Origin: Sulfurovum sp.
GTDB taxonomy: Bacteria; Campylobacterota; Campylobacteria; Campylobacterales; Sulfurovaceae
Reading direction: 5' to 3'
DNA length: 64,000 nucleotides
Assembly: GCF_036568385.1 (NCBI RefSeq)
Contig: NZ_DATCSP010000026.1
Span: 16,224 to 80,223, forward strand
In this document: piece by piece, positions 1 through 64,000 of the stretch
How positions within the stretch are numbered: the first letter of the stretch is position 1
Layout of the letters: every line of letters starts with the position of its first letter
Position numbers and translations under genes: made by a program
The notes under the pieces: generated by a model
What the model was told of the DNA's origin: nothing
Seen by the model: the letters and a program-made list of their open reading frames with translations, nothing else
Databases searched by the model: none

Positions 1-86
1 TTTTTTATCACTTAAAATGTAGATATCCATACTAGGCTGCTTTGTACGCGGACCTGAGATCCGGGAAAGTATTTGATGCACAGGGG

Positions 87-284
87 TTAAAACTCAAATC
101 CGCCACCTGTCCCTTTGCTCATGCTGTCATAGACGGCCTGTACGTAGGCATCGCGTACTGTACAGTCAAGGAGCTTTTCGCAACCCATGCAGCTTATGAG
201 CTGCTGTTCGGCCTGGCAGGCCTCCAGTTCAGCTTTTTTTTGTACCAGTGTGATCTGCCACTCATCGAGCTGTTGTTCAGACAT
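87..284 (-). CDS. small hypothetical protein (65 aa)
   Basis: Intact ORF whose start codon region abuts the fbp stop, suggesting coupling. No family recognised by eye. Confidence 0.4.
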   Translation of the reverse strand: MSEQQLDEWQITLVQKKAELEACQAEQQLISCMGCEKLLDCTVRDAYVQAVYDSMSKGTGGGFEF

Positions 285-1135
285 TATATTTTCATCCTGT
301 AGAGTGCTTTCAGTGCAACCATTTCGTAGGTCGTACCAAAAAAACAGGGCGTCGTATCATGCGGATGTGCAGGGACAAGGTCCAGGAGCCTTATCCCCTG
401 CTCATTGATCGCATGCCCGCCGGCCTGTTCGAATATAAAAGCAAAAGGGAGCACTTCAAAGAGCTGTCGCAGTTTTCCCTTTGGTCTGTCTGTGGTACCG
501 GGATAAGAGAAGATCCCGCCGCCTTTGAGAAGTATCTGGTGGAGGTCAGGTACCATGCCGCCTGAGTAGCGAAGGCGGTATCCATCTTTAAAAAGGGCAT
601 CCACATATCGTTTGTGGTATTCGGCCCAGTGCTGCTGGGTGCCTCCGGGCGCATTGATATTTCCCTTATCTTTCAGCGTGATCTCGGAGATGAAGTTGAA
701 CAGGCCATCCTGTGCTCTGTAGTGTTTGGGCCTGCCCTCTTTGGTGGCCAGTACAAGTTCGATGCGGGGTCCGTAGACGACATAGGCGGATGCCACAAGG
801 TTCTCGCCTGTAAGCTCACCTTCGTAGATACCGAAGATGGAGCCGACAGAAAGGTTGACATCTGCAAGGCTTGACCCATCCAGCGGATCGTAGCAGACCG
901 TGTACTTTCCGTCCGCATGCAGCTCCAGCACGCCATCTTTCTCTTCGCTCACCAGTGCCTTCACAATGGATACATCTTTAAATGCCTGCTCTACGATATA
1001 GTCACTTTTTACATCAAGCTTGAGCTGTTCTTCCCCTGAGGTGTTCGAACTGTCGCTGTACCCAAGGTCCTCGGTTTTGATCTCGTGGTCTATTTTGATC
1101 GCGATATCTTTGATGGTGTCAAATATAGTTAGCAT
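284..1135 (-). CDS. fbp: fructose-1,6-bisphosphatase, class 1
   Basis: 283-aa ORF with FBPase-I hallmarks: 'DPLDGSS', 'YGPRIELV', '[21 protein letters not shown]'. Confidence 0.9.
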
Positions 1136-1149
1136 TCAGTCTATCCTTT

Positions 1150-1674
1150 TTATATGTTTTTTGCATGTGCATCGATCCACCCGATGATCTGCATCGTATC
1201 ATTGAGGTCGAGTATATCTATATGGTCAGGGACGGCATACTCTGAAAGATCTATCGTATCATCAATGGCGATGGCTTCGCTGCACTCAAAATAGCTTTCA
1301 TCCATGGTGTTCCTGAACACGGCTATACGGGGCAGGGGGAGTGTTTTCAGGCCTTCTACGAGCAGGATCTCAAAGTCAGCGATCATCTCCACGATCTCAT
1401 CCAGGGTTTTTTCTCTTTGCGAGAAATAGGTGGTACGGGTAGGAGAGGTTACGACCACTTCGGCACCGGTTTGCGAGAATTTGTAACTGTCTTTGCCTTC
1501 AGTGTCAAACTCTGCTTTGTCCTTGGGGTCATTTTTGATGATGGCAACTTTGCGTTCCTGTATCAATACCCTGGCGATCTTTTCAACCAGTGTGGTTTTA
1601 CCACTGTTGGAAGGGCCTGTAAATGCTATTGCAACTCTTTTGCTCACGAAAAACCTTTTAGGGTGATTATACAT
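1150..1674 (-). CDS. mobB: molybdopterin-guanine dinucleotide biosynthesis adaptor protein MobB
   Basis: P-loop 'GPSNSGKTTL' near the N-terminus, with size and layout typical of MobB. Confidence 0.8.
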   Translation of the reverse strand: MYNHPKRFFVSKRVAIAFTGPSNSGKTTLVEKIARVLIQERKVAIIKNDPKDKAEFDTEGKDSYKFSQTGAEVVVTSPTRTTYFSQREKTLDEIVEMIADFEILLVEGLKTLPLPRIAVFRNTMDESYFECSEAIAIDDTIDLSEYAVPDHIDILDLNDTMQIIGWIDAHAKNI

Positions 1675-1724
1675 AAATCTTTATTGAAACTATGTTAAAA
1701 TCTCTAAAATTTTAAGGGGAGTCA

Positions 1725-2243
1725 ATGGTGAGATCGATCACAGCACTTATAGCCATTGTACTCCTTCTGGGCTGTACATCAAAAGAAGAGAGTGCTCTGC
1801 TGCACGCATATGATGAGAAGACCGGGTACCATAAAAAGCTGCAAAAAACAGAAAAGCTGCAACTGTATCAGGACGGCATGACAAAAGGCCTGCTGACTGC
1901 GACCTATCTCTATACACAAAACTTTGACAAGAACGACAGACGCGACGAAGTGTTCATCGTAGGGATGCACGCAAGTGAAGAAGCTCCCATCGGACTCACG
2001 GAAATAGGGAGCGCTTTGGCCTTGAACGGCCAGGCAGCAAAAGAGATACTTCCCCTTGCTGAGGAGGATGAAAGGTTGAAAGAGGTCTCTCTTGTCACCG
2101 AATGGGGCCGCTACTATCTGGTGACCTTCCCCCATGTAGAGAGTCAAAGCGTTACACTTGTTTTCAAACACAAGGCCTATGGAGAAGGGATGCTTCACTT
2201 TGCCAAAGTGGCCAAATATGTGCTGAAAAAAGAAATATTCTGA
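1725..2243 (+). CDS. hypothetical lipoprotein
   Basis: Signal peptide with lipobox 'LLLGC'. No family recognised. Confidence 0.55.
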   Translation: MVRSITALIAIVLLLGCTSKEESALLHAYDEKTGYHKKLQKTEKLQLYQDGMTKGLLTATYLYTQNFDKNDRRDEVFIVGMHASEEAPIGLTEIGSALALNGQAAKEILPLAEEDERLKEVSLVTEWGRYYLVTFPHVESQSVTLVFKHKAYGEGMLHFAKVAKYVLKKEIF

Positions 2244-2261
2244 TCTCAGGATTTCCGACCG

Positions 2262-3557
2262 CTACTTCCTGAACCTGTCTGTGAGGGAAGGCGTAGCAAG
2301 TGTCTTTAGAAGAGGGAAGAGGCGTGTGGTGACACCCAGTTTGTTCAAGTAGATCACATAGTTGGCAAGCACTTTTTTCCCATACTCTCTGGCTTCCTCA
2401 TTTTCCATTGTTTCCATGCTCATATAGGGTTCGTAGGGACCTTTTCTGAAATGGCGGCTGTTCTGTATATGCCTTCGTGTAAATCCGATACCTCCGTTGT
2501 ACGCGTAGGCTATGAAAAGCGGATGATAGAGGTATTTGGTCAGATAATCAAGATGATGGTCCGCATACTCTATGGCCTTATAGGGATCGAACATGTCATC
2601 CAGGTCTATCTTTTCCCCCTTTTCTTTGGCTACGTGCTCGACAAGGAACGGCATGAACTGCATCATTCCCAGGGCAAAAGAACGTGACACCGAAGCCGGT
2701 ACAAAGCGGCTCTCCTGTCTGGCGATCGCATAGATGAGCGCCTGTCGTTCCGGGGTCATGTGCTTCATCGCATCACGGTAGGGCATAGGAAAGTAGGATT
2801 CTGTATAGTTGCATGCCTTGGCCTTGATGTAGGTATAGATACCGATACACTCCTGTGATTTATGCTCATCTGCCAGGTCATCCAGGTCGGCACCGGCGGA
2901 GAACATCTTCTGTTTTACCTTGGCCCAGTGGATGGGGTCTTGGACATCAAACCCCCATGTACGGCTTTTCCAAAGCGACTGGGTAATGGTTTTCGGGTAT
3001 TTCCCGTTGATGGTGTCCGCCGCCATCAGCGTATAGATATTGACATTGCAGCTTTCACGCAAAAGATCGAGATATTCAGCATTTTTGGTGCTCAGATAGA
3101 GCCAGAAGAGTGTTTTGTCTATGTCATAGGGTTTAGCATATTCTTTGCGTGCCCTTTCAAAATACTCTGCTGCCTGCGCAGGTTTTCTCTGCTGCATCAA
3201 TGCAAGGCCCTGATTAAAATGCTTGTGCGCCTGGCTTGTTCTTTTCCAGGCGTCCACGGCATCTTTCGTGGACCCCTCTCCCAGATAGTAGGGTTTGATC
3301 TTGGGAGCTTCTTCTCCGGTCCTGTTCCGGTAGGCCGTACGGAGTTTTCCGTTGAGCCTCGTGGCTTCCTGGATAATGCTTTTTGCCTCTGGGGCCGTAG
3401 TAGTGATCTGTTTAAGAAAACGCCATATATAGTAATCCTTCTCTATGCTTCTCGGCATTTCGTGGACCTGTGAATAGGTGAACTTTTTGGCATAAAGCGG
3501 CGAGGAGCCCATAAAAAATGCCAGCAGTGCCAAAACGAGAAAGGACTTTACGTTCAT
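2262..3557 (-). CDS. soluble lytic murein transglycosylase (SLT domain)
   Basis: Signal peptide plus C-terminal SLT motif 'ARQESRF...ALGMMQFMP...AYNGG'. Confidence 0.85.
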   Translation of the reverse strand: MNVKSFLVLALLAFFMGSSPLYAKKFTYSQVHEMPRSIEKDYYIWRFLKQITTTAPEAKSIIQEATRLNGKLRTAYRNRTGEEAPKIKPYYLGEGSTKDAVDAWKRTSQAHKHFNQGLALMQQRKPAQAAEYFERARKEYAKPYDIDKTLFWLYLSTKNAEYLDLLRESCNVNIYTLMAADTINGKYPKTITQSLWKSRTWGFDVQDPIHWAKVKQKMFSAGADLDDLADEHKSQECIGIYTYIKAKACNYTESYFPMPYRDAMKHMTPERQALIYAIARQESRFVPASVSRSFALGMMQFMPFLVEHVAKEKGEKIDLDDMFDPYKAIEYADHHLDYLTKYLYHPLFIAYAYNGGIGFTRRHIQNSRHFRKGPYEPYMSMETMENEEAREYGKKVLANYVIYLNKLGVTTRLFPLLKTLATPSLTDRFRK

Positions 3558-3559
3558 TT

Positions 3560-3835
3560 CTATCCCAAAAGAGCACGCATCATAAAATTATCGATCAGCT
3601 GTAACCCCAGGATCACTACCAAAGGGGAAAGGTCGATACCTGAAAGGACCACGAACGGCATTTTCCGTCTGATGAAACCCATCACAGGTTCCGTTAAACG
3701 ATTCAGTACCTGTACGATCGGGTTATAAGGGTCAGGACGTACAAAACTCAATAGTGCAGCGATGATCACGATCCAGATATAAAGGTTTATCACTGTGTGC
3801 AGGGTTTGAACGATGGCGTAGATAAGGGCATTCAT
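3560..3835 (-). CDS. YggT family membrane protein
   Basis: 91-aa two-TM protein with a YggT-like pattern. Its start overlaps the gltX stop by 4 nt. Confidence 0.75.
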   Translation of the reverse strand: MNALIYAIVQTLHTVINLYIWIVIIAALLSFVRPDPYNPIVQVLNRLTEPVMGFIRRKMPFVVLSGIDLSPLVVILGLQLIDNFMMRALLG

Positions 3836-5139
3836 GAGGCGATCTCCAATAGGTAAGGTTTAATAAGCGGATAGATCTCGGAAAGTTCCGGTCCGTGTTC
3901 CGCACCAGTGAGGATGAGTCTTAGCGGTTTAAAGAAGCTCTCTCCTTTCAGTCCGGTCATATGCACGAGGTGTGCCGTAAAGTCATCATAGTCATCCATC
4001 ATCGGGGCATTCTGTATGATCTCTTCCATGGTCTGCATCTGGGCACCCCATTTGCCTTCAAAATCCTTAGGTGCAAAGATAGGCTCGATCTTCGATGCAA
4101 GTTCATTGATCGTACTTGCCTCTCCAAGGTAGAGCTTGGCCAGTTTCCCGATATCCTCATCTGCAAAACCAAAGAGGGTAGAGAGACGTTTGTCATCCAT
4201 ACGCTTGAGGTGTTCTCTGTTGAGAGAACGGAGTGTATCGATGTCAAACGTTACTTGGGATCTGGAAAGTCTGCTGAGATCGAACCACTCGAGTGCCTCG
4301 GGCATGGTGAAGACCTCTGCGGGAGTGTCGTTCCCAAGCAGGATCAGGTAGTTGGCGATCGCATCGGGTATGAATCCCTGTGCAAAGAGCCATTTGACCG
4401 TGCTGGTCTCCTCACACATATTCATCTTCCCTCCCTCTGCGTTGAGAATGGCCGGGAGGTGTGCATAGGTTATCTCCTGCTGATATCCGAGCAGTGTCTG
4501 GATGTGCTTTTGTCTGGGCGTGTTCGAGAGGTACTCTTCGCTTCGGATGATGAGATCGACCCCTGCGAGCATATCATCACAGGCACAGGCAAAGTTGTAG
4601 GTTGGTGTGCCGTCCGTTTTTAAAATGACAAAACTGTCCACCTCATTGGGTGCGGTTTCGATATCACCCTGGATCAGGTCATGGAAAACCACCGGTGCAT
4701 CCGGAGCCTTGATACGCACGACAAAAGGGGTCTTCTCTTCTTTGAGTTTCTTCAGTTCTTCAGCACCTACCAGGGAACACCGTCCGCTGTAGTGAGGATC
4801 TGCCTTGTTCTGTTCTGACGCTTCCCTGTCCGCAGCAAGCTGATCAGGGGTACAGGTACAGACAAATGCCTTTTTCTCTTCGAGCAGCCTTATCGCCAAT
4901 GTCTGGTGTATATGGAGGTTCTCACTCTGGTGAGAAACGCTGTCATGAGGCAGTGCGAACTTTTCAAGGATCTCCATGATCTCTGTATCTTTGCCGGTGA
5001 TATTCCGTTCTTTGTCCGTATCTTCTATACGCACTATGAAGTTGACATCTTTCTGTTTGGCCACCATGTAGTTGAATAGTGCTACGCGTAGCTGTTCTAT
5101 ATGCATATCACCGGTAGGTGAGGGGGCAAATCTAAGCAT
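3832..5139 (-). CDS. gltX: glutamate--tRNA ligase (short 435-aa form)
   Basis: 'RFAPSPTGDMHI' HIGH region and overall class I GluRS layout. Confidence 0.9.
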   Translation of the reverse strand: MLRFAPSPTGDMHIEQLRVALFNYMVAKQKDVNFIVRIEDTDKERNITGKDTEIMEILEKFALPHDSVSHQSENLHIHQTLAIRLLEEKKAFVCTCTPDQLAADREASEQNKADPHYSGRCSLVGAEELKKLKEEKTPFVVRIKAPDAPVVFHDLIQGDIETAPNEVDSFVILKTDGTPTYNFACACDDMLAGVDLIIRSEEYLSNTPRQKHIQTLLGYQQEITYAHLPAILNAEGGKMNMCEETSTVKWLFAQGFIPDAIANYLILLGNDTPAEVFTMPEALEWFDLSRLSRSQVTFDIDTLRSLNREHLKRMDDKRLSTLFGFADEDIGKLAKLYLGEASTINELASKIEPIFAPKDFEGKWGAQMQTMEEIIQNAPMMDDYDDFTAHLVHMTGLKGESFFKPLRLILTGAEHGPELSEIYPLIKPYLLEIAS

Positions 5140-5345
5140 GTATCTTACTCCAAAGGTCGTGGGTTTATATGAGTGCTATTATAGTGGGTTAAATTTATAA
5201 ATATGTTAAAGCGCAAGGGGTTTTACCATACTTTTTTTTCTCTCCATTCTTGACCTGATATTTCGATGCCGGATAAAACGGATGGGCTAAGATGTGATAA
5301 GCTCTAATTGGATAAAATACCACTTTAAAATCAAAAGGTTTAATA

Positions 5346-7628
5346 ATGAGCGATAGCAAAGATTTTTTACGTACGATAGTTGAAGAGGACTTGGCATCAG
5401 GCAAGTATAAAGAGGTGCATACAAGGTTTCCTCCGGAGCCTAATGGTTTCCCGCACATCGGACACGCCAAATCTATCGCTATCAATTTCGGTATCGCACG
5501 TGATTACCACGGCCGCTGCAACCTCAGAATGGATGATACGAACCCCACTACAGAAGACACGAAATACGTGGAGGCGCTCAAAGATGCCGTGCAGTGGCTT
5601 GGGTTCAAGTGGGACAACAGCGTACGCTATACTTCCGATTACTTCCCTGAGCTGTACGAGTATGCTGTGACACTGATCAAAATGGGCAAAGCGTACGTTG
5701 ACAGCCTCAGCGAAGAGGAGATACGCGAATATCGCGGAACGGTGACCGAACCCGGAAAACGCAGCAAATACGCCGAGCGCAGCGTGGAAGAGAACCTGGA
5801 CCTTTTTGAGAGAATGAAGAACGGCGAGTTCAAAGACGGAGAACATGTCCTCCGCGCCAGGATCGATATGTCGGCGGCCAATATGAAAATGAGGGATCCG
5901 CTTCTATACCGTATCAGACACGCGCACCATTACCGGGCAGGGGATAAGTGGCATGTCTACCCGATGTATGACTTTGGCCACTGCCTCTCTGACTATATCG
6001 AGGGGATCACCCATTCCATCTGTACCCTGGAGTTCGAGAACAACCGTGATATTTATGACTGGGTGCTGGACACGCTTGGGCTGAAGCCGCCAAGACCCTA
6101 CCAGCATGAGTTCGCGAGGCTCGCCATCAACTATACGGTGATGAGCAAAAGAAAGCTTCTGGAACTGGTTGAAAAAGGAAAGGTCAGCGGCTGGGATGAC
6201 CCACGCATGCCTACGATCGCCGGATACAGAAGAAGAGGGTATACGCCGGAGTCCATTCTGAACTTCTGCGACCAGATAGGTATAGCCAAAGCGAACTCTA
6301 CGGTGGATGTCTCACAACTTGAATTCTGTATCAGGGATGACCTCAATACCAAAGTACCGCGTGTGATGTGCGTGCTTGACCCGCTCAAGGTGACCATAGA
6401 AAACTATGAGGGTTCAGAAGAACTGGATGCGCCATACTACCCGCATGATGTCCCCAAAGAGGGGTCGAGAAAGATACCTTTTTCAAGAGAGATATACATC
6501 GAGCGTGATGACTTTATGGAGAACCCTCCAAAAGAGTACTACCGTCTTACACCGGAACAGCCGGTGAGACTCAGGCATGCCTATATCATCACCTGCAAGG
6601 AAGTGATCAAAGATGCGGATGGCAATATCACAGAGATAAAAGCCGTCTATCATCCGGATTCCAAAAGCGGTTCTGATACAAGCGGGATCAAGGTGAAAAG
6701 CGCTATCCAGTGGGTAGATGCAGACGGGGCCAAAAGCGTTGAACTGAGACTCTATGACAGGCTGTTCAAAGATGAAGCCCCCGAAGGGTTGGAAGATATC
6801 AATCCGGACTCTTTAAAAGTGATCAGGAATGCACTGATAGAGCCTGCTGTCATCACGGACAAACCTGACGAAAGATTCCAGTTTGAAAGACAGGGGTATT
6901 TCTATGCGGATCCTGTGGACTACACCGATGAAGCGCCTGTCTTCAACAAGATCGTCGGTCTGAAAGACTCCTGGGCAAAAAAAACAAAAGCCAATGAAAA
7001 GAACAAAGCGGAAGAGAGCGCAACAAGAAGTGAGCGTAAACCCCAGGCCAAAAAAGTACAGATAGACGGCGAAGTAGCCCCTATGAACGCGCAGGAACAG
7101 GCACGCTTTGACAGATATACGGGTGCACTTGAACTCAACAGCGAAGTGGCCAATACACTGGCGCGCGACGAGAAACTCTCCAACTTTTACGAAGAGGCGC
7201 TGGCGGTACTTCACAGCCCTGTAAGTATCGCAAACATCGTGGCGAATGAAGTGGCCAGAGAGTTGAAAGAAAAACAGGTCGATCAGCTCAAGTTCAGTGC
7301 AGCACAGATAGCCCGTCTTGTAGAAATGATCGATGATGAGACCATTTCAAGCAAGATCGCCAAACAGGTATTTGAAGAGATGGCTGAAACAGGAGAGGAT
7401 CCGGCAAAGATCGTTGAAGCCAAGGGACTGGTTCAGATCAGTGACCCTTCACAGATCTTGCCCATCATAGATGAGATCATTGCCAAAAATCCGGACAATG
7501 TCGCCAAGTTCAAAGCAGGGAACACCAACCTTCTGGGCTTCTTTGTCGGGCAGGTACTGAAAACCACAGGGGGAAAAGCCAACCCGAAAGTGGTGAACGA
7601 ACTTGTAGCCGAGAAGCTACAGTCCTGA
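5346..7628 (+). CDS. glnS: glutamine--tRNA ligase fused to a C-terminal GatB/YqeY-like domain
   Basis: 'RFPPEPNGFPHIGH' HIGH region and 'VMSKRK' KMSKS motif. The C-terminal ~160 aa read 'ISSKIAKQVFEEM...LLGFFVGQVLKTTGGKANPKVVNE', typical of the GatB/YqeY domain. Confidence 0.9.
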   Translation: MSDSKDFLRTIVEEDLASGKYKEVHTRFPPEPNGFPHIGHAKSIAINFGIARDYHGRCNLRMDDTNPTTEDTKYVEALKDAVQWLGFKWDNSVRYTSDYFPELYEYAVTLIKMGKAYVDSLSEEEIREYRGTVTEPGKRSKYAERSVEENLDLFERMKNGEFKDGEHVLRARIDMSAANMKMRDPLLYRIRHAHHYRAGDKWHVYPMYDFGHCLSDYIEGITHSICTLEFENNRDIYDWVLDTLGLKPPRPYQHEFARLAINYTVMSKRKLLELVEKGKVSGWDDPRMPTIAGYRRRGYTPESILNFCDQIGIAKANSTVDVSQLEFCIRDDLNTKVPRVMCVLDPLKVTIENYEGSEELDAPYYPHDVPKEGSRKIPFSREIYIERDDFMENPPKEYYRLTPEQPVRLRHAYIITCKEVIKDADGNITEIKAVYHPDSKSGSDTSGIKVKSAIQWVDADGAKSVELRLYDRLFKDEAPEGLEDINPDSLKVIRNALIEPAVITDKPDERFQFERQGYFYADPVDYTDEAPVFNKIVGLKDSWAKKTKANEKNKAEESATRSERKPQAKKVQIDGEVAPMNAQEQARFDRYTGALELNSEVANTLARDEKLSNFYEEALAVLHSPVSIANIVANEVARELKEKQVDQLKFSAAQIARLVEMIDDETISSKIAKQVFEEMAETGEDPAKIVEAKGLVQISDPSQILPIIDEIIAKNPDNVAKFKAGNTNLLGFFVGQVLKTTGGKANPKVVNELVAEKLQS

Positions 7629-7659
7629 TGGGACCCAAACGGCTGGAAAACAGCTGGTG

Positions 7660-8403
7660 CTAGGCTGAAGCCAGATAGCTATCCAGCGTAAACCGCATAT
7701 CTTCATCCAGTTCCAGATTGGCTCGCATCCATTGGATGTAGCCGATGTCCTCACGGACCACTTCAGCGATCTCCCTGTCTTTGTATTTCCCGAACTTGAA
7801 GGTTCTCATCATGACCGGTGTCAGGGTAAGTTCCGCCAGCTTTTGCATGGGGTTGACACCGGGATAGGTTTCCTGTATGAGACGTACCAGTTTGGAAAGC
7901 AGCAGTTTCATCACCAGTACATCACCTATGGCATCATGTGCTTTGATCGTGATACCCAGCTGGTCTGCTTCTGCCTGCTCTGTCCGGTAGAGACCAAGTG
8001 CGTAGCGTAGGTACTGAAGCCTGTGGTTGGGACTTTCCGGGAGCAGGTGCCTGGCACAGCGAAGCGTGTCGATCAGGGTATAGCGGTTCTCAAACCCTTC
8101 TTTTTCCAGCATGGCCAGGTCAAAAGCGATATTGTGCGCGATAAGGAAGTTTTCCTTTTCATTGAACTGCTGCACTTTTGACGCAAAATCGGTCTGAACA
8201 TACACTCCCTTGTCGGCTATGGTCTCAGGGGTGATGTTGTGTACTTCCATCGCCTCTATACTGATGGGCACGGGTGCCTGGCAGAGTTCATCAATGACCT
8301 CGATATCCTCTTTGCTGTGTACGATCATTGCCCCTATCTGTATAATGCGGTCGTGTTCCTGGTTTCCTGTGGTTTCTGTATCAAAAAGTACGTATGCTGG
8401 CAT
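7660..8403 (-). CDS. DnaQ-like 3'-5' exonuclease with C-terminal DUF3820-like tail
   Basis: Exo I motif 'VLFDTETTG' and 'HDAIGD' Exo III motif. C-terminal 'FKFGKYKDREIAEV...YIQWM'. Confidence 0.8.
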   Translation of the reverse strand: MPAYVLFDTETTGNQEHDRIIQIGAMIVHSKEDIEVIDELCQAPVPISIEAMEVHNITPETIADKGVYVQTDFASKVQQFNEKENFLIAHNIAFDLAMLEKEGFENRYTLIDTLRCARHLLPESPNHRLQYLRYALGLYRTEQAEADQLGITIKAHDAIGDVLVMKLLLSKLVRLIQETYPGVNPMQKLAELTLTPVMMRTFKFGKYKDREIAEVVREDIGYIQWMRANLELDEDMRFTLDSYLASA

Positions 8404-8548
8404 CTGTTATCCTTGAGTATATGAAGTAAGATGGTAGCGTATTTTCTCTGACAACCCCAACACTAAAATGACAAATGGTATAATGGCATATCTATTTACG
8501 GAACTTCTGTCCGAGAGCAGGACAGTTGACCGAATCACAGGAACACTC

Positions 8549-9364
8549 ATGAAAAAACACTTTACCTCTGTCCTCTCCGGCGCGTTTGGAAAATTCGCCT
8601 CCAAAGCCTTCTCTCCCTCTGTACAAAGCTTTATCAACAGGGGCTATGTCAAACTGATGGGGCTTGATATGAGCGAATTTAAAGACCCCGCTGACTATCC
8701 GACACTGAACAAGCTCTTTACAAGGGCCTTTGAGATCCCCAGAGCCCTGCCTGAAGAACAGGATGCCCTGATCTCCGGTGTGGATGCCCTGATCACAGAT
8801 GCAGGTACGATCAGAGAGGGGAAAGCCTACCAGATCAAAGGAATGAGCTACAGTATAGAGAGACTTTTTGGAGAACACCATAAAGATGCAGCCAGCAGAG
8901 TGGAAGGAGGGGAGTACATCAACTTCTATCTTTCGCCAAAAGATTACCACCGCTATCATATGCCGATGCGTCTCAAAGTAAGATCATTGACACATATTCC
9001 GGGCAAACACTATCCAGTGAACTTTCCGCTGCTGCGAAACAAAGTGGACCTCTTTATCGAAAATGAAAGAGTGGTCATAGAGTGCGAGGATGAAAAGGGA
9101 AGAATACATGTCCTGGTCCTTGTCGCTGCCCTGAACGTTGGCCAGATGGTGGTGACGTTCGAGGAAAAGGTGAGAACCAATTCCGAGATAAGAGAACCTG
9201 TCCATTATGAGTATGAAGATCTCTGGGTGGAGAGGGGCGACTTTTACGGGTGGTTCGAAATGGGTTCAACCATAGTCACTTTTTCTGAAAAGGGAAGTAT
9301 TTTGCCGGATGTGGAGATAAATCAGAAAGTAAGTTTTACAGATGTTTTAGGTAAAGTATTATAA
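8549..9364 (+). CDS. psd: phosphatidylserine decarboxylase proenzyme
   Basis: 'LSPKDYHRYHMP' and the 'FEMGSTIV' self-cleavage (GST) site. The ORF opens at 8468, but the ATG at 8549 has an AGGAA RBS about 8 nt upstream. Confidence 0.85.
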   Translation: MKKHFTSVLSGAFGKFASKAFSPSVQSFINRGYVKLMGLDMSEFKDPADYPTLNKLFTRAFEIPRALPEEQDALISGVDALITDAGTIREGKAYQIKGMSYSIERLFGEHHKDAASRVEGGEYINFYLSPKDYHRYHMPMRLKVRSLTHIPGKHYPVNFPLLRNKVDLFIENERVVIECEDEKGRIHVLVLVAALNVGQMVVTFEEKVRTNSEIREPVHYEYEDLWVERGDFYGWFEMGSTIVTFSEKGSILPDVEINQKVSFTDVLGKVL

Positions 9365-9405
9365 GAAAAGAAACTATAGGGTCTATTTAAAGAAGAGGAA
9401 ACAGT

Positions 9406-10329
9406 ATGCAGATCAAAGAAATACAGGAATACGCAGAGATACGTGCAAAGGCCAGAGCCTATCTGTGCTATATCATGGGAAGAACCATTACGGACACCAT
9501 TCAAAACGGTGATATACATACGGTACTTGCCAAACTTGAAAAGCTCAATGAGAGCGTTGAAAAAGCAGAAGCCATTTATGCCTTGGATGCAAGCGGTACG
9601 CAAATGATCCAGAACATCTCCAAAAATAAAAAACTAAGCGGTGTCGGGAAAGGGGTGGACAGGTCTGACCGGGCCTACTTTTACAGGACAGTGAAGGAAC
9701 ACCGATGTACCTTGACCGAGCCTTACCCTTCAGATCTGAGCAATACCATGGTCATTACGGCTTCGTTTCCTATCTATGACGAACAGGACAATCTTCTTTG
9801 TATCATATGTATGGATATCTCCATGGCAAATATCCTGCGTATGGTCTCTCCAAGTTCTGTAGACTCGATCTTCGGAAAACTCTCGAAACTGGCCTATGCT
9901 GCATTCTCCATCGCTTTGGCATTGGTCTCTTTGCTCCTTTTTGTCAAGGGTGCCACTGCGTTTCTGCATTTCGGTATAGACCTCAGGGCGATAGATATCA
10001 ATGAAATGTTCAAGGCCACCATTCTTTTGACCCTCTCCCTGGCTATTTTTGATCTGGTCAAAGCGATCTTCGACGAGGAAGTGCTGGGTAAAGAGAAGAA
10101 GGACGGCTCGGGCAGCGGACATCAGACGATGATACGTTTTTTGGGTTCTATCGTCATCGCCCTTTCCATCGAAGCGTTGATGCTGGTCTTCAAGTTCGCA
10201 CTCACCGATCCTGCACAGCTAGAGTATGCCGTACTGCTGATATCAGGGGTTGCTGTGCTGCTGGTGAGTCTCTCTGTCTACATCAAGTTCAATAATCCAT
10301 CGGACAAAAGTGCACAGAAGAAAAACTGA
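9406..10329 (+). CDS. Cache/PDC-like sensor domain fused to a multi-TM membrane domain, no recognisable output domain
   Basis: N-terminal ~150 aa contain 'DRSDRAYFY...TEPYPS...ITASFPIY', a Cache-like pattern. The C-terminus has about 4 predicted TM helices. Confidence 0.5.
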   Translation: MQIKEIQEYAEIRAKARAYLCYIMGRTITDTIQNGDIHTVLAKLEKLNESVEKAEAIYALDASGTQMIQNISKNKKLSGVGKGVDRSDRAYFYRTVKEHRCTLTEPYPSDLSNTMVITASFPIYDEQDNLLCIICMDISMANILRMVSPSSVDSIFGKLSKLAYAAFSIALALVSLLLFVKGATAFLHFGIDLRAIDINEMFKATILLTLSLAIFDLVKAIFDEEVLGKEKKDGSGSGHQTMIRFLGSIVIALSIEALMLVFKFALTDPAQLEYAVLLISGVAVLLVSLSVYIKFNNPSDKSAQKKN

Positions 10330-10949
10330 TGGATAAAAAGCTTATTATCTTTGACATGGATGGTACACTGATAAACTCTTCCATCACCATAGCCAATGCC
10401 ATCAACTATGTGCGAAAGAACCTGGGCTTCGAGCCTATGGAACAGGGACATATCCTGCGACTGGTCAATGACCATACCATCGATCCCGCACGAACGTTTT
10501 ACCATGCCAAAGCGTTCGACCGTGATCATGAAAGATGGTTTTCAGAGTATTACACGAAAAACCATCAAAATGAACTGGTGCTCTATCAGGGTATCAGGGA
10601 GCTGCTTGAAACCCTTAAAGAGAGAGGACATGCGCTGGCTGTAGCCACCAATGCCTACAGGGGATCCACCATAGAATCGCTGACCCATTTGGATGTGCAC
10701 CATTATTTCGACGGGATTGCCTGTTACGATGATGTTCCCCGGGGTAAACCGCATCCGGACATGCTTCATAAACTCCTTGATGAACTGTCGCACAGTAACC
10801 ATGAGGCGCTGTTCATTGGAGACGGTCCGCGTGATGAGGTGGCCAGTCAAAGAGCAGAGATAGACTATATCATGGTAGACTGGGGTTTCACCGACCATAC
10901 CGATGCCGTAAAAAGCGTGGATGACCTGCATAAACTGCTGGTAGGGTGA
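10329..10949 (+). CDS. HAD-superfamily hydrolase (phosphoglycolate phosphatase-like)
   Basis: 'IIFDMDGTLINS' motif I, 'ATNA' motif II and 'GDGPRD' motif IV. The start overlaps the upstream stop. Confidence 0.8.
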   Translation: MDKKLIIFDMDGTLINSSITIANAINYVRKNLGFEPMEQGHILRLVNDHTIDPARTFYHAKAFDRDHERWFSEYYTKNHQNELVLYQGIRELLETLKERGHALAVATNAYRGSTIESLTHLDVHHYFDGIACYDDVPRGKPHPDMLHKLLDELSHSNHEALFIGDGPRDEVASQRAEIDYIMVDWGFTDHTDAVKSVDDLHKLLVG

Positions 10950-10976
10950 GCCACCCGCTTATCCTTGCAGCACCGT

Positions 10977-12125
10977 TCAGCGCCCCGATAGCTTTCCTTT
11001 TAAAAACAGACCCAGCGCGATCGTCACTGCTATACCCGAGACGATCAAAAACAATCCCTGTATCCCGTAGTACTTCACGATCGGTTCAAAGAGAAGCGGG
11101 GAAGAGAACTGTCCCAGAAAGAAGCTTGAAGCGAGCACGCCTGAAGCCTTTCCTCTTTTATGTGCCGGTACTTTTGCGAGGAACCAGGAATTGGTATTCA
11201 CAAGGATCAGCCCGAAGCCTGTCCCTATAAACACGGTACTGTAAAAAAGCTGTGCGATCGAACCCGCCTGTGAGATAATGAAAAGCCCGGTGCCAAAAAA
11301 GATAAAGGTAATGATATAGATCTGCCGGTAGGAGAACCTTGCCTTGAGCCTGGCATACTGCCTGGATGTGAGGGCATTAAAGAACATGGCCACAGCGATG
11401 ACAAAACCTATGGTACTTGGCTCTCCATGCAGTGTCTCAATGATAAGGTAGGGCAACTGAGTCGGCATCATATAAAAAAGTACCATCGCGAAATAGGCGG
11501 TCAGATAGACAGGCCAGAGATTGGATTCGATCTTGATCTCATGTTCGAGAGGGTGATGTTTTTCAGGTTCATACAATGAGGATACGACCAAAGGCAGAAA
11601 GAAGAGCGGCAAAATATACATGGCAAAAGGATAGGACCAGTGCAGCTCTGCAAGAAAACCGCCCGAAGTGATGAAGAGAATCCCCCCTATCGCGACCGCC
11701 ATTCCCTGTACGGACATAAACTTGTGCCGTCCCTTCTCATCGAAATAATCGCCGATGAGAGCGGTGGAACTGGTCATCAACAAAGCAACAGCGATACCCA
11801 GAATGGCGCGTCCTGCCAGGATCGCATAGAAGTCATGCAGGTAGAATCCAGAACTTCCACCTGCGACAAAGAGGATGATGCCTGTATAGAGCGGTTTCAG
11901 TCTGCCGAACCTGTCCACGATGATACCGGCAAAGGGAGCGAAAAGCGCGATGATGATAGAGGGGATGGTCAGCATCAATTTGGAAAGGAATTCGATATTG
12001 GGGATATGGTGGAATGTCTGGCTGATGAGCGGCAGAGAAGAGACCACAGTAATTCCGGACATCACGCCCATGGTGGCTATCAGCAACAGAGAGATCCGGA
12101 TGTTTTTAGTGATCGTTTTAGGCAT
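10977..12125 (-). CDS. MFS transporter
   Basis: Twelve hydrophobic segments and the 'DRFGRLKP' MFS loop motif. The ORF extends to 12338, but the ATG at 12125 ('MPKTITKN') avoids overlap with the divergent gene. Confidence 0.8.
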   Translation of the reverse strand: MPKTITKNIRISLLLIATMGVMSGITVVSSLPLISQTFHHIPNIEFLSKLMLTIPSIIIALFAPFAGIIVDRFGRLKPLYTGIILFVAGGSSGFYLHDFYAILAGRAILGIAVALLMTSSTALIGDYFDEKGRHKFMSVQGMAVAIGGILFITSGGFLAELHWSYPFAMYILPLFFLPLVVSSLYEPEKHHPLEHEIKIESNLWPVYLTAYFAMVLFYMMPTQLPYLIIETLHGEPSTIGFVIAVAMFFNALTSRQYARLKARFSYRQIYIITFIFFGTGLFIISQAGSIAQLFYSTVFIGTGFGLILVNTNSWFLAKVPAHKRGKASGVLASSFFLGQFSSPLLFEPIVKYYGIQGLFLIVSGIAVTIALGLFLKGKLSGR

Positions 12126-12253
12126 AAGAAACTTTATATAGAAATGGTCTTTAAACGAAAGTATAGCTTCTTTTAAATATACGGGTATTGAATTGATGCC
12201 CTGATATAATCCGAATTTTGGTATATTACGCGAAAAACAAAAGTGGATAGGCC

Positions 12254-12958
12254 ATGTCAAAATCTCTTCTAACCGACCTTTTAGCAGTCCTTTGTATCGG
12301 TGCATCCTTCCTGGTGCCGTCTGACTATCAGCATGCACTGCTGTTCACAGGACTTTTTGCACTTTCCGGTGCCATTACCAACCAGCTTGCTATTCATATG
12401 CTGTTTGAAAAGGTTCCTCTCCTCTATGGTTCCGGTGTGATAGAAAAGAACTTCGATCTCTTTAAGAGCTCCATCAAAAAGATGATGATGCAGCAGTTTT
12501 TCACCAAAGCACAGTTGGAAGACTTTTTTGCGAAGGAAGAGAAAAAGATCGACCTTGGACCCCTGGTCGAAAACACCGACTTCTCTCCTGCATTTGATGC
12601 ACTCTCCAAAACGGTCATGGAGTCAAAGTTCGGCGGGGCCATTTCCATGTTCGGCGGTGAAGCGGCCCTGGAGGGGTTACGGGAACCGTTCTCAAAAAAG
12701 CTCAGATCCGCCGTTGCTTCCATCGTCTCCTCTTCGGCATTCAAAGCACAGCTTGAACACCAGATCAGGCATTCCGATCTGAGCGAAGATATGCTGGCCA
12801 CCGTAGAAGCACTCATCACGAGCCGCCTTGAAGCGCTGACCCCCAAAATGGTCAAAGCACTGGTGCAGGAGCTCATCAAAGAACATCTGGGCTGGCTGGT
12901 CGTCTGGGGCGGTGTGTTCGGCGGGCTTATCGGTTTGGTCAGCGCATTTCTGATCTAA
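12254..12958 (+). CDS. DUF445 family membrane protein
   Basis: 'GAITNQLAIHMLFEKVP' and C-terminal 'HLGWLVVWGGVFGGLIG', characteristic of DUF445. Confidence 0.7.
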   Translation: MSKSLLTDLLAVLCIGASFLVPSDYQHALLFTGLFALSGAITNQLAIHMLFEKVPLLYGSGVIEKNFDLFKSSIKKMMMQQFFTKAQLEDFFAKEEKKIDLGPLVENTDFSPAFDALSKTVMESKFGGAISMFGGEAALEGLREPFSKKLRSAVASIVSSSAFKAQLEHQIRHSDLSEDMLATVEALITSRLEALTPKMVKALVQELIKEHLGWLVVWGGVFGGLIGLVSAFLI

Positions 12959-12981
12959 ACCGAACATGGCATTGCCTTCGT

Positions 12982-13548
12982 TTAAACATCTGCTTTTTTC
13001 CTGGCTGCCATAGAGGCCTTCATCGTCCTGTATCCCAGGTAGTCTTCATCCCAGAACGCCTGAAGGTGCAGCAGTTCGCAGCTGTCACCAAAGCTTGATT
13101 CCAGTTCACCTTCCTGGAGCATAAAAGCAGGGTTGGATGGGGCCCTTTCATTCTCCGGATGGTCCAAAAATGTCTCGAACAGGAGGATGCCCCCTGGCTT
13201 CAGCGCTTCTATCATCTGGGGAAAAAGTCTGCGTTCAAGGAAGTAGGTGCAGACGATCAGGTCATACTGCGCTTTGGGAAGCCTGTAGGTATCAAGATCG
13301 ACCTCCTTCGGATGGACATGTGCTACCCCTTTGAGCCGTGCCAGTGCGACACCTGAAATGTCCAATGCATCCACTTCAAAGCCCATGGAAGCCAGGTATT
13401 TGCTATGCCTTCCCATGCCGCATGCAATGTCGAGCGCCTGTGTTCCGCCAGCCAGTTTTGCATACTCCGTGATCAGTTTGACGGGTGTGTCGGGTATTTG
13501 ATTGTTCTGGTATTTTTCATCCCATCTTGTCTTGTCTTCCAATGCCAC
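12982..13548 (-). CDS. class I SAM-dependent methyltransferase (TehB-like)
   Basis: 'ALDIACGMGRHS' SAM motif I. The ORF runs to 13653, but that would overlap the xth start, so the in-frame GTG at 13548 is proposed. The start is uncertain. Confidence 0.7.
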   Translation of the reverse strand: MALEDKTRWDEKYQNNQIPDTPVKLITEYAKLAGGTQALDIACGMGRHSKYLASMGFEVDALDISGVALARLKGVAHVHPKEVDLDTYRLPKAQYDLIVCTYFLERRLFPQMIEALKPGGILLFETFLDHPENERAPSNPAFMLQEGELESSFGDSCELLHLQAFWDEDYLGYRTMKASMAARKKADV

Positions 13549-13612
13549 GCATACCCTTTTTTTGTTTGAAGTCTCTTTTGGTATTATTCTATCTAAATTA
13601 TCAAGGATTTTT

Positions 13613-14383
13613 ATGAGCACACTAACCTTTATATCATGGAATGTCAACGGCATACGGGCGGTTGAGAAAAAAGAGGCACTGAAGTGGATCGATGAGGAAA
13701 ATGTCGATTTTCTCGGTCTTCAGGAGATCAAGGCAGAGGCAGACCAGATCCCTGAGAGTATCTTTGAAAGAGAGTACAAGTTCCAGAGCATCAATTCATC
13801 TTCCAAAAAAGGACAGTCGGGGGTGGCACTCTTTACAGACATCAAAGGGGAAGCATCCTGCTGTTCTCATGTGGATATTTTGGATGAAGGGCGCATCAAT
13901 GAGTACCATTTTGGAGACATCGCGTTCTTTAATGTCTATTTCCCCAACGGACAACGGGACGATGAACGACTGGTATACAAGATGGAGTTCTATGACCGTT
14001 TCCTGAACCATATCAATACCCTCAGAGAGGAGGGAAAGTCGATCGTGGTATGCGGCGATGTCAATACAGCCCACAAAGAGTTTGACCTGGCACGTCCCAA
14101 GGCCAATGAAAAAACATCAGGTTTTTTACCGATGGAACGCGAGTGGATAGACAAACTCCTGAGCCACGGCTACATAGATACCTTCAGGCATGTCAGAGGC
14201 GATGAACCGGACCGATACAGCTGGTGGAGCTACAGGGCTGGGGCGAGAGGCAAGAACGTGGGATGGAGAATAGACTACTTCTTCGTTTCGGATGACCTCA
14301 AGGAGAGGATCGTCGATGCAGATATCTTGGATCATATCATGGGCAGTGACCATTGTCCTGTCAAGCTGGTGCTGAAGGTTTAA
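13613..14383 (+). CDS. xth: exodeoxyribonuclease III
   Basis: 'ISWNVNGIRA', 'LQEIK' and 'SDHCPV' motifs. The ATG at 13613 gives the canonical N-terminus. Confidence 0.9.
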   Translation: MSTLTFISWNVNGIRAVEKKEALKWIDEENVDFLGLQEIKAEADQIPESIFEREYKFQSINSSSKKGQSGVALFTDIKGEASCCSHVDILDEGRINEYHFGDIAFFNVYFPNGQRDDERLVYKMEFYDRFLNHINTLREEGKSIVVCGDVNTAHKEFDLARPKANEKTSGFLPMEREWIDKLLSHGYIDTFRHVRGDEPDRYSWWSYRAGARGKNVGWRIDYFFVSDDLKERIVDADILDHIMGSDHCPVKLVLKV

Positions 14384-14386
14384 ACC

Positions 14387-14770
14387 CTATCTTTTGGTCA
14401 AGTGCCATCCGAAGCCGCCCGGACATGGGTAAACGGAGAGTGTTTTTTTCGTACGTCCCCTAAGCGCTTCGATCGCTTTTTCTGCATCTTCCCGGGTCTC
14501 ATAGAGATCTTTAGGTTCTCCTTTGGCATCGGTACACCTGCATACTGAGCACTCTTGCAGATCGCTCGTGTCGGGATGGGGAGCAAGGGACCTTTGGATG
14601 TTTTCAATATGATCGTAGAGCGCCTCGCGTGTCTGCAGTTCAAAGTAGGCTAACAGCTGAGACTCAGAGTATCCTCTGAGGTCAGGATAGAGGCTATAAA
14701 GGGCTTGTAAGGCAGCTTCTTTTTTCGCCAGTTCGTTTTTGAGGGTTTGCAGGGACGAATGCAGGTTCAC
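14387..14770 (-). CDS. hypothetical protein with Cys cluster (CSVCRC...CPGG)
   Basis: Intact 127-aa ORF convergent with xth. No family recognised. Confidence 0.45.
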   Translation of the reverse strand: MNLHSSLQTLKNELAKKEAALQALYSLYPDLRGYSESQLLAYFELQTREALYDHIENIQRSLAPHPDTSDLQECSVCRCTDAKGEPKDLYETREDAEKAIEALRGRTKKTLSVYPCPGGFGWHLTKR

Positions 14771-14790
14771 GGCAGTAAAGAACTAGACGC

Positions 14791-15270
14791 TTAGTCTATG
14801 TCCCCCACATAGTAAAACTCATCCAACCCTTCCAGAAAGGCCATCAGCAGTTCATCGGAACATTTTTTAAAGTTCTTATGCCCTTCTTTACGGAAGAGAG
14901 AGGCCAGCTGCTGCTTTGTCAGTGCTACGTCTGCGAGGCCAAAGATGATCTCTATCTCTGGCTCTTTGAGTTCAAGAGCGATACGCAGTTTTTTGAGTAT
15001 CAGGTTGTTGGTGAGCTCGATGTCTTCTGCTTCCTCGTTCTTCTTAGGGGAGGGACCTCTTTTAAGTGTGACGAGACCATCCAGAAATACCCCCAGCTCT
15101 TCATACGAGCAGAGTTGGAAGCCCTTGTCCAGGCGTCGTTTGAGCAGGGCGTCCAATCGGGACATCTCCATCGTATAGCCTTCCAGCCTATAGGCTTCTA
15201 TCATCTCTTCGTTGGTCAAGTTCAACGCTTTTTTGATACGGTAAAGGATCTCGTTCGTGCTGATGATCAT
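14791..15270 (-). CDS. DUF1456 (YehS-like) family protein
   Basis: Two repeats of the DUF1456 pattern ('NEILYRIKKALNL', 'ILKKLRIALEL'). The ATG at 15270 avoids overlap with the upstream gene. Confidence 0.65.
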   Translation of the reverse strand: MIISTNEILYRIKKALNLTNEEMIEAYRLEGYTMEMSRLDALLKRRLDKGFQLCSYEELGVFLDGLVTLKRGPSPKKNEEAEDIELTNNLILKKLRIALELKEPEIEIIFGLADVALTKQQLASLFRKEGHKNFKKCSDELLMAFLEGLDEFYYVGDID

Positions 15271-15271
15271 C

Positions 15272-15733
15272 TTACTTTTTACCTGCTTCTTCCGCCAAGG
15301 CACCCAAAGCTATCTTTGCTTTTTTCAGTATCTCGAGACATTTCGGGTCTTTGACATTATGCTTGAGGGACCAGTACTCAGGGTTGGTATAGGTAATGGT
15401 CGTCTGACCTTCATAGTTGGTCGTAAAAAGGATGCGAAGAGGCAGGTCCAGGCCTATGGAAGGGTTGCAGTTCATAAGCACGGTTCCCATTTTCGGATTC
15501 CCGAAGACCACAACGGTTTCAGGCTTCAGGTTCATCTGTACTGCATGCGCATTGGCTTGATGGTCTATCGTGTTGAAATGGGTCAAGCCCTGGTCTTCGA
15601 TGAGCTTTTTCAGTTTGGCTACAGCTGTAGGCACGTCGTTCTCGCTCTCTACGGTTTCAAGAAATGTGCCTTTCTTGGCGTCACAGCCAAGCAAGGCAAA
15701 ACCGATCAATCCAAGTACAAGCAACTTTCTCAT
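15272..15733 (-). CDS. DUF302 domain lipoprotein
   Basis: Signal/lipobox 'ALLGC', plus 'VVVFGNPKMGT...DLPLRILF' typical of DUF302. Confidence 0.7.
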   Translation of the reverse strand: MRKLLVLGLIGFALLGCDAKKGTFLETVESENDVPTAVAKLKKLIEDQGLTHFNTIDHQANAHAVQMNLKPETVVVFGNPKMGTVLMNCNPSIGLDLPLRILFTTNYEGQTTITYTNPEYWSLKHNVKDPKCLEILKKAKIALGALAEEAGKK

Positions 15734-15749
15734 CACTATCCTTTCATCA

Positions 15750-16853
15750 CTAAACATTAAATCTAAAATGCATCACATCGCCGTCCTGTACGATGTACTC
15801 CTTGCCTTCCAGTCTGGCTTTACCGGCTTCTTTGGCTCCGCTCTCACCGCCATAAGTAATATAATCCTCATAGCTTATGACCTCTGCACGGATGAACCCT
15901 TTTTCAAAGTCATTGTGTATCACCGCTGCTGCTTTTGGTGCGGTCGTGCCTTTGCGTATCGTCCATGCACGTACCTCTTTGACACCTGCTGTAAAGTAGC
16001 TCATCAATCCAAGCTTGTCAAATCCTTTGTGGATGATCTGGTCAAGGCCGCTCTCTTTCACACCGAGATCATTGAGCATTTCCTGCTTTTCCTCTTCCTC
16101 GAAGTCTACCATCTCTTCCTCGACCTTCGCGCAGAGTTTGATCACTTCACTGTTGCGTTCCGCCGCATAGGCTTTGAGCACTTTGACATAGTCATTGTCT
16201 TCGGCAAGGCCGTCCTCATCGACATTGGCACCGTACATGATCTCTTTGGAGGTGAGGAGTCGAAGATCTTTGTTCATAGCCAGAAAACCGTCACTCTCCT
16301 TGTCTGCGAATGTAGATACAGGGTGCCCCTCTTCGATATGTGCCAGGAGCGCTTCCGCCACTTCGAGCTGCTCCTTGGCATCCTTGTCGTTTCCACGGGC
16401 TTTCTTTTTCAGCATCTCTATACGTTTGACGACCGCATCCAGGTCGGCAAAGAGCAGCTCCTGTTCAATGATCTCAACATCTCTGATCGGATCGATGGAA
16501 CCTTCCACATGCACGACGTTCGTATCGTCAAAGCATCTTACAATATGCAGGATCACTTCTGTCTCACGGATGTTCGAAAGAAACTTGTTCCCCAGACCTT
16601 CCCCTTTGCTGGCACCTTTGACCAGTCCTGCGATATCCACGAAGTCCAGGGTGGAGTGCTGTATTCTTTCAGGCTTGACGATCTCAGCAAGTTTGTCAAG
16701 TCTTTCGTCAGGAACAGGTACGACAGCTTTGTTGGGCTCTATGGTACAAAAAGGGTAGTTTGCACTCTCTGCGTTCTGTGCTTTGGTAAGTGCGTTGAAA
16801 GTGGTAGATTTTCCTACATTCGGTAGTCCTACGAGTCCTATACTGAGTCCCAT
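15750..16853 (-). CDS. ychF: redox-regulated ATPase YchF
   Basis: 'GLVGLPNVGKST' and 'DIAGLVKGAS' motifs, C-terminal 'VQDGDVMHFRFNV'. Confidence 0.95.
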   Translation of the reverse strand: MGLSIGLVGLPNVGKSTTFNALTKAQNAESANYPFCTIEPNKAVVPVPDERLDKLAEIVKPERIQHSTLDFVDIAGLVKGASKGEGLGNKFLSNIRETEVILHIVRCFDDTNVVHVEGSIDPIRDVEIIEQELLFADLDAVVKRIEMLKKKARGNDKDAKEQLEVAEALLAHIEEGHPVSTFADKESDGFLAMNKDLRLLTSKEIMYGANVDEDGLAEDNDYVKVLKAYAAERNSEVIKLCAKVEEEMVDFEEEEKQEMLNDLGVKESGLDQIIHKGFDKLGLMSYFTAGVKEVRAWTIRKGTTAPKAAAVIHNDFEKGFIRAEVISYEDYITYGGESGAKEAGKARLEGKEYIVQDGDVMHFRFNV

Positions 16854-17022
16854 GGTATTCCTTAAATATGATAATATGATTAGCGCGATTTTACCAGAAT
16901 ATTGGTGAAGAAGGGATTAGTCCGAAGATGCGGGGAGAGGCAGGCGGGAGCATGGGTCAGCAGACAGATCCTCCGCTGCAGAGCGGCCCGCCGTTAGTGG
17001 TCGCTGCAGCAGCGGTGAGCCG

Positions 17023-18489
17023 CTATTGGTGGCTCTCATCCTCTGCAAGTGTTTCGATGAACTTCACCATCATTCTTACACCGGCACCGGAAGCACCGGA
17101 TGGGTTTTCACCCCAGGCATGCTCTACAAAGGCCGGACCCGCGATGTCTATGTGTGCCCATTTGTCCGCGTGGTCCTCATCGATGAATTCAGAAAGGAAC
17201 TGACCTGCGGTGATGGCTCCGCCATAGCGTGTATTGGAGATGTTGCAGATATCTGCAACTTCTGACTTGAGGGTCTTTTTCAGATAACGGTTGAAGTCCA
17301 GTCCGGTAGCCAGTTCACCGGCATTCTTTGCCTCTTTGACGACAAGTGATCTGAGTTCTTCAGAGTTGCTCATGACACCCGATGTATAGTTTCCTACACC
17401 GACGACACAGGCACCAGTGAGCGTGGCAAGGTCAAAGAGATAGTCCGCTTTGACCTCCTGCTGTGCGTAGCAGAGCGTATCGGCAAGTACCAGGCGCCCT
17501 TCAGCATCCGTATTGCGTACTTCGATCGTTTTCCCGTTCTTGGCCACGAGTACGTCATCGGGTTTGTAGGCATCTCCGCCTATCATGTTTTCCACTGCAC
17601 CGATGAAACCGTGTACCTCGACAGGCAGGTCCATCTCTGCAATGGCCTTCATGACACCGATCACCGCTGAGCCGCCGCTTTTGTCCGCTTTCATGGTCAC
17701 CATGAAGTCAGCAGGTTTAAGACTGAGCCCACCGCTGTCATAGGTAAGACCTTTACCTACCAGGGTCACCACACATTTAGGGTTTTTCGGTTTGTGGGTC
17801 AGGTGGATGACCCTCGGTGCATGACGGCTTGCGCGTGCAACAGCCAGCAGGGTTTCCATCTTCTCTTTGCGAAGCTCTTTCGGTTTGAGTACATTACAGA
17901 CAAGGCCGGTGTCGTCCGCCATACCTTCCGCGATACCTGCCAGGACTTCCGGATAGCAGTCATCCGGTGTGGTATTGACGATGTCGCGCGTGAAGTTCGT
18001 CGCATCTGCCGTGATCTGTGCCTTATGGATCGCTTCAGAGGCTTTTTCTATATCGATCTCCAGCTCAGAGTACTCTTCAAGCGATACGGTGATATGCTTC
18101 ACAGGGTTTTTCTTTTTTTTGCTTTTGTAGGTTTGGAAACTGTAGGCTCCCAGGATGAATCCCTCGATCATGGCACGCAGCGTATAGGTACATCCCTTGT
18201 TCGTATAGGTCGCCACTTTGATAGATCTGTACTGGGTCCCTTGCAACGCTTTGATCGCCGAAGCAGCTGCCGGTCTGATGGAGCTGCTTGTCAAGGATTC
18301 TGCACCGACATAGAGCCTGTTCTTCTCCAGAAGCAGACAGGTCTCATCCTGTCCTGCCTCAAAACCTGCTTTCTTTAAGAGTTTTTTGTCCTGGACAAAA
18401 CGGTGTTTGGTGTCTTTGTCCACCACGATGATGATCTCTACATCGCTGCTTAGGTCGGCTACGGGAAGTGCGGTTAGTTCGAAATTCAT
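17023..18489 (-). CDS. pepA: leucyl aminopeptidase (M17)
   Basis: 'VGKGLTYDSGGLSLKP' and 'NTDAEGRLVLAD' M17 signatures. Confidence 0.9.
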   Translation of the reverse strand: MNFELTALPVADLSSDVEIIIVVDKDTKHRFVQDKKLLKKAGFEAGQDETCLLLEKNRLYVGAESLTSSSIRPAAASAIKALQGTQYRSIKVATYTNKGCTYTLRAMIEGFILGAYSFQTYKSKKKKNPVKHITVSLEEYSELEIDIEKASEAIHKAQITADATNFTRDIVNTTPDDCYPEVLAGIAEGMADDTGLVCNVLKPKELRKEKMETLLAVARASRHAPRVIHLTHKPKNPKCVVTLVGKGLTYDSGGLSLKPADFMVTMKADKSGGSAVIGVMKAIAEMDLPVEVHGFIGAVENMIGGDAYKPDDVLVAKNGKTIEVRNTDAEGRLVLADTLCYAQQEVKADYLFDLATLTGACVVGVGNYTSGVMSNSEELRSLVVKEAKNAGELATGLDFNRYLKKTLKSEVADICNISNTRYGGAITAGQFLSEFIDEDHADKWAHIDIAGPAFVEHAWGENPSGASGAGVRMMVKFIETLAEDESHQ

Positions 18490-18505
18490 TTTAGTTCCTT
18501 GTGTC

Positions 18506-19753
18506 TTAATTGAATTGGTCTTTTAAAATATCTTTTGCCTGTATCATATCTTTATCGCCGCGTCCTGAAAGATTGATCAGGATCGTTTTTCCTTTTACCT
18601 CTTCGGGTTTCATCTTTTTGAGGTAGGCGATGGCATGCGAGCTTTCAAAAGCAGGGATGATCCCTTCCGCCTGTGAAAGCCATACAAAAGCATCCAGGGC
18701 TTCATCATCCGTGATATAGTCATACTTCGCGATCCCTTCGTCTTTCAGGAACGAGTGCTCGGGGCCTATCCCCGGATAGTCAAGACCTGCAGAGATCGAG
18801 TGTGCTTCCTGGACCTGGCCGTCTTCATCCTGAAGCAGATAGCTCAGTTGGCCGTGAAGCACGCCCGGGCTTCCTTTGGCAAGGGAACAGCCGTGTTTGG
18901 AGTCCAGTCCCAGTCCTCCTGCTTCTATCCCGATACACTCTACGCTCTCATCTTCCAAGAAGTGATTGAAAATACCAAGGGCATTCGAACCGCCGCCTAT
19001 GCAGGCAATGACCTTGTCCGGCAGACATCCTTCTGCTGCATCGAGCTGTTTCTTTGCTTCCCAGCCTATGATGGACTGAATGTCACGTATCATCATAGGG
19101 TAGGGGTGCGGCCCCGCCACCGTACCGATGATATAGTAGGTGTCACGTGCATGGGTCACCCAGTGTCTGATGGCCTCGTTCATGGCATCTTTGAGGGTTT
19201 TGCTACCCGACTCGACCGCATGTACTTTTGCCCCAAGCAGCTTCATACGGAAGACATTCAGTTCCTGGCGCGCTGCATCTTTGGCGCCCATGAATATCTC
19301 GCATTCAAGTCCGAAAAGTGCCGCTACGGTAGCGGTTGCAACGCCGTGCTGGCCTGCACCTGTCTCGGCGATCACTTTTGTCTTGCCCAGTCTTTTTGCA
19401 AGGACCGCCTGTGCCACGGTATGGTTGATCTTGTGCGCGCCTGTGTGGTTCAGGTCTTCACGCTTAAGATAGATCTTCGCATCCAGTTCTTTAGAGAGGT
19501 TCTCAGCAAAGTAGAGGGAAGAGGGACGGCCGACATAGTGCTTGTAGTAGTGGTTGACCTCCGACCAGAAGTCCTCATCAAAACGTACCGCTTCATAATC
19601 TTTTTTAAGCTGTTCCAGTGCAGGCATCAGTGTCTCAGGTACAAAACGGCCGCCATAGCCTACCTGACCCTTTTCAATGCTGCCGAAGTGGCCTAGCCCA
19701 TCGGGGTCATGGGGGCTGTGTTTTGGGATGTATATTTCATTATGTAAGTTCAT
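18506..19753 (-). CDS. trpB: tryptophan synthase beta chain
   Basis: '[16 protein letters not shown]' PLP-lysine region and 'GGGSNA'. There is no trpA next to it. Confidence 0.95.
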
Positions 19754-19824
19754 CGGTTTCTCTCATATAGTATTAGCTGGATTATATCCAATGAGAGGTT
19801 AGAATTCGCCTTTTGCGGTGAAGA

Positions 19825-20925
19825 TCAGACGATATAGGCGATCTCTGCCTGCGAATCCAGTCTCATGGGCGGTCCCCAGAAACCTATGCCGCTGTTGACA
19901 TAGAGATGGCTGCCGTTAGCGAGTTTATGGAGCCCTTTCACATAGGGCTGCTGCAGTCTGACCAGATACTCAAAAGGCCATATCTGCCCGCCGTGCGTAT
20001 GGCCGCTGAGTATCAGGTCAGGAGTATAGGTGTTGAGCTCTTCTATATATTTCGGCTGGTGGGCAAGGAGCAGGGTCCTGTAGTTCTCATTGACACCCCT
20101 GTATGCTTTGTCTATATCGGGTGCCAGCAGGTCCATACGGTAGCCGACACGGTCTGTCACGCCCACAATGTTGAGCTTCAGTGCATCGATCGTAATGTGT
20201 TCATTCAGCAGCAGGGTCATGTTGGTGGTTTTGATGAAATTTATGAGCTTCAGAGGTTCATGGAAGTATTCATGATTCCCCAGTACATAGTAGATGCCGT
20301 GTTTGGCTGAGATGTTTTCGAGTTCCCTGACAATGTCCTCTATCTCTTCCAGCGCGGTGTCTATCAGGTCTCCTGTGATGCAGACAATGTCCGGCTCCAG
20401 TGCATTTATTTTGGTGACAGAAGCTTTGACAAACTCCCTGTCGATCAGGCCGCCTATGTGAAGGTCACTGATCTGGACAATGGAAAAATCAAAACGGTCG
20501 AACTCCACGACATTGACGACCGGCTCTTTCATCCCTTCATAGGCACCGGCACTGACATAGGAGGTCGAGAGTGCGATCAGCGCAGCGTCTCCGCTGTTCT
20601 TGATAAATGCTCTTTTTGACATATCGACGTTCCTGAGTGTCTTATGGAACAGATTCAGCACCTCATGGACGATCAGGTACAGAAGCAGTACAAAAGAGAT
20701 ACCTACGGAGAGTGAGAAGAGATAATACAAAGGCGTGTTGATAAGGTCTGTATAGCGTCCTGCTACATAGAGTATATTGAAAATGAAGTTCAGCGCCAGC
20801 AGCAGAGTGAATCTTTTTTTGATCGTCTCGGATACCAGGAACCTTTTGATGACCCTGGAGTAAAAGAGATAGTGCAAAGCAAAGAAGAACAGCAGAAAGA
20901 TCGAGAAAAACATCATTACCCTCAT
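19825..20925 (-). CDS. membrane-anchored metallophosphoesterase
   Basis: N-terminal TM helices plus 'ISDLHIGG', 'TGDLID', 'GNHEY' and 'SGHTHGGQ'. Confidence 0.8.
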   Translation of the reverse strand: MRVMMFFSIFLLFFFALHYLFYSRVIKRFLVSETIKKRFTLLLALNFIFNILYVAGRYTDLINTPLYYLFSLSVGISFVLLLYLIVHEVLNLFHKTLRNVDMSKRAFIKNSGDAALIALSTSYVSAGAYEGMKEPVVNVVEFDRFDFSIVQISDLHIGGLIDREFVKASVTKINALEPDIVCITGDLIDTALEEIEDIVRELENISAKHGIYYVLGNHEYFHEPLKLINFIKTTNMTLLLNEHITIDALKLNIVGVTDRVGYRMDLLAPDIDKAYRGVNENYRTLLLAHQPKYIEELNTYTPDLILSGHTHGGQIWPFEYLVRLQQPYVKGLHKLANGSHLYVNSGIGFWGPPMRLDSQAEIAYIV

Positions 20926-20982
20926 ATCATTACCAACTTTTTTATTTATTGTAGCAGACGGCTGTGCAAAGCAGGTGCAGGG

Positions 20983-21540
20983 TCAGTCTATCTGCAGTAC
21001 AGAGTAGACAGGGGCACTGATACCTTCACGCCCTTTAAGGAACCCCAGTTCCATCACAAAGCAGGCTTCGACACAGTGTGCACCCACCCTGTCTATAAGG
21101 TTCGCCGCGGCCTTTGCCGTACCGCCTGTGGCAATAAGGTCATCTATCAGGAGCACTTTTGCACCTTTTCCATCAGGATTATCTTTGGCAACAAACGCGT
21201 CGATATGTATCTCCACTTCATCAAAACCGTACTCAAGAGAGTATTTCTCTGCAACGGTCGTATAGGGGAGTTTGCCTTTTTTGCGTACCGGCACAAAACC
21301 GATCCCCAGTCTGTCTGCAAGGATGGCACCAAAGATGAAGCCTCTGGCATCGATACCTGCGATATAGTCCAACTCATAGCCCAAATAGCGGTTCGTCAGG
21401 TGGTCCATCAGCGTATTGAATGCCGCAGGATTGGAGAGGAGGGTACTGATATCTTTGAAGATAATACCGGGTTTCGGGAAGTCGGGGATGTCTCTGATGC
21501 TGTTTAGTATGATCTCTTTTTCTTCCGATGTGAGGGTCAT
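20983..21540 (-). CDS. apt: adenine phosphoribosyltransferase
   Basis: '[14 protein letters not shown]' PRPP-binding motif. Size and N-terminus are typical of Apt. Confidence 0.9.
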
Positions 21541-21694
21541 GGCCGTTCCTTGGATTATGTAGTGAGGATTATTCTATCACAGGTTGTTTGAATGTTCTTA
21601 GAGGAGATCGATGCAGGAGAGTGAAATTTCCCGTTCCACCTCGGGAGAGGCGGAAGCTGTCGTTAAAGAGGGTCTGTCTTTGGCCGCTTTCCGG

Positions 21695-21946
21695 CTAGGC
21701 CCTCTTGAGTATGCTGATGATATATAACAGGATCACAGCACCGATGACGGCCATCACGATCGACCCCAGTAAGCCGCCTGCCGTGATACCAAGCAAACCG
21801 AATACATAGCCGCCCAATACAGCACCAATGATCCCTACGATGATATTGCCTATGACACCAAATCCTCTTCCTTTTACCAGAAGGCCGGCAAGCCAGCCTA
21901 CGAGTGCACCGATCGCTAAAAATATGATAAGACTCATGATATCCAT
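21695..21946 (-). CDS. GlsB/YeaQ/YmgE family stress membrane protein
   Basis: 83-aa Gly-rich three-TM protein containing 'GIIGAVLGGYVF'. Confidence 0.75.
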   Translation of the reverse strand: MDIMSLIIFLAIGALVGWLAGLLVKGRGFGVIGNIIVGIIGAVLGGYVFGLLGITAGGLLGSIVMAVIGAVILLYIISILKRA

Positions 21947-22193
21947 GTTTGACTCCTGTATTGATTTTATGTACTATCACGCGATGCGTAAAAACACATA
22001 TTGAAATAATATGATAACATAAATTTTTATTATATACTTATCTGATCGGTTTCATCATGCTATCATGGATTCCCACGTATTGAATGAAGGAATCCCATAA
22101 AGGTAGAGCTTCAAGATGACAGGGTGATCTTTCTTGAAATAGCCGGACATTTTCTGTATACTGTTAATACTTATAAAAAGGGGGAATAGGCAA

Positions 22194-22499
22194 TTGATCA
22201 TGACAGTAACCACCACGGAAACCCTGCCGGAACACATGAAGATCAGATCTATGTTTTCGATGATAGAGATCACACACAAGATCCAGATATCCCAAAAAGG
22301 ATTGATCAAAGGCTTTTTACAAAGAAAGCGTGATGAACATCAGGAAGCACTTGATAAATTGATCGAGAGTGCACCAGCTGAAGCAAATGCGATCATCGGT
22401 GTGAAACACAGTACTGCAACCCACACATTTCCCGAAGGAACTTTCCTGTTCATTACCTATATAGGCACACCTGTAGTAATTGAAGATAAAAAGGTATAA
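22194..22499 (+). CDS. YbjQ/UPF0145-like (DUF74) protein
   Basis: About 100 aa with 'MTVTTTETL' and 'ANAIIGVK...GTPVV' resembling the YbjQ family. Call by eye only. Confidence 0.5.
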   Translation: MIMTVTTTETLPEHMKIRSMFSMIEITHKIQISQKGLIKGFLQRKRDEHQEALDKLIESAPAEANAIIGVKHSTATHTFPEGTFLFITYIGTPVVIEDKKV

Positions 22500-22540
22500 C
22501 ATACTGATAGTGACTCAACAGGCAAAGGAGATGACTGGTT

Positions 22541-24004
22541 ATGAAACATTTATGGATCATCTACATTCTGCTGTCGCTGCTACTGGGCGGCTGTACGAGT
22601 GCGACGCAAGACCATGACGAGGCGACAGCGGAGCTGACCATCCTGTCGGAAGAATTCTTCCCGCTCAGTTTCACGGAGAACGGGAATATCAGCGGTCAGG
22701 CCACCGAGGTGGTACGGGAGCTGATGGTACGTACGGGCACAACAGGCGATATCCGGGTATTGCCCTGGGAAGAGGGGATCCGTGCAGTACATGAGAAGCC
22801 TAATGTAGCACTTTTTTCTACCACCATGACGCCAAAACGCAAGGAACAGCTGCAGTGGGTCGGTCCCATCACGGTACTGGATACCAATCTCTATGCCGTT
22901 CGCGGTTCCGGGATCCGCATTAGCACACTGGAAGATGCCAGGCAGGTCGATCGGATAGCAACGGTTGCCGATTACTATTCCGAGCAGATGCTGCAGCAGG
23001 AGGGTTTCACCAACCTTCAAAGCCATGCGAACGAGAAGGATGCCGTACAAAGCCTGTTACGCGGTGAGGCGCAGCTGCTGGTAGGCAGTAACATCACCCT
23101 CCCGTCGGTACTGGAAAAGCAGGGGGCCCGGATGGATGCGCTTGAGAACGTCTTTACCGTCTCGACGGATATGACCTATCTCGCCTTTTCCCGCGAGATC
23201 GCACCCGAACAGGTCGCCCGCTGGCAGGCTGCGTTGGATGCGATGAAGCGTGACGGGCAGTTCAACGAAATATATGCAAGATGGCTACCCGGTGAGATCC
23301 CACCGGGGATCGTCCAGCTGGTCACCGAGGAGTACCCGCCCATCACCTTCATGCGCGACGGCAGACCTGCCGGGTTCGTTACCGATATGGTACGGGAGAT
23401 AGCGCAGCGCCATGCGATCCCCGATAATGTCCGCCTCACCTCGTGGAAGAACGCCTACAACATGGCCCTGCTGCATCCGAATGTTGTCCTGTTCAGCGCC
23501 GATCGCACGTCCGAAAGGGAAGATCTGTTCCACTGGGTCGGGCCAGTTGGCAGGAACAGCGCGATACTGTTTGCGAAAAAGGGTTCGGAGATCAGGATAA
23601 GAACACTGCAGGAGGTGAGGGAGGTCGGAGCCATTGCCACCACTACAGACTGGTTCACGGAACAATACCTGAAGCGAGAGGGGTTCACCAACCTGGTCAG
23701 CTCCAAGACACCCGTTGACAATGTCAAAAAACTGATGAACGGCGAAGTGCAGCTTTCGATCTTTACCAACCTCACGATCCCTGAGATCGTGAAAGAAGCC
23801 GGCTACAGCATGGATGACCTGGAACCGGTATATACCATCAGCCAGTCCGATTTCTATATCGCCATCTCCAGGGGGACACCGGCGGAAACCGTCGAACGGT
23901 GGCGGGAGACCCTAAACGAACTGAAACGTGACGGGACGTTCGAAAAGATCTACCGGAGCTATCTGCCGCATGCGGAGTTAAATGATCTGATGGACGACAG
24001 GTGA
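22541..24004 (+). CDS. lipoprotein with two tandem family-3 solute-binding (SBP_bac_3-like) domains
   Basis: Lipobox 'LLLGGC'. Two ~230-aa halves are visibly paralogous: 'EEFFPLSF/EEYPPITF', 'QLQWVGPI/LFHWVGPV', 'YSEQMLQQEGFTNL/FTEQYLKREGFTNL', 'DGQFNEIYARWLP/DGTFEKIYRSYLP'. Confidence 0.75.
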   Translation: MKHLWIIYILLSLLLGGCTSATQDHDEATAELTILSEEFFPLSFTENGNISGQATEVVRELMVRTGTTGDIRVLPWEEGIRAVHEKPNVALFSTTMTPKRKEQLQWVGPITVLDTNLYAVRGSGIRISTLEDARQVDRIATVADYYSEQMLQQEGFTNLQSHANEKDAVQSLLRGEAQLLVGSNITLPSVLEKQGARMDALENVFTVSTDMTYLAFSREIAPEQVARWQAALDAMKRDGQFNEIYARWLPGEIPPGIVQLVTEEYPPITFMRDGRPAGFVTDMVREIAQRHAIPDNVRLTSWKNAYNMALLHPNVVLFSADRTSEREDLFHWVGPVGRNSAILFAKKGSEIRIRTLQEVREVGAIATTTDWFTEQYLKREGFTNLVSSKTPVDNVKKLMNGEVQLSIFTNLTIPEIVKEAGYSMDDLEPVYTISQSDFYIAISRGTPAETVERWRETLNELKRDGTFEKIYRSYLPHAELNDLMDDR

Positions 24005-24180
24005 GGCAGGACATGAAGCGGTTTGAGCTGCTTTTCTCCGTTCCCGCTTTGCACGTGGCAGGCAAAGGCCTGGCCTAAGGAACTACTATCGATTATGTGG
24101 AAGACTAGAATAGCATCACTTGCGGCGTGCAGTACCGTCTGCGGTCACTCTGAAACCGAGTTCTCTTCATTCGACGCCGG

Positions 24181-25983
24181 CTAAAGAGGCCAGAACCACA
24201 GGATCATCGGGACGCCAACGACCAATACCAACACCGACAGCGGCAGGCCCAATCGCCAGTAGTCGCCGAACCTGTACCCGCCCGGCACCATCACCAATGC
24301 GTTCGACTGGTGGCCGATAGGCGTTAGAAAGGCACAGGATGCACCGATCGCGACCGTCATCAGGAAAGGGTCGGCAGAGGCTTCCATGCCTTGTGCCATC
24401 TTGATGGCAATGGGTGCAGCGATCACCGCAGCGGCGGCGTTGTTGATCAGGTTTGACAGCAGCATCACTGCGGTCATCAGCAGGGCCAGCACGATCGCCG
24501 GTGACGCCGATCGTGCTATTTCCAGCAATGCCTGGGCGATGAGATCGGACGCGCCGGTCGTTTCCAGCGCCTGACCGACGGGAAGCATTGCCGCCAGCAG
24601 AATGATCACCGGCATGTCAACGCTATCGTACACTTCGTCCTTCGCAACAAGGCCGGTCATTACCATAGCGAGGGCGGCACCGACCAGCGCCGTAGTCGCG
24701 GAGAGGAGTTCGAGCGCGATCAGCGCCAGCGCGACGGTAAAGATCCCTCCGGAGAGCAGCACCTTGTGCGGCTTGCCGATGCGCAGACCGCGTGAGGCAA
24801 GCGGAAGGCACCCCAGCTCATTCAGCGTAGATTGCAGTGATTCTTCCTGCCCCTGTACCAGCAGGACATCACCCGCTTCGAGGCGGAGTTTGCCCAGCCG
24901 CTCCCGAAGACGATGTCCCTGACGTGCCACGGCGAGCACATTCAGTCCGTAGCGCTCGCGTACGGAGAGTGCGCTTGTCGTCTTACCCACAAGGATCGAC
25001 TTGTGCGTGATGATGGCTTCGGTAAGATTCCACTCACCTGCCTTCTTTTTCTTCTTCTCTTCGTCCTGGTCCTGATCCTGATCCTCCCCGGCGGCCAACA
25101 CCAGGCTTGTGACGTCCAGCAGTGTCTTGAGGCTGTCCGAATCCGATTCAACCAGCAGAATGTCCTCTTCCTGCAGGACTTCGAAAATGGAAGGGAGCGC
25201 CTTACGCTTCCCGCTGCGCACGAGCCCGACCACCGACATGTCCGCATCATCTTTGACGGCGGCCATCAGATCGTGCAGGGTCCGACCCGCGAACTTGCAC
25301 TCTTTGGGAACGCGCAGCTCCGTCAAATAGGCGCTGATCTCGAACAGGTCTTTGGAAGTATCCTGCTCTTCCTTGCGCTTCGGTGTGAGACGCCAGCCGA
25401 TGAGCGAAAGGAACAGTAGTCCCGCCAGCGTTACAGCGGCACCTACCGGAAGAAAGTCGAACATCCCGAACGGCGTACCTCCTGACTCCTGCCGATAGGT
25501 TGCGATGATGATGTTAGGTGGTGTGCCGATCATCGTCAGCATCCCGCCGAGCAATGAACCGAATGCCAGCGGCATCAAGAGAAGCGAAGGTGAACTTCCG
25601 CCCTTACGCGACATCCAGATGGCCACGGGCATGAACAGCGCCAGCGCTCCTACATTGTTTATGAATCCCGAACTGAGTGCGACAATGCTCGTAAGTGTCG
25701 CCACTTGGATCCAGGGCTGTTCACCGACCCGCGTCAAATGGCGGGCAAGGGTGTCCACCAGTCCGGCATTGAGCAACCCGCGGCTGACCACCAGCACCGC
25801 GGCCACGGTAATGACTGCAGGATGACCCAGGCCGGCAAACATTTCCTGGGGAGGTATGAGTCCGAACAGCCCAACGGCCAGCAGGGAGAGAAGTGCGACA
25901 ATGTCGTAGCGCCAGCGACCCCATACGAACAGACCCAGCGTTATCGCAAGAATCGCGAAGATGGTCAATTGCTCGGTCGTCAC
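24181..25983 (-). CDS. SLC13/DASS-family permease with central TrkA-C domains
   Basis: 600 aa with N- and C-terminal polytopic halves flanking a soluble region with two TrkA-C-like repeats ('GRTLHDL...VVGLVR', 'GKTTSALSVRERYGLNVLAVAR'). Confidence 0.8.
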   Translation of the reverse strand: MTTEQLTIFAILAITLGLFVWGRWRYDIVALLSLLAVGLFGLIPPQEMFAGLGHPAVITVAAVLVVSRGLLNAGLVDTLARHLTRVGEQPWIQVATLTSIVALSSGFINNVGALALFMPVAIWMSRKGGSSPSLLLMPLAFGSLLGGMLTMIGTPPNIIIATYRQESGGTPFGMFDFLPVGAAVTLAGLLFLSLIGWRLTPKRKEEQDTSKDLFEISAYLTELRVPKECKFAGRTLHDLMAAVKDDADMSVVGLVRSGKRKALPSIFEVLQEEDILLVESDSDSLKTLLDVTSLVLAAGEDQDQDQDEEKKKKKAGEWNLTEAIITHKSILVGKTTSALSVRERYGLNVLAVARQGHRLRERLGKLRLEAGDVLLVQGQEESLQSTLNELGCLPLASRGLRIGKPHKVLLSGGIFTVALALIALELLSATTALVGAALAMVMTGLVAKDEVYDSVDMPVIILLAAMLPVGQALETTGASDLIAQALLEIARSASPAIVLALLMTAVMLLSNLINNAAAAVIAAPIAIKMAQGMEASADPFLMTVAIGASCAFLTPIGHQSNALVMVPGGYRFGDYWRLGLPLSVLVLVVGVPMILWFWPL

Positions 25984-26242
25984 GCTTTCCTCCTCGATCC
26001 GTCCAACGATCTATCAAGGGAACAGATCTTCCCGTAAATGTTGTAGTATTCCTATTAGTAGAATATCTAACTCTTTCTAAAAAAATGACAGTATCAGATA
26101 TTTTTCTAATGTTCTGGTATAAATATATAGAATAATAAAGATGGCTTATTTTCTTTCAGATAGCAAGAAGGTAAAAAGGAGGTACCCCTTGAGCGTAAAA
26201 AAGGAGTGGGTGCGGCTGTAAGCTCATGGGGACGCCGTTGGA

Positions 26243-26698
26243 TCAGCCCAGATCAGCCCCATAAGAACAGCCTTCTATCTTCCCTACACGTTCTGCATGT
26301 CTGCCGCCTTCGAACTCTGTGTTGGCAAAGACCTCTATCATGTCTTCGATGACACCTTTCCCTACCACACGTTCACCAAAACAAAGGATGTTCGCATCGT
26401 TGTGCTGTCTGGTGAGTTTGGCAGTGTAGTGGTCATGGCAGAGCGCTGCACGGATACCGGGTACTTTGTTCGCCGCGATGCTGATGCCGATGCCCGTACC
26501 GCAGATCAGAATGCCGAAACTGCCTTCGTCTTTCAGGACCGCATGGGCGCATTTTTTTGCAAAATCAGGATAGTCCACTCGGTCTGCAGAGTCCGGACCA
26601 AGGTCGACAATTTCGTGACCCAGAGAGGTCACGAACTCTTTGACATACGCTTTCAGTGCATAGCCTGCATGGTCCGTTGCAATGTAAAACTTTTTCAT
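26243..26698 (-). CDS. rpiB: ribose-5-phosphate isomerase B
   Basis: 'ILICGTGIGISIAANK' and 'RQHNDANILCFGERV'. Confidence 0.9.
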   Translation of the reverse strand: MKKFYIATDHAGYALKAYVKEFVTSLGHEIVDLGPDSADRVDYPDFAKKCAHAVLKDEGSFGILICGTGIGISIAANKVPGIRAALCHDHYTAKLTRQHNDANILCFGERVVGKGVIEDMIEVFANTEFEGGRHAERVGKIEGCSYGADLG

Positions 26699-26761
26699 CT
26701 CTTTTCCCTTCTATCTCAAATATACGTTTGCTTAAATATACGCTTGCTTAAACCGTATGGT

Positions 26762-27733
26762 CTACTCTGTCGGCGGCTCGTTCTGGAGCGTGTCGATACG
26801 TCTTCCTACACGTTCCCAGCGTATGGTATAGCGCTGTTTGTTCCAAAGTTCCTCACAGGCAGGGCTGTCGATAGGCGTATCACCGCATATGCGTCTGAGC
26901 TGTGCATTGTCCCTGCCTCCGCCATACTCATCGCCATTGAGCACACTTTCATAGGAGCGGTGCTCGAGGCTCATATAGTTCAGCCAGGGTTTCCCTACGA
27001 TCAGCCTGTAGGGTATCGCGCCCCAGAAACGGCTGTCATTGGAGTTGTCACGATTGTCACCTATCATATAGTAGTGGTCATCCTCTACTTTGGTATAGAG
27101 TGCATTGATGCCTTTTCCTGCTATCTCGTGGGTAGGAGCGTCAAGGCCCTGTACATAGACAGGCGTCATATCGATATCCTTGTTATAGACATAATAGCTC
27201 AAGAGCGTTTCAAAGAGATTCACAGTTTCAGGCACATACTGGATGCCCGGGTACTTCTCCATATACGGGTTCTCTACCCAGAGTTTTCCGCGAAGCGAGA
27301 CCAGCTTCTCTTCAGGATAGTTTGCTTTCATATAGGCATCACCTTCATGAAAGTGTATCAGCAGTTTTTTATCTGCATAGAGGATCTCATCTCCTCCAAC
27401 GGCAACACAGCGTTTGACATAGTGTATCTGGTTGTTCTTGGGATAGCGGAAAATAACGATATCTTCTCTTTGCGGTCTGGGCCCTTCTATCAGGTGGCCG
27501 TTTCCGTTAAAGTCGGGCAAAAGCGGGATCTCCAGCCACGGCAGGTGAGGGGTAGGGATTCCATAGGAGAATTTTTTGGCGAACAGAAAGTCACCGATCA
27601 GCTGTGTTCTTTTCATCGATCCCGAGGGAATGACAAAAGACTGGGCAACAAAAAAGATAAGGAAAAGTACGATGATGATCGTACCCGTCCACGAGTTGGC
27701 GAAACGGCCAAAACCGTGTAGTACTTTTTTCAT
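26762..27733 (-). CDS. lepB: signal peptidase I
   Basis: 'IPSGSMKRT' catalytic Ser box, 'YVKRCVAVGGD' Lys box and 'GDNRDNSNDSRFWG'. Confidence 0.9.
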   Translation of the reverse strand: MKKVLHGFGRFANSWTGTIIIVLFLIFFVAQSFVIPSGSMKRTQLIGDFLFAKKFSYGIPTPHLPWLEIPLLPDFNGNGHLIEGPRPQREDIVIFRYPKNNQIHYVKRCVAVGGDEILYADKKLLIHFHEGDAYMKANYPEEKLVSLRGKLWVENPYMEKYPGIQYVPETVNLFETLLSYYVYNKDIDMTPVYVQGLDAPTHEIAGKGINALYTKVEDDHYYMIGDNRDNSNDSRFWGAIPYRLIVGKPWLNYMSLEHRSYESVLNGDEYGGGRDNAQLRRICGDTPIDSPACEELWNKQRYTIRWERVGRRIDTLQNEPPTE

Positions 27734-28579
27734 TTAGTCTCTCGCTTTCGCAGATTTCAGGGTATTGCTTAAAAGCATGGCGATGGTCATCGGACCCACA
27801 CCGCCGGGGACCGGTGTGATGTAGGAGCATTTGGGACTGACGTTTTTGAAATCCACATCCCCTACGAGCGAACCGTCTTCGATACGGTTGATACCTATAT
27901 CGATCACGATGGCACCTTCTTTGACCATATCTTCCTTGATGAGCCCCGGCACACCTACACCCACCACCACGATATCGGCTTTGCTGGTATGTGCTTTCAG
28001 GTCTTTGGTATGGATATGCGTGATGGTCACAGTGGCATCGGCATTGAGAAGCAGGGAAGCCATAGGTTTGCCTACGATGTTGCTGGCGCCTACGACACAG
28101 ACGTCTTTTCCTCTCAGTTCTATATCATACTCTTCGAACATCTTCATCACGCCAAGCGGTGTACATGCGACAAAGCTGTCAAGTCCGGTCACCAGACGCC
28201 CCACATTGTAGGCATGGAAACCGTCCACATCTTTTTTGGGGTCTATCACTTCAAGTATCTTGTTCGTTTCTACATGTTTGGGCAGAGGAAGCTGCACCAG
28301 GATGCCGTCTATGCGGGGGTTCTGGTTCATCATTTCGATCGTAGCGATGATCTCATCCTGGCTGATCGTGTCGGGCATATGGTGCGTGATAGAGTAAAAA
28401 CCGACTTTTTCGCACGCCTTTGCTTTCATTTTGACATAGGCATGGCTTGCAGGATCATCACCGATGAGGATCACAGCAAGTCCGGGAACAATATTTTTTT
28501 CCTGTTTGAGTTGTGCCACTTCAGCAGCTACCGTATCCTGCACTTTTCTGGATAAAGATTTACCATCGATGAGTTGCAT
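27734..28579 (-). CDS. folD: bifunctional methylenetetrahydrofolate dehydrogenase/cyclohydrolase
   Basis: 'GILVQLPLP', 'VVGASNIVGKPMA' and 'ITPVPGGVGPMT'. The stop abuts the lepB start. Confidence 0.95.
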   Translation of the reverse strand: MQLIDGKSLSRKVQDTVAAEVAQLKQEKNIVPGLAVILIGDDPASHAYVKMKAKACEKVGFYSITHHMPDTISQDEIIATIEMMNQNPRIDGILVQLPLPKHVETNKILEVIDPKKDVDGFHAYNVGRLVTGLDSFVACTPLGVMKMFEEYDIELRGKDVCVVGASNIVGKPMASLLLNADATVTITHIHTKDLKAHTSKADIVVVGVGVPGLIKEDMVKEGAIVIDIGINRIEDGSLVGDVDFKNVSPKCSYITPVPGGVGPMTIAMLLSNTLKSAKARD

Positions 28580-28664
28580 AGAGTACCCTTATAGTTTTTA
28601 GGGTATTATATCTAAAATACTTTAGGCAAGACCGATTTGCCGTGGAACAGGGTTAGAGACAGAT

Positions 28665-29036
28665 ATGATCATGAAACGTTTATGGATGCTATTGCCGCTG
28701 ATGTTATGGGCAGAGGAAGATTTTATCTCACACTATGAATACGGTGAAATGCTTTATGCCAATCCCAGAGGTATAAGCTGCATGCAGTGCCATGGAAAAA
28801 GCGGTGAAGGTCAGACGATCGTTGAATACAGGGACACAAATGGGAAAGAGGCACTGAGAGGGTCAGATATACGCTTAAATACGCTGGACGAGATGATCAA
28901 TGCGGTCAACAGCTACCATAAAGTGATGCCCCGTTACTATCTGACAGAGGAAGAGGTAAAAGCCATTTATGACTACCTGCAGAAGAAAAATACAGTCTAC
29001 CTGTCAGAGCTCACAGAAAGTGATACGATACAATAG
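28665..29036 (+). CDS. monohaem c-type cytochrome
   Basis: Signal peptide and a single 'CMQCH' haem-binding motif. Confidence 0.75.
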   Translation: MIMKRLWMLLPLMLWAEEDFISHYEYGEMLYANPRGISCMQCHGKSGEGQTIVEYRDTNGKEALRGSDIRLNTLDEMINAVNSYHKVMPRYYLTEEEVKAIYDYLQKKNTVYLSELTESDTIQ

Positions 29037-29084
29037 ATAATTTGTTATAATCTTTTTGAATACTCCATATCAAAAAGGTTACGC

Positions 29085-30500
29085 ATGAAATTTACCAGAG
29101 CTCTTACCGTACTGCTTTTAACCGCAGAAGTCTCCTATGCCTCCTCTCTTGCTGTCTATCAGGACAGAACCTTCTATCATTTCACACCCAAAGACAACTT
29201 TATAGGTTTTTCCAAGGGAATGCAGGTCAGGTGTGAAGGCAGGAGCGTTCCGCTTTCTCCAAAGCTCGGTTGTCCTCAGGATGACAGACTGTGCCAACTT
29301 CTGACCGGGCTGAAAACATCTGAACAGAAGCTCAAAGCCGTACAGGCGAACGGTCAAGCCCTGGAAAAGCTTGTCTCTATTCCCCGGCCGGCTGCTTTGG
29401 ATGCGAAGGTGATGATCGATGCAGCCAAAGAGATAGGAGAGGCTCAGGCCGGGCTTTCCATGCAGGAAAGCCTGCTGAAAGAGGAGGTGCGACTGAAAGA
29501 AAACGCCTTTCTCAGACAGGCACCTGCCAAGCAGGCTCTGGAAATGCAAGAAGCATGCAGCAAGGAGGTGGAACTGGTCATCCCTTACGGGTATGTCTCT
29601 TTCTCTACACACTATGAGGCAATGATCCAGGATCAAAATGAGATCTCGGTCACACAATACCTCTCTGTCACCAATAGAAGCGGTATCGATATCAAAGCGC
29701 AGACAGCGATGTTCTACTACCGTGCTGCCGGTCAATATGTGTCTCCGGTACATTTCCGTCCCTGGATCGTCAGAAAGTATGAACCCACAGCAAACGCAGC
29801 TTCCCCGGCGCCTCTGGCCAAAAAAGCAAAAATGGAAAGGGCAGTGATGGCGGAAGATCGAGCGTATGGTTTGGCACCGATCGCTCTATATGAAGATGCA
29901 AGAGAGTACAGGATCAACGATCTCAGCCTCCCTTCGACCGGAGTTCCGATCGAGGTGGAGGTACTGAAGTGGAAAGCACCTGTATCCTGTGAAGTGCGTG
30001 CCTATCCCTATGAGAGGAGCAAGGCCTTTCATATCTGTTCCTTTCAGCCGAAATATCAGATAGACCGCCACGAATGGAAAGTGAGATCAGCTGAAGCGGT
30101 CATCAATGAAAATGCGGCAGGGGAGTACAGGGAGGGGCAATACCAGCTTTATACCAAGGCGGAAGAGGATCTCCAGATCGTGCGCAAAAAGATAGTAGAA
30201 AAAGAACGGGAGACAGGTATTTTTGGCGGTACCGTACGTAAAAAAGACGGTTTTACACTGACGCTCACCAACAAATCCGATAAAGAAAAAAGTTTCACGG
30301 TCATAGAACGCATACCGACTTCAACGACGGAAGAGATCCGGTCAAAACTGCTGGCTGTCACTTCTGAGAAAAAAGTAGACTATCGGTCACTGGAAGAGGG
30401 GAAAATAGAGATGAAACTTACGCTGGCACCCTATGAGACCAAAGTGATAGAGGTACGTTTCGAGATATCGCATGATAAAGAGTTGAAAGTGGATTATTAA
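29085..30500 (+). CDS. secreted DUF4139-like protein
   Basis: Signal peptide, central coiled-coil, and a C-terminal beta-rich region ('FTVIERIPTS...IEMKLTLAPYETKVIEVRFEI') resembling DUF4139. Call by eye only. Confidence 0.5.
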   Translation: MKFTRALTVLLLTAEVSYASSLAVYQDRTFYHFTPKDNFIGFSKGMQVRCEGRSVPLSPKLGCPQDDRLCQLLTGLKTSEQKLKAVQANGQALEKLVSIPRPAALDAKVMIDAAKEIGEAQAGLSMQESLLKEEVRLKENAFLRQAPAKQALEMQEACSKEVELVIPYGYVSFSTHYEAMIQDQNEISVTQYLSVTNRSGIDIKAQTAMFYYRAAGQYVSPVHFRPWIVRKYEPTANAASPAPLAKKAKMERAVMAEDRAYGLAPIALYEDAREYRINDLSLPSTGVPIEVEVLKWKAPVSCEVRAYPYERSKAFHICSFQPKYQIDRHEWKVRSAEAVINENAAGEYREGQYQLYTKAEEDLQIVRKKIVEKERETGIFGGTVRKKDGFTLTLTNKSDKEKSFTVIERIPTSTTEEIRSKLLAVTSEKKVDYRSLEEGKIEMKLTLAPYETKVIEVRFEISHDKELKVDY

Positions 30501-30523
30501 AAGAGGGGAATAGAAGGGGATAG

Positions 30524-30544
30524 TTGCAGGCGAAGCGCCTGCAA
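30524..30544. terminator. bidirectional stem-loop between convergent genes
   Basis: Perfect 9-bp stem TTGCAGGCG-AAG-CGCCTGCAA, located 24 nt after the + strand stop (30500) and 8 nt after the csp stop (30552). Confidence 0.5.
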
Positions 30545-30551
30545 ATCACTA

Positions 30552-30770
30552 TTAGAGTGGAGTTACGTTTTCAGCTTGTGGGCCTTTTTGACCTTCACCA
30601 ACTTCAAATGTTACTGCTTGACCTTCAGCAAGTGTTACACGCCCGCCGTTAGGATTGTTTACTTGACGAAAATGTACAAATACATCATCTCCACCATTCT
30701 CTTGTTGGATGAATCCGTAACCTTTTTCATCATTGAACCATTTAACTGTACCGTTGACTGTTTCTGCCAT
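30552..30770 (-). CDS. cold-shock protein, CspA family
   Basis: '[15 protein letters not shown]' RNP-1 motif and 'VFVHF' RNP-2 motif. Confidence 0.95.
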
Positions 30771-31015
30771 TGTTATACCTTTGGGTAAAATTTACACTTC
30801 TAGGGTTTCCCTATTCAAGCGGAATCTAAAATCGGAGAGAGTCTTTCGGGGGTCTAGCAATAACACTTAACACACGATAGATGAACTCGAACCTATCTTT
30901 CATCAAATATATTGTAGCTTATTTTTTAAGATATAAGCTTACATAAAAAAATATATTTATTTAAATTTATTTTATAGGGTCGATTAGGGGCAAATGCCCC
31001 CTTATTGCGTGATCA

Positions 31016-31492
31016 TTATCGTAGTTCTGTCAATTTCAAAAAGAGTTGGTTCATCTCTTCCAGCGATCTCTTTGCCAGTTTCTGGACCTCATCTTTAGAT
31101 CTGTCATACATTTGGGTAAGATCTTTTTGTTTCTCTGACCAGAGATCTTCGCTTTCCATTTTGGCAAGATGTGCTCTCAGTGCCGCAATGTCCAGCTCTT
31201 CCTGCAGACCATTGGAAACCTTATGCGTGAAATTGTCCATGGTGCCTTTAAGCTTCTCTATCTGGTCTCGTGCTTCCATCACGCCCAAATGCGCTTTGAG
31301 CTCGGCTTCCTCTTCAAAATGATCGTAGGCATCTTCAAGTTTGCCTTTGACACGCGAAAGACGCTTTTTCAGATCAAGCCAAAACACGGTCGCATCTTCG
31401 CTGAGATCTTCACTGAACGATTCTATCTTCTCTTCCGCTTTCTCCAGTGACTTTTGAGACTCTGAGATAAGCGCTTTAAACTCTTTTTTCAT
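31016..31492 (-). CDS. hypothetical coiled-coil protein
   Basis: 158-aa charged, heptad-like sequence. It is followed by a GGGGC-AAAT-GCCCC hairpin at about 30985-31000. Confidence 0.5.
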   Translation of the reverse strand: MKKEFKALISESQKSLEKAEEKIESFSEDLSEDATVFWLDLKKRLSRVKGKLEDAYDHFEEEAELKAHLGVMEARDQIEKLKGTMDNFTHKVSNGLQEELDIAALRAHLAKMESEDLWSEKQKDLTQMYDRSKDEVQKLAKRSLEEMNQLFLKLTELR

Positions 31493-31574
31493 TCCTGACT
31501 CCTTCTGCTGTGATCATTTTGATTATTATAGCATGATAATTTGGTCTTATGTGATCGATTAAGAGGCTGCGCTT

Positions 31575-32228
31575 CTATTTATCTCTTTCAAGCCATCGGC
31601 CCAATGGTTCGAGTTCATCCAAATGTTTCGGTTCTGTTCTTAACACATCGGCTAAACTTTTGACACCCATAGAGAGAAGGTACTGCAGATTGTCATCAAA
31701 GGTGGCTTTATCTATGACATAGATATTATCCTTGTGGACCTCGAACATATATCCGCCATTGGGAATAGGGGTCATCGAAAGGGTCACGGTATAGTGGTCT
31801 TTGATGATGCTCTCTTTCTGTGAGTACATCAGACCTATGTTGTAGCCTTCATTGGCAAACCCTCTGATCGCAACAACGAGCACTTTATTTTCTCCATCTT
31901 TGGAGGAGTTGAAGATATTGATGATGTCTTTGATCGTCTGGTACCCCGGGATCTTCCTCAGTATGGATTCAAAGAATCCGATCAGTTTTGTCTTCATCAG
32001 GTGCCCCATGATATACAGAAGAAAGAGGAAGATGCTCAGGGCCAGCAATATCCACATGAACTGATGGTTCTCGGGTACAAAGCCGACCCATTCGAACATC
32101 CATTTTGTCAGCAGTTCGATCTTGCCATAGAGCCAAAGCAGTACGGTGACGACGATAATTACGGGCAGCAGTCCGAAAAAACCCTGAAGTGCGGTTTGTA
32201 AAAAGTGTTTGATCAGTTTGTAGTTCAT
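31575..32228 (-). CDS. DUF502 family membrane protein
   Basis: Two N-terminal TM helices followed by 'ILRKIPGYQTIKDI', typical of DUF502. Confidence 0.7.
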   Translation of the reverse strand: MNYKLIKHFLQTALQGFFGLLPVIIVVTVLLWLYGKIELLTKWMFEWVGFVPENHQFMWILLALSIFLFLLYIMGHLMKTKLIGFFESILRKIPGYQTIKDIINIFNSSKDGENKVLVVAIRGFANEGYNIGLMYSQKESIIKDHYTVTLSMTPIPNGGYMFEVHKDNIYVIDKATFDDNLQYLLSMGVKSLADVLRTEPKHLDELEPLGRWLERDK

Positions 32229-32413
32229 GGATAGAGTTCCTTAGATGGTGATGAAAGATAGTTTACACTAAATTGGCTTGTATCTGGTCATAAGGAGTAG
32301 CGTGGTAAAGCAGGATGAAGTGTTCCCAGTGACCTTTTAAGAGAGAGGTGCACGGGAAAGATCAGTCTTGGGGAGGAAGCGCCTTGACGGCAGCCGGAGA
32401 GATCGGTTACCGA

Positions 32414-32719
32414 TTATTCATACGGCTCTTCATAGTAACCGTTCTTCCAATACTTCGCAAACCACATCGCTACTTTTCCTTTACCCATAGGCGGTTTGGA
32501 AGTGAACTCCCATGACAAAGAGGTATCTCCAAAATAGTAATCCTCGTGTGCATCGAAAAGTTCCTGTGCCTCTTCTCTCTCCAGGTCTTCACAATACTGT
32601 AAGGGTTCGCTCAAGTCCTTTTTAAGGAACGCTGCACCGTGACCCTGGTAATTGATACCGCCATCCGCTGCATTTTCGTCATATAGGGTATGTTCTGTTT
32701 TTAGATCTATGATTGCCAT
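32414..32719 (-). CDS. hypothetical protein (101 aa, acidic)
   Basis: Intact ORF. No family recognised. Confidence 0.45.
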   Translation of the reverse strand: MAIIDLKTEHTLYDENAADGGINYQGHGAAFLKKDLSEPLQYCEDLEREEAQELFDAHEDYYFGDTSLSWEFTSKPPMGKGKVAMWFAKYWKNGYYEEPYE

Positions 32720-32818
32720 GATTGTCCTTTTTTCTTCTGAAGCGGCCGCTTCTGTTGATATGGGCGCATTGTAATATATTTTTGGTTAAGTTCTTCAATC
32801 CGGAGATAAATATGCTTT

Positions 32819-34720
32819 TTACTCCAAGCTTTTGAGCCAGATCTCTACATCCGCATCACTGGCCATCTTCCAGTCGGCTCTCGGGCTCAAAGAGATGGTA
32901 CCGACTTTCGGACCGTCAGGCATACACGAGCGTTTGAACTGCTGGGTAAAGAAGCGTCTTAAAAAGAGTTTGAGCCATTTGGTGATGGTCTCTTCATCAT
33001 ATTTGCCGTCAAAGGCCAGCTGCGCCAGGTAGCGTATCTTGGTCGGATGCGCCCCGTACTTGACGAAATGGTAGAGGAAGAAGTCATGCAGCTCATAGGC
33101 GCCGACGATCTCTTCTGTTGCCTGGACGATCTGATCATCCACATGCGGAAGCAGTTCGGGACTGATAGGGGTATTGAGGATATCATCGATGAGTTCCGCG
33201 ATGGCGGCATTGGATTTGAAATACGCTATCACATACTGGATCAGTGTTTTAGGGATGCCTGAGTTGAGCGCATACATGCTCATATGGTCCCCATTGTATG
33301 TGGACCAGCCCAAAGCGATCTCACTGAGGTCGCCCGTACCGATCACCAGGCCGCCTTCCTTGTTCGCCGTGTTCATCAGGATAGAGGTTCTTGCCCTTGC
33401 CTGCACATTCTCATAGGTGACTGTGTGTTCATTGACGTCGTGTTCTATGGCTTCGAACTCTTTGTGGGAGATCTCTGTCACATCGATGGTCTTGAAGGTC
33501 ACACCCAGGGCTTCGCAGAGTTTGACGGCGTTGGACTTCGTACGGCTGGTGGTACCGAATCCGGGCATCGTGATGGCAATGATGTCTTTGACATCCCAGC
33601 CCATCATTTCAAAGGCCTTATGGGTAGAGAGCAGGGCAAGGGTAGAGTCCAGCCCGCCGGAGATGCCGATGACTGCTTTTTTGATATGTGCATGGCGCAT
33701 ACGCTTGATGAGCCCATGGGCCTGGATATGCACGATCTCGTCACAGCGGTGCTCTTTCTCCGCATAGCGTGAAGGAACGAATGGCAGCGGGTTGATCTCG
33801 CGCTCGATCCGGGTGATGTCTGGCAGTGTTCCGACTTTGATCAGCCGTGTGCTTTTGCGTCTTCCGTCGGAGTAGCTTGTCTCGTTGATCCTGAGCCAGC
33901 GTAGTCGTTCCAGGTCGACATCGGCGGTAATGATACTGTTCTCGAGACTGAAACGCTCGTTTTGCGCCAGGGTAGCACCATATTCGCAGATGAGCGCATG
34001 CCCTCCAAAGACCGTATCGGTCGTGGATTCACCCACTCCGGCAGAGGCGTAGACATAGGCAGCCATACAGCGCCCGCTCTGAGTACGCACCAGCTCTTCA
34101 CGGTATTCTGCCTTGCCTATCAGCTCGTTGCTTGCCGAGAGGTTGAAAAGGAGGTTGGCACCGTTGCTGGCCATGTGGTTGGAAGGAGGGGTCACTGCCC
34201 AGAGGTCTTCGCAGATCTCTACAGCGAAGGTCATGTCCTTCGCGTCCGTAAAAAGAAGGTCCACGCCGAAAGGCACCTCTTCGTCAAGTAAAAAGGCTGT
34301 GGTCTGCTTGATATCTCTGCCGCTTACGAACTGGCGTTTTTCGTAGAACTCTTTTTTGTTGGGGAGGTAGGATTTGGGTACCAGACCGAGTATCTTTCCG
34401 TTCTGAAGCACGGCTGCGCAGTTGTAGAGCCTGTCAGCCTGGAGCAGTGCGACACCTACGATGGCGATGGTGTTGACGGTTTTGGTAGCAGTCAAAATCG
34501 TTTCGAGTGCGTCATTTTGAGATGCGATGAGGGTCTGGTTCAAGTGAAGGTCACTGGCGGTGTATCCTGTCAGTGTAAGTTCTGGAAATACAACGACACT
34601 GACCTCTTTGGCATGTGCTTCCTGGATAAGTGTTATGATCTCTTCGGCATTCTGAGCCGGATTTGCTACGATGGTCTTGTTGACTGCTGCTGCCACTCTA
34701 TAGTATCCGTACATTTTCAC
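32819..34720 (-). CDS. nadE: glutamine-dependent NAD+ synthetase (long form, nitrilase + synthetase domains)
   Basis: N-terminal CN-hydrolase domain ('FPELTLTGY', 'EICEDLW'). C-terminal 'GISGGLDSTLAL' PP-loop. Confidence 0.9.
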   Translation of the reverse strand: MKMYGYYRVAAAVNKTIVANPAQNAEEIITLIQEAHAKEVSVVVFPELTLTGYTASDLHLNQTLIASQNDALETILTATKTVNTIAIVGVALLQADRLYNCAAVLQNGKILGLVPKSYLPNKKEFYEKRQFVSGRDIKQTTAFLLDEEVPFGVDLLFTDAKDMTFAVEICEDLWAVTPPSNHMASNGANLLFNLSASNELIGKAEYREELVRTQSGRCMAAYVYASAGVGESTTDTVFGGHALICEYGATLAQNERFSLENSIITADVDLERLRWLRINETSYSDGRRKSTRLIKVGTLPDITRIEREINPLPFVPSRYAEKEHRCDEIVHIQAHGLIKRMRHAHIKKAVIGISGGLDSTLALLSTHKAFEMMGWDVKDIIAITMPGFGTTSRTKSNAVKLCEALGVTFKTIDVTEISHKEFEAIEHDVNEHTVTYENVQARARTSILMNTANKEGGLVIGTGDLSEIALGWSTYNGDHMSMYALNSGIPKTLIQYVIAYFKSNAAIAELIDDILNTPISPELLPHVDDQIVQATEEIVGAYELHDFFLYHFVKYGAHPTKIRYLAQLAFDGKYDEETITKWLKLFLRRFFTQQFKRSCMPDGPKVGTISLSPRADWKMASDADVEIWLKSLE

Positions 34721-34737
34721 TCCAATTAATAAAAATA

Positions 34738-34791
34738 TGTCGTGGCGAACGCCCTTGACAGCGGAGCGATTCGAGAGCCACGACGATTTTT
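34738..34791. terminator. long imperfect hairpin with flanking T/A runs between ppiase and nadE
   Basis: GTCGTGGC (34738-34745) pairs with GCCACGAC (34776-34783), with further inner pairing. TTTTTT follows on the + strand and AUAUUUUUA follows on the - strand. Confidence 0.45.
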
Positions 34792-34867
34792 TGCTTCGTT
34801 TTTTCTAAAAAAATGAAGAGAGAAACAACGCCTCAGTCAAAATGATAGGAAATAAAGCAAACAAAGA

Positions 34868-35389
34868 TTAGTCTCTTGACTCAACTACTTCGATACTGAG
34901 GATGTCATCATTCTGCTGGATCTGGTCAAGCACCATGAAAGAATCCGTATCATCTTCTTCGATCGCACCGAATACCGTATGTACACCATCCAGGTGCGGA
35001 GTTGCTACAAACGTGATGAAGAACTGGCTTCCGCCTGTGTTCGGTCCTGCGTGTGCCATAGAAAGAACACCTCTTCTGTGCGGGTGTGTGCTGGTGTCCG
35101 TTTCACAGGCTATCTGCCAGCCCGGTCCGCCTGTACCTGCCATAGCAGGATTGTCTTTAGAGTGAGGACAGCCGCCCTGTGCCATGAATCCTGGGATCAC
35201 TCTGTGGAACTTCAGTCCGTTGTAGAATCCTGTTTCTGCAAGGTGCGCGAAGTTTGCAACCGTGTTCGGTGCCTCATCTTTAAACAGTTTAGCCCAGATC
35301 ACCCCTTTAGAAGTGGTGAATTTGGCATAGTTGTAGGTATCCATGACAGATTGTACGATATCGTATCTTTTTGTTTCTCTTCCAAACAT
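34868..35389 (-). CDS. peptidyl-prolyl cis-trans isomerase, cyclophilin type
   Basis: 'FHRVIPGFMAQGG' and 'LSMAHAGPNTGGSQFFI'. Confidence 0.9.
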   Translation of the reverse strand: MFGRETKRYDIVQSVMDTYNYAKFTTSKGVIWAKLFKDEAPNTVANFAHLAETGFYNGLKFHRVIPGFMAQGGCPHSKDNPAMAGTGGPGWQIACETDTSTHPHRRGVLSMAHAGPNTGGSQFFITFVATPHLDGVHTVFGAIEEDDTDSFMVLDQIQQNDDILSIEVVESRD

Positions 35390-35485
35390 AGTGTTTAGTC
35401 CTTATATATTTAAATTAGGTTATCATTATACCCAAAGAAAGTTCAATTAAAAAAAGTTCAATAAAAAAGATTAGAGGTTTTAAGT

Positions 35486-36178
35486 ATGGAACTATGTGTA
35501 GCACTTGATCTGCCGTCGGCTGAAGAGAACCTGGCACTTGCCCGGTCGCTCAAATCGTACAATGTCTGGATGAAGGTGGGGTTCCGTGCCTACATCCGTG
35601 ACGGCAAACCTTTTATAGAAGCGTTAAAAGCGATCAACCCTGATTTCAAGATATTTCTAGACCTCAAACTCTACGACATTCCCAACACGATGGCGGACGC
35701 GGCTGAAGAGATCACCAGACTGGGTGTAGACATGTTCAACATCCATGCCTCTGCAGGTGCGGTGGCGATGAAAACGGTGATGGAGCGTCTCTCCACCTAT
35801 GATAAAAGGCCTTTGGTGCTGGCAGTGACGGCACTGACCTCTTTTGACGAAGCGAATTTCCAGAGCGTCTACGAAAAAAGCATCGATGAAAAGGCCGAGC
35901 AGTTCGCGAAGATGAGCTATGAGAACGGTCTGGACGGTGTGGTGTGTTCCGCCTATGAGAGCAGGGCCATCAAAAAGGCCACGTCCGAGGAGTTCCTGAC
36001 GCTCTGTCCGGGTATCCGGCCCTTCGGCGAAGATGCGGGAGACCAGCAGCGCGTCGCAACGCTGGACCTTGCAAAGCAGGAGGGGGTAGACTTTCCTGTG
36101 GTAGGAAGACCCATCTATAAAGACAGTGACCCTAAGAAAAAAGTAGAAGAGATCCTCAAGGAGATCGTTACTTTTTGA
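35486..36178 (+). CDS. pyrF: orotidine-5'-phosphate decarboxylase
   Basis: 'LCVALD' and '[13 protein letters not shown]' motifs. Confidence 0.9.
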
Positions 36179-36181
36179 TCT

Positions 36182-36304
36182 CTACTTATTGATCTCTTTT
36201 TGGGGTTTGGCCAGATCAACGGCCTGATCCATCCCCTTCATCATGAAATACGCGCCCAGAGCAAAGAGTGCCAGTATGATAATCGGTGTCAGTTTTTTTA
36301 ACAT
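36182..36304 (-). CDS. possible 40-aa single-TM micro-protein (MLKKLTPIIILALFALGAYFMMKGMDQAVDLAKPQKEINK)
   Basis: Hand-translated and below the ORF-track cutoff. ATG preceded by AAGG. One clear hydrophobic helix. Confidence 0.3.
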   Translation of the reverse strand: MLKKLTPIIILALFALGAYFMMKGMDQAVDLAKPQKEINK

Positions 36305-36447
36305 GTTGGAACCTTGTTTTAAAAAGATAGTATCTAATGATAATCAGTTTTTCAGTGATTTTCCTAAAAAATAATTGATCAAAGTGAAAAAAAATCAATT
36401 TAGACAAGATTGATATTATTTTAAGCTTCCATTTACCCCGTTCCTAT

Positions 36448-36453
36448 TATAAT
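36448..36453 (+). promoter_or_regulatory. candidate -10 box (TATAAT) for the tRNA-Ser gene
   Basis: Perfect TATAAT 19 nt upstream of the tRNA 5' end. No experimental support. Confidence 0.3.
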
Positions 36454-36471
36454 CTCATCCACAAAACACAC

Positions 36472-36562
36472 GGACAGTTGGGTGAGTTGGCTGAAACCAC
36501 ATCCCTGCTAAGGATGCGTACTCGTAAGGGTACCGAGGGTTCGAATCCCTCACTGTCCGCCA
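36472..36562 (+). tRNA. tRNA-Ser (anticodon GCU)
   Basis: Hand-folded. Acceptor GGACAGT/ACTGTCC; anticodon stem CATCC/GGATG with loop CTGCTAA; long variable arm; T-arm GAGGG-TTCGAAT-CCCTC; encoded GCCA end. Confidence 0.9.
36544..36562. repeat. left copy of direct repeat (attL-like), the 3' end of tRNA-Ser
   Basis: AATCCCTCACTGTCCGCCA recurs at 38513-38531 with one mismatch. Confidence 0.65.
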
Positions 36563-37027
36563 TTAAAAAAACTTATAATTCTTCATAAAAATCCTTATAA
36601 TATATCAAATTCCCTTGACATCGTACTAAATAAGTTAATTAGATTTAAATTTCGAAAATAGCAATTTAATGATAATTAATTAAATATTTGTACTTATTTA
36701 GACTAAAAGTGGCCAATTAAGTGGCTGATCTTATAGTTTAAACTTTTCCGGCCACTTTAGATAATAATTTTTCCGGCCACTTTCAACATAAACACTATAT
36801 TTTATGTTTCATAAGATAGGTACTTTAACTATAATTGGCCAATTAAGTGGCCGAAATTAGCATTGTTTAATACTGATGCCCAGGGAATAAGCCCATAAGT
36901 GGTCAAATGTCTATCCCTAACTAACCGCCATAAAATTGATAAGGTGCAACTAATTGATTGAAATAGAAATGTAAGATTGAAGCTATACATGATAAACTAA
37001 TTAAATTTATTTAAAAAGGGAAGAGTA

Positions 37028-38305
37028 ATGAAAAATCAATTTAAAGGTTTTTATTCTCCATCAACTCATAATTATAAAAGTATGTGGGAATCTGATAAGA
37101 CTTTATTTGTCTTTGATACAAATGTACTATTAAACCTTTATGCTTATACAAAGGATACTAGAAAAGATTTTTTTAAAATTATGGATAAAGTATCAGATCG
37201 TATATGGCTACCTTACCATGTAGGATTAGAATATCAAAAAAACAGACTATCAATTATAAAAATTGAAAAAAGTATTTTTAATCAGATAAATAAATATATA
37301 GAAAATATTGAAAAAGTATCATCACTTGAGAAAATAAAAGAATTGAAATTACATCAACGTTTTCCAGAGTTAGAAAGTGAAACAGAAAATATGGTAAAAA
37401 AAATTCATGATACTTTAAAAATATATAAGAAAGAAGTCGTATCTGTAAATAAATTACAACCTGATGTTAGATCACATGATAAGATAAGAACCGTAATAGA
37501 TACATTATTTGAAGAAAAAGTTGGTGAAAAGCCTGAAAACCAAGAATGGTTAGACAAGCTATATAAAGAAGGTGAAAAAAGATATTCTAATAAATTTCCA
37601 CCTGGCTATGAAGATGAAAAAGAGAAAAAGGATCATAAAAGTTTTTCATATGACGGATTAAATTATATTCCTATGTATGGTGACTTAATTATTTGGAAGC
37701 AAATTATAGAAAAAGCTGAAAACAGTGAGTATGAAAATTTGATTTTTATTACAGATGATGTAAAGGAAGATTGGTGGTACATCATAGACTCTAATGGTAC
37801 AAAAAGGATTGGAGCAAGAGCTGAATTACGTGAAGAAATATGTAATCAGACAGATATAAATAATTTTGAAATATTAAATACAACAATGTTTTTAGAAGAT
37901 GGTAATAAGTTTTTAGATACAACTATTACAAGTGACTCTATTAATGAAACTAAAAAGAAGTTTGAAAATGAAAGGGATAAATATAGAACTATTTCTGAAA
38001 TTGCTGATAGATATACTGAATTAGAGAAATATATTTCTAAGACATCTAGTCTTGATGAATATCAAAAGTCATTAAAAAAAGACCTTGATAATATATATGA
38101 CTCAGATATTTATCAAAAGTTATTTAAAGACCTTTATGATCTAAATGTTAATAACTCATACAGTATTGATGAAGATTATCTAAAGTCATTAAAAGACTTT
38201 TATAATATAAAAGTTAATAACTCATACAGTATTGATGAAGATTATCTAAAGAAACTCCAAGAACTTGGTAAGGCTTTTAAAGACAAAAAAAAGAAAGATG
38301 ATTAA
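37028..38305 (+). CDS. PIN-like (DUF4935-type) nuclease domain protein with a repeat-containing helical C-terminus
   Basis: 'LFVFDTNVLLNLY' N-terminal acidic motif, 'PGYEDEKEKK', 'YGDLIIWKQII' and 'IFITDDVKEDWWY' match my memory of the PIN-like family. GGGAAG RBS upstream. Confidence 0.65.
   Translation: MKNQFKGFYSPSTHNYKSMWESDKTLFVFDTNVLLNLYAYTKDTRKDFFKIMDKVSDRIWLPYHVGLEYQKNRLSIIKIEKSIFNQINKYIENIEKVSSLEKIKELKLHQRFPELESETENMVKKIHDTLKIYKKEVVSVNKLQPDVRSHDKIRTVIDTLFEEKVGEKPENQEWLDKLYKEGEKRYSNKFPPGYEDEKEKKDHKSFSYDGLNYIPMYGDLIIWKQIIEKAENSEYENLIFITDDVKEDWWYIIDSNGTKRIGARAELREEICNQTDINNFEILNTTMFLEDGNKFLDTTITSDSINETKKKFENERDKYRTISEIADRYTELEKYISKTSSLDEYQKSLKKDLDNIYDSDIYQKLFKDLYDLNVNNSYSIDEDYLKSLKDFYNIKVNNSYSIDEDYLKKLQELGKAFKDKKKKDD
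38126..38257 (+). repeat. 66-nt tandem duplication (2 copies) inside the PIN-like gene
   Basis: Units 38126-38191 and 38192-38257 share an identical 39-nt core (38147-38185 = 38213-38251). They encode KDLYDLNVNNSYSIDEDYLKSL and KDFYNIKVNNSYSIDEDYLKKL. Confidence 0.85.
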
Positions 38306-38496
38306 GTAAACTGTTATTTATATTTTGACACTTTTTCGAGGTTATACTAGATTTTTACATCAGTTGTTCACTAATATCTAGCTAGAAAATTATGTAAAGA
38401 TTTTTACCTATATGAGCTAAATTTTAAAAATTAAAAGTGGCTTCTGAAATGGCTGATTTTGACTTTGTTTGAACTATATACCCTAAAACAGGGCTT

Positions 38497-38510
38497 CAAG
38501 TGGCCACTTG
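38497..38510. promoter_or_regulatory. perfect 14-bp palindrome CAAGTGGCCACTTG next to the attR-like repeat
   Basis: Self-complementary. Built from two inverted copies of the AAGTGGCC motif iterated elsewhere in the islet arms. Confidence 0.45.
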
Positions 38511-38512
38511 TT

Positions 38513-38531
38513 AATTCCTCACTGTCCGCCA
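38513..38531. repeat. right copy of direct repeat (attR-like)
   Basis: AATTCCTCACTGTCCGCCA matches the tRNA-Ser 3' end at 18 of 19 positions. Confidence 0.65.
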
Positions 38532-38542
38532 CTTTAATCCCC

Positions 38543-38568
38543 TATATACCGTATATACCGTATATAAA
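38543..38568. repeat. 9-nt tandem repeat TATATACCG (2 full copies plus a partial third)
   Basis: TATATACCG TATATACCG TATATAAA, read directly from the sequence. Confidence 0.7.
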
Positions 38569-38755
38569 TCACTTTTTTAAATTTTGTTACAACAAATGCA
38601 TGATTTGATGTTTGTTCTAAATAAGTGTCCATCAAAGAGGGGTCATTCCAAACTGTTAATGTCGGGAGGAAACGAGTAGAATAAAAACAAGACGAGACAA
38701 ATAGCTTTAACTATGCTATACTAATATTTTTTAATAAAATTTGTGAGGAAAAACA

Positions 38756-39295
38756 ATGGATAATACAAAAAGAAAATATCTAAAAGGTTTATATATCCTG
38801 ATGGGCATGCAACTGGCATGGATCATCATAACAGTATTGTCTTATCAGTTGATCATTCTAGACAAATATACGTCATGGGTCGATCTTGCATTTTACAGCA
38901 GTATATTCACTGTATTAAATGGGTTTGCAACTATAGCATATGGACTTTATTTATACTTTTATGTATTCAGAGACAGGCTCTCCAAAAACAATATGATCGT
39001 TGCAAAAAAAGTGTTGGATCCTTTGGCTGAATTTGCAGCAAAAATGATAAAAATACTTGTCCGTGCGTTCAATGTTTCAGAGAGCGTCGGAAAGTACACC
39101 TTGATCGTATCTGGTTCTTTTGTCGTGCTGTTCCCTCCGATAGTCAGTTTAATGTACGAAAGCTATTTTGCTTTTTTCCTATTGATCATATTTTATGGTT
39201 ATGTAACGATTTACAGAAATATTTTTATCGAAGCTGTCAAAAGCAGACTAAGTGATCACGTGAAAGTTAGACTAAAAGATGTAGAGTGGATATAA
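38756..39295 (+). CDS. hypothetical 4-5 TM membrane protein
   Basis: AT-rich 179-aa ORF with a GAGGAAAAAC RBS region upstream and several long hydrophobic segments. No family recognised. Confidence 0.5.
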   Translation: MDNTKRKYLKGLYILMGMQLAWIIITVLSYQLIILDKYTSWVDLAFYSSIFTVLNGFATIAYGLYLYFYVFRDRLSKNNMIVAKKVLDPLAEFAAKMIKILVRAFNVSESVGKYTLIVSGSFVVLFPPIVSLMYESYFAFFLLIIFYGYVTIYRNIFIEAVKSRLSDHVKVRLKDVEWI

Positions 39296-39568
39296 ATAGT
39301 CAAAATAATTTTTTAAAGCATATTCAATTATTACAACCCTATAGATTTATACATTTTTAATTCGTTCGAGCTCTTCCGATGTGAAGTGATGATCTTATCT
39401 GATAATAGCAACCAAATTAAAGGGAAGTTTAAAAGGGGAGGAGTTCACATGAAAAAATTTCATGTGTTTGGTTGCTATGTAAGAAGAAGTGTACACGATG
39501 TACACTAACGGTAAGTAAACATTGTTATACTTTTAAAGAGAAAACCTAGAAATATAAGGATCAAATGT

Positions 39569-40843
39569 ATGTTAGAGTACGATAGAGAGCATATTCTTCA
39601 TCCTTATGCACCTTCCAACCCCTCCATAGATATGACCTTTGTCAGATCGGCCAGGGGTGTCTACCTTGAGCTGGAAGACGGAAAGAAGATCATCGATGGC
39701 ATGTCCTCCTGGTGGTCGGTCATCCATGGCTACAATGTGGAGGCTTTAAACAATGCTGCGGCAGAGCAGCTTTCAAAAATGTCTCATGTGATGTTCGGGG
39801 GCATTACGCATGAACCGGCGATCAAGCTGGCAAAAACGCTGATCGACATTACCGACGACGCTTTGGAACGGGTCTTTTTCAGTGATTCGGGTTCTGTGAG
39901 CGTTGAGGTGGCCTTGAAAATGGCATTTCAGTACTGGAGTTCGCAGGGGAACAGCCAAAAAAGCAAGATCCTGGCATTCTATAAAGGGTACCATGGTGAT
40001 ACCTTCGGAGCCATGAGCGTCTGTGATCCTGTCACGGGGATGCACTCGGTCTTTGAGAAGATACTGCATAAGAACATCTTTGCAGAGGCTCCGGGGTGTG
40101 CGTATGATGAAGCGTGGGATGATAGGTACATCGCCGACTTCGCCTCGAAGCTGGAGCAGCACCACCGTGAGATCGCTGCCGTAATACTCGAACCCATCGT
40201 GCAGGGCGCGGGCGGGATGAGGATCTACTCACCCCGGTTTTTAAAAGAAGTAAGCGCGCTGTGCGATGCCTATGATGTGCTGCTGATACTTGATGAGGTC
40301 GCTACAGGGTTCGGCAGGACAGGTAAATTGTTCGCGTACGAGCATGCGGGTGTCTCCCCGGATATTTTATGTGTCGGCAAGGCGCTGACGGGCGGTTACA
40401 TGTCACTCGCAGCGACACTCACGACCAAAAAAGTGATGGCCGGCGTGGAGTCCAACGGCAATGTGCTGATGCACGGGCCGACCTTTATGGCGAATCCGCT
40501 GGCGTGCAGTGTTGCCAATGCAAGTCTGGCATTGCTGCTTGATTCCCCCTGGCAGCAGAGGGTTTTAGCGATAGAGGCACAGCTCAAAGCGGAGCTGGCT
40601 GCGTGCAACGACCTTGACATTGTCAAAGAGGTGCGTGTGCTGGGTGCCATAGGTGTTGTGGAGCTCAACCGGGATGTGGATCTGGCATGGATGACACCGA
40701 AGTTCATTGAAAACGGTGTATGGATCAGGCCATTTTTGAACCTTGTCTATATCATGCCGCCCTATGTCACTTCGCGTGAAGAGTTAACGCAGATCACGCA
40801 AGCGATCCATGCTGTGATCAAAGAATTTGAAGCTTCTAGATAA
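39569..40843 (+). CDS. bioA: adenosylmethionine-8-amino-7-oxononanoate aminotransferase
   Basis: 'SSWWSVIHGY', 'DEVATGFGRTGKLFA' and the PLP lysine region 'GKALTGGY'. Confidence 0.9.
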   Translation: MLEYDREHILHPYAPSNPSIDMTFVRSARGVYLELEDGKKIIDGMSSWWSVIHGYNVEALNNAAAEQLSKMSHVMFGGITHEPAIKLAKTLIDITDDALERVFFSDSGSVSVEVALKMAFQYWSSQGNSQKSKILAFYKGYHGDTFGAMSVCDPVTGMHSVFEKILHKNIFAEAPGCAYDEAWDDRYIADFASKLEQHHREIAAVILEPIVQGAGGMRIYSPRFLKEVSALCDAYDVLLILDEVATGFGRTGKLFAYEHAGVSPDILCVGKALTGGYMSLAATLTTKKVMAGVESNGNVLMHGPTFMANPLACSVANASLALLLDSPWQQRVLAIEAQLKAELAACNDLDIVKEVRVLGAIGVVELNRDVDLAWMTPKFIENGVWIRPFLNLVYIMPPYVTSREELTQITQAIHAVIKEFEASR

Positions 40844-40875
40844 ACAGCGTCAAACAACATATAAAGGAGAAAAAA

Positions 40876-41193
40876 ATGTTTCCAGGATTACCGCTCAGAA
40901 AAGGGTTCTCAATGAAAGTGAAAGGTGCAGTGCATCTTAATCGTCCGGACCTGCATATATTAGCCGCAGAACTGGGTATCAGCGAGAGGGATGTACTTTT
41001 AAACGATGACATACTGACTGTATACAACACATCCAAGGAGTGCCAGGAGATCGTAGACGACAATGCTTTGGTCCCGATGGTCGCACTCACCCTGAATATC
41101 CCTGCTGAAGACATCAGTGAGTTGAAAGAGGTGGAAGAAGAACCGATGGAGATGGACTTTGACCTGGATGATATGGACATGGACGATCTGTAG
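40876..41193 (+). CDS. hypothetical protein with a highly acidic C-terminus
   Basis: 105-aa ORF with AAGGAG RBS. Tail reads 'EEEPMEMDFDLDDMDMDDL'. Confidence 0.45.
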   Translation: MFPGLPLRKGFSMKVKGAVHLNRPDLHILAAELGISERDVLLNDDILTVYNTSKECQEIVDDNALVPMVALTLNIPAEDISELKEVEEEPMEMDFDLDDMDMDDL

Positions 41194-41268
41194 CCTATCA
41201 GCGGTTCTTCCTGTTCCCGGCCTGCCGCGTCATGCCGATGGGAACAGGAAATGCGAAAACCTACAGTC

Positions 41269-42417
41269 CTACAAGGCCTTTTCGAGGATCTCTCTCAGCA
41301 CGGCTTTGGTATAGGTTTCAGCAAGGCCGAAAGCTTCTGCATTACCGTAGGCATTCTCCACGATCGCATCAAGATCACTCTCTTTGATAGAGAACTGTGA
41401 AAGCCTCGTCGGGGTACCGACCTTGTTGAACCATGACTCCAGTGCCTCTATCCCTTCCATGGCGTCCGAAAGTCCGAACACTTTCTGTGAGAAACGCTGG
41501 AACTGCCCTTCGTTCTGCGACACGTACCATTTCATCCAGGCAGGCATGACGACCGAAAGACCCGCGCCGTGCGGCACATTGAAAAGTGCAGAAAGCGTAT
41601 GCTCGATCATATGGTTCGGGAAACTGTATCCTTCCAGACCCAGATAGGTCGTACCGTTCAGCGCCTGCGTCGCTGCCCAGGCGAACTCTCCGCGTGCGTC
41701 ATAGTCATCCCGGTCTGCCAGCAGCGTTTCCGTGGTATTGATGACCGTGGTAATGTTCGCTTCCACATAGGCAGCGATGATATCCGGATGTGAAGAGGCA
41801 GTAAAGTACCCCTCTATGGAGTGGGCGATGACATCCGCCGCAGAGTAGACGAGGTACTCTTCGGAGACCGACTTTTGAAGTTCTGGATTGATGACGGATA
41901 CCCTTGGGTAGAGGTGCGGTGAAGCAATAGAGTATTTTTGTTTCGTTTCCTCGTTCGTCACCACGGCAAACGTGTTCATTTCGCTTCCAGACGCTGCAAG
42001 GGTGATGATGTCATAGACCGGCAGCGCCTTTTCGATCACACTCTTTCCGATAAAGAAGTCCCATACATCGCCGTCATACAGGGCACCGGCCGCTATGGCC
42101 TTTGCGCTGTCCAGTACGGAACCGCCGCCGACACTGAGGATGGCCTCCGCATGGTGTGCCTTTGCCAGATCTACGGCCTCATACACTTTTGAGAGCACCG
42201 GGTTGCTGACGATACCTCCCAACTCAACATATTCGATCCCGTTCTCTTCCAGGCTGGCTACTACAGTGTCGAACAGACCGTCTCTTTTGATACGGTCACT
42301 TCCATAGGCAAGGAGCACTTTTTTGATATTGTCTTCAGCGATATACGCGCCGATCTCTTTTTCTTTCTCTTTTCCAAACGCTATTTTTGTCGGATTTTGA
42401 TAGGTGAAATTGACCAT
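41269..42417 (-). CDS. iron-containing (group III) alcohol dehydrogenase
   Basis: 'SVGGGSVLDSAKAIA' and the His-rich metal site 'HSIEGY...HMIEHTL...HGAGL'. Confidence 0.85.
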   Translation of the reverse strand: MVNFTYQNPTKIAFGKEKEKEIGAYIAEDNIKKVLLAYGSDRIKRDGLFDTVVASLEENGIEYVELGGIVSNPVLSKVYEAVDLAKAHHAEAILSVGGGSVLDSAKAIAAGALYDGDVWDFFIGKSVIEKALPVYDIITLAASGSEMNTFAVVTNEETKQKYSIASPHLYPRVSVINPELQKSVSEEYLVYSAADVIAHSIEGYFTASSHPDIIAAYVEANITTVINTTETLLADRDDYDARGEFAWAATQALNGTTYLGLEGYSFPNHMIEHTLSALFNVPHGAGLSVVMPAWMKWYVSQNEGQFQRFSQKVFGLSDAMEGIEALESWFNKVGTPTRLSQFSIKESDLDAIVENAYGNAEAFGLAETYTKAVLREILEKAL

Positions 42418-42512
42418 TGTTGATCTCCTTATTGGTGTTGATATAGGGGCTATTATAGCTCATCATCCTCAAAGTTCCATGGATGATGTTCCTGTGTCCA
42501 TCTTCTATCTTC

Positions 42513-43184
42513 TTATGATAGTGTTAACATGGTACCGTTATAGAAGTAGGTTCCCAGTCCCAAGGTAAACAGCAGGTTTCCGTAAAGTGCATGAGCGACC
42601 GAGACAAGGAGTGTGGAGCGTGTTCTTTCATACATGGCAGCAAAGAGAAACCCTCCCGCAGCAGTAAGCAGGACCGCTACCCAGTTTTGGAAAATGACAT
42701 GCATGTAGCCAAAGAGCAGGGCGTTTACAGTGATCATCTGCCATTTTTGTTGAAAAAGCATCCTGTAGCGGTGAAAAAAGAAGGTCCTGTAGAGCAGCTC
42801 CTGGGGATAGACAGAGAGAAGCGGGTAGAGGATCACGATCAGCGCCCAGAGCAGAGGATCTTTTTTGAGCAGGGAAAAAAGATGGTCAGGACTGAAAAAG
42901 TAGACCAAAGCCACCATCACCGCTGCAATGAGGATAAATTGTTTCAGTACGAGCCTGTAGTTTTTTTTGAGTTCGGATGCGTGCCATAGCGTATCCCGGT
43001 CAAAGGATCTGTCTTTGAAAAGAGCCCAGATACTGAAAACAACGACCACCCACAAAAAGGGGAGAACAGGCACCGGAAGCAGTGCATAGATAGCGGCGGG
43101 AACGATAACGAAAATACCGAGGAGCTCACTGACAAGATAGGTGCGTGAGTGCATCAGTGATCCGTATATGCCGGTATGGTCCAT
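42513..43184 (-). CDS. CPBP-family intramembrane glutamic endopeptidase (CAAX/Abi-type)
   Basis: 'PQELLYRTFFF', 'FGYMH' and 'HALYGNLLF' motifs in a polytopic protein. Confidence 0.8.
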   Translation of the reverse strand: MDHTGIYGSLMHSRTYLVSELLGIFVIVPAAIYALLPVPVLPFLWVVVVFSIWALFKDRSFDRDTLWHASELKKNYRLVLKQFILIAAVMVALVYFFSPDHLFSLLKKDPLLWALIVILYPLLSVYPQELLYRTFFFHRYRMLFQQKWQMITVNALLFGYMHVIFQNWVAVLLTAAGGFLFAAMYERTRSTLLVSVAHALYGNLLFTLGLGTYFYNGTMLTLS

Positions 43185-43340
43185 AAAACAACCTCCACAC
43201 TTTTGTAGGGTACATTATATCGAAGCGTGGTAACAATGTGAACAGAATTGGTAATAAATAGGCATCGGTCACTCTAAGTTCTGTCTTACATGTTATAATT
43301 GAACGATTAAGACTTAAAATACGTGCAAGGGGTACAGGAT

Positions 43341-45233
43341 ATGGCCATTAACGAAATTCCGGTAGACCAGCGGGTGATCGATATCGATTCCCGCCGTTTT
43401 GCTTCCATAGAAAAAGCGCTGGTCGAACTGATCACCAACAGTGACGACAGTTATGCCCGGCTGGAAAAGGCAGGCAGATCAACGACAGGCGAGATCTCCG
43501 TTCAGTATGAAAGACATCAGAAAGGCGCATTACTGGTCGTGACCGACAAGGCGGAAGGGATGTCCTTCGAGCAGGTACGGCGTATATTGACCTATGGCGG
43601 TGCGCACAGTCCTCTGGCACGCGGCGAGAGCGGAGGTCGCGGTTATTTCGGGCGAGGTCTGAAACAGGCTATTTATGGTCTCGGACACGGATGGATAGAG
43701 ACCATCCAAAACGGACGGATTTCGCGTATAGAGCTTTTCAGGAGTGAAAACGGCGGTTACATCTATGACGACTGGAGCGGTGACCGGCCGGCCCTGTCCA
43801 GTGACTACAGCCGTCTTGGCATCGATGAGAATGGCACCCAGGTGACGATCGTCGTCGAGAACGCGCATGTGAACATCTCCCGCTACGGATCCCTCGTGCA
43901 GTCGGTCTCCAATAACATCTACCTGCGCGATGTGCTTGAGCGGCGCAAGGTGGAGCTGGTGAACCTGCAGCGGGGCAGGGAGCTGGAGAAGAGCGGGCAG
44001 GTCCGCTATGAAGAACCGCCCTCGATGCTGCTGCTGGGCCCGGACGAAACGGGACACTTCGAGTATCAGAACGCCCTGTACCCCTTCACGCTCACGCTGA
44101 AACGTGCGTTAGATACAGAACTGACGCCCAGCGGTGACGAACGGACGAACGGACTGGTCGTCATTTCCGACATGGCCGTACTGGACTGCCAGCTCTTCGA
44201 CTATGAGAATCAGGTGGGGACAGAGTACCTTTTTGGTACCGTGCGCTGTCCCGCACTGATCGAAAAACTGGGTCAGGGCATGGCCATCATCAGTGATGAA
44301 AGAGAGGGGCTGAACCATAAGGACCCTTTCGTGCATGCCTTTTCAAGGGCCGTCAGCACCATGATCTCATCCTCTGTGCTGGCAGAACAGGAAAAACTGA
44401 AACATCTTGAGCGTGCCTCGACCTCGGAGCGGACCAATCATATGATAGAGCATCTGCTTGAGCGTATGAATCTGGCCGCAGCCCGGGACCTGGGCATCAT
44501 GCTGCCGGCCGATGCCAGTGAGCCTGTCTCCGCAGGCGGGGGAGAAGTTTCGGACCTGCTGCGTTTCACTACCCCTTTTTATTACCGGAAGCTCGACCAT
44601 CCTTTCCATGTCGCACTGCTGATAGATCCCGCTCAGTTCCCGGAGGATGAAGTACTGCAATTCGAGTACACGTTGCCCGAATCGATGCGTATCGAACCAA
44701 TACCTGCGGAAATACCGATACGCGAACTGGGTGATACGCACAGGATAGAATGGACGGTGACAGGCCGAACAGCTGGAGAAAACGGCAGGATCATGGTGCG
44801 GGCGGGAAGCTACTGGGCGTGGTGCGAGATCGTGGTCGCGGAGCATACCTCCCATCACAGCCATAGTACATCGGCCCATGCTGCCAAAAGGAGAGTGCCC
44901 AGGGACCACGGCGCGGACATGTTCGCAGGGTATGAACTTCGCAATCTGGAGAATGAGCTGAACAGGGCCGTATACAGTCCGGAAGAACGGAAGATCATCA
45001 TCAATACAGGTGCACCGACGGTACAGCTCTATGTGGACGGCCGAGGACATTTCCGGGATTCCGCAAGGCTGCTGCTGGCGGAGCTTTTCATGGATGTGAT
45101 CTCAGATGAACTCGCCCATCGCCTGATAGAAAGAACGGGGCAGAAAGGTGACATGGAAGCCTATCACGCTGCGAAGATGGATATCATCCGCCGCTACGGC
45201 AGCGATATTCATCTTTCTTTTCTTAAGACGTAA
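43341..45233 (+). CDS. GHKL-superfamily ATPase (HATPase_c_3/MORC-Hsp90-like N-terminus) with an unrecognised ~430-aa C-terminus
   Basis: N box 'ELITNSDDS', G1 'VTDKAEGMS' and G2 'GGRGYFGRGLKQAIYG'. The ORF opens at GTG 43323, but the ATG at 43341 has AAGGGG 8 nt upstream. Confidence 0.7.
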   Translation: MAINEIPVDQRVIDIDSRRFASIEKALVELITNSDDSYARLEKAGRSTTGEISVQYERHQKGALLVVTDKAEGMSFEQVRRILTYGGAHSPLARGESGGRGYFGRGLKQAIYGLGHGWIETIQNGRISRIELFRSENGGYIYDDWSGDRPALSSDYSRLGIDENGTQVTIVVENAHVNISRYGSLVQSVSNNIYLRDVLERRKVELVNLQRGRELEKSGQVRYEEPPSMLLLGPDETGHFEYQNALYPFTLTLKRALDTELTPSGDERTNGLVVISDMAVLDCQLFDYENQVGTEYLFGTVRCPALIEKLGQGMAIISDEREGLNHKDPFVHAFSRAVSTMISSSVLAEQEKLKHLERASTSERTNHMIEHLLERMNLAAARDLGIMLPADASEPVSAGGGEVSDLLRFTTPFYYRKLDHPFHVALLIDPAQFPEDEVLQFEYTLPESMRIEPIPAEIPIRELGDTHRIEWTVTGRTAGENGRIMVRAGSYWAWCEIVVAEHTSHHSHSTSAHAAKRRVPRDHGADMFAGYELRNLENELNRAVYSPEERKIIINTGAPTVQLYVDGRGHFRDSARLLLAELFMDVISDELAHRLIERTGQKGDMEAYHAAKMDIIRRYGSDIHLSFLKT

Positions 45234-45244
45234 GAGCTTACAGA

Positions 45245-46486
45245 CTAAAAATTATAATCGAGCTGTACCCAGTATTTGGTGACATCCTCTTGTGCTGCGC
45301 TGATCACAGAGTCCGATTCTCCTGAAAAGAACGCTGCTTTTGCAAGAAAGTTCAGATCTTTTGAGAACGTATACGTATAAAGCAGATCCAGTTCTGTGCC
45401 TGCATCATCACTCAGTATGCCGTCTGTCTCCTGTGTACTGAATGTATGGTAGATCGCAAGCACTTGACCGAACGTTGGATTCGCATAACCGATCTTTGCA
45501 TACATATCATCCAGACCGTAGGTATTGCTTCCGCCTGTATAGCCTAAAAATACATCTGCAAATCCCTGCCATTTATGCAGCGTGGCAAGTGGTGTGGTGA
45601 AACCGTGCGTATTTTCATCGGCATCTCCCATGGACTCATAGGCAGCACCAAGGATCAGCCCATGGTAGTTGGTACCGATATCACCTCTAAAATACATTGC
45701 ATCTACCTGAGGTTCACCGGCATTTTCGTACTCTATACTTGCATCCTTCTGGGTCGCTACTTCTGCAATATAGTTGATGATACCAATTTTACCTGATGCC
45801 ATCAGACCGTAGGTATCGCTGTTGGATCCCAACAAATATCCATACGCAGAGAGTTTAAGTTCCGGCATTGCCTTATAATCTGCATGAAGTAGTACGCTTT
45901 TGGTTCCACCAGAAAGTGTATCCATAATACCATAGCGTTCAGTCAGGTAGGCCGCCATGAGATCCACATTTTCCAACGAGCTATTTTTCAGGGTATACCC
46001 CATGAAGGTCTGAGGCATCTGTCTCCAGCCTACAGCCCCTATAAATCTCTGGTCATCAAGGTTGATCATCTGGCGTCCTGCACGCATAAGGGTATCTCCC
46101 ATTTTATAGTCCAGATAGGCCTGGGTGATACGTTCGTTCTGCGGGTCTGCGATCAAGGCATATCCCGCTTGTTCCGGTGCATACTCATCATATCCGAAGT
46201 TGGTAACCGCCATGATCTGACCAAACGCACTCAGCCCCTCAATGGCGCCGATATCCGCACCTGCCGATAATGCGAAACGGGTGGTGATCGCATCGGCTTC
46301 ATCCTTGACACTGTCATCAGCAAATTCATAACGTGTGCGAAGCTCGCCGCTGTATCTGACATCTGTAAATATCCCTGTATCCGTTCCTTTTTCCGTTTCC
46401 GCCTTTACAGGCTCTTGTGGTAGAACTTCTCCTCCGGCCATAGCCATCACTGATGCAGCTATAGACAATAAAATTTTCTTTTTCAT
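45245..46486 (-). CDS. outer-membrane beta-barrel porin
   Basis: Signal peptide, alternating amphipathic pattern, and a C-terminal aromatic signature '...YWVQLDYNF'. Confidence 0.7.
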   Translation of the reverse strand: MKKKILLSIAASVMAMAGGEVLPQEPVKAETEKGTDTGIFTDVRYSGELRTRYEFADDSVKDEADAITTRFALSAGADIGAIEGLSAFGQIMAVTNFGYDEYAPEQAGYALIADPQNERITQAYLDYKMGDTLMRAGRQMINLDDQRFIGAVGWRQMPQTFMGYTLKNSSLENVDLMAAYLTERYGIMDTLSGGTKSVLLHADYKAMPELKLSAYGYLLGSNSDTYGLMASGKIGIINYIAEVATQKDASIEYENAGEPQVDAMYFRGDIGTNYHGLILGAAYESMGDADENTHGFTTPLATLHKWQGFADVFLGYTGGSNTYGLDDMYAKIGYANPTFGQVLAIYHTFSTQETDGILSDDAGTELDLLYTYTFSKDLNFLAKAAFFSGESDSVISAAQEDVTKYWVQLDYNF

Positions 46487-46554
46487 CGTTTTATTCCTTT
46501 ATTTTTTTAATGAAATCTCTTTGTTCTTTCCCCGCAGTATGTTTTAAGTCTATC

Positions 46555-47352
46555 TTACTCATCCTCCTTTGCAAATTTTTCATAGAGGAAACTCAGTATG
46601 GCTTCTCTGCACCGTGTGTACTCAGGGTCTTTTTGAAGTTCGACTCTGTTTCTAGGTCTGGGCAGATTCACTTCAAGTATCTCACCGATCGTGGCTTCAG
46701 GACCGTTGGTCATCATGATCACTCTGTCACTGAGCAGTACAGCTTCATCCACATCATGGGTAATGATAATAACGGTGTTTTGCACGTTCTGCTGTATTCT
46801 CATAAGGTGTTCCTGCAAATTCGCACGTGTCAGTGAATCCAGTGCACCAAAAGGTTCATCCATCAAGAGTACTTTAGGTTTGATCGCCATTGCTCTTGCA
46901 ATGCCCACACGCTGTTTCATGCCGCCACTGATCTCATCTGGCAGCTTGTTTTTGGCTTGATCAAGGTTGACCATAGAGACAAATTTTTCTACTCTCTCTC
47001 TGAGCTCCTGTTTGGTAAGGTCCGGCATGACCTTTTGCACGGCCATTTCAATATTCTGATAGACACTCAGCCACGGAAGCAGAGAGTGGTTCTGGAATAC
47101 GACCGCCCGATCAGGTCCCGGCCCCTTCACCTCCTTTCCCAGAAGAAATATATACCCATCGGTTTGGCCATCAAGCCCGGAGATCATATTAAGAAGCGTA
47201 GATTTACCGCATCCGCTGTGTCCGATGATGGAGATGATCTCATTTTTTCTGATCTCAAGGTTGACATCAGTCACAGCGATGTAGTCCTCTTTTCCCGGAA
47301 CAGGAAATCTTTTTTCAACATTTTCCAAATGTAAAAACTTTTGTGCACCCAT
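46555..47352 (-). CDS. nitrate/sulfonate/bicarbonate-type ABC transporter ATP-binding protein
   Basis: Walker A 'GHSGCGKST', signature 'ISGGMKQRVGIARA' and Walker B 'LLMDEP'. Confidence 0.85.
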   Translation of the reverse strand: MGAQKFLHLENVEKRFPVPGKEDYIAVTDVNLEIRKNEIISIIGHSGCGKSTLLNMISGLDGQTDGYIFLLGKEVKGPGPDRAVVFQNHSLLPWLSVYQNIEMAVQKVMPDLTKQELRERVEKFVSMVNLDQAKNKLPDEISGGMKQRVGIARAMAIKPKVLLMDEPFGALDSLTRANLQEHLMRIQQNVQNTVIIITHDVDEAVLLSDRVIMMTNGPEATIGEILEVNLPRPRNRVELQKDPEYTRCREAILSFLYEKFAKEDE

Positions 47353-48167
47353 TATGATCTTCCTTTCTTCCTGTAGTCAAAAAAGTCTGAGACCTTACCC
47401 ATCAGCAGATCCAGTATAAAACCGACAATACCGACGATCAGAATTCCTATGATGATATGGTGATAGTTGAGATTGTTGTACTCATCCCAGATCCAAAAAC
47501 CGATACCGATACCTCCTGTCAGCATCTCAGCGGCCACAATGACCAGCCATGCAATTCCCAAAGAGAGTCTCATTCCTGTAAATATGAACGGAACAGCTAC
47601 CGGCAGAATGATCTTTCTTATCTTTTCCATCGGCGTGAACTGTAATACCTTTGCTACATTCATATAATCCTGACTAACATTACGTACGCCAAGGGCTGTA
47701 TTGATGATGATCGGCCAGATGGAGGTTACAAATATGGTGGATATCGCCGTCATATTGATATCCTGAAAGATATATAACAGAAGGGGCAGCCATGCCAGTG
47801 GTGAAACCGGTTTGAATATTTGGATAAACGGGTCAAATGCATACTGTGCACTTTTACTCATGCCGATCATCAGGCCTAGCGGTACACCTGCAAAAATTGC
47901 CAGAGTGAATCCTGCAAAAACCCTCTCTAGTGATGCGAAGATCTGCCAGAAAACTCCTTTATTATCTTCATTGACAATATAAAATGGATCGGTGAGTACC
48001 CCTTCCACTTCATCACCGTTGGAAGTCGTCCCTCCGAATGCAGAGACATAGGTATCGCCAGGGGTAGGAAAATCCTCAACTACCGCAGCAAGCCATGACC
48101 ATGCAGCCAATATCACAGCAAGTACGATGACAGGGAGTATGATCTTCTTGGCAAGTTCGTTTTTCAT
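47352..48167 (-). CDS. nitrate-type ABC transporter permease
   Basis: BPD-type permease with an EAA-like loop 'MNVAKVLQFTPMEKIRKIILP'. ATG at 48167 follows AAGGA. The stop overlaps the ATPase start. Confidence 0.85.
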   Translation of the reverse strand: MKNELAKKIILPVIVLAVILAAWSWLAAVVEDFPTPGDTYVSAFGGTTSNGDEVEGVLTDPFYIVNEDNKGVFWQIFASLERVFAGFTLAIFAGVPLGLMIGMSKSAQYAFDPFIQIFKPVSPLAWLPLLLYIFQDINMTAISTIFVTSIWPIIINTALGVRNVSQDYMNVAKVLQFTPMEKIRKIILPVAVPFIFTGMRLSLGIAWLVIVAAEMLTGGIGIGFWIWDEYNNLNYHHIIIGILIVGIVGFILDLLMGKVSDFFDYRKKGRS

Positions 48168-48220
48168 TGTATTCCTTTTATTATTTGTGGCCAAAGTCAA
48201 AGACCATGGTGTATGTATAG

Positions 48221-49600
48221 CTATTTTGTGACATATTTGGGATCAGCGCACCCGGCTGGTCCGTAAGGACATACGTAAGAAGGCTGCTTGGTCTCTACCG
48301 TCCAGTTGTTTGCCTGTAAAAGCTCCTCTTTACTTACTTTTGGCGCGGTGACCTCGAAACTGTAAATATAGTCGACTGACTTGTTGGGGTCATACACCTT
48401 GCCGTCCATAAATTTGTTGTACTCATCTACACCGTCTTTCTTCCAAGGGCTGGGCGGAAGAGAGTAGCCTACCTCTTTAGCCGCTTCGGCAAACAGGTCA
48501 GGCCTGTAGACCTTTTCGATCACCTCTTTCATGTTGACCGCTTTGTCCAGCTGTCCCCAACGATACATTTGTGTGATGAACCACATACCATGGCTGTAAA
48601 ATGGATATGCTGCATAGTAGTTCGCGAAAACGTTGAACATAGGGTTCGGCTCTGACTCCTGTCCTTTGAGGTATTGGAAGGTTCCGGTCATGGATTTTTC
48701 AAGTACTTTTACCGGTGCTTTGACATAGTTCGGTTTACTCAGAATCCTGGCGGCTTCCTTTCTGTTTTCCCAGCTTTCATCCAGCCACATCTGTGCTTCA
48801 ATGATCGCTTTCATCACCGCTTGCGTTGTTTCCGGATACTTTTCTACAAAGTCTGCACGCGTTTGAAGCACTTTTTCAGGGTTGTTGTTCCAGATATCAT
48901 AATTTGTGACGAGCGTTGAACCTTTGTTGGCCATCACGATACGTTCGTTCCATGGCTCGCCTACACAATAGCCTTCGATATTTCCGGCTATGAGGTTGGA
49001 TGGCATGGTGGGAGGGGGGAACGGCTTGATCGTTGTATCTTCATCCGGTTTGATCCCCGAACTTGCCATCCAGTATCTCAGTTCGTAGTTATGGGTAGAT
49101 ACCGGGTGTACCATACCGAAGTTCAAAGGCTTATAGTCTGATCCTTCAGCAGCATGTTTCGCATCGATATACTTTTTAAGTGCTTCGGAACCAAGCGGAC
49201 GTTTTGTCTCATCCATGCCGTACTTTTGCATCTCTTTGATGATCTTGTTCCCATAGGTAATGCCATTGCCATTGAGATCCAGTGAGAGTAATGCCTGCAG
49301 ATCTGCATTTCCATTGATACCCAAAGTTGCTGCTATCGGCATACCTGCAAGGGCATGAGAAAAGTCGTACTCACCGTTGATCACTTTTTGCTGGATCCCG
49401 GGCCATCCTCCACCTTCTTTAACGACATGTACATCCAAGCCATATTTTTCAAAGAAGCCTTTTTCTTTAGCGATAACAATAGGCGCACAATCCGTAAGTG
49501 CGATAAACCCTATTTTCAATTGTTTCTTTTCAACCTCTGCCAACACGGCAGTTGTGACCAACGAGAGTCCTAATCCTATTTTCAAAACTTTTCTCAACAT
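48221..49600 (-). CDS. NrtA/CmpA-family nitrate ABC transporter substrate-binding protein
   Basis: Signal peptide, 'LKIGFIALTDCAPIVIAKEKGFF', and ~450-aa size typical of NrtA. Confidence 0.8.
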   Translation of the reverse strand: MLRKVLKIGLGLSLVTTAVLAEVEKKQLKIGFIALTDCAPIVIAKEKGFFEKYGLDVHVVKEGGGWPGIQQKVINGEYDFSHALAGMPIAATLGINGNADLQALLSLDLNGNGITYGNKIIKEMQKYGMDETKRPLGSEALKKYIDAKHAAEGSDYKPLNFGMVHPVSTHNYELRYWMASSGIKPDEDTTIKPFPPPTMPSNLIAGNIEGYCVGEPWNERIVMANKGSTLVTNYDIWNNNPEKVLQTRADFVEKYPETTQAVMKAIIEAQMWLDESWENRKEAARILSKPNYVKAPVKVLEKSMTGTFQYLKGQESEPNPMFNVFANYYAAYPFYSHGMWFITQMYRWGQLDKAVNMKEVIEKVYRPDLFAEAAKEVGYSLPPSPWKKDGVDEYNKFMDGKVYDPNKSVDYIYSFEVTAPKVSKEELLQANNWTVETKQPSYVCPYGPAGCADPKYVTK

Positions 49601-49678
49601 TTTTACTCCTTAAATTTACATAAAATGCTTTGATGTGAAAATAGTAACATAGATATAGATATTAAATAAACAATAAAT

Positions 49679-49695
49679 TGATTAATTTTTAATCA
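49679..49695. promoter_or_regulatory. 7-3-7 perfect inverted repeat TGATTAA-TTT-TTAATCA in the divergent nitrate-assimilation promoter region
   Basis: Read directly from the sequence. It lies between nrtA (-) and nasA (+), about 30 nt upstream of a TATAAT at 49727-49732. Confidence 0.35.
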
Positions 49696-49766
49696 TACAA
49701 TTCTTAATATTACATTAGTTCGGGTCTATAATAGTGAGAATAAAACACTAGATGAAGGTAATAAAG

Positions 49767-51755
49767 ATGATCAAGTCAGTATGTGGATATTGCGGTGTAG
49801 GATGTGGTTTGGAATATGATGAGAAACAGCTCATAGGTAATATAGCGTATCCTGTAAACCAGGGGAATCTTTGTTCCAAAGGCATCTCAGAACTGGTAAG
49901 CATGCAAACACCGACCAGGCTACTAAGACCCTATATCAGAAAAACAATAGAGGAAACGTTTGAACAATCTGATTGGGATGAGACACTGTCATATATCGCA
50001 GAGCGTATCCAAAACACTTCTAAAGAAAAAATAGGGTTTTACCTCTCCGGACAACTCTTGACGGAAGATTATTATATAGCCAATAAACTGGCTAAAGGGT
50101 TTATAGGTACCAACAATGTCGATACGAACAGCCGTACCTGTATGGCAAGTGCAGTCGTTGCCTATAAAAAGGCCATAGGTGCAGATTTTGTACCGGTACG
50201 GATGGATGATATATTCAAATCAGATCTGCTCATATTGACCGGTGCAAATACGGCAGAGGCCCATGTCGTGTTTCATAACAGGATCAAAAAAGCCAAAAAG
50301 AATGGTCTGAAAGTAGTAGTCATAGATCCTAGAAGGACAGATACGGCAAATATAGCGGACCTCTATCTTTCCATAAAACCGGGCAGTGATATCGATTTTT
50401 TCAATCTGATATCCAAACGTTTGATAGATGAAGAGAAATATGATAAAGCGTTCGTCGCAGAACATATCAATAACTTCGAGCTGCTAAAGAACAAGTTCAA
50501 GCGTGTCCCTGTGACCAAGATGCTTAAGCGTACAGGGCTGTCACAGAAGGCGTTTGATGTATTCTGGGAACTGTATACAGAAAGCAGCAATATCATCACC
50601 GCATGGACCATGGGCCTGAACCAGTCCGTACAGGGGGTAGATAAAAACCTCGCACTGCTCAATACCCATCTGCTGACAGGAAATATATTCAAAGAAGGCT
50701 GCGGGCCACTTAGCCTTACCGGGCAGCCTAACGCGATGGGTGGCAGAGAGGTTGGCGGGCTTTCGACCATGCTGGCTGTCCATCTTGGCTTTGATGAAGA
50801 GAGTATACAAAAGGTTTCGAAGTTCTGGAAGACGGATAAGATCGACAGCAAACCCGGGCTGACCTCTACTCAGATGCTGGAAGCAGAACTGGATGTCCTC
50901 ATTATATGTCATACGGATCCTATCTATCATCTCCCGAACAGAAGGAGGGTAGAGGAGCAGATCGCCAAGATCCCTCTGGTCGTCGAGATCAATGCCTATG
51001 ACAACTCCGAGACTGGCAGATATGCACATATCAGGCTTCCTGCGGCACCCTGGGGCGAGAAAGAGGGAACACAGACCAACCTCGACCGTACCATTACCAA
51101 ACAAGAGCGTCTCACCAGAACATCCATTGACTGCAAACCCGACTGGGAGATATTTCAGCTTCTTGCACAAAAACTCGGGTTTCAGAGAGCGTTTAATTTT
51201 GATACGCCGAAAGAGATATTCAAAGAGTATCAAAAAATGACCAAACTCAATAACCATATGGATATCTCTGAAGCAGACTATGATGAGATGACACATAGAC
51301 CGTTTGTATGGGGAGAAAAGATCAAACATTTTTTAACGCCGGATAAAAAAGGGAATCTCTTCTTCGTAGAAAATAAGCTGATGAGTGAAAAGACAAACCT
51401 CGAGTTTCCCTTTATACTCTTGACCGGCAGAACTAGGGACCAGTGGCATAGCGGTACCAAGACCAATTTACCACAGACTTTACTCAAACACAAACCTTTG
51501 AACTTTTGTGAGATACATCCTGAGGATGCGAAACATCTAGGGGTCAAAGAGGGTGACACGATCAAAGTAAGTTCTAGAAGAGGAGAGATCCTTACCAAGG
51601 CACTGTTGACCGGGAAGATACATCAAAAATCCATCTTCATACCGATCAGTAACCGCGAGATCAACTATCTGACAAATGATCTTCTTGATAAGGAGTCTTT
51701 GCAACCGGACTACAACCAGAGCGCAGTAAAAATAGAAAGGATCACTTATGCCTAG
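49767..51755 (+). CDS. nasA: assimilatory nitrate reductase catalytic subunit (molybdopterin oxidoreductase)
   Basis: N-terminal 4Fe-4S motif 'CGYCGVGCG...C' and MopB/molydopterin-binding layout. ATG 49767 or 49752 are both possible starts. Confidence 0.85.
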   Translation: MIKSVCGYCGVGCGLEYDEKQLIGNIAYPVNQGNLCSKGISELVSMQTPTRLLRPYIRKTIEETFEQSDWDETLSYIAERIQNTSKEKIGFYLSGQLLTEDYYIANKLAKGFIGTNNVDTNSRTCMASAVVAYKKAIGADFVPVRMDDIFKSDLLILTGANTAEAHVVFHNRIKKAKKNGLKVVVIDPRRTDTANIADLYLSIKPGSDIDFFNLISKRLIDEEKYDKAFVAEHINNFELLKNKFKRVPVTKMLKRTGLSQKAFDVFWELYTESSNIITAWTMGLNQSVQGVDKNLALLNTHLLTGNIFKEGCGPLSLTGQPNAMGGREVGGLSTMLAVHLGFDEESIQKVSKFWKTDKIDSKPGLTSTQMLEAELDVLIICHTDPIYHLPNRRRVEEQIAKIPLVVEINAYDNSETGRYAHIRLPAAPWGEKEGTQTNLDRTITKQERLTRTSIDCKPDWEIFQLLAQKLGFQRAFNFDTPKEIFKEYQKMTKLNNHMDISEADYDEMTHRPFVWGEKIKHFLTPDKKGNLFFVENKLMSEKTNLEFPFILLTGRTRDQWHSGTKTNLPQTLLKHKPLNFCEIHPEDAKHLGVKEGDTIKVSSRRGEILTKALLTGKIHQKSIFIPISNREINYLTNDLLDKESLQPDYNQSAVKIERITYA

Positions 51756-53025
51756 CACACTTCCCATTTTGTTGAAAGATAAAAAAATACTTCTTATTGG
51801 CGGAGGCAATGTTGCTCTCCAAAAAGCGGAAGTACTTGCTGATAACGATATCAGATTCAGGATCATCTCAAAAGAGATCAATGGTCGTCTGGCGAAACTG
51901 ACCGATCATGTGATCCAAAAAGAGTTTGAGCTCAAAGACATTGAGAATGAACCGATCATCATTGATGCCACGGGAAACCCTGGTGTCACCCAAAAACTGC
52001 TGGAGTATAAAATGAAGCATCCTATTCTGCTTAATGTCGTGGATCAACCCAAATATTGTGATTTCTATTTTATGGCACTGACCAAGAACAGGCCGCTGCA
52101 GATCGCAGTATCAAGCAACGGTGCCAGTCCGACTGCAGCCAAATATTTCCGTGACCAGTGCGAAGCGATGATACCTGTAGATATTACAGCCTTCCTGACA
52201 CAGAAACAGAAAGAACGTGACCGGGGAGTGATATCGATACCGGAAACGATAAAGGAACTCAAATCAAAAAGTGCGAAGGTCTATCTTGTCGGCTGCGGTA
52301 TCGGGGATCCGGAGCTGCTGACCGTAAAGGCATATAAAATCATACAGAACGTTGATGTGGTCCTATATGACCACCTAATCAGTAAGGAGATCATAGCTTT
52401 GGTCCCTGATCATACGAAAAAAGTGTTTGTCGGAAAGCAGAAGGGGTATCACTCAAGGTCTCAAGAAGAGATCAATGCACTGATCCTGCATTATGCCGGC
52501 CAGGGAAAAAAAATCGCGAGGCTGAAAAGCGGAGATCCTTTTGTTTTTGGACGTGGCGCAGAAGAGCTTATGGTCTTGACGCAGCAGTACATAGATACAG
52601 AAGTGATCCCAGGTATCAGTTCGTCCATTTCCGCACCTCTCATGGGGAACATACCTGTCACTGCCAGAGGATATGCCAGTGGATTTACGGTGGTATCAGC
52701 CCATCTCAAAGGCAACCGCATCAATCTTGACTGGATCGATCTTCTGGCCAAAGAGAATCATACGGTAGTGGTATTAATGGGCTTGAGCCGCATAAAGGAA
52801 ATTGTCGCACAAGCCAATAAACTGGGTATATCCCCGCAAAAACCGTGTGCCGTTATCTCCAATGCCAGCAGACCTGACCAGAAGATCCTCACCACAACAT
52901 TGGAACATCTGCAAAGAGATGCACATGAGATGCCCAGACCGGCAATTATAGTGTTCGGTGATGTCGTTACATTTAACACACAACTTAAAGGAGTAGAAAA
53001 TGAACAGTTTGCAGCATGCTTTTAG
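51748..53025 (+). CDS. cysG: siroheme synthase (precorrin-2 dehydrogenase/ferrochelatase + uroporphyrinogen-III C-methyltransferase)
   Basis: N-terminal Rossmann 'LLIGGGNVA'. C-terminal 'VYLVGCGIGDPELLT' and 'RLKSGDPFVFGRG'. Overlaps nasA by 8 nt. Confidence 0.85.
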   Translation: MPSTLPILLKDKKILLIGGGNVALQKAEVLADNDIRFRIISKEINGRLAKLTDHVIQKEFELKDIENEPIIIDATGNPGVTQKLLEYKMKHPILLNVVDQPKYCDFYFMALTKNRPLQIAVSSNGASPTAAKYFRDQCEAMIPVDITAFLTQKQKERDRGVISIPETIKELKSKSAKVYLVGCGIGDPELLTVKAYKIIQNVDVVLYDHLISKEIIALVPDHTKKVFVGKQKGYHSRSQEEINALILHYAGQGKKIARLKSGDPFVFGRGAEELMVLTQQYIDTEVIPGISSSISAPLMGNIPVTARGYASGFTVVSAHLKGNRINLDWIDLLAKENHTVVVLMGLSRIKEIVAQANKLGISPQKPCAVISNASRPDQKILTTTLEHLQRDAHEMPRPAIIVFGDVVTFNTQLKGVENEQFAACF

Positions 53026-54589
53026 CGAGCGAAATCAAAAGATCAATAAGATCGAAAAGATAAAAGAAGTCAAAACACCTATGAGTGTCTATAAGGAACT
53101 ACAGAGTATCTCTTCTTCGGGGCTGGAAAACCTCAATGAGGAAGATGTCAGTTTCTTTCTAAAATGCTTTGGAGCCTTTTTAAAGAAGGATGGGAAATTT
53201 ATGCTGCGGTTACGTATACCCGGAGGACAGTTGAGCATGATGCAGGCTGCCAGAATAGGCGAACTATCCAAGGCATACGGTGAAGACTATATCGATATCA
53301 CGACCAGACAGCAGATAGAGATGAGGTATATCAAACTCGAAAATCTCTATAGGGTGATCAAGGGGCTTGATGAGGTAGGGATATCTACGTTTCAAACCGG
53401 TGTAGACAACTTTAGAAATATAGTAACAAGCGCTTTTGACGGGCTGGGTGTTCTTAATGTCATCAGGACCAAACCGCTGATCGATGCACTTCAATCCATC
53501 TTTTTAAAACAGGATGAATGGATCGGTACGCTGCCGCGCAAGTTCAATACCGCCATACTGGGAACGACGATCAATGACTGTAACATCTATGGGCATGACT
53601 GCTGTTTTATCCTGGCGCAAAAAGAGAATGAAACAGGTTTCAACCTCTATCTGGGAGGCCGAGTAGGTGTTCAGGCACGAGATACTGGACTGTTTGTCAA
53701 AGAAAGTGAAGTGAAAGCTGCCTTTCATGCAGTGATCCATCTCTTTAAAAAATACGGATTCAGAGATAACAGGAACAAGAACAGACTACACTTTCTACTT
53801 GAAGCGGTCGGGATGGAAGCGTTCGTTGAGGCGATCAAGGCGCAAAGTGGTCTGCAGTTTGAAGATAGTGGAAAAGTATTGGCCAAGGAAGAGTTCATGC
53901 TGGATGAGAGTGGCGTCTTTGACCTGGGACAAGGGCTTTCAGCAGTACATATCAGTATACCCAGCGGTATTTTTACCGGTGAGAGCTTCATTGAGGTAGC
54001 CAGGCTCGCTGAGCAGGTGGAAGGAGAGATCAGATTAAGTGTTGAACAGAGTCTCTATATCGTTACCGAATCCGAAAAGGTCAATAGTGTAAAGGAGTCT
54101 CTGCTGTTTGATATCTATCAGCGCTATCATAATACCTATTTCAACCATCAGATCGCGTGTGCGGGAACGGCGACATGTGCATTTGGCGTGATCGCCAATA
54201 AACCCGATGCCATTGCGATGGCAAACTTTCTGCAAAAGGAAGTTCCGATACCTGGGGGGAAAGTACGAATGTACTGGAGTGCCTGTCCCAAAGGATGCGG
54301 GATACACGGCGTAGCAGATATCGGTTTCGAGGGATGTATAGCTAAAGATGCAGAGGGGAATAAGGTTGACGGGGTACATATCTATCTTGGCGGTAAAGCC
54401 ACCAAAGAAGCAAAAGAAGCCCGACAGCTTTATAGATCTTTGCCTCTTAGCGAAGCGAAGTATATGGTGAAACGTCTGATGGAGATCTACAGAGACAATA
54501 GATATGATGATGAAAGCTTTGAATCATTCGATTCCAGGGTTTTGTGTAAGCTCTCAACAGATGAAATCGTACAATTGATAGAGGTGTAA
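53000..54589 (+). CDS. nirA: ferredoxin-nitrite reductase (siroheme/4Fe-4S NirA type)
   Basis: Two NIR_SIR ferredoxin-like halves and the cluster 'CAGTATCAF...CPKGCG'. AAGGAG RBS 8 nt upstream. Overlaps cysG by 26 nt. Confidence 0.85.
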   Translation: MNSLQHAFSERNQKINKIEKIKEVKTPMSVYKELQSISSSGLENLNEEDVSFFLKCFGAFLKKDGKFMLRLRIPGGQLSMMQAARIGELSKAYGEDYIDITTRQQIEMRYIKLENLYRVIKGLDEVGISTFQTGVDNFRNIVTSAFDGLGVLNVIRTKPLIDALQSIFLKQDEWIGTLPRKFNTAILGTTINDCNIYGHDCCFILAQKENETGFNLYLGGRVGVQARDTGLFVKESEVKAAFHAVIHLFKKYGFRDNRNKNRLHFLLEAVGMEAFVEAIKAQSGLQFEDSGKVLAKEEFMLDESGVFDLGQGLSAVHISIPSGIFTGESFIEVARLAEQVEGEIRLSVEQSLYIVTESEKVNSVKESLLFDIYQRYHNTYFNHQIACAGTATCAFGVIANKPDAIAMANFLQKEVPIPGGKVRMYWSACPKGCGIHGVADIGFEGCIAKDAEGNKVDGVHIYLGGKATKEAKEARQLYRSLPLSEAKYMVKRLMEIYRDNRYDDESFESFDSRVLCKLSTDEIVQLIEV

Positions 54590-54774
54590 TACAGAGAAGT
54601 ACCTTATCGCAGCATATGAGGCATGCGGTTATTATCTGGAGCACTTTAGTATTCGATGAATAACTAGATAGTCAAATCGTTTTAAAGGTAGCGTAAAAAG
54701 AGATCTACTGAAGGGTCAGGCCATAACGATAAAAGCTGATTTTGTGTACCATTGTATTCAAAAAGGCTATGACA

Positions 54775-55329
54775 ATGGTTGAACTTCTTATTCTGGCAGT
54801 TGCATTAAGCATGGATGCCTTCGCCGTATCTCTCGGGCTGGGTTCCAAGCAGGCCGTGTTCGACAGATGGCTGGCCGTAAAGGTCGGGATTTTCTTTGGT
54901 TTTTTTCAGGGATTGATGCCCCTTATCGGCTATCTTGCGGGTATCGGTCTTGAAAGTTTTATAGAGTCGGTCGATCACTGGGTCGCATTTGTCCTTCTGA
55001 GCCTTGTCGGATCAAAGATGATCTATGAAAGCTTTGGCGAACCGGTAGAAGAAGAGATCTCGCAGGTCACGAACAAGGTCCTGCTCCTGCTGGCCATTGC
55101 AACGAGCATCGATGCCATGGCAGCAGGATTTACACTGACATTGATGGGACCCACGGTAGCGGTGTCTGTCTTTGTCATCGGGCTGACCACATTTGTTTTC
55201 AGCTATGCCGGTGTATGGTTCGGCACCCGCGGCGGAGCCTACCTCGAAAGCAAGGCCGAACTGCTCGGAGGGGCAGTGCTGATCGCGATCGGTTTGAAGA
55301 TCCTTGTCGAGCACACCCTTTTGGGTTGA
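54775..55329 (+). CDS. mntP: manganese efflux pump MntP
   Basis: 'LSMDAFAVSLGLG' and a second 'SIDAMAAGF' repeat. Six TM segments. Confidence 0.8.
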   Translation: MVELLILAVALSMDAFAVSLGLGSKQAVFDRWLAVKVGIFFGFFQGLMPLIGYLAGIGLESFIESVDHWVAFVLLSLVGSKMIYESFGEPVEEEISQVTNKVLLLLAIATSIDAMAAGFTLTLMGPTVAVSVFVIGLTTFVFSYAGVWFGTRGGAYLESKAELLGGAVLIAIGLKILVEHTLLG

Positions 55330-55512
55330 GCGTCTCCAGGCACACTCCCTGCTTCAGGGTTGAAGAAGCCGTTTTTGACTTATGACCATAGTAGGCTATA
55401 ATAAAGAAATCGGCATGTTATGATGTCTGGTCAGTACAACGCTTCAAGTGTCTTTGATCGGCATGATGGGTGTACTGGAAATTTACAGTCTGTTGTATGG
55501 GGGAAAATAGCA

Positions 55513-57240
55513 ATGAGTCATGTCATCACGGTCTCTATTTCAGGTTCAGGCGGAAGCGGTGCGGTCACGGCGGGGTCGGTACTGCTTAAAGGCATGGCCA
55601 ATGCCGGATTTTACGGTCACCTTTCCCGTTTTTCAGGTCCGCAGATACGCGGCGGCGAATCGGCTGTCATAGTGAATTTTTCAGACCATCCTGTTGAATA
55701 TGCCGCCGATGCAAGCGACCTGCATTTTGCCTTCGACTGGCGCGGTTTTGAACGTTTTGGGGATGAGATCCCTTTGGACAGGCACAGCCGTATACTCTAT
55801 GACACGGCACAGGAAGCACTTCCTGAAAGCCTTGAGAAGACCGGTGCTGCTGTCGTTGACGTACCATTGCACCAAGAGGTGAAACATCGGAAGGGAAGCC
55901 ATCCGAGTTCCTTTGCCATCGGGATCATAGCAGCGCAGATAGGTCTGCCTTATGCGTCTCTTGAAAAGGCGGTGCAGCAGCTATTCGGGAAAAAAGGAGA
56001 AGCGTTCGTTTCCGGTATGCTTGATGCGGTTCGGACAGGGTTTCATTTGCTCGAAACAAAGGACCCGATGATCAAGCACTGGCAGCCAGAGCAGACGACC
56101 CGCTGGAATATCAGCGGCAATGAGGCCTGTGCCCTGGGAGCACTCAGAGGAGGCATCAAGTTCGTTGCAGCCTATCCCATCACACCGGCGAGTGATATTG
56201 TGGAGTATCTCGCACCGCGTATCGAGCAAACAGGGGGGAATGTCCTGATCGCAGAAGATGAGCTCGCTGCGATGAATATGGTAATCGGCAGCTCTTTTGG
56301 CGGCAAACCCTCGATGACGGCAACGTCCGGGCCGGGATTTTCCCTAATGACCGAAGCGATGGGACTGGCCATCGCCAGTGAAACCCCCGCATTGGTCATC
56401 AATGTCATGCGCGGCGGGCCATCGACCGGACTTCCTACCAAATCCGAACAGACCGATCTCAACCAGGCACTCTTCGGAATGCATGGCGAGGCACCGCATG
56501 TGGTGCTTGCCCCGCTGAGCATAGCAGATTGTGTGCTGACCACGCAATGGGCAGTGGGACTGGCAGAAGCGCTGCAGACGCTGGTCGTACTGCTGTCGGA
56601 CCAGAGACTCGGCCAGTCAAGAGCGATCATAGACGCCGTGCCTTCCAAAACGTTCGGGCTGAAGCGAAAGGTTCTGCCAGAACAGGCACAGGCAGAGAAA
56701 AAGAGCTATGAGCGTTATGGGATGACAGCGGACCATGTCACGCCGATGGCGATCCCGGGGAATACAGGAGAGTGCTATACGGCGGACGGATTGGAACACA
56801 CCGTTACCGGGAAACCCTCTTCCGCCGCTTCTGACCACCAGCAGCAGTTGGAAAAACGAAGTAGGAAAATTACCCGGTTCGCCTATGGGGAAATGTGGGC
56901 AGAGATCGTGAAGGCGCCCAAAGGGTCGAGCATCGCGGTACTGACCTGGGGATCTGCATTTGCCAATGTAAAAAAGGCTGTGCTTGAGCTGAATAGCGAG
57001 GGGTACGGCATAGACCTGATAGCACTGCGTCTTTTGATGCCTTTGCAGGCGGATGAGATCTGGAAACTATCTGAAGAGAAACTGGTCATCGTGATCGAGC
57101 AGTCCCATTCAGGACAATTGTACCACTATTGTCTGGGACAGGGGGCTATCGACCGTTCTGCGGTATCGTTGGCAAAACCCGGACCTTTGGTATTGAAAAC
57201 CACAGAGATCAAAGACTTTATCAGGGAGGTGTCAGCATGA
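55513..57240 (+). CDS. 2-oxoacid:ferredoxin oxidoreductase, fused gamma/alpha subunit (KorA type)
   Basis: 'ISGSGGSGAVTAG' gamma-like N-terminus. 'AAYPITPASDI' and 'SGPGFSLMTEAMG' in the alpha domain. ATG 55513 chosen over 55420. Confidence 0.85.
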   Translation: MSHVITVSISGSGGSGAVTAGSVLLKGMANAGFYGHLSRFSGPQIRGGESAVIVNFSDHPVEYAADASDLHFAFDWRGFERFGDEIPLDRHSRILYDTAQEALPESLEKTGAAVVDVPLHQEVKHRKGSHPSSFAIGIIAAQIGLPYASLEKAVQQLFGKKGEAFVSGMLDAVRTGFHLLETKDPMIKHWQPEQTTRWNISGNEACALGALRGGIKFVAAYPITPASDIVEYLAPRIEQTGGNVLIAEDELAAMNMVIGSSFGGKPSMTATSGPGFSLMTEAMGLAIASETPALVINVMRGGPSTGLPTKSEQTDLNQALFGMHGEAPHVVLAPLSIADCVLTTQWAVGLAEALQTLVVLLSDQRLGQSRAIIDAVPSKTFGLKRKVLPEQAQAEKKSYERYGMTADHVTPMAIPGNTGECYTADGLEHTVTGKPSSAASDHQQQLEKRSRKITRFAYGEMWAEIVKAPKGSSIAVLTWGSAFANVKKAVLELNSEGYGIDLIALRLLMPLQADEIWKLSEEKLVIVIEQSHSGQLYHYCLGQGAIDRSAVSLAKPGPLVLKTTEIKDFIREVSA

Positions 57241-58067
57241 AAGATCAGTCGCATGAAGCGCTAACGGCAAAGGATTATTTATCAGATGTCCATCCTATAT
57301 GGTGTCCCGGATGCGGGCACTTCTTCATTCTTCGGGCACTGGCGAAGGCACTTGCCTGGCTCAGGATCCCCAATGAGCAGATCGCTGTGGTCTCGGGTAT
57401 CGGCTGCTCTTCGAGAATACCGGCCTATTTGAACACCTATGGATTTCATGGGCTGCATGGCCGTGCATTGCCCTTGGCTGCAGGCCTGAAAACCTCACGG
57501 CCGGATATGCACGTCATTGTCGCCGGCGGTGACGGAGACGGCTACTCGATAGGGGGAAACCATTTTCTCCATGCCTGCCGCCGCAATATGGATATGACCT
57601 ATATCGTCATGGACAATGAAGTCTACGGCATGACAAAAGGCCAGCCCTCGCCCACGACAGAACCGGACTGGGAAGCGAAACTTGCACCGCACGGCACCGG
57701 CATACGCACGTTCAATCCGCTTGGGATCGCACTGGCGTCCGGAGCCAGTTTCATAGCGCGGGGATTTGCGGGAGACCAGAACGGTCTTACAAAACTGATC
57801 GTGGATGCCATAGAACATAAGGGCTTTTCGCTCGTGGAGGTCAAGAGCCCCTGTGTGACCTTTCGTCCGGAAGAAAAAGAGTGGCAAAAGACCATGCGCA
57901 GGATGAACATTGAACCGACCGCTGATGTGATAGAAGCAGCGCAGAGGATCCATGGAAGCGATGGACTGGACACCGGGATCTTCTACCGGGCAGAGCATGC
58001 GGTGTACCAACCCGGTACTTCGGAAGAAAAAAGCATGGCCGATCTTGAAAAGGAGTTTGAAGTATGA
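57237..58067 (+). CDS. 2-oxoacid:ferredoxin oxidoreductase beta subunit (TPP-binding, KorB type)
   Basis: 'WCPGCGHF' and 'GGDGDGYSIGGNH...MDNEVYGMTKGQ'. ATGA overlap with the alpha-subunit stop. Confidence 0.85.
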   Translation: MKDQSHEALTAKDYLSDVHPIWCPGCGHFFILRALAKALAWLRIPNEQIAVVSGIGCSSRIPAYLNTYGFHGLHGRALPLAAGLKTSRPDMHVIVAGGDGDGYSIGGNHFLHACRRNMDMTYIVMDNEVYGMTKGQPSPTTEPDWEAKLAPHGTGIRTFNPLGIALASGASFIARGFAGDQNGLTKLIVDAIEHKGFSLVEVKSPCVTFRPEEKEWQKTMRRMNIEPTADVIEAAQRIHGSDGLDTGIFYRAEHAVYQPGTSEEKSMADLEKEFEV

Positions 58068-58501
58068 GTCAGGATAAAGAAAAACATATACCTGCGAACT
58101 GGGTACTTTCGGCACTGATTGAGATGATCGATGAGACCCTTTATCATACCCAGACCTTTGCACATGCCTTGCGATCACATAACAATGAGCAGGCGGCCAG
58201 TGTTTTCTTTCTTGCCTGCGAACAGTTTGAAACGGAAAAAGAGATAGTGGCGGAACATACGCAAAATGATGGTCTGCCCTCCATCCCTCCCTGGGAGATG
58301 CCTTTTCCGGAGTATCAGCATCCTTCCTCGCACTTGACGGAAGCGCATTACCTGATGACGGAAAACGAAGCCAGAAAAGCAACAGAGAGGCTGATCGGTG
58401 CCCACCAAACCTTCTATGCCACTCTACTGAAGGAGAACAGGGAAGAGCAGGTGATCCGGTGTGTCGAGGTCTTGGTGAGGCATCATGAAGTGTGGAAATA
58501 A
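58064..58501 (+). CDS. hypothetical helical protein translationally coupled to korB
   Basis: ATGA start/stop overlap with korB. 145 aa. No family recognised by eye. Confidence 0.5.
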   Translation: MSQDKEKHIPANWVLSALIEMIDETLYHTQTFAHALRSHNNEQAASVFFLACEQFETEKEIVAEHTQNDGLPSIPPWEMPFPEYQHPSSHLTEAHYLMTENEARKATERLIGAHQTFYATLLKENREEQVIRCVEVLVRHHEVWK

Positions 58502-58580
58502 AAGGTTTCATCGGTTTTACAGATAATTGGCTAAAATAGGGAATGGAATAGTATCAAACAGAGTAGAGGAGTATGAACAC

Positions 58581-59444
58581 ATGGCATCGGGAATTTTTGC
58601 GCTTTTAGACGATATAGTGCTTCTGGCAGACGATGTGGCAGTGACCACCAAAATAGCCACACAAAAAACATCAGCGATATTGGGAGATGACCTCGCGGTC
58701 AATGCAGAAAAAGCAACGGGCTTTGACCAGCACCGTGAGCTCAAAGTGATCTGGGCGATCACCAAAGGTTCGCTTCTGAACAAAGCGATCATCCTGCCTC
58801 TGGCATTTTTGCTCAGCGCTTTCGCTCCTTCACTGATCCCCTATATTCTCATTATCGGAGGGCTTTACCTTTTATACGAAGGGGTCGAAAAGATAGAGGA
58901 GTACTTTCATAAGAAACAGGGAGAGACAGCGCATGAAAAGGAGCTTTTGGAGTCCACTGAGGAAAATATCCTTGACGTGGAAAAGCAAAAGATAAGATCC
59001 GCGATCACCACGGATTTTATCTTATCGGTTGAAATCGTGATACTGGCCCTTGGCACAGTACTTGACAAGCCTTTTGCCGTACAGATCTTTTCTACCACTT
59101 TGGTCGCGCTGATCGCTACCTTTGGCGTCTATGGACTGGTGGCGCTGATCGTAAGAATGGACAATATGGGATTCTGGCTCATTGGAAGGGGTAAAGTGGC
59201 GGCAGGAACTTTCCTGGTCTCGCTGATGCCGAAAGTGATCAAAGTGCTCGCTGTGATAGGAACGATCGCGATGCTTTTGGTAGGAGGCGGTATACTTTCC
59301 CATCATGTTGATTTTATCCACCACTATATGATGGTGGAAGCTGTTCCGGTCATTTTGAACGAACTGCTTGTAGGGCTGATCGTAGGTGCCGTGGTCGTCG
59401 CGGTCGTTAAGATCTTTTCTGCACTCAAAAGTATGGGAGAGTAA
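58581..59444 (+). CDS. DUF808 (YedI-like) membrane protein
   Basis: 'MASGIFALLDDIVLLADDVA' N-terminus is typical of DUF808. GAGGA RBS 10 nt upstream. Confidence 0.75.
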   Translation: MASGIFALLDDIVLLADDVAVTTKIATQKTSAILGDDLAVNAEKATGFDQHRELKVIWAITKGSLLNKAIILPLAFLLSAFAPSLIPYILIIGGLYLLYEGVEKIEEYFHKKQGETAHEKELLESTEENILDVEKQKIRSAITTDFILSVEIVILALGTVLDKPFAVQIFSTTLVALIATFGVYGLVALIVRMDNMGFWLIGRGKVAAGTFLVSLMPKVIKVLAVIGTIAMLLVGGGILSHHVDFIHHYMMVEAVPVILNELLVGLIVGAVVVAVVKIFSALKSMGE

Positions 59445-59561
59445 GATTTTTCCGCTATACTTATCAGAGTGCGAGAGAAAACTGCATTTATTATCGCAGA
59501 CGATACACGAAAGAAGGTTGCAGCGCTGCACGCCGGTTTGACTTTAGCGAAAGGAGAATAT

Positions 59562-59786
59562 ATGCCTTATGATAGACTGGAGGACCTTCCTGCATCGGTC
59601 AGAGACAACCTCCCGAAACATGCGCAGGAGATCTACAAAGAAGCCTTTAACAGTGCATGGGAAGAGTATGAAGATCCCCAAAAGAGGCGTGATGATGCCA
59701 GCCTCGAAGAGACCGCACACAAAGTGGCCTGGGCAGCCGTCAAGCACAGTTATGAAAAAAAAGACGGTGAGTGGGTAGAAAAATAG
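59562..59786 (+). CDS. ChaB family protein
   Basis: 'LPASVRDNLPKHAQEIYKEAFNSAWEEY...AHKVAWAAVK', the ChaB pattern. AAGGAG RBS. Confidence 0.7.
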   Translation: MPYDRLEDLPASVRDNLPKHAQEIYKEAFNSAWEEYEDPQKRRDDASLEETAHKVAWAAVKHSYEKKDGEWVEK

Positions 59787-59818
59787 AGCGTTAGCTATGG
59801 TGTAGCAGCAGGAGATAG

Positions 59819-60886
59819 ATGATGAAAAAAGAGATTCCCAACACATTTCGGCAAGGCTTTGTACTGCTGCTCCTTTTTATGGCTCTGGCAGGCTTCATCG
59901 GGATGGTCCGTGAATTTCTGATCGCCCTGATCCTTGCTGCGATCTTTTCCGGACTGCTCTATCCCTTTTACCGCAGGATCCTTGATCTTTTCAAAAACAG
60001 GTCTGCATTGGCCGCGGGTACCACACTGCTCATTACTGCTCTGGCCGTCGGCCTGCCGTTGGCCGCCTTTACAGGCATGGTCACAAGCGAAGCCATAGAG
60101 ATCACTAAAAAAGCACGTCCCATCGTAAAAGAAGCGTTAGACAATAATCTCTCTTTCGGCGAAAGACTACCCCACTGGTTCCCTTTGAAAGAGAAGCTTG
60201 AACCTTTCAATGAGACCATTGTCAAAAAAGCCTCCGAAGCCACCAGTGCGATGGGAAGCTGGGTGGTTTCAAGCCTCTCCAGCGCCACCAAAGGAACCGT
60301 AGGTTTTTTGATCAGCCTTTTCATACTCTTCTATGCCATGTTCTACTTTTTGATGCATGGCCCGCAGTCACTGCGTTCCTTTGCCTCTTTGCTGCCTCTT
60401 TCGGAAGAGGACCGGGAGGAAGTGATGAACCGCGGGCTGATGGTGACCAGGGCCTCCCTGAAAGGGATACTGGTCGTAGGACTGTTTGAGGGGGTATTGG
60501 TCGGATCGGCATTATGGTTCACAGGGATCGAAGGATCAGTGTTCTGGGGGAGCGTGGTATTCCTTCTTGCTGCTATTCCGGGACTTGGGGCTTCGCTGGT
60601 ATGGCTGCCTGCAGCGGTCTACCTGCTGATCATAGGGAATACGGGATATGGTATAGGTCTTCTTATATGGGGTGCAGTGATAGTAAGTATGGTTGACTAT
60701 CTGATACGCCCATGGGTCGTGGGAAGTGATGCCAAGCTGCCTGACCTCGTGATCCTGATATCGATCTTTGGAGGGATCATCTCCTTCGGTCCTGTAGGCA
60801 TTATTATCGGTCCGGTGATAGCGGCGCTGCTGGATACGATACTGACCATTTATAAAAAGACGTTTCACCACCTGTTGCCTTCTTGA
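59819..60886 (+). CDS. AI-2E (PerM/YhhT) family transporter
   Basis: Polytopic protein with a 'VFWGSVVFLLAAIPGLGASLVWLP' region typical of UPF0118/AI-2E. Confidence 0.8.
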   Translation: MMKKEIPNTFRQGFVLLLLFMALAGFIGMVREFLIALILAAIFSGLLYPFYRRILDLFKNRSALAAGTTLLITALAVGLPLAAFTGMVTSEAIEITKKARPIVKEALDNNLSFGERLPHWFPLKEKLEPFNETIVKKASEATSAMGSWVVSSLSSATKGTVGFLISLFILFYAMFYFLMHGPQSLRSFASLLPLSEEDREEVMNRGLMVTRASLKGILVVGLFEGVLVGSALWFTGIEGSVFWGSVVFLLAAIPGLGASLVWLPAAVYLLIIGNTGYGIGLLIWGAVIVSMVDYLIRPWVVGSDAKLPDLVILISIFGGIISFGPVGIIIGPVIAALLDTILTIYKKTFHHLLPS

Positions 60887-60919
60887 ACAGGGATGAAAAT
60901 ACGTTAAAGGCGATACACG

Positions 60920-61897
60920 ATGATAAGATGGTTTTTTTTACAGATCTTGCTGCTGACAGTAGTACCGTGCTTACTCTTTGCCGATACTGAAAATATCAAA
61001 AAGGATTTACAGATGCCAAAAAACAAGAAAACCGTTTCCCTGGTACTTGGGAGCGGCGGTGCAAGAGGATATGCGCACATCGGTGTCATTGAAGTTCTTG
61101 AAGCGAACGGCTATCAGATCAAGACCATTTCGGGATCTTCCATGGGCGCATTGATAGGAGGACTTTATGCGGCAGGCAAACTGGATGCCTATAAAGAATG
61201 GGTACTCTCTCTGGATTTTCTGGACACGATCAAACTGGTGGATGTTTCGCTTGCGGACGGGGGAATGGTGAACATCGACGCGGTTTTCAAAAAAATAGAA
61301 GCGATGATCGGCGATGTTACCATAGAAGAGCTGCCTGTCACTTATATGGCGGTCGCCTCGGATATCAAAAACCAACAGAAAATATGGTTCAAAAAGGGAA
61401 AACTGATAGATGCGATACGGGCCTCCATCGCGATACCGACAGTCTTCACCCCGGTGATCAAAGAGGATATGATCCTTGTGGACGGAGGGGTACTGGACCC
61501 GCTGCCCATAGATTCTGTATCCTCAGAGCCTAACGATATGACGATCGCTGTCAACCTGAACGCCAATATCGAAAACACCTATAGGGTAGAGGTGCCTGAG
61601 AGAGAAGAAAAAGAAGGAAACAAACTCTATAGAAAGGCCGTAGAGCTACTGGACAAAGCCCATAAAGCGATAGGTACAGATGCGCCTGAAGAAGAGAAGC
61701 CGATAGATATTCTCTATATACTCAACAAAAGTCTGGATGCCACGCAGAATCTCATCATAGAGAATACGATCAAGGAACATCAGCCCGACCTGATGATAGA
61801 GATCCCCAGAGATGCCTGTGAATCGTATGAGTTCGACAAGGCCTATCAGATGATCGAGATAGGCAAAAGGGCCACAGAAAAAAGTTTCGAACGGTAG
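60920..61897 (+). CDS. patatin-like phospholipase
   Basis: 'LGSGGARG' oxyanion motif, 'GSSMGA' nucleophile elbow and 'VDGG' Asp motif. Confidence 0.8.
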   Translation: MIRWFFLQILLLTVVPCLLFADTENIKKDLQMPKNKKTVSLVLGSGGARGYAHIGVIEVLEANGYQIKTISGSSMGALIGGLYAAGKLDAYKEWVLSLDFLDTIKLVDVSLADGGMVNIDAVFKKIEAMIGDVTIEELPVTYMAVASDIKNQQKIWFKKGKLIDAIRASIAIPTVFTPVIKEDMILVDGGVLDPLPIDSVSSEPNDMTIAVNLNANIENTYRVEVPEREEKEGNKLYRKAVELLDKAHKAIGTDAPEEEKPIDILYILNKSLDATQNLIIENTIKEHQPDLMIEIPRDACESYEFDKAYQMIEIGKRATEKSFER

Positions 61898-61906
61898 ACC
61901 GGGAAG

Positions 61907-63118
61907 CTACTCATAGCGTAATGCATCGATAGGGTTCATCGCAGCGGCTTTCCGTGCAGGGATGATCCCGAATAGGATACCGATCAGCATGGAGAAGACC
62001 AGCGCCACCACCGTGATAGAAGGATCGATGACCAGTACGATGTCAAGCCAGTTCGCCACACCCAAGGTGATCAGTATCCCTGTGACTATCCCTACGATCC
62101 CTCCAAGGCCGGAGAGTACGATCGATTCGATCAGGAACTGTATCAGAATATCTTTGGCCATCGCCCCCACGGCCATGCGTATGCCGATCTCCCGTGTACG
62201 CTCTGTCACGGAAACCAGCATGATATTCATGATCCCTATGCCCCCTACGATCAGAGAGATCGCAGCCACGGCACCCAGCATCACGGTCAGCACGGTGGTC
62301 ACCTGTGAGATGGTATCAAGCAGTGCGGTCATACTTCTGACCTGAAAGTCATCATCAACAGGATTTTCGATATGTCTGTGCTCCCTGAGCACTCTCTCTA
62401 TCTGGATCCTTGCCTCCTCCAAAGGAACGTTCTCCTTCACGGCCGCCATCATCAAATGCAGGTTGTCACTCCCGCTTATGCGCCGCTGAAACAGACTGTA
62501 AGGGATCAACACCACATCGTCCTGGTCCTGTCCAAAGGTATTTGCACCTTTTGACTCAAGTACGCCGATCACCTCGCAGGAAAAGTTTTTGAGACGGATC
62601 TTGTTCCCCATGATCGAGTCGGGAGTGGCAGAAAGGTTCTTGATGATGCTCTGACCCAGGATACAGACCTTCTGTCCTGTTCTGAGTTCATTCTTTTCAA
62701 ATTCCCTCCCTTCCTCGAGTTTCCAGTTCTGTATCTGCAGATACTCATTTTCGACACCCCTGATACTGGTACGGTAGTTCTGTTCCCTGTAGACCACCGT
62801 CATGGAACCGTTCTCTACGGGTGAGATCGCATCGAGCGCATAGATGGAGGAGCGAATGATCTCAAGGTCCTTCTTTTTGAAAGGTTTTTCTACCGCCCCT
62901 GCCGTTCCGGGACCTCTTCGCTGCCCGGGGATGATATAGAGGGTATTGCTTCCCAGCTGCTCCACGCTCTGGGTGATGGACTCGCTGGCGCCTTTACCTA
63001 TATTGACCATCGCGATCACGGAAGCGATACCGATCACGATACCCACCGCAGTGAGCAGTGAACGCATCAGGTTGCGTCTGATCTCGCGCAAGGCCTGTAA
63101 AAATGCATTACGAAACAC
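61907..63118 (-). CDS. MacB-like ABC transporter permease (MacB_PCD + FtsX domains)
   Basis: 'LRSLLTAVGIVIGIASVI' TM1, a large periplasmic domain, and a C-terminal FtsX helices block. The GTG at 63118 overlaps the ATPase stop and is preferred over ATG 63172. Confidence 0.8.
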   Translation of the reverse strand: MFRNAFLQALREIRRNLMRSLLTAVGIVIGIASVIAMVNIGKGASESITQSVEQLGSNTLYIIPGQRRGPGTAGAVEKPFKKKDLEIIRSSIYALDAISPVENGSMTVVYREQNYRTSIRGVENEYLQIQNWKLEEGREFEKNELRTGQKVCILGQSIIKNLSATPDSIMGNKIRLKNFSCEVIGVLESKGANTFGQDQDDVVLIPYSLFQRRISGSDNLHLMMAAVKENVPLEEARIQIERVLREHRHIENPVDDDFQVRSMTALLDTISQVTTVLTVMLGAVAAISLIVGGIGIMNIMLVSVTERTREIGIRMAVGAMAKDILIQFLIESIVLSGLGGIVGIVTGILITLGVANWLDIVLVIDPSITVVALVFSMLIGILFGIIPARKAAAMNPIDALRYE

Positions 63119-63788
63119 GATGAACCTCTTTTTCGATCTCCCCGTCACGAAGATAGATCGTTCTTGAAGCATAGGCCGCTATGTCATCTTCATGGGTGAC
63201 CATGATGACCGTGATGCCCTGCCGGTTAAAGGTTCTTATCAGCTCCATGATCTCATGGCCGCGTTTGGTGTCAAGGTTCCCCGTAGGTTCATCCGCAATG
63301 AGGATCTTTGGATGCGTCACCATCGCTCTGGCGATCGCTACACGCTGCTGCTGTCCTCCCGAGAGCTGTCCGGGGTCATAATAGAGCCTTTCTTCCAGCC
63401 CTACATCCGTGAGTGCTTCGGTTGCCATGCGTTTGCGTTCTTTGCTGTCGATCCCCTGATAGATCAAGGGGACTTCCACATTCTCCAGCGAGGTCGTTTT
63501 CTTTAAAAGGTTGTACCCCTGAAAGATGAACCCCAACAAATGTCTCCGGAACAGTGCACGCTGGTCAGCACTCAGTGAACCGATCTCGGTGCCGAAAAAC
63601 GTATATTCCCCTCTGCTTGGCACATCGAGCGTACCCAGAATATTCAGAAGGGTCGATTTCCCGCTTCCGCTGGGCCCCATGATGGCGACAAATTCGCCTT
63701 CCTCGATATCAAGGTCTATGTCTCGCAGTACGGTGTTCTCGGCAGCGCCTTTCCCATACACCTTGCTGATCTTCCTCAAGGAGATCAT
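63108..63788 (-). CDS. MacB/LolD-type ABC transporter ATP-binding protein
   Basis: Walker A 'GPSGSGKST', signature 'LSGGQQQRVAIARA' and Walker B 'LIADEPTGNLD'. Confidence 0.9.
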   Translation of the reverse strand: MISLRKISKVYGKGAAENTVLRDIDLDIEEGEFVAIMGPSGSGKSTLLNILGTLDVPSRGEYTFFGTEIGSLSADQRALFRRHLLGFIFQGYNLLKKTTSLENVEVPLIYQGIDSKERKRMATEALTDVGLEERLYYDPGQLSGGQQQRVAIARAMVTHPKILIADEPTGNLDTKRGHEIMELIRTFNRQGITVIMVTHEDDIAAYASRTIYLRDGEIEKEVHRVS

Positions 63789-64000
63789 GGCGCTTTTTCC
63801 TGATTGACGATGATCTGCTGCCCCTCCTGAAGGTCACCGGTCTCTATCGCGCTTAACGGACCGCTGTTGCCCAGTACTTTGACATAGACCTTTTTAGGCG
63901 CACCCTCTTCAAGTATCCATACATGAGGCTTTGGGTCCACCACTATCTTCTCTTTGCTCTCCCCTCCGAAAAAAGATCTGGATGCAGGCTTGACAGGGAT
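63785..64000 (-). CDS. efflux periplasmic adaptor (MacA/HlyD family), C-terminal fragment truncated by the window edge
   Basis: Hand translation reads '...KVYVKVLGNSGPLSAIETGDLQEGQQIIVNQEKAP*'. The TGA overlaps the ATPase ATG (ATGA). Confidence 0.65.
   Translation of the reverse strand: MPVKPASRSFFGGESKEKIVVDPKPHVWILEEGAPKKVYVKVLGNSGPLSAIETGDLQEGQQIIVNQEKAP

What the first reader, a model, noticed from the sequence alone, without database searches (positions are those of the whole stretch)
36544..38531. Integrase-less 2-kb AT-rich islet at tRNA-Ser(GCU), bounded by a duplicated tRNA 3' end, with one PIN-like nuclease as cargo
The last 19 nt of the tRNA (AATCCCTCACTGTCCGCCA, 36544-36562) recur at 38513-38531 as AATTCCTCACTGTCCGCCA (18/19). 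That is the classic attL/attR footprint of site-specific integration into a tRNA gene. The DNA between the copies is far more AT-rich than the flanks: my hand count is 27% G+C at 37081-37140 versus about 52% at 8701-8760 and 17041-17100. The ORF track shows no integrase, excisionase, transposase or replication gene in any frame. The only long ORF is a 425-aa PIN-like nuclease. So this is either a heavily decayed island or a minimal cargo cassette mobilised in trans. A single nuclease gene parked at a tRNA hot spot is the typical context of anti-phage or toxin-type genes. I know of no described system that consists of this protein alone.
Basis: partly seen in the sequence, partly recalled or inferred. 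Interest (0 to 1): 0.72.

Follow-up and report, generated by a model that had tools for sequence, protein, structure and literature searches.

The report
Integrase-less tRNA-Ser islet carrying PIN_8 nuclease
A 2-kb piece of foreign, AT-rich DNA was spliced into the end of a serine tRNA gene of a Sulfurovum bacterium and has no recombinase gene of its own; this kind of islet is ordinary, but its only gene belongs to a large, unstudied nuclease family that repeatedly appears as the lone passenger of very small mobile DNA.

Summary
tRNA-Ser(GCU) lies at 36472-36562. Its last 19 nt recur 18/19 at 38513-38531, which no shuffle reproduced. The 1969 bp between the copies has 26% G+C against 48% elsewhere.

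It is a true insertion. None of 80 related Sulfurovum loci carries it. In relatives the intact tRNA is followed directly by the sequence that here follows the second repeat copy. Two relatives have tyrosine integrases at the same tRNA.

The islet has no integrase. It holds a third, degenerate att copy (36912-36930), a duplicated ~115-nt right-arm module, and nine AAGTGGC-type motifs confined to its non-coding arms. It therefore looks like two tandem integration remnants, similar to a cis-mobilisable element (CIME).

The cargo (37028-38305) is an intact 425-aa PIN_8 (PF18476) protein. The family has about 7000 clusters at 50% identity. I found no reported function, no conserved partner gene and no match in a defence database.

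PIN_8 genes recur in repeat-flanked 1.5-3 kb inserts at tRNA-Leu, tRNA-Pro and a kinase gene 3' end. They also occur on 2-6 kb plasmids and at a phage genome end.

The islet is a known kind. A defence or addiction role for the nuclease is inferred, not shown.

The parts
36472..36562 (+). Intact tRNA-Ser(GCU), the integration target and left boundary
   Evidence: ARAGORN and Rfam RF00005 at 55.7 bits. It is 100% identical to the tRNA of relatives L004, L006, L011, L018 and L023.
36544..36562 (+). attL core: the last 19 nt of the tRNA, from the T-loop AAT to the CCA end
36563..36930 (.). Unit 1: an ORF-less, AT-rich remnant of about 370 nt that ends in a degenerate att copy
   Evidence: No ORF of 60 aa or more. 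It carries the D1 repeats and the AAGTGGC motifs.
36695..36733 (+). 39-nt repeat D1, copy a (AAAAGTGGCCAATTAAGTGGCTGAT core)
   Evidence: family D1. The other copies lie at 36821 and 38423.
36744..36791 (+). 25-nt tandem repeat, 2 copies, each holding TTTTCCGGCCACTTT. This is the AAGTGGCC motif inverted, and it resembles the attB junction TCCGCCACTTTA.
   Evidence: TRF, family D15.
36815..36911 (+). Internal copy of the right-arm module, including D1 copy b at 36821-36859
   Evidence: Together with the adjoining att copy, 36815-36931 aligns to 38417-38531 at 61% identity. The score is 20.5 against -5.8 +/- 4.7 (maximum 8.5) in 500 shuffles.
36912..36930 (+). Degenerate third att copy, TATCCCTAACTAACCGCCA (15/19)
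   Evidence: It is the only other match with 4 or fewer mismatches in the 64 kb on either strand. See, family D5.
37028..38305 (+). Cargo gene: a 425-aa stand-alone PIN_8 (PF18476) nuclease-like protein
   Evidence: Pfam E=9.6e-64. The invariant acidic residues D30, E68, D151, D219, D243, D244 and D248 are all present. The AF2 model has pLDDT 83. A 100% identical protein in NCBI is named a Sulfurovum sp. MAG protein.
38110..38251 (+). 66-nt tandem repeat, 2.2 copies at 90% identity, inside the gene. It encodes a 22-aa repeat in the hypervariable C-terminal tail.
   Evidence: TRF, family D2, and the tail repeats seen across the family.
38417..38512 (+). Right-arm module: D1 copy c at 38423-38461 and the palindrome CAAGTGGCCACTTG at 38497-38510
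38513..38531 (+). attR core: an 18/19 copy of the tRNA 3' end, forming the right boundary of the insert
38532..38677 (+). Ancestral tRNA trailer (CTTTAATCCCCTATATACCG ... TATAAATCACTTTTTT ... TTGTTACAACAAATGCA). It is the chromosomal flank, not part of the insert.
   Evidence: It is homologous to the sequence directly after the intact tRNA in L023 (94% over 35 nt, E=5e-9; alignment A2) and in L075, L011, L025 and L020.

Best explanation
The 1969-bp segment 36563-38531 is foreign DNA that was placed between tRNA-Ser(GCU) and its original trailer by tyrosine-integrase site-specific recombination. The crossover fell within the last 19 nt of the tRNA gene. This regenerated an intact tRNA at attL and displaced a 3'-end copy to attR.

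The islet now has no recombinase gene. It appears to be the remnant of two successive integrations, or one accretion, by elements sharing the same arm sequences. Unit 1 (36563-36930) has no ORF. Unit 2 (36931-38531) carries one gene. Each unit ends in an AAGTGGCC-motif arm followed by an att copy. Functionally it is a CIME-like islet. It cannot move by itself, but a cognate integrase supplied by another element could still recombine it.

The surviving cargo is an intact stand-alone PIN_8 nuclease. I infer that it is a metal-dependent nuclease of the VapC-like PIN group. I also infer that it is retained because it acts in genetic conflict. The most likely role is anti-phage or anti-plasmid abortive defence, with the fast-evolving repeat-bearing C-terminal tail acting in sensing or regulation.

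Shown: the insertion, its boundaries, the lack of an integrase, the duplicated arm, the family assignment and the intact catalytic residues. Inferred: the integrase mechanism, the order of events, present-day mobility, the substrate and the biological role.
For: Evidence for an insertion:
- The repeat is non-random.
- The compositional break is extreme.
- The segment is absent from 80 relatives, although NadE-PPI-PyrF-small ORF-tRNA-Ser is conserved in them.
- Relatives show the empty-site arrangement.

Evidence for an integrase mechanism:
- L018 has a 290-aa Phage_integrase (E=6e-20) 31 nt after an identical tRNA, plus a MobA/VirD2 relaxase.
- L033 has a 411-aa integrase with an Arm-DNA-bind_2 domain 81 nt after the tRNA.
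- L037 has an analogous 2.4-kb islet at the same tRNA, with an 18/19 repeat and different cargo.

Evidence for tandem units and arm sites:
- A third att copy is present.
- The arm module is duplicated.
- Nine AAGTGGC/GCCACTT motifs lie in 695 nt of arms. In 20000 shuffles the maximum was 2, and none of the motifs lies in the ORF.
- One motif spans the attB-type junction CCGCCA|CTT.

Evidence that decay is a real route:
- In Aliarcobacter butzleri a 2.07-kb islet is bounded by an exact 17-nt tRNA-Leu 3'-end repeat. It holds a PIN_8 gene and a C-terminal integrase fragment next to the tRNA.

Evidence on the cargo:
- PF18476 is matched and the acidic set is invariant.
- There is no conserved neighbour. 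Of 113 neighbouring ORFs from 76 loci, 72 are singletons.
- There is no conserved small upstream ORF.
- The family occurs on 69 plasmids, including 2.1-6 kb ones, as the last gene of phage phiCp-A and in PHROG 9788.
- Some neighbours match defence models: mad3 at E=3e-44 and PDC-M72A at E=2e-13, and Pfam marks HNH_5 and HisKin-conflict/iREC next to others.
Against: - No integrase remnant can be detected in this islet. Deletion of an integrase is therefore inferred by analogy.
- The AAGTGGCC motif was found in no other locus and in no viral contig. No cognate integrase or parent element has been identified.
- The arms of the integrase-bearing elements in L018 and L033 are not similar to those here.
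- The att copy of the tRNA-proximal unit is more degenerate than the distal one, so a simple order of events does not follow.
- For function: there is no PADLOC hit and no structural match in PDB or BFVD beyond a weak match to a 'PIN like domain' protein.
- No experimental data exist for any family member.
- A free active PIN nuclease without an antitoxin needs an unexplained self-control mechanism.
Confidence: 0.62

Rival explanations
1. The islet is a live, non-autonomous mini-cassette. The unit consisting of PIN_8, an att site and arm sites never carried its own integrase. It excises as a small circle and integrates using an integrase supplied in trans by another element in the cell. This resembles a CIME, or an integron-like cassette located at a tRNA gene.
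For: - Both arms keep dense, statistically non-random motif clusters and nearly intact att cores.
- The arm plus att module is repeated, as cassette ends would be.
- Minimal repeat-flanked inserts with PIN_8 as the only ORF recur elsewhere: L137 (92-nt repeat of a histidine-kinase 3' end, 1517-bp unit), L098 (27 nt, 1488 bp), L161 (118 nt, 1621 bp), L145 (tRNA-Pro) and L116 (a duplicated mobV 5' region of about 144 nt).
- 12 of 79 PIN_8 loci have flanking repeats, against 2 of 198 control gene loci.
- Several of these units are too small to have lost anything but an integrase.
Against: - No circular form, empty-site polymorphism within one population, or cognate integrase was observed.
- The A. 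butzleri, L145 and L138 islets do contain gene remnants (an integrase fragment, a transposase fragment, an extra ORF). This favours decay.
- The repeats differ in sequence and length between loci, so no common recombination site exists.
- The junction search in metagenomes found nothing.
Confidence: 0.22
2. PIN_8 is a selfish maintenance or mobility gene rather than a host-beneficial defence. One version is an addiction toxin with an unrecognised RNA or self-contained antidote. Another is a nuclease that promotes its own spread. Either would explain why it alone survives in decayed elements and on tiny plasmids.
For: - It is the sole accessory gene on 2-6 kb plasmids.
- It is the lone survivor in at least four repeat-flanked islets.
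- VapC-group PIN domains are classic toxins (PMC5499597).
- Structured repeats lie upstream of the gene.
Against: - There is no conserved antitoxin ORF.
- No Rfam family is matched and no regular tandem RNA repeat lies upstream as in type III systems.
- The same motifs also lie downstream of the gene, next to attR, which fits recombination arms better.
- PIN domains have no known strand-transfer activity (established knowledge).
Confidence: 0.12
3. The repeat is a chance or fixed feature, and the segment is ordinary chromosomal DNA.
For: None beyond the short length (19 nt) of the repeat.
Against: all contradict it. The repeat is non-random, the composition is foreign, the segment is absent from relatives, and relatives show the empty site.
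Confidence: 0.02

Closest known systems
Cis-mobilisable elements (CIMEs) and other integrase-less remnants of ICE/IME-type integrative elements (definition in PMC6323972; see also PMC10201445)
   Same: It is flanked by attL and attR copies of a tRNA 3' end. It has no integration or transfer genes. There is a footprint of tandem accretion in the internal att copy. The same tRNA site is occupied in a relative by an element carrying an integrase and a relaxase (L018).
   Different: It is very small (2 kb, one gene). No cognate ICE has been identified. Mobilisation has not been shown. The described examples are mainly from Firmicutes, whereas this is a Sulfurovum (Campylobacterota) MAG.
tRNA-proximal island build-up by repeated integration and decay, as described for tycheposons (bioRxiv 10.1101/2020.12.28.424599)
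   Same: Successive integrations occur at one tRNA, separated by partial tRNA copies. Degenerate remnants accumulate next to the tRNA. Heterogeneity is highest directly after the tRNA. Here, every relative differs downstream and many contigs break at the tRNA.
   Different: No tycheposon hallmark genes are present. The organism is different, and membership was not tested.
VapC-type PIN toxins of type II toxin-antitoxin systems
   Same: The PIN fold assignment falls in the VapC group (PMC5499597). The acidic catalytic residues are conserved. It is carried on mobile elements.
   Different: It has 425 aa rather than about 130. Long helical insertions interrupt the core. It has a further 260-310 subdomain and a hypervariable repeat tail. 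It has no adjacent antitoxin and is monocistronic.
Single-gene abortive-infection or defence nucleases carried on small plasmids, prophage ends and defence islands
   Same: It is a lone cargo gene on tiny plasmids, at a phage genome end and in tRNA islets. Its distribution is patchy. Some neighbours are defence-related.
   Different: It matches no model in PADLOC-DB v2.0.0. No family member has been tested.

Membership tests
tRNA-targeted site-specific integrative element (genomic islet) | An intact tRNA gene at one boundary and a direct repeat of its 3' part at the other | tested here: met
   The match is 19 nt at 18/19 identity, running from the T-loop to the CCA end.
tRNA-targeted site-specific integrative element (genomic islet) | Absent from related genomes, with an empty site recognisable | tested here: met
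   Absent from 80 loci. The tRNA followed directly by the trailer is seen in L023, L075, L011 and L025. No same-species empty site was found.
tRNA-targeted site-specific integrative element (genomic islet) | Deviant base composition | tested here: met
   26.3% against 48.4% G+C.
tRNA-targeted site-specific integrative element (genomic islet) | Encodes its own tyrosine or serine recombinase next to the att site | tested here: not met
   There is no such ORF and no convincing tblastn hit to the L018 or L033 integrases in the window (best E=0.019). It is therefore a remnant or a non-autonomous element.
tRNA-targeted site-specific integrative element (genomic islet) | The same att site is used by integrase-bearing elements | tested here: met
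   Integrases lie directly after the identical tRNA in L018 and L033.
CIME (cis-mobilisable element) | Flanked by attL and attR, and lacking both recombination and conjugation genes | tested here: met
   The definition is taken from PMC6323972.
CIME (cis-mobilisable element) | Shares att and arm sequences with a cognate ICE or IME from which it derives | tested here: inconclusive
   The core is shared with the L018 and L033 elements. The AAGTGGCC arm motif was found in no other locus or viral contig.
CIME (cis-mobilisable element) | Excises or transfers together with an ICE after accretion | not testable with these tools
   Only a static footprint is available: the internal att copy and the duplicated arm.
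PIN_8 (Pfam PF18476; cluster PIN_8 of Matelska et al. 2017) | Matches the family HMM above the gathering score | tested here: met
   215.9 bits against a cut-off of 26.1.
PIN_8 (Pfam PF18476; cluster PIN_8 of Matelska et al. 2017) | 4-5 conserved acidic active-site residues | tested here: met
   D30, E68, D219, D243, D244 and D248 are invariant in 45 sequences and present here.
Type II VapBC toxin-antitoxin | A small antitoxin gene immediately upstream in the same operon | tested here: not met
   No same-strand ORF lies upstream in the window. No conserved upstream ORF was found across 77 loci.
Type III (ToxIN-like) toxin-antitoxin | A regular tandem array of antitoxin RNA repeats upstream of the toxin gene | tested here: not met
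   The upstream repeats are irregular and are also present downstream. There is no Rfam hit.
Known anti-phage defence systems (PADLOC-DB v2.0.0) | The protein matches a model of a known or candidate system | tested here: not met
   No hit at E<=1.

The most novel reading that the evidence does not exclude
PIN_8 genes may be the sole cargo of a widespread class of recombinase-less mini-cassettes of 1.5-3 kb. These would insert with 17-144-nt duplications of the target, at tRNA 3' ends, at protein-gene 3' ends and at plasmid mob/oriT regions, by hitch-hiking on whatever site-specific recombination system the host replicon offers. In this reading the protein is a new single-polypeptide anti-phage or anti-plasmid nuclease, and its variable-number tandem-repeat tail sets specificity. 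The window's islet, with both arms and att cores preserved, would then be a still-mobilisable copy rather than debris.
Probability: 0.2. Interest if true: 0.75.

Novelty: new member of a known kind. Interest (0 to 1): 0.45.

Why it matters
The islet itself adds little. It is a clear example, in a little-studied genus, of how tRNA genes collect and erode integrative elements.

The value lies in the cargo. PIN_8 is a very large family, with about 7000 clusters at 50% identity, and no known function. It is monocistronic and has an intact nuclease site. It has an unusual tail that evolves by tandem-repeat expansion. It repeatedly turns up as the only passenger of the smallest mobile units, including 2-kb plasmids, repeat-flanked mini-inserts and a phage genome end.

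That pattern makes it a concrete and cheap candidate for a new single-gene conflict system. A homologue already sits on a small E. coli plasmid.

Tried and rejected
- Metagenome scan for the exact junction TGTCCGCCACTTTAATCCCCTATA, looking for a same-species empty site: 0 hits.
- Scan of viral contigs for the D1 arm motif: 0 hits.
- Search for the AAGTGGC cluster or arm homology in all fetched loci: none found.
- Right-flank synteny: BioA, ORF179, ORF105 and ADH are not downstream of the tRNA in any relative, so no long empty-site alignment was possible. Only the ~100-150-nt trailer is shared.
- Integrase remnant in the islet or window: none.
- PDB sequence search (single sequence and profile), Foldseek against PDB and Foldseek against BFVD: nothing significant except one weak 'PIN like domain' phage protein.
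- PADLOC and NCBIfam: no informative hit.
- Rfam at a permissive threshold: only the tRNA.
- Promoter and terminator scan: not above shuffles in this AT-rich DNA.
- E. coli complete genomes: the plasmid homologue occurs in 1 of 5426 genomes, so no useful context.
- A protein antitoxin and a conserved partner gene: rejected.
- Assembly artefact as the source of the flanking repeats: rejected for most loci, because the copies are imperfect and the flanks differ. L151 may be a circular plasmid.
- L114 and L116 at first looked like one cassette at two sites. They are the same plasmid locus.
- One strand folding failed because the sequence was too long, and I did not repeat it.
Full report
OBSERVATION

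The window holds one tRNA gene, tRNA-Ser(GCU), at 36472-36562 on the + strand (Rfam 55.7 bits). Its last 19 nt (AATCCCTCACTGTCCGCCA) recur once, as AATTCCTCACTGTCCGCCA, at 38513-38531. With up to 3 mismatches these are the only two matches on either strand. The expected number is 0.01, and 0 of 100 dinucleotide shuffles gave two matches. Read against the tRNA sequence, the repeat runs from the last three bases of the T-loop through the T-stem and acceptor 3' strands to the encoded CCA.

The 1969 bp between the copies has 26.3% G+C, against 48.4% for the rest of the window. No other 1969-nt stretch falls below 41.5%. The only substantial ORF is 37028-38305 (+), 425 aa. All parts of the observation are confirmed.

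IT IS AN INSERTION

I fetched 80 loci from other Sulfurovum and Campylobacterota genomes through the neighbouring PyrF protein. The left-hand synteny NadE-PPI-PyrF-small ORF-tRNA-Ser is conserved. None of the 80 has the PIN gene, ORF179 or BioA within 10 kb downstream.

The region after the tRNA differs in essentially every relative, and many contigs stop at the tRNA. Even so, the first ~100-150 nt after the window's second repeat copy (38532 onward: CTTTAATCCCCTATATACCG ... TATAAATCACTTTTTT ... TTGTTACAACAAATGCA) are homologous to the sequence that directly follows the intact tRNA in relatives. L023 matches at 94% over 35 nt, E=5e-9 (alignment A2). L075, L011, L025 and L020 begin with CT(T/A)TAA(T/A)CCCCTA. 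The window's own post-tRNA sequence lacks this trailer.

So relatives show the empty-site arrangement, and the 1969 bp sits exactly between the tRNA end and its ancestral trailer. An exact-junction scan of metagenomes for a same-species empty site found nothing.

THE SITE IS A REAL INTEGRASE TARGET

Two relatives have tyrosine recombinases on the opposite strand, directly after a tRNA whose 3' end is identical to the window's.
- L018 has a 290-aa protein (Phage_integrase, E=6e-20) followed by a MobA/VirD2 relaxase.
- L033 has a 411-aa integrase with an Arm-DNA-bind_2 domain.

L037 carries an analogous 2.4-kb integrase-less islet at the same tRNA, closed by an 18/19 copy of the 19-mer. Its cargo is unrelated: a repeat lipoprotein, a reversed tRNA-Met and a cold-shock protein.

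The window has no convincing integrase homologue anywhere (best tblastn E=0.019).

ANATOMY OF THE ISLET

1. A third, degenerate att copy (TATCCCTAACTAACCGCCA, 15/19) lies at 36912-36930. It is the only other match with 4 or fewer mismatches in 64 kb on both strands.
2. The ~115 nt ending in that copy (36815-36931) align to the ~115 nt ending in attR (38417-38531) at 61% identity. The score is 20.5, against -5.8 +/- 4.7 (maximum 8.5) for shuffles. A 39-nt repeat also occurs three times, at 36695, 36821 and 38423.
3. The heptamer AAGTGGC or its complement occurs 21 times in the window. Nine of these lie in the 695 nt of the islet's non-coding arms and none in the ORF. In 20000 shuffles of the arms the maximum was 2. 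One instance spans the attB-type junction CCGCCA|CTT. The tandem TTTTCCGGCCACTTT units resemble that junction.

I read this as two tandem units. Unit 1 (36563-36930) has no ORF. Unit 2 (36931-38531) carries the gene. Each ends in an arm with recombinase-type binding motifs followed by an att copy. This is the footprint expected from successive integrations at one tRNA followed by decay, as described for tRNA islands (bioRxiv 10.1101/2020.12.28.424599). It also fits the CIME category, defined as att-flanked elements that lack recombination and transfer genes (PMC6323972).

The recombinase-binding role of the motifs is an inference. The motif was found in no other locus or viral contig, so no cognate integrase is known.

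THE CARGO

The protein matches Pfam PIN_8 (PF18476) at E=9.6e-64 over residues 26-258. It also matches PHROG 9788, of unknown function. It matches nothing in PADLOC or by sequence in the PDB.

The same protein is recorded in NCBI for a Sulfurovum sp. MAG. The next relative is only 60% identical, and the family is scattered over Vibrio, Shewanella, Pseudoalteromonas, Aliarcobacter, Labilibaculum and others. An exhaustive search counts 7008 clusters at 50% identity with E<=1e-3, and 1945 with E<=1e-30.

In an alignment of 45 members, residues 1-305 are conserved with invariant D30, E68, D151, D219, D243, D244 and D248. The last ~120 residues are hypervariable. The AlphaFold model is confident for residues 1-330 (mean pLDDT 83). 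It shows a PIN-type alpha/beta core interrupted by long helices. It has no significant Foldseek match in the PDB and only a weak one to a phage 'PIN like domain' protein.

PIN_8 was defined by Matelska et al. 2017 as a VapC-group cluster of unknown function (PMC5499597). I found no paper on its function.

There is no conserved neighbour. Of 113 flanking ORFs from 76 loci, 72 are singletons and the only clusters are near-identical loci. There is no conserved small upstream ORF, and the window has none at all. It is therefore not a classic VapBC pair.

CONTEXT ELSEWHERE

The family is typical mobile-element cargo.
- It occurs on 69 plasmids. These include an E. coli 2.1-kb record, Klebsiella ColRNAI plasmids of 5.2-5.4 kb, and Psychrobacter pA48P2 (4.2 kb; RepM, MobV, one small hypothetical ORF and the PIN_8 gene).
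- It is the last gene of Clostridium phage phiCp-A, just after a phage tRNA-Ser.
- Some chromosomal copies lie next to defence-type genes. These include an ATPase matching mad3 at E=3e-44, a PDC-M72A match, an HNH_5 gene and HisKin-conflict/iREC proteins.

The window's architecture also recurs.
- In Aliarcobacter butzleri a 2.07-kb islet is bounded by an exact 17-nt repeat of the tRNA-Leu(UAA) 3' end. It holds a PIN_8 gene and a C-terminal integrase fragment next to the tRNA.
- A metagenomic contig has PIN_8 and a transposase fragment between a tRNA-Pro and a repeat of its 3' half plus flank.
- L137 has a 1517-bp unit between 92-nt repeats (90/92) of a histidine-kinase 3' end.
- L098, L161 and L138 have further repeat-flanked units.
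- L116 has a duplicated mobV 5' region on a plasmid.

Exact flanking repeats of 16 nt or more occur in 12 of 79 PIN_8 loci, against 2 of 198 control gene loci.

HOW IT MOST LIKELY WORKS

Shown: a foreign segment was inserted at the tRNA 3' end with duplication of the core. It has no recombinase. It has repeated arm modules. It carries one intact PIN_8 gene.

Inferred: a tyrosine integrase made the junctions, by analogy with L018 and L033. The integrase module was lost, as the A. butzleri remnant shows can happen. The arms could still be recombined by a cognate enzyme. The nuclease is retained because it acts in genetic conflict.

I give about 0.6 to this composite. Within it, I put the insertion itself at about 0.95, a remnant or CIME-like status at about 0.7, and a defence-type role at about 0.4.

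The main rival is a native recombinase-less cassette mobilised in trans (0.22). It is supported by the many minimal PIN_8-only inserts. It is weakened by the gene remnants seen in some of them and by the lack of any circle, cognate integrase or common site. A selfish addiction or mobility role for PIN_8 (0.12) is not excluded. Chance is excluded.

NOVELTY AND VERDICT

The islet is a new member of a known kind. The interesting residue is the uncharacterised PIN_8 family. It is stand-alone, and its tail evolves by tandem-repeat expansion. The window has a 66-nt repeat in 2.2 copies, A. butzleri has a 57-nt repeat in about 5 copies, and 24-29 of 120 homologues have tail repeats. It is repeatedly the lone passenger of the smallest mobile units. 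That is a testable lead rather than a result. Interest 0.45.

Noticed in passing
window 38110-38251; L085 8979-9263; proteins P0023, P0066, P0072, P0075, P0082, P0090, P0106, P0107, P0110, P0118: The C-terminal tails of PIN_8 proteins are built from lineage-specific tandem peptide repeats of 13-38 aa, often 90-100% identical between copies. All start after about residue 325, and many tails end in an acidic stretch. 24-29 of 120 homologues show this. The repeat number looks fast-evolving.
   Followed up: partly
L137 32-1640; L098 160-1674; L161 5656-7394; L138 119-3162; L145 884-3050; L085 7683-9753; L116 1220-3150: PIN_8 genes in unrelated organisms are bracketed by imperfect direct repeats of 17-144 nt of target-type sequence (tRNA 3' ends, a histidine-kinase 3' end, a mobV 5' region). 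The units are 1.5-3 kb and usually hold no other intact ORF. 12 of 79 loci show this, against 2 of 198 controls.
   Followed up: partly
L037 11146-13519: A related genome has a 2.4-kb integrase-less islet at the same tRNA-Ser, closed by an 18/19 att copy. It carries a repeat-rich lipoprotein, a reversed tRNA-Met and a cold-shock protein. A ~72-nt direct repeat lies at 12219-12290 and 13400-13470, once after each cargo gene.
   Followed up: partly
window 38678-39338 (ORF179 at 38756-39295); L181 1292-1949: The low-GC membrane ORF179 next to the islet is nearly an orphan. Its only homologue is 89% identical (91.5% DNA identity) and sits in a different context, after an HNH_5 fragment. Homology starts at 38678, so the stretch after the tRNA trailer is a second, separate mosaic module.
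   Followed up: partly
window 38532-38640 and the first ~40 nt after tRNA-Ser in L002, L007, L011, L018, L020, L023, L024, L025, L033, L037, L044, L050, L055, L075: A trailer motif (A/T)A(A/T)CCCC(T/C)AAAA(C/T)A(C)..G follows tRNA-Ser(GCU) across the genus. It is present even where an integrase gene comes next (L018, L033). It may be part of the att site or a tRNA processing or terminator element. In the window it is followed by a 9-nt tandem repeat, TATATACCG in 2.7 copies, at 38543-38566.
   Followed up: no
L001, L004, L006, L017, L029, L041, L044, L046 (contig ends): Many assemblies of relatives break within 0-100 nt of the tRNA-Ser 3' end (L006 runs about 420 nt further). This fits strain-level heterogeneity at this hot spot within the sampled populations.
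   Followed up: no
L016, L030, L053, L061, L039 (downstream of tRNA-Ser): In another clade the tRNA-Ser is followed by a conserved block. It consists of a ~420-aa ORF that looks DinB/ImpB-like from its N-terminal sequence (no domain search was run), a ~770-aa membrane protein, a 194-aa repeat protein and a valyl-tRNA-synthetase-like gene. This may be the ancestral right flank there.
   Followed up: no
L177 3778-5137 (Clostridium phage phiCp-A): The phage's PIN_8 homologue is the last gene of the genome and lies directly after a phage-encoded tRNA-Ser.
   Followed up: no
window 30552-30791: This stretch encodes a product about 70% identical (tblastx) to the stretch of the L037 islet that holds its cold-shock-type gene. 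The surrounding window region, 30600-31200, has lowered G+C of 35-38%.
   Followed up: no
L116 1220-1363 and 3010-3150; L179: On small plasmids the PIN_8 gene sits immediately upstream of a MobV-type relaxase gene. In L116 the mobV promoter and 5' region are duplicated on both sides of it. This hints at relaxase or oriT-mediated recombination as another way the gene is captured.
   Followed up: no
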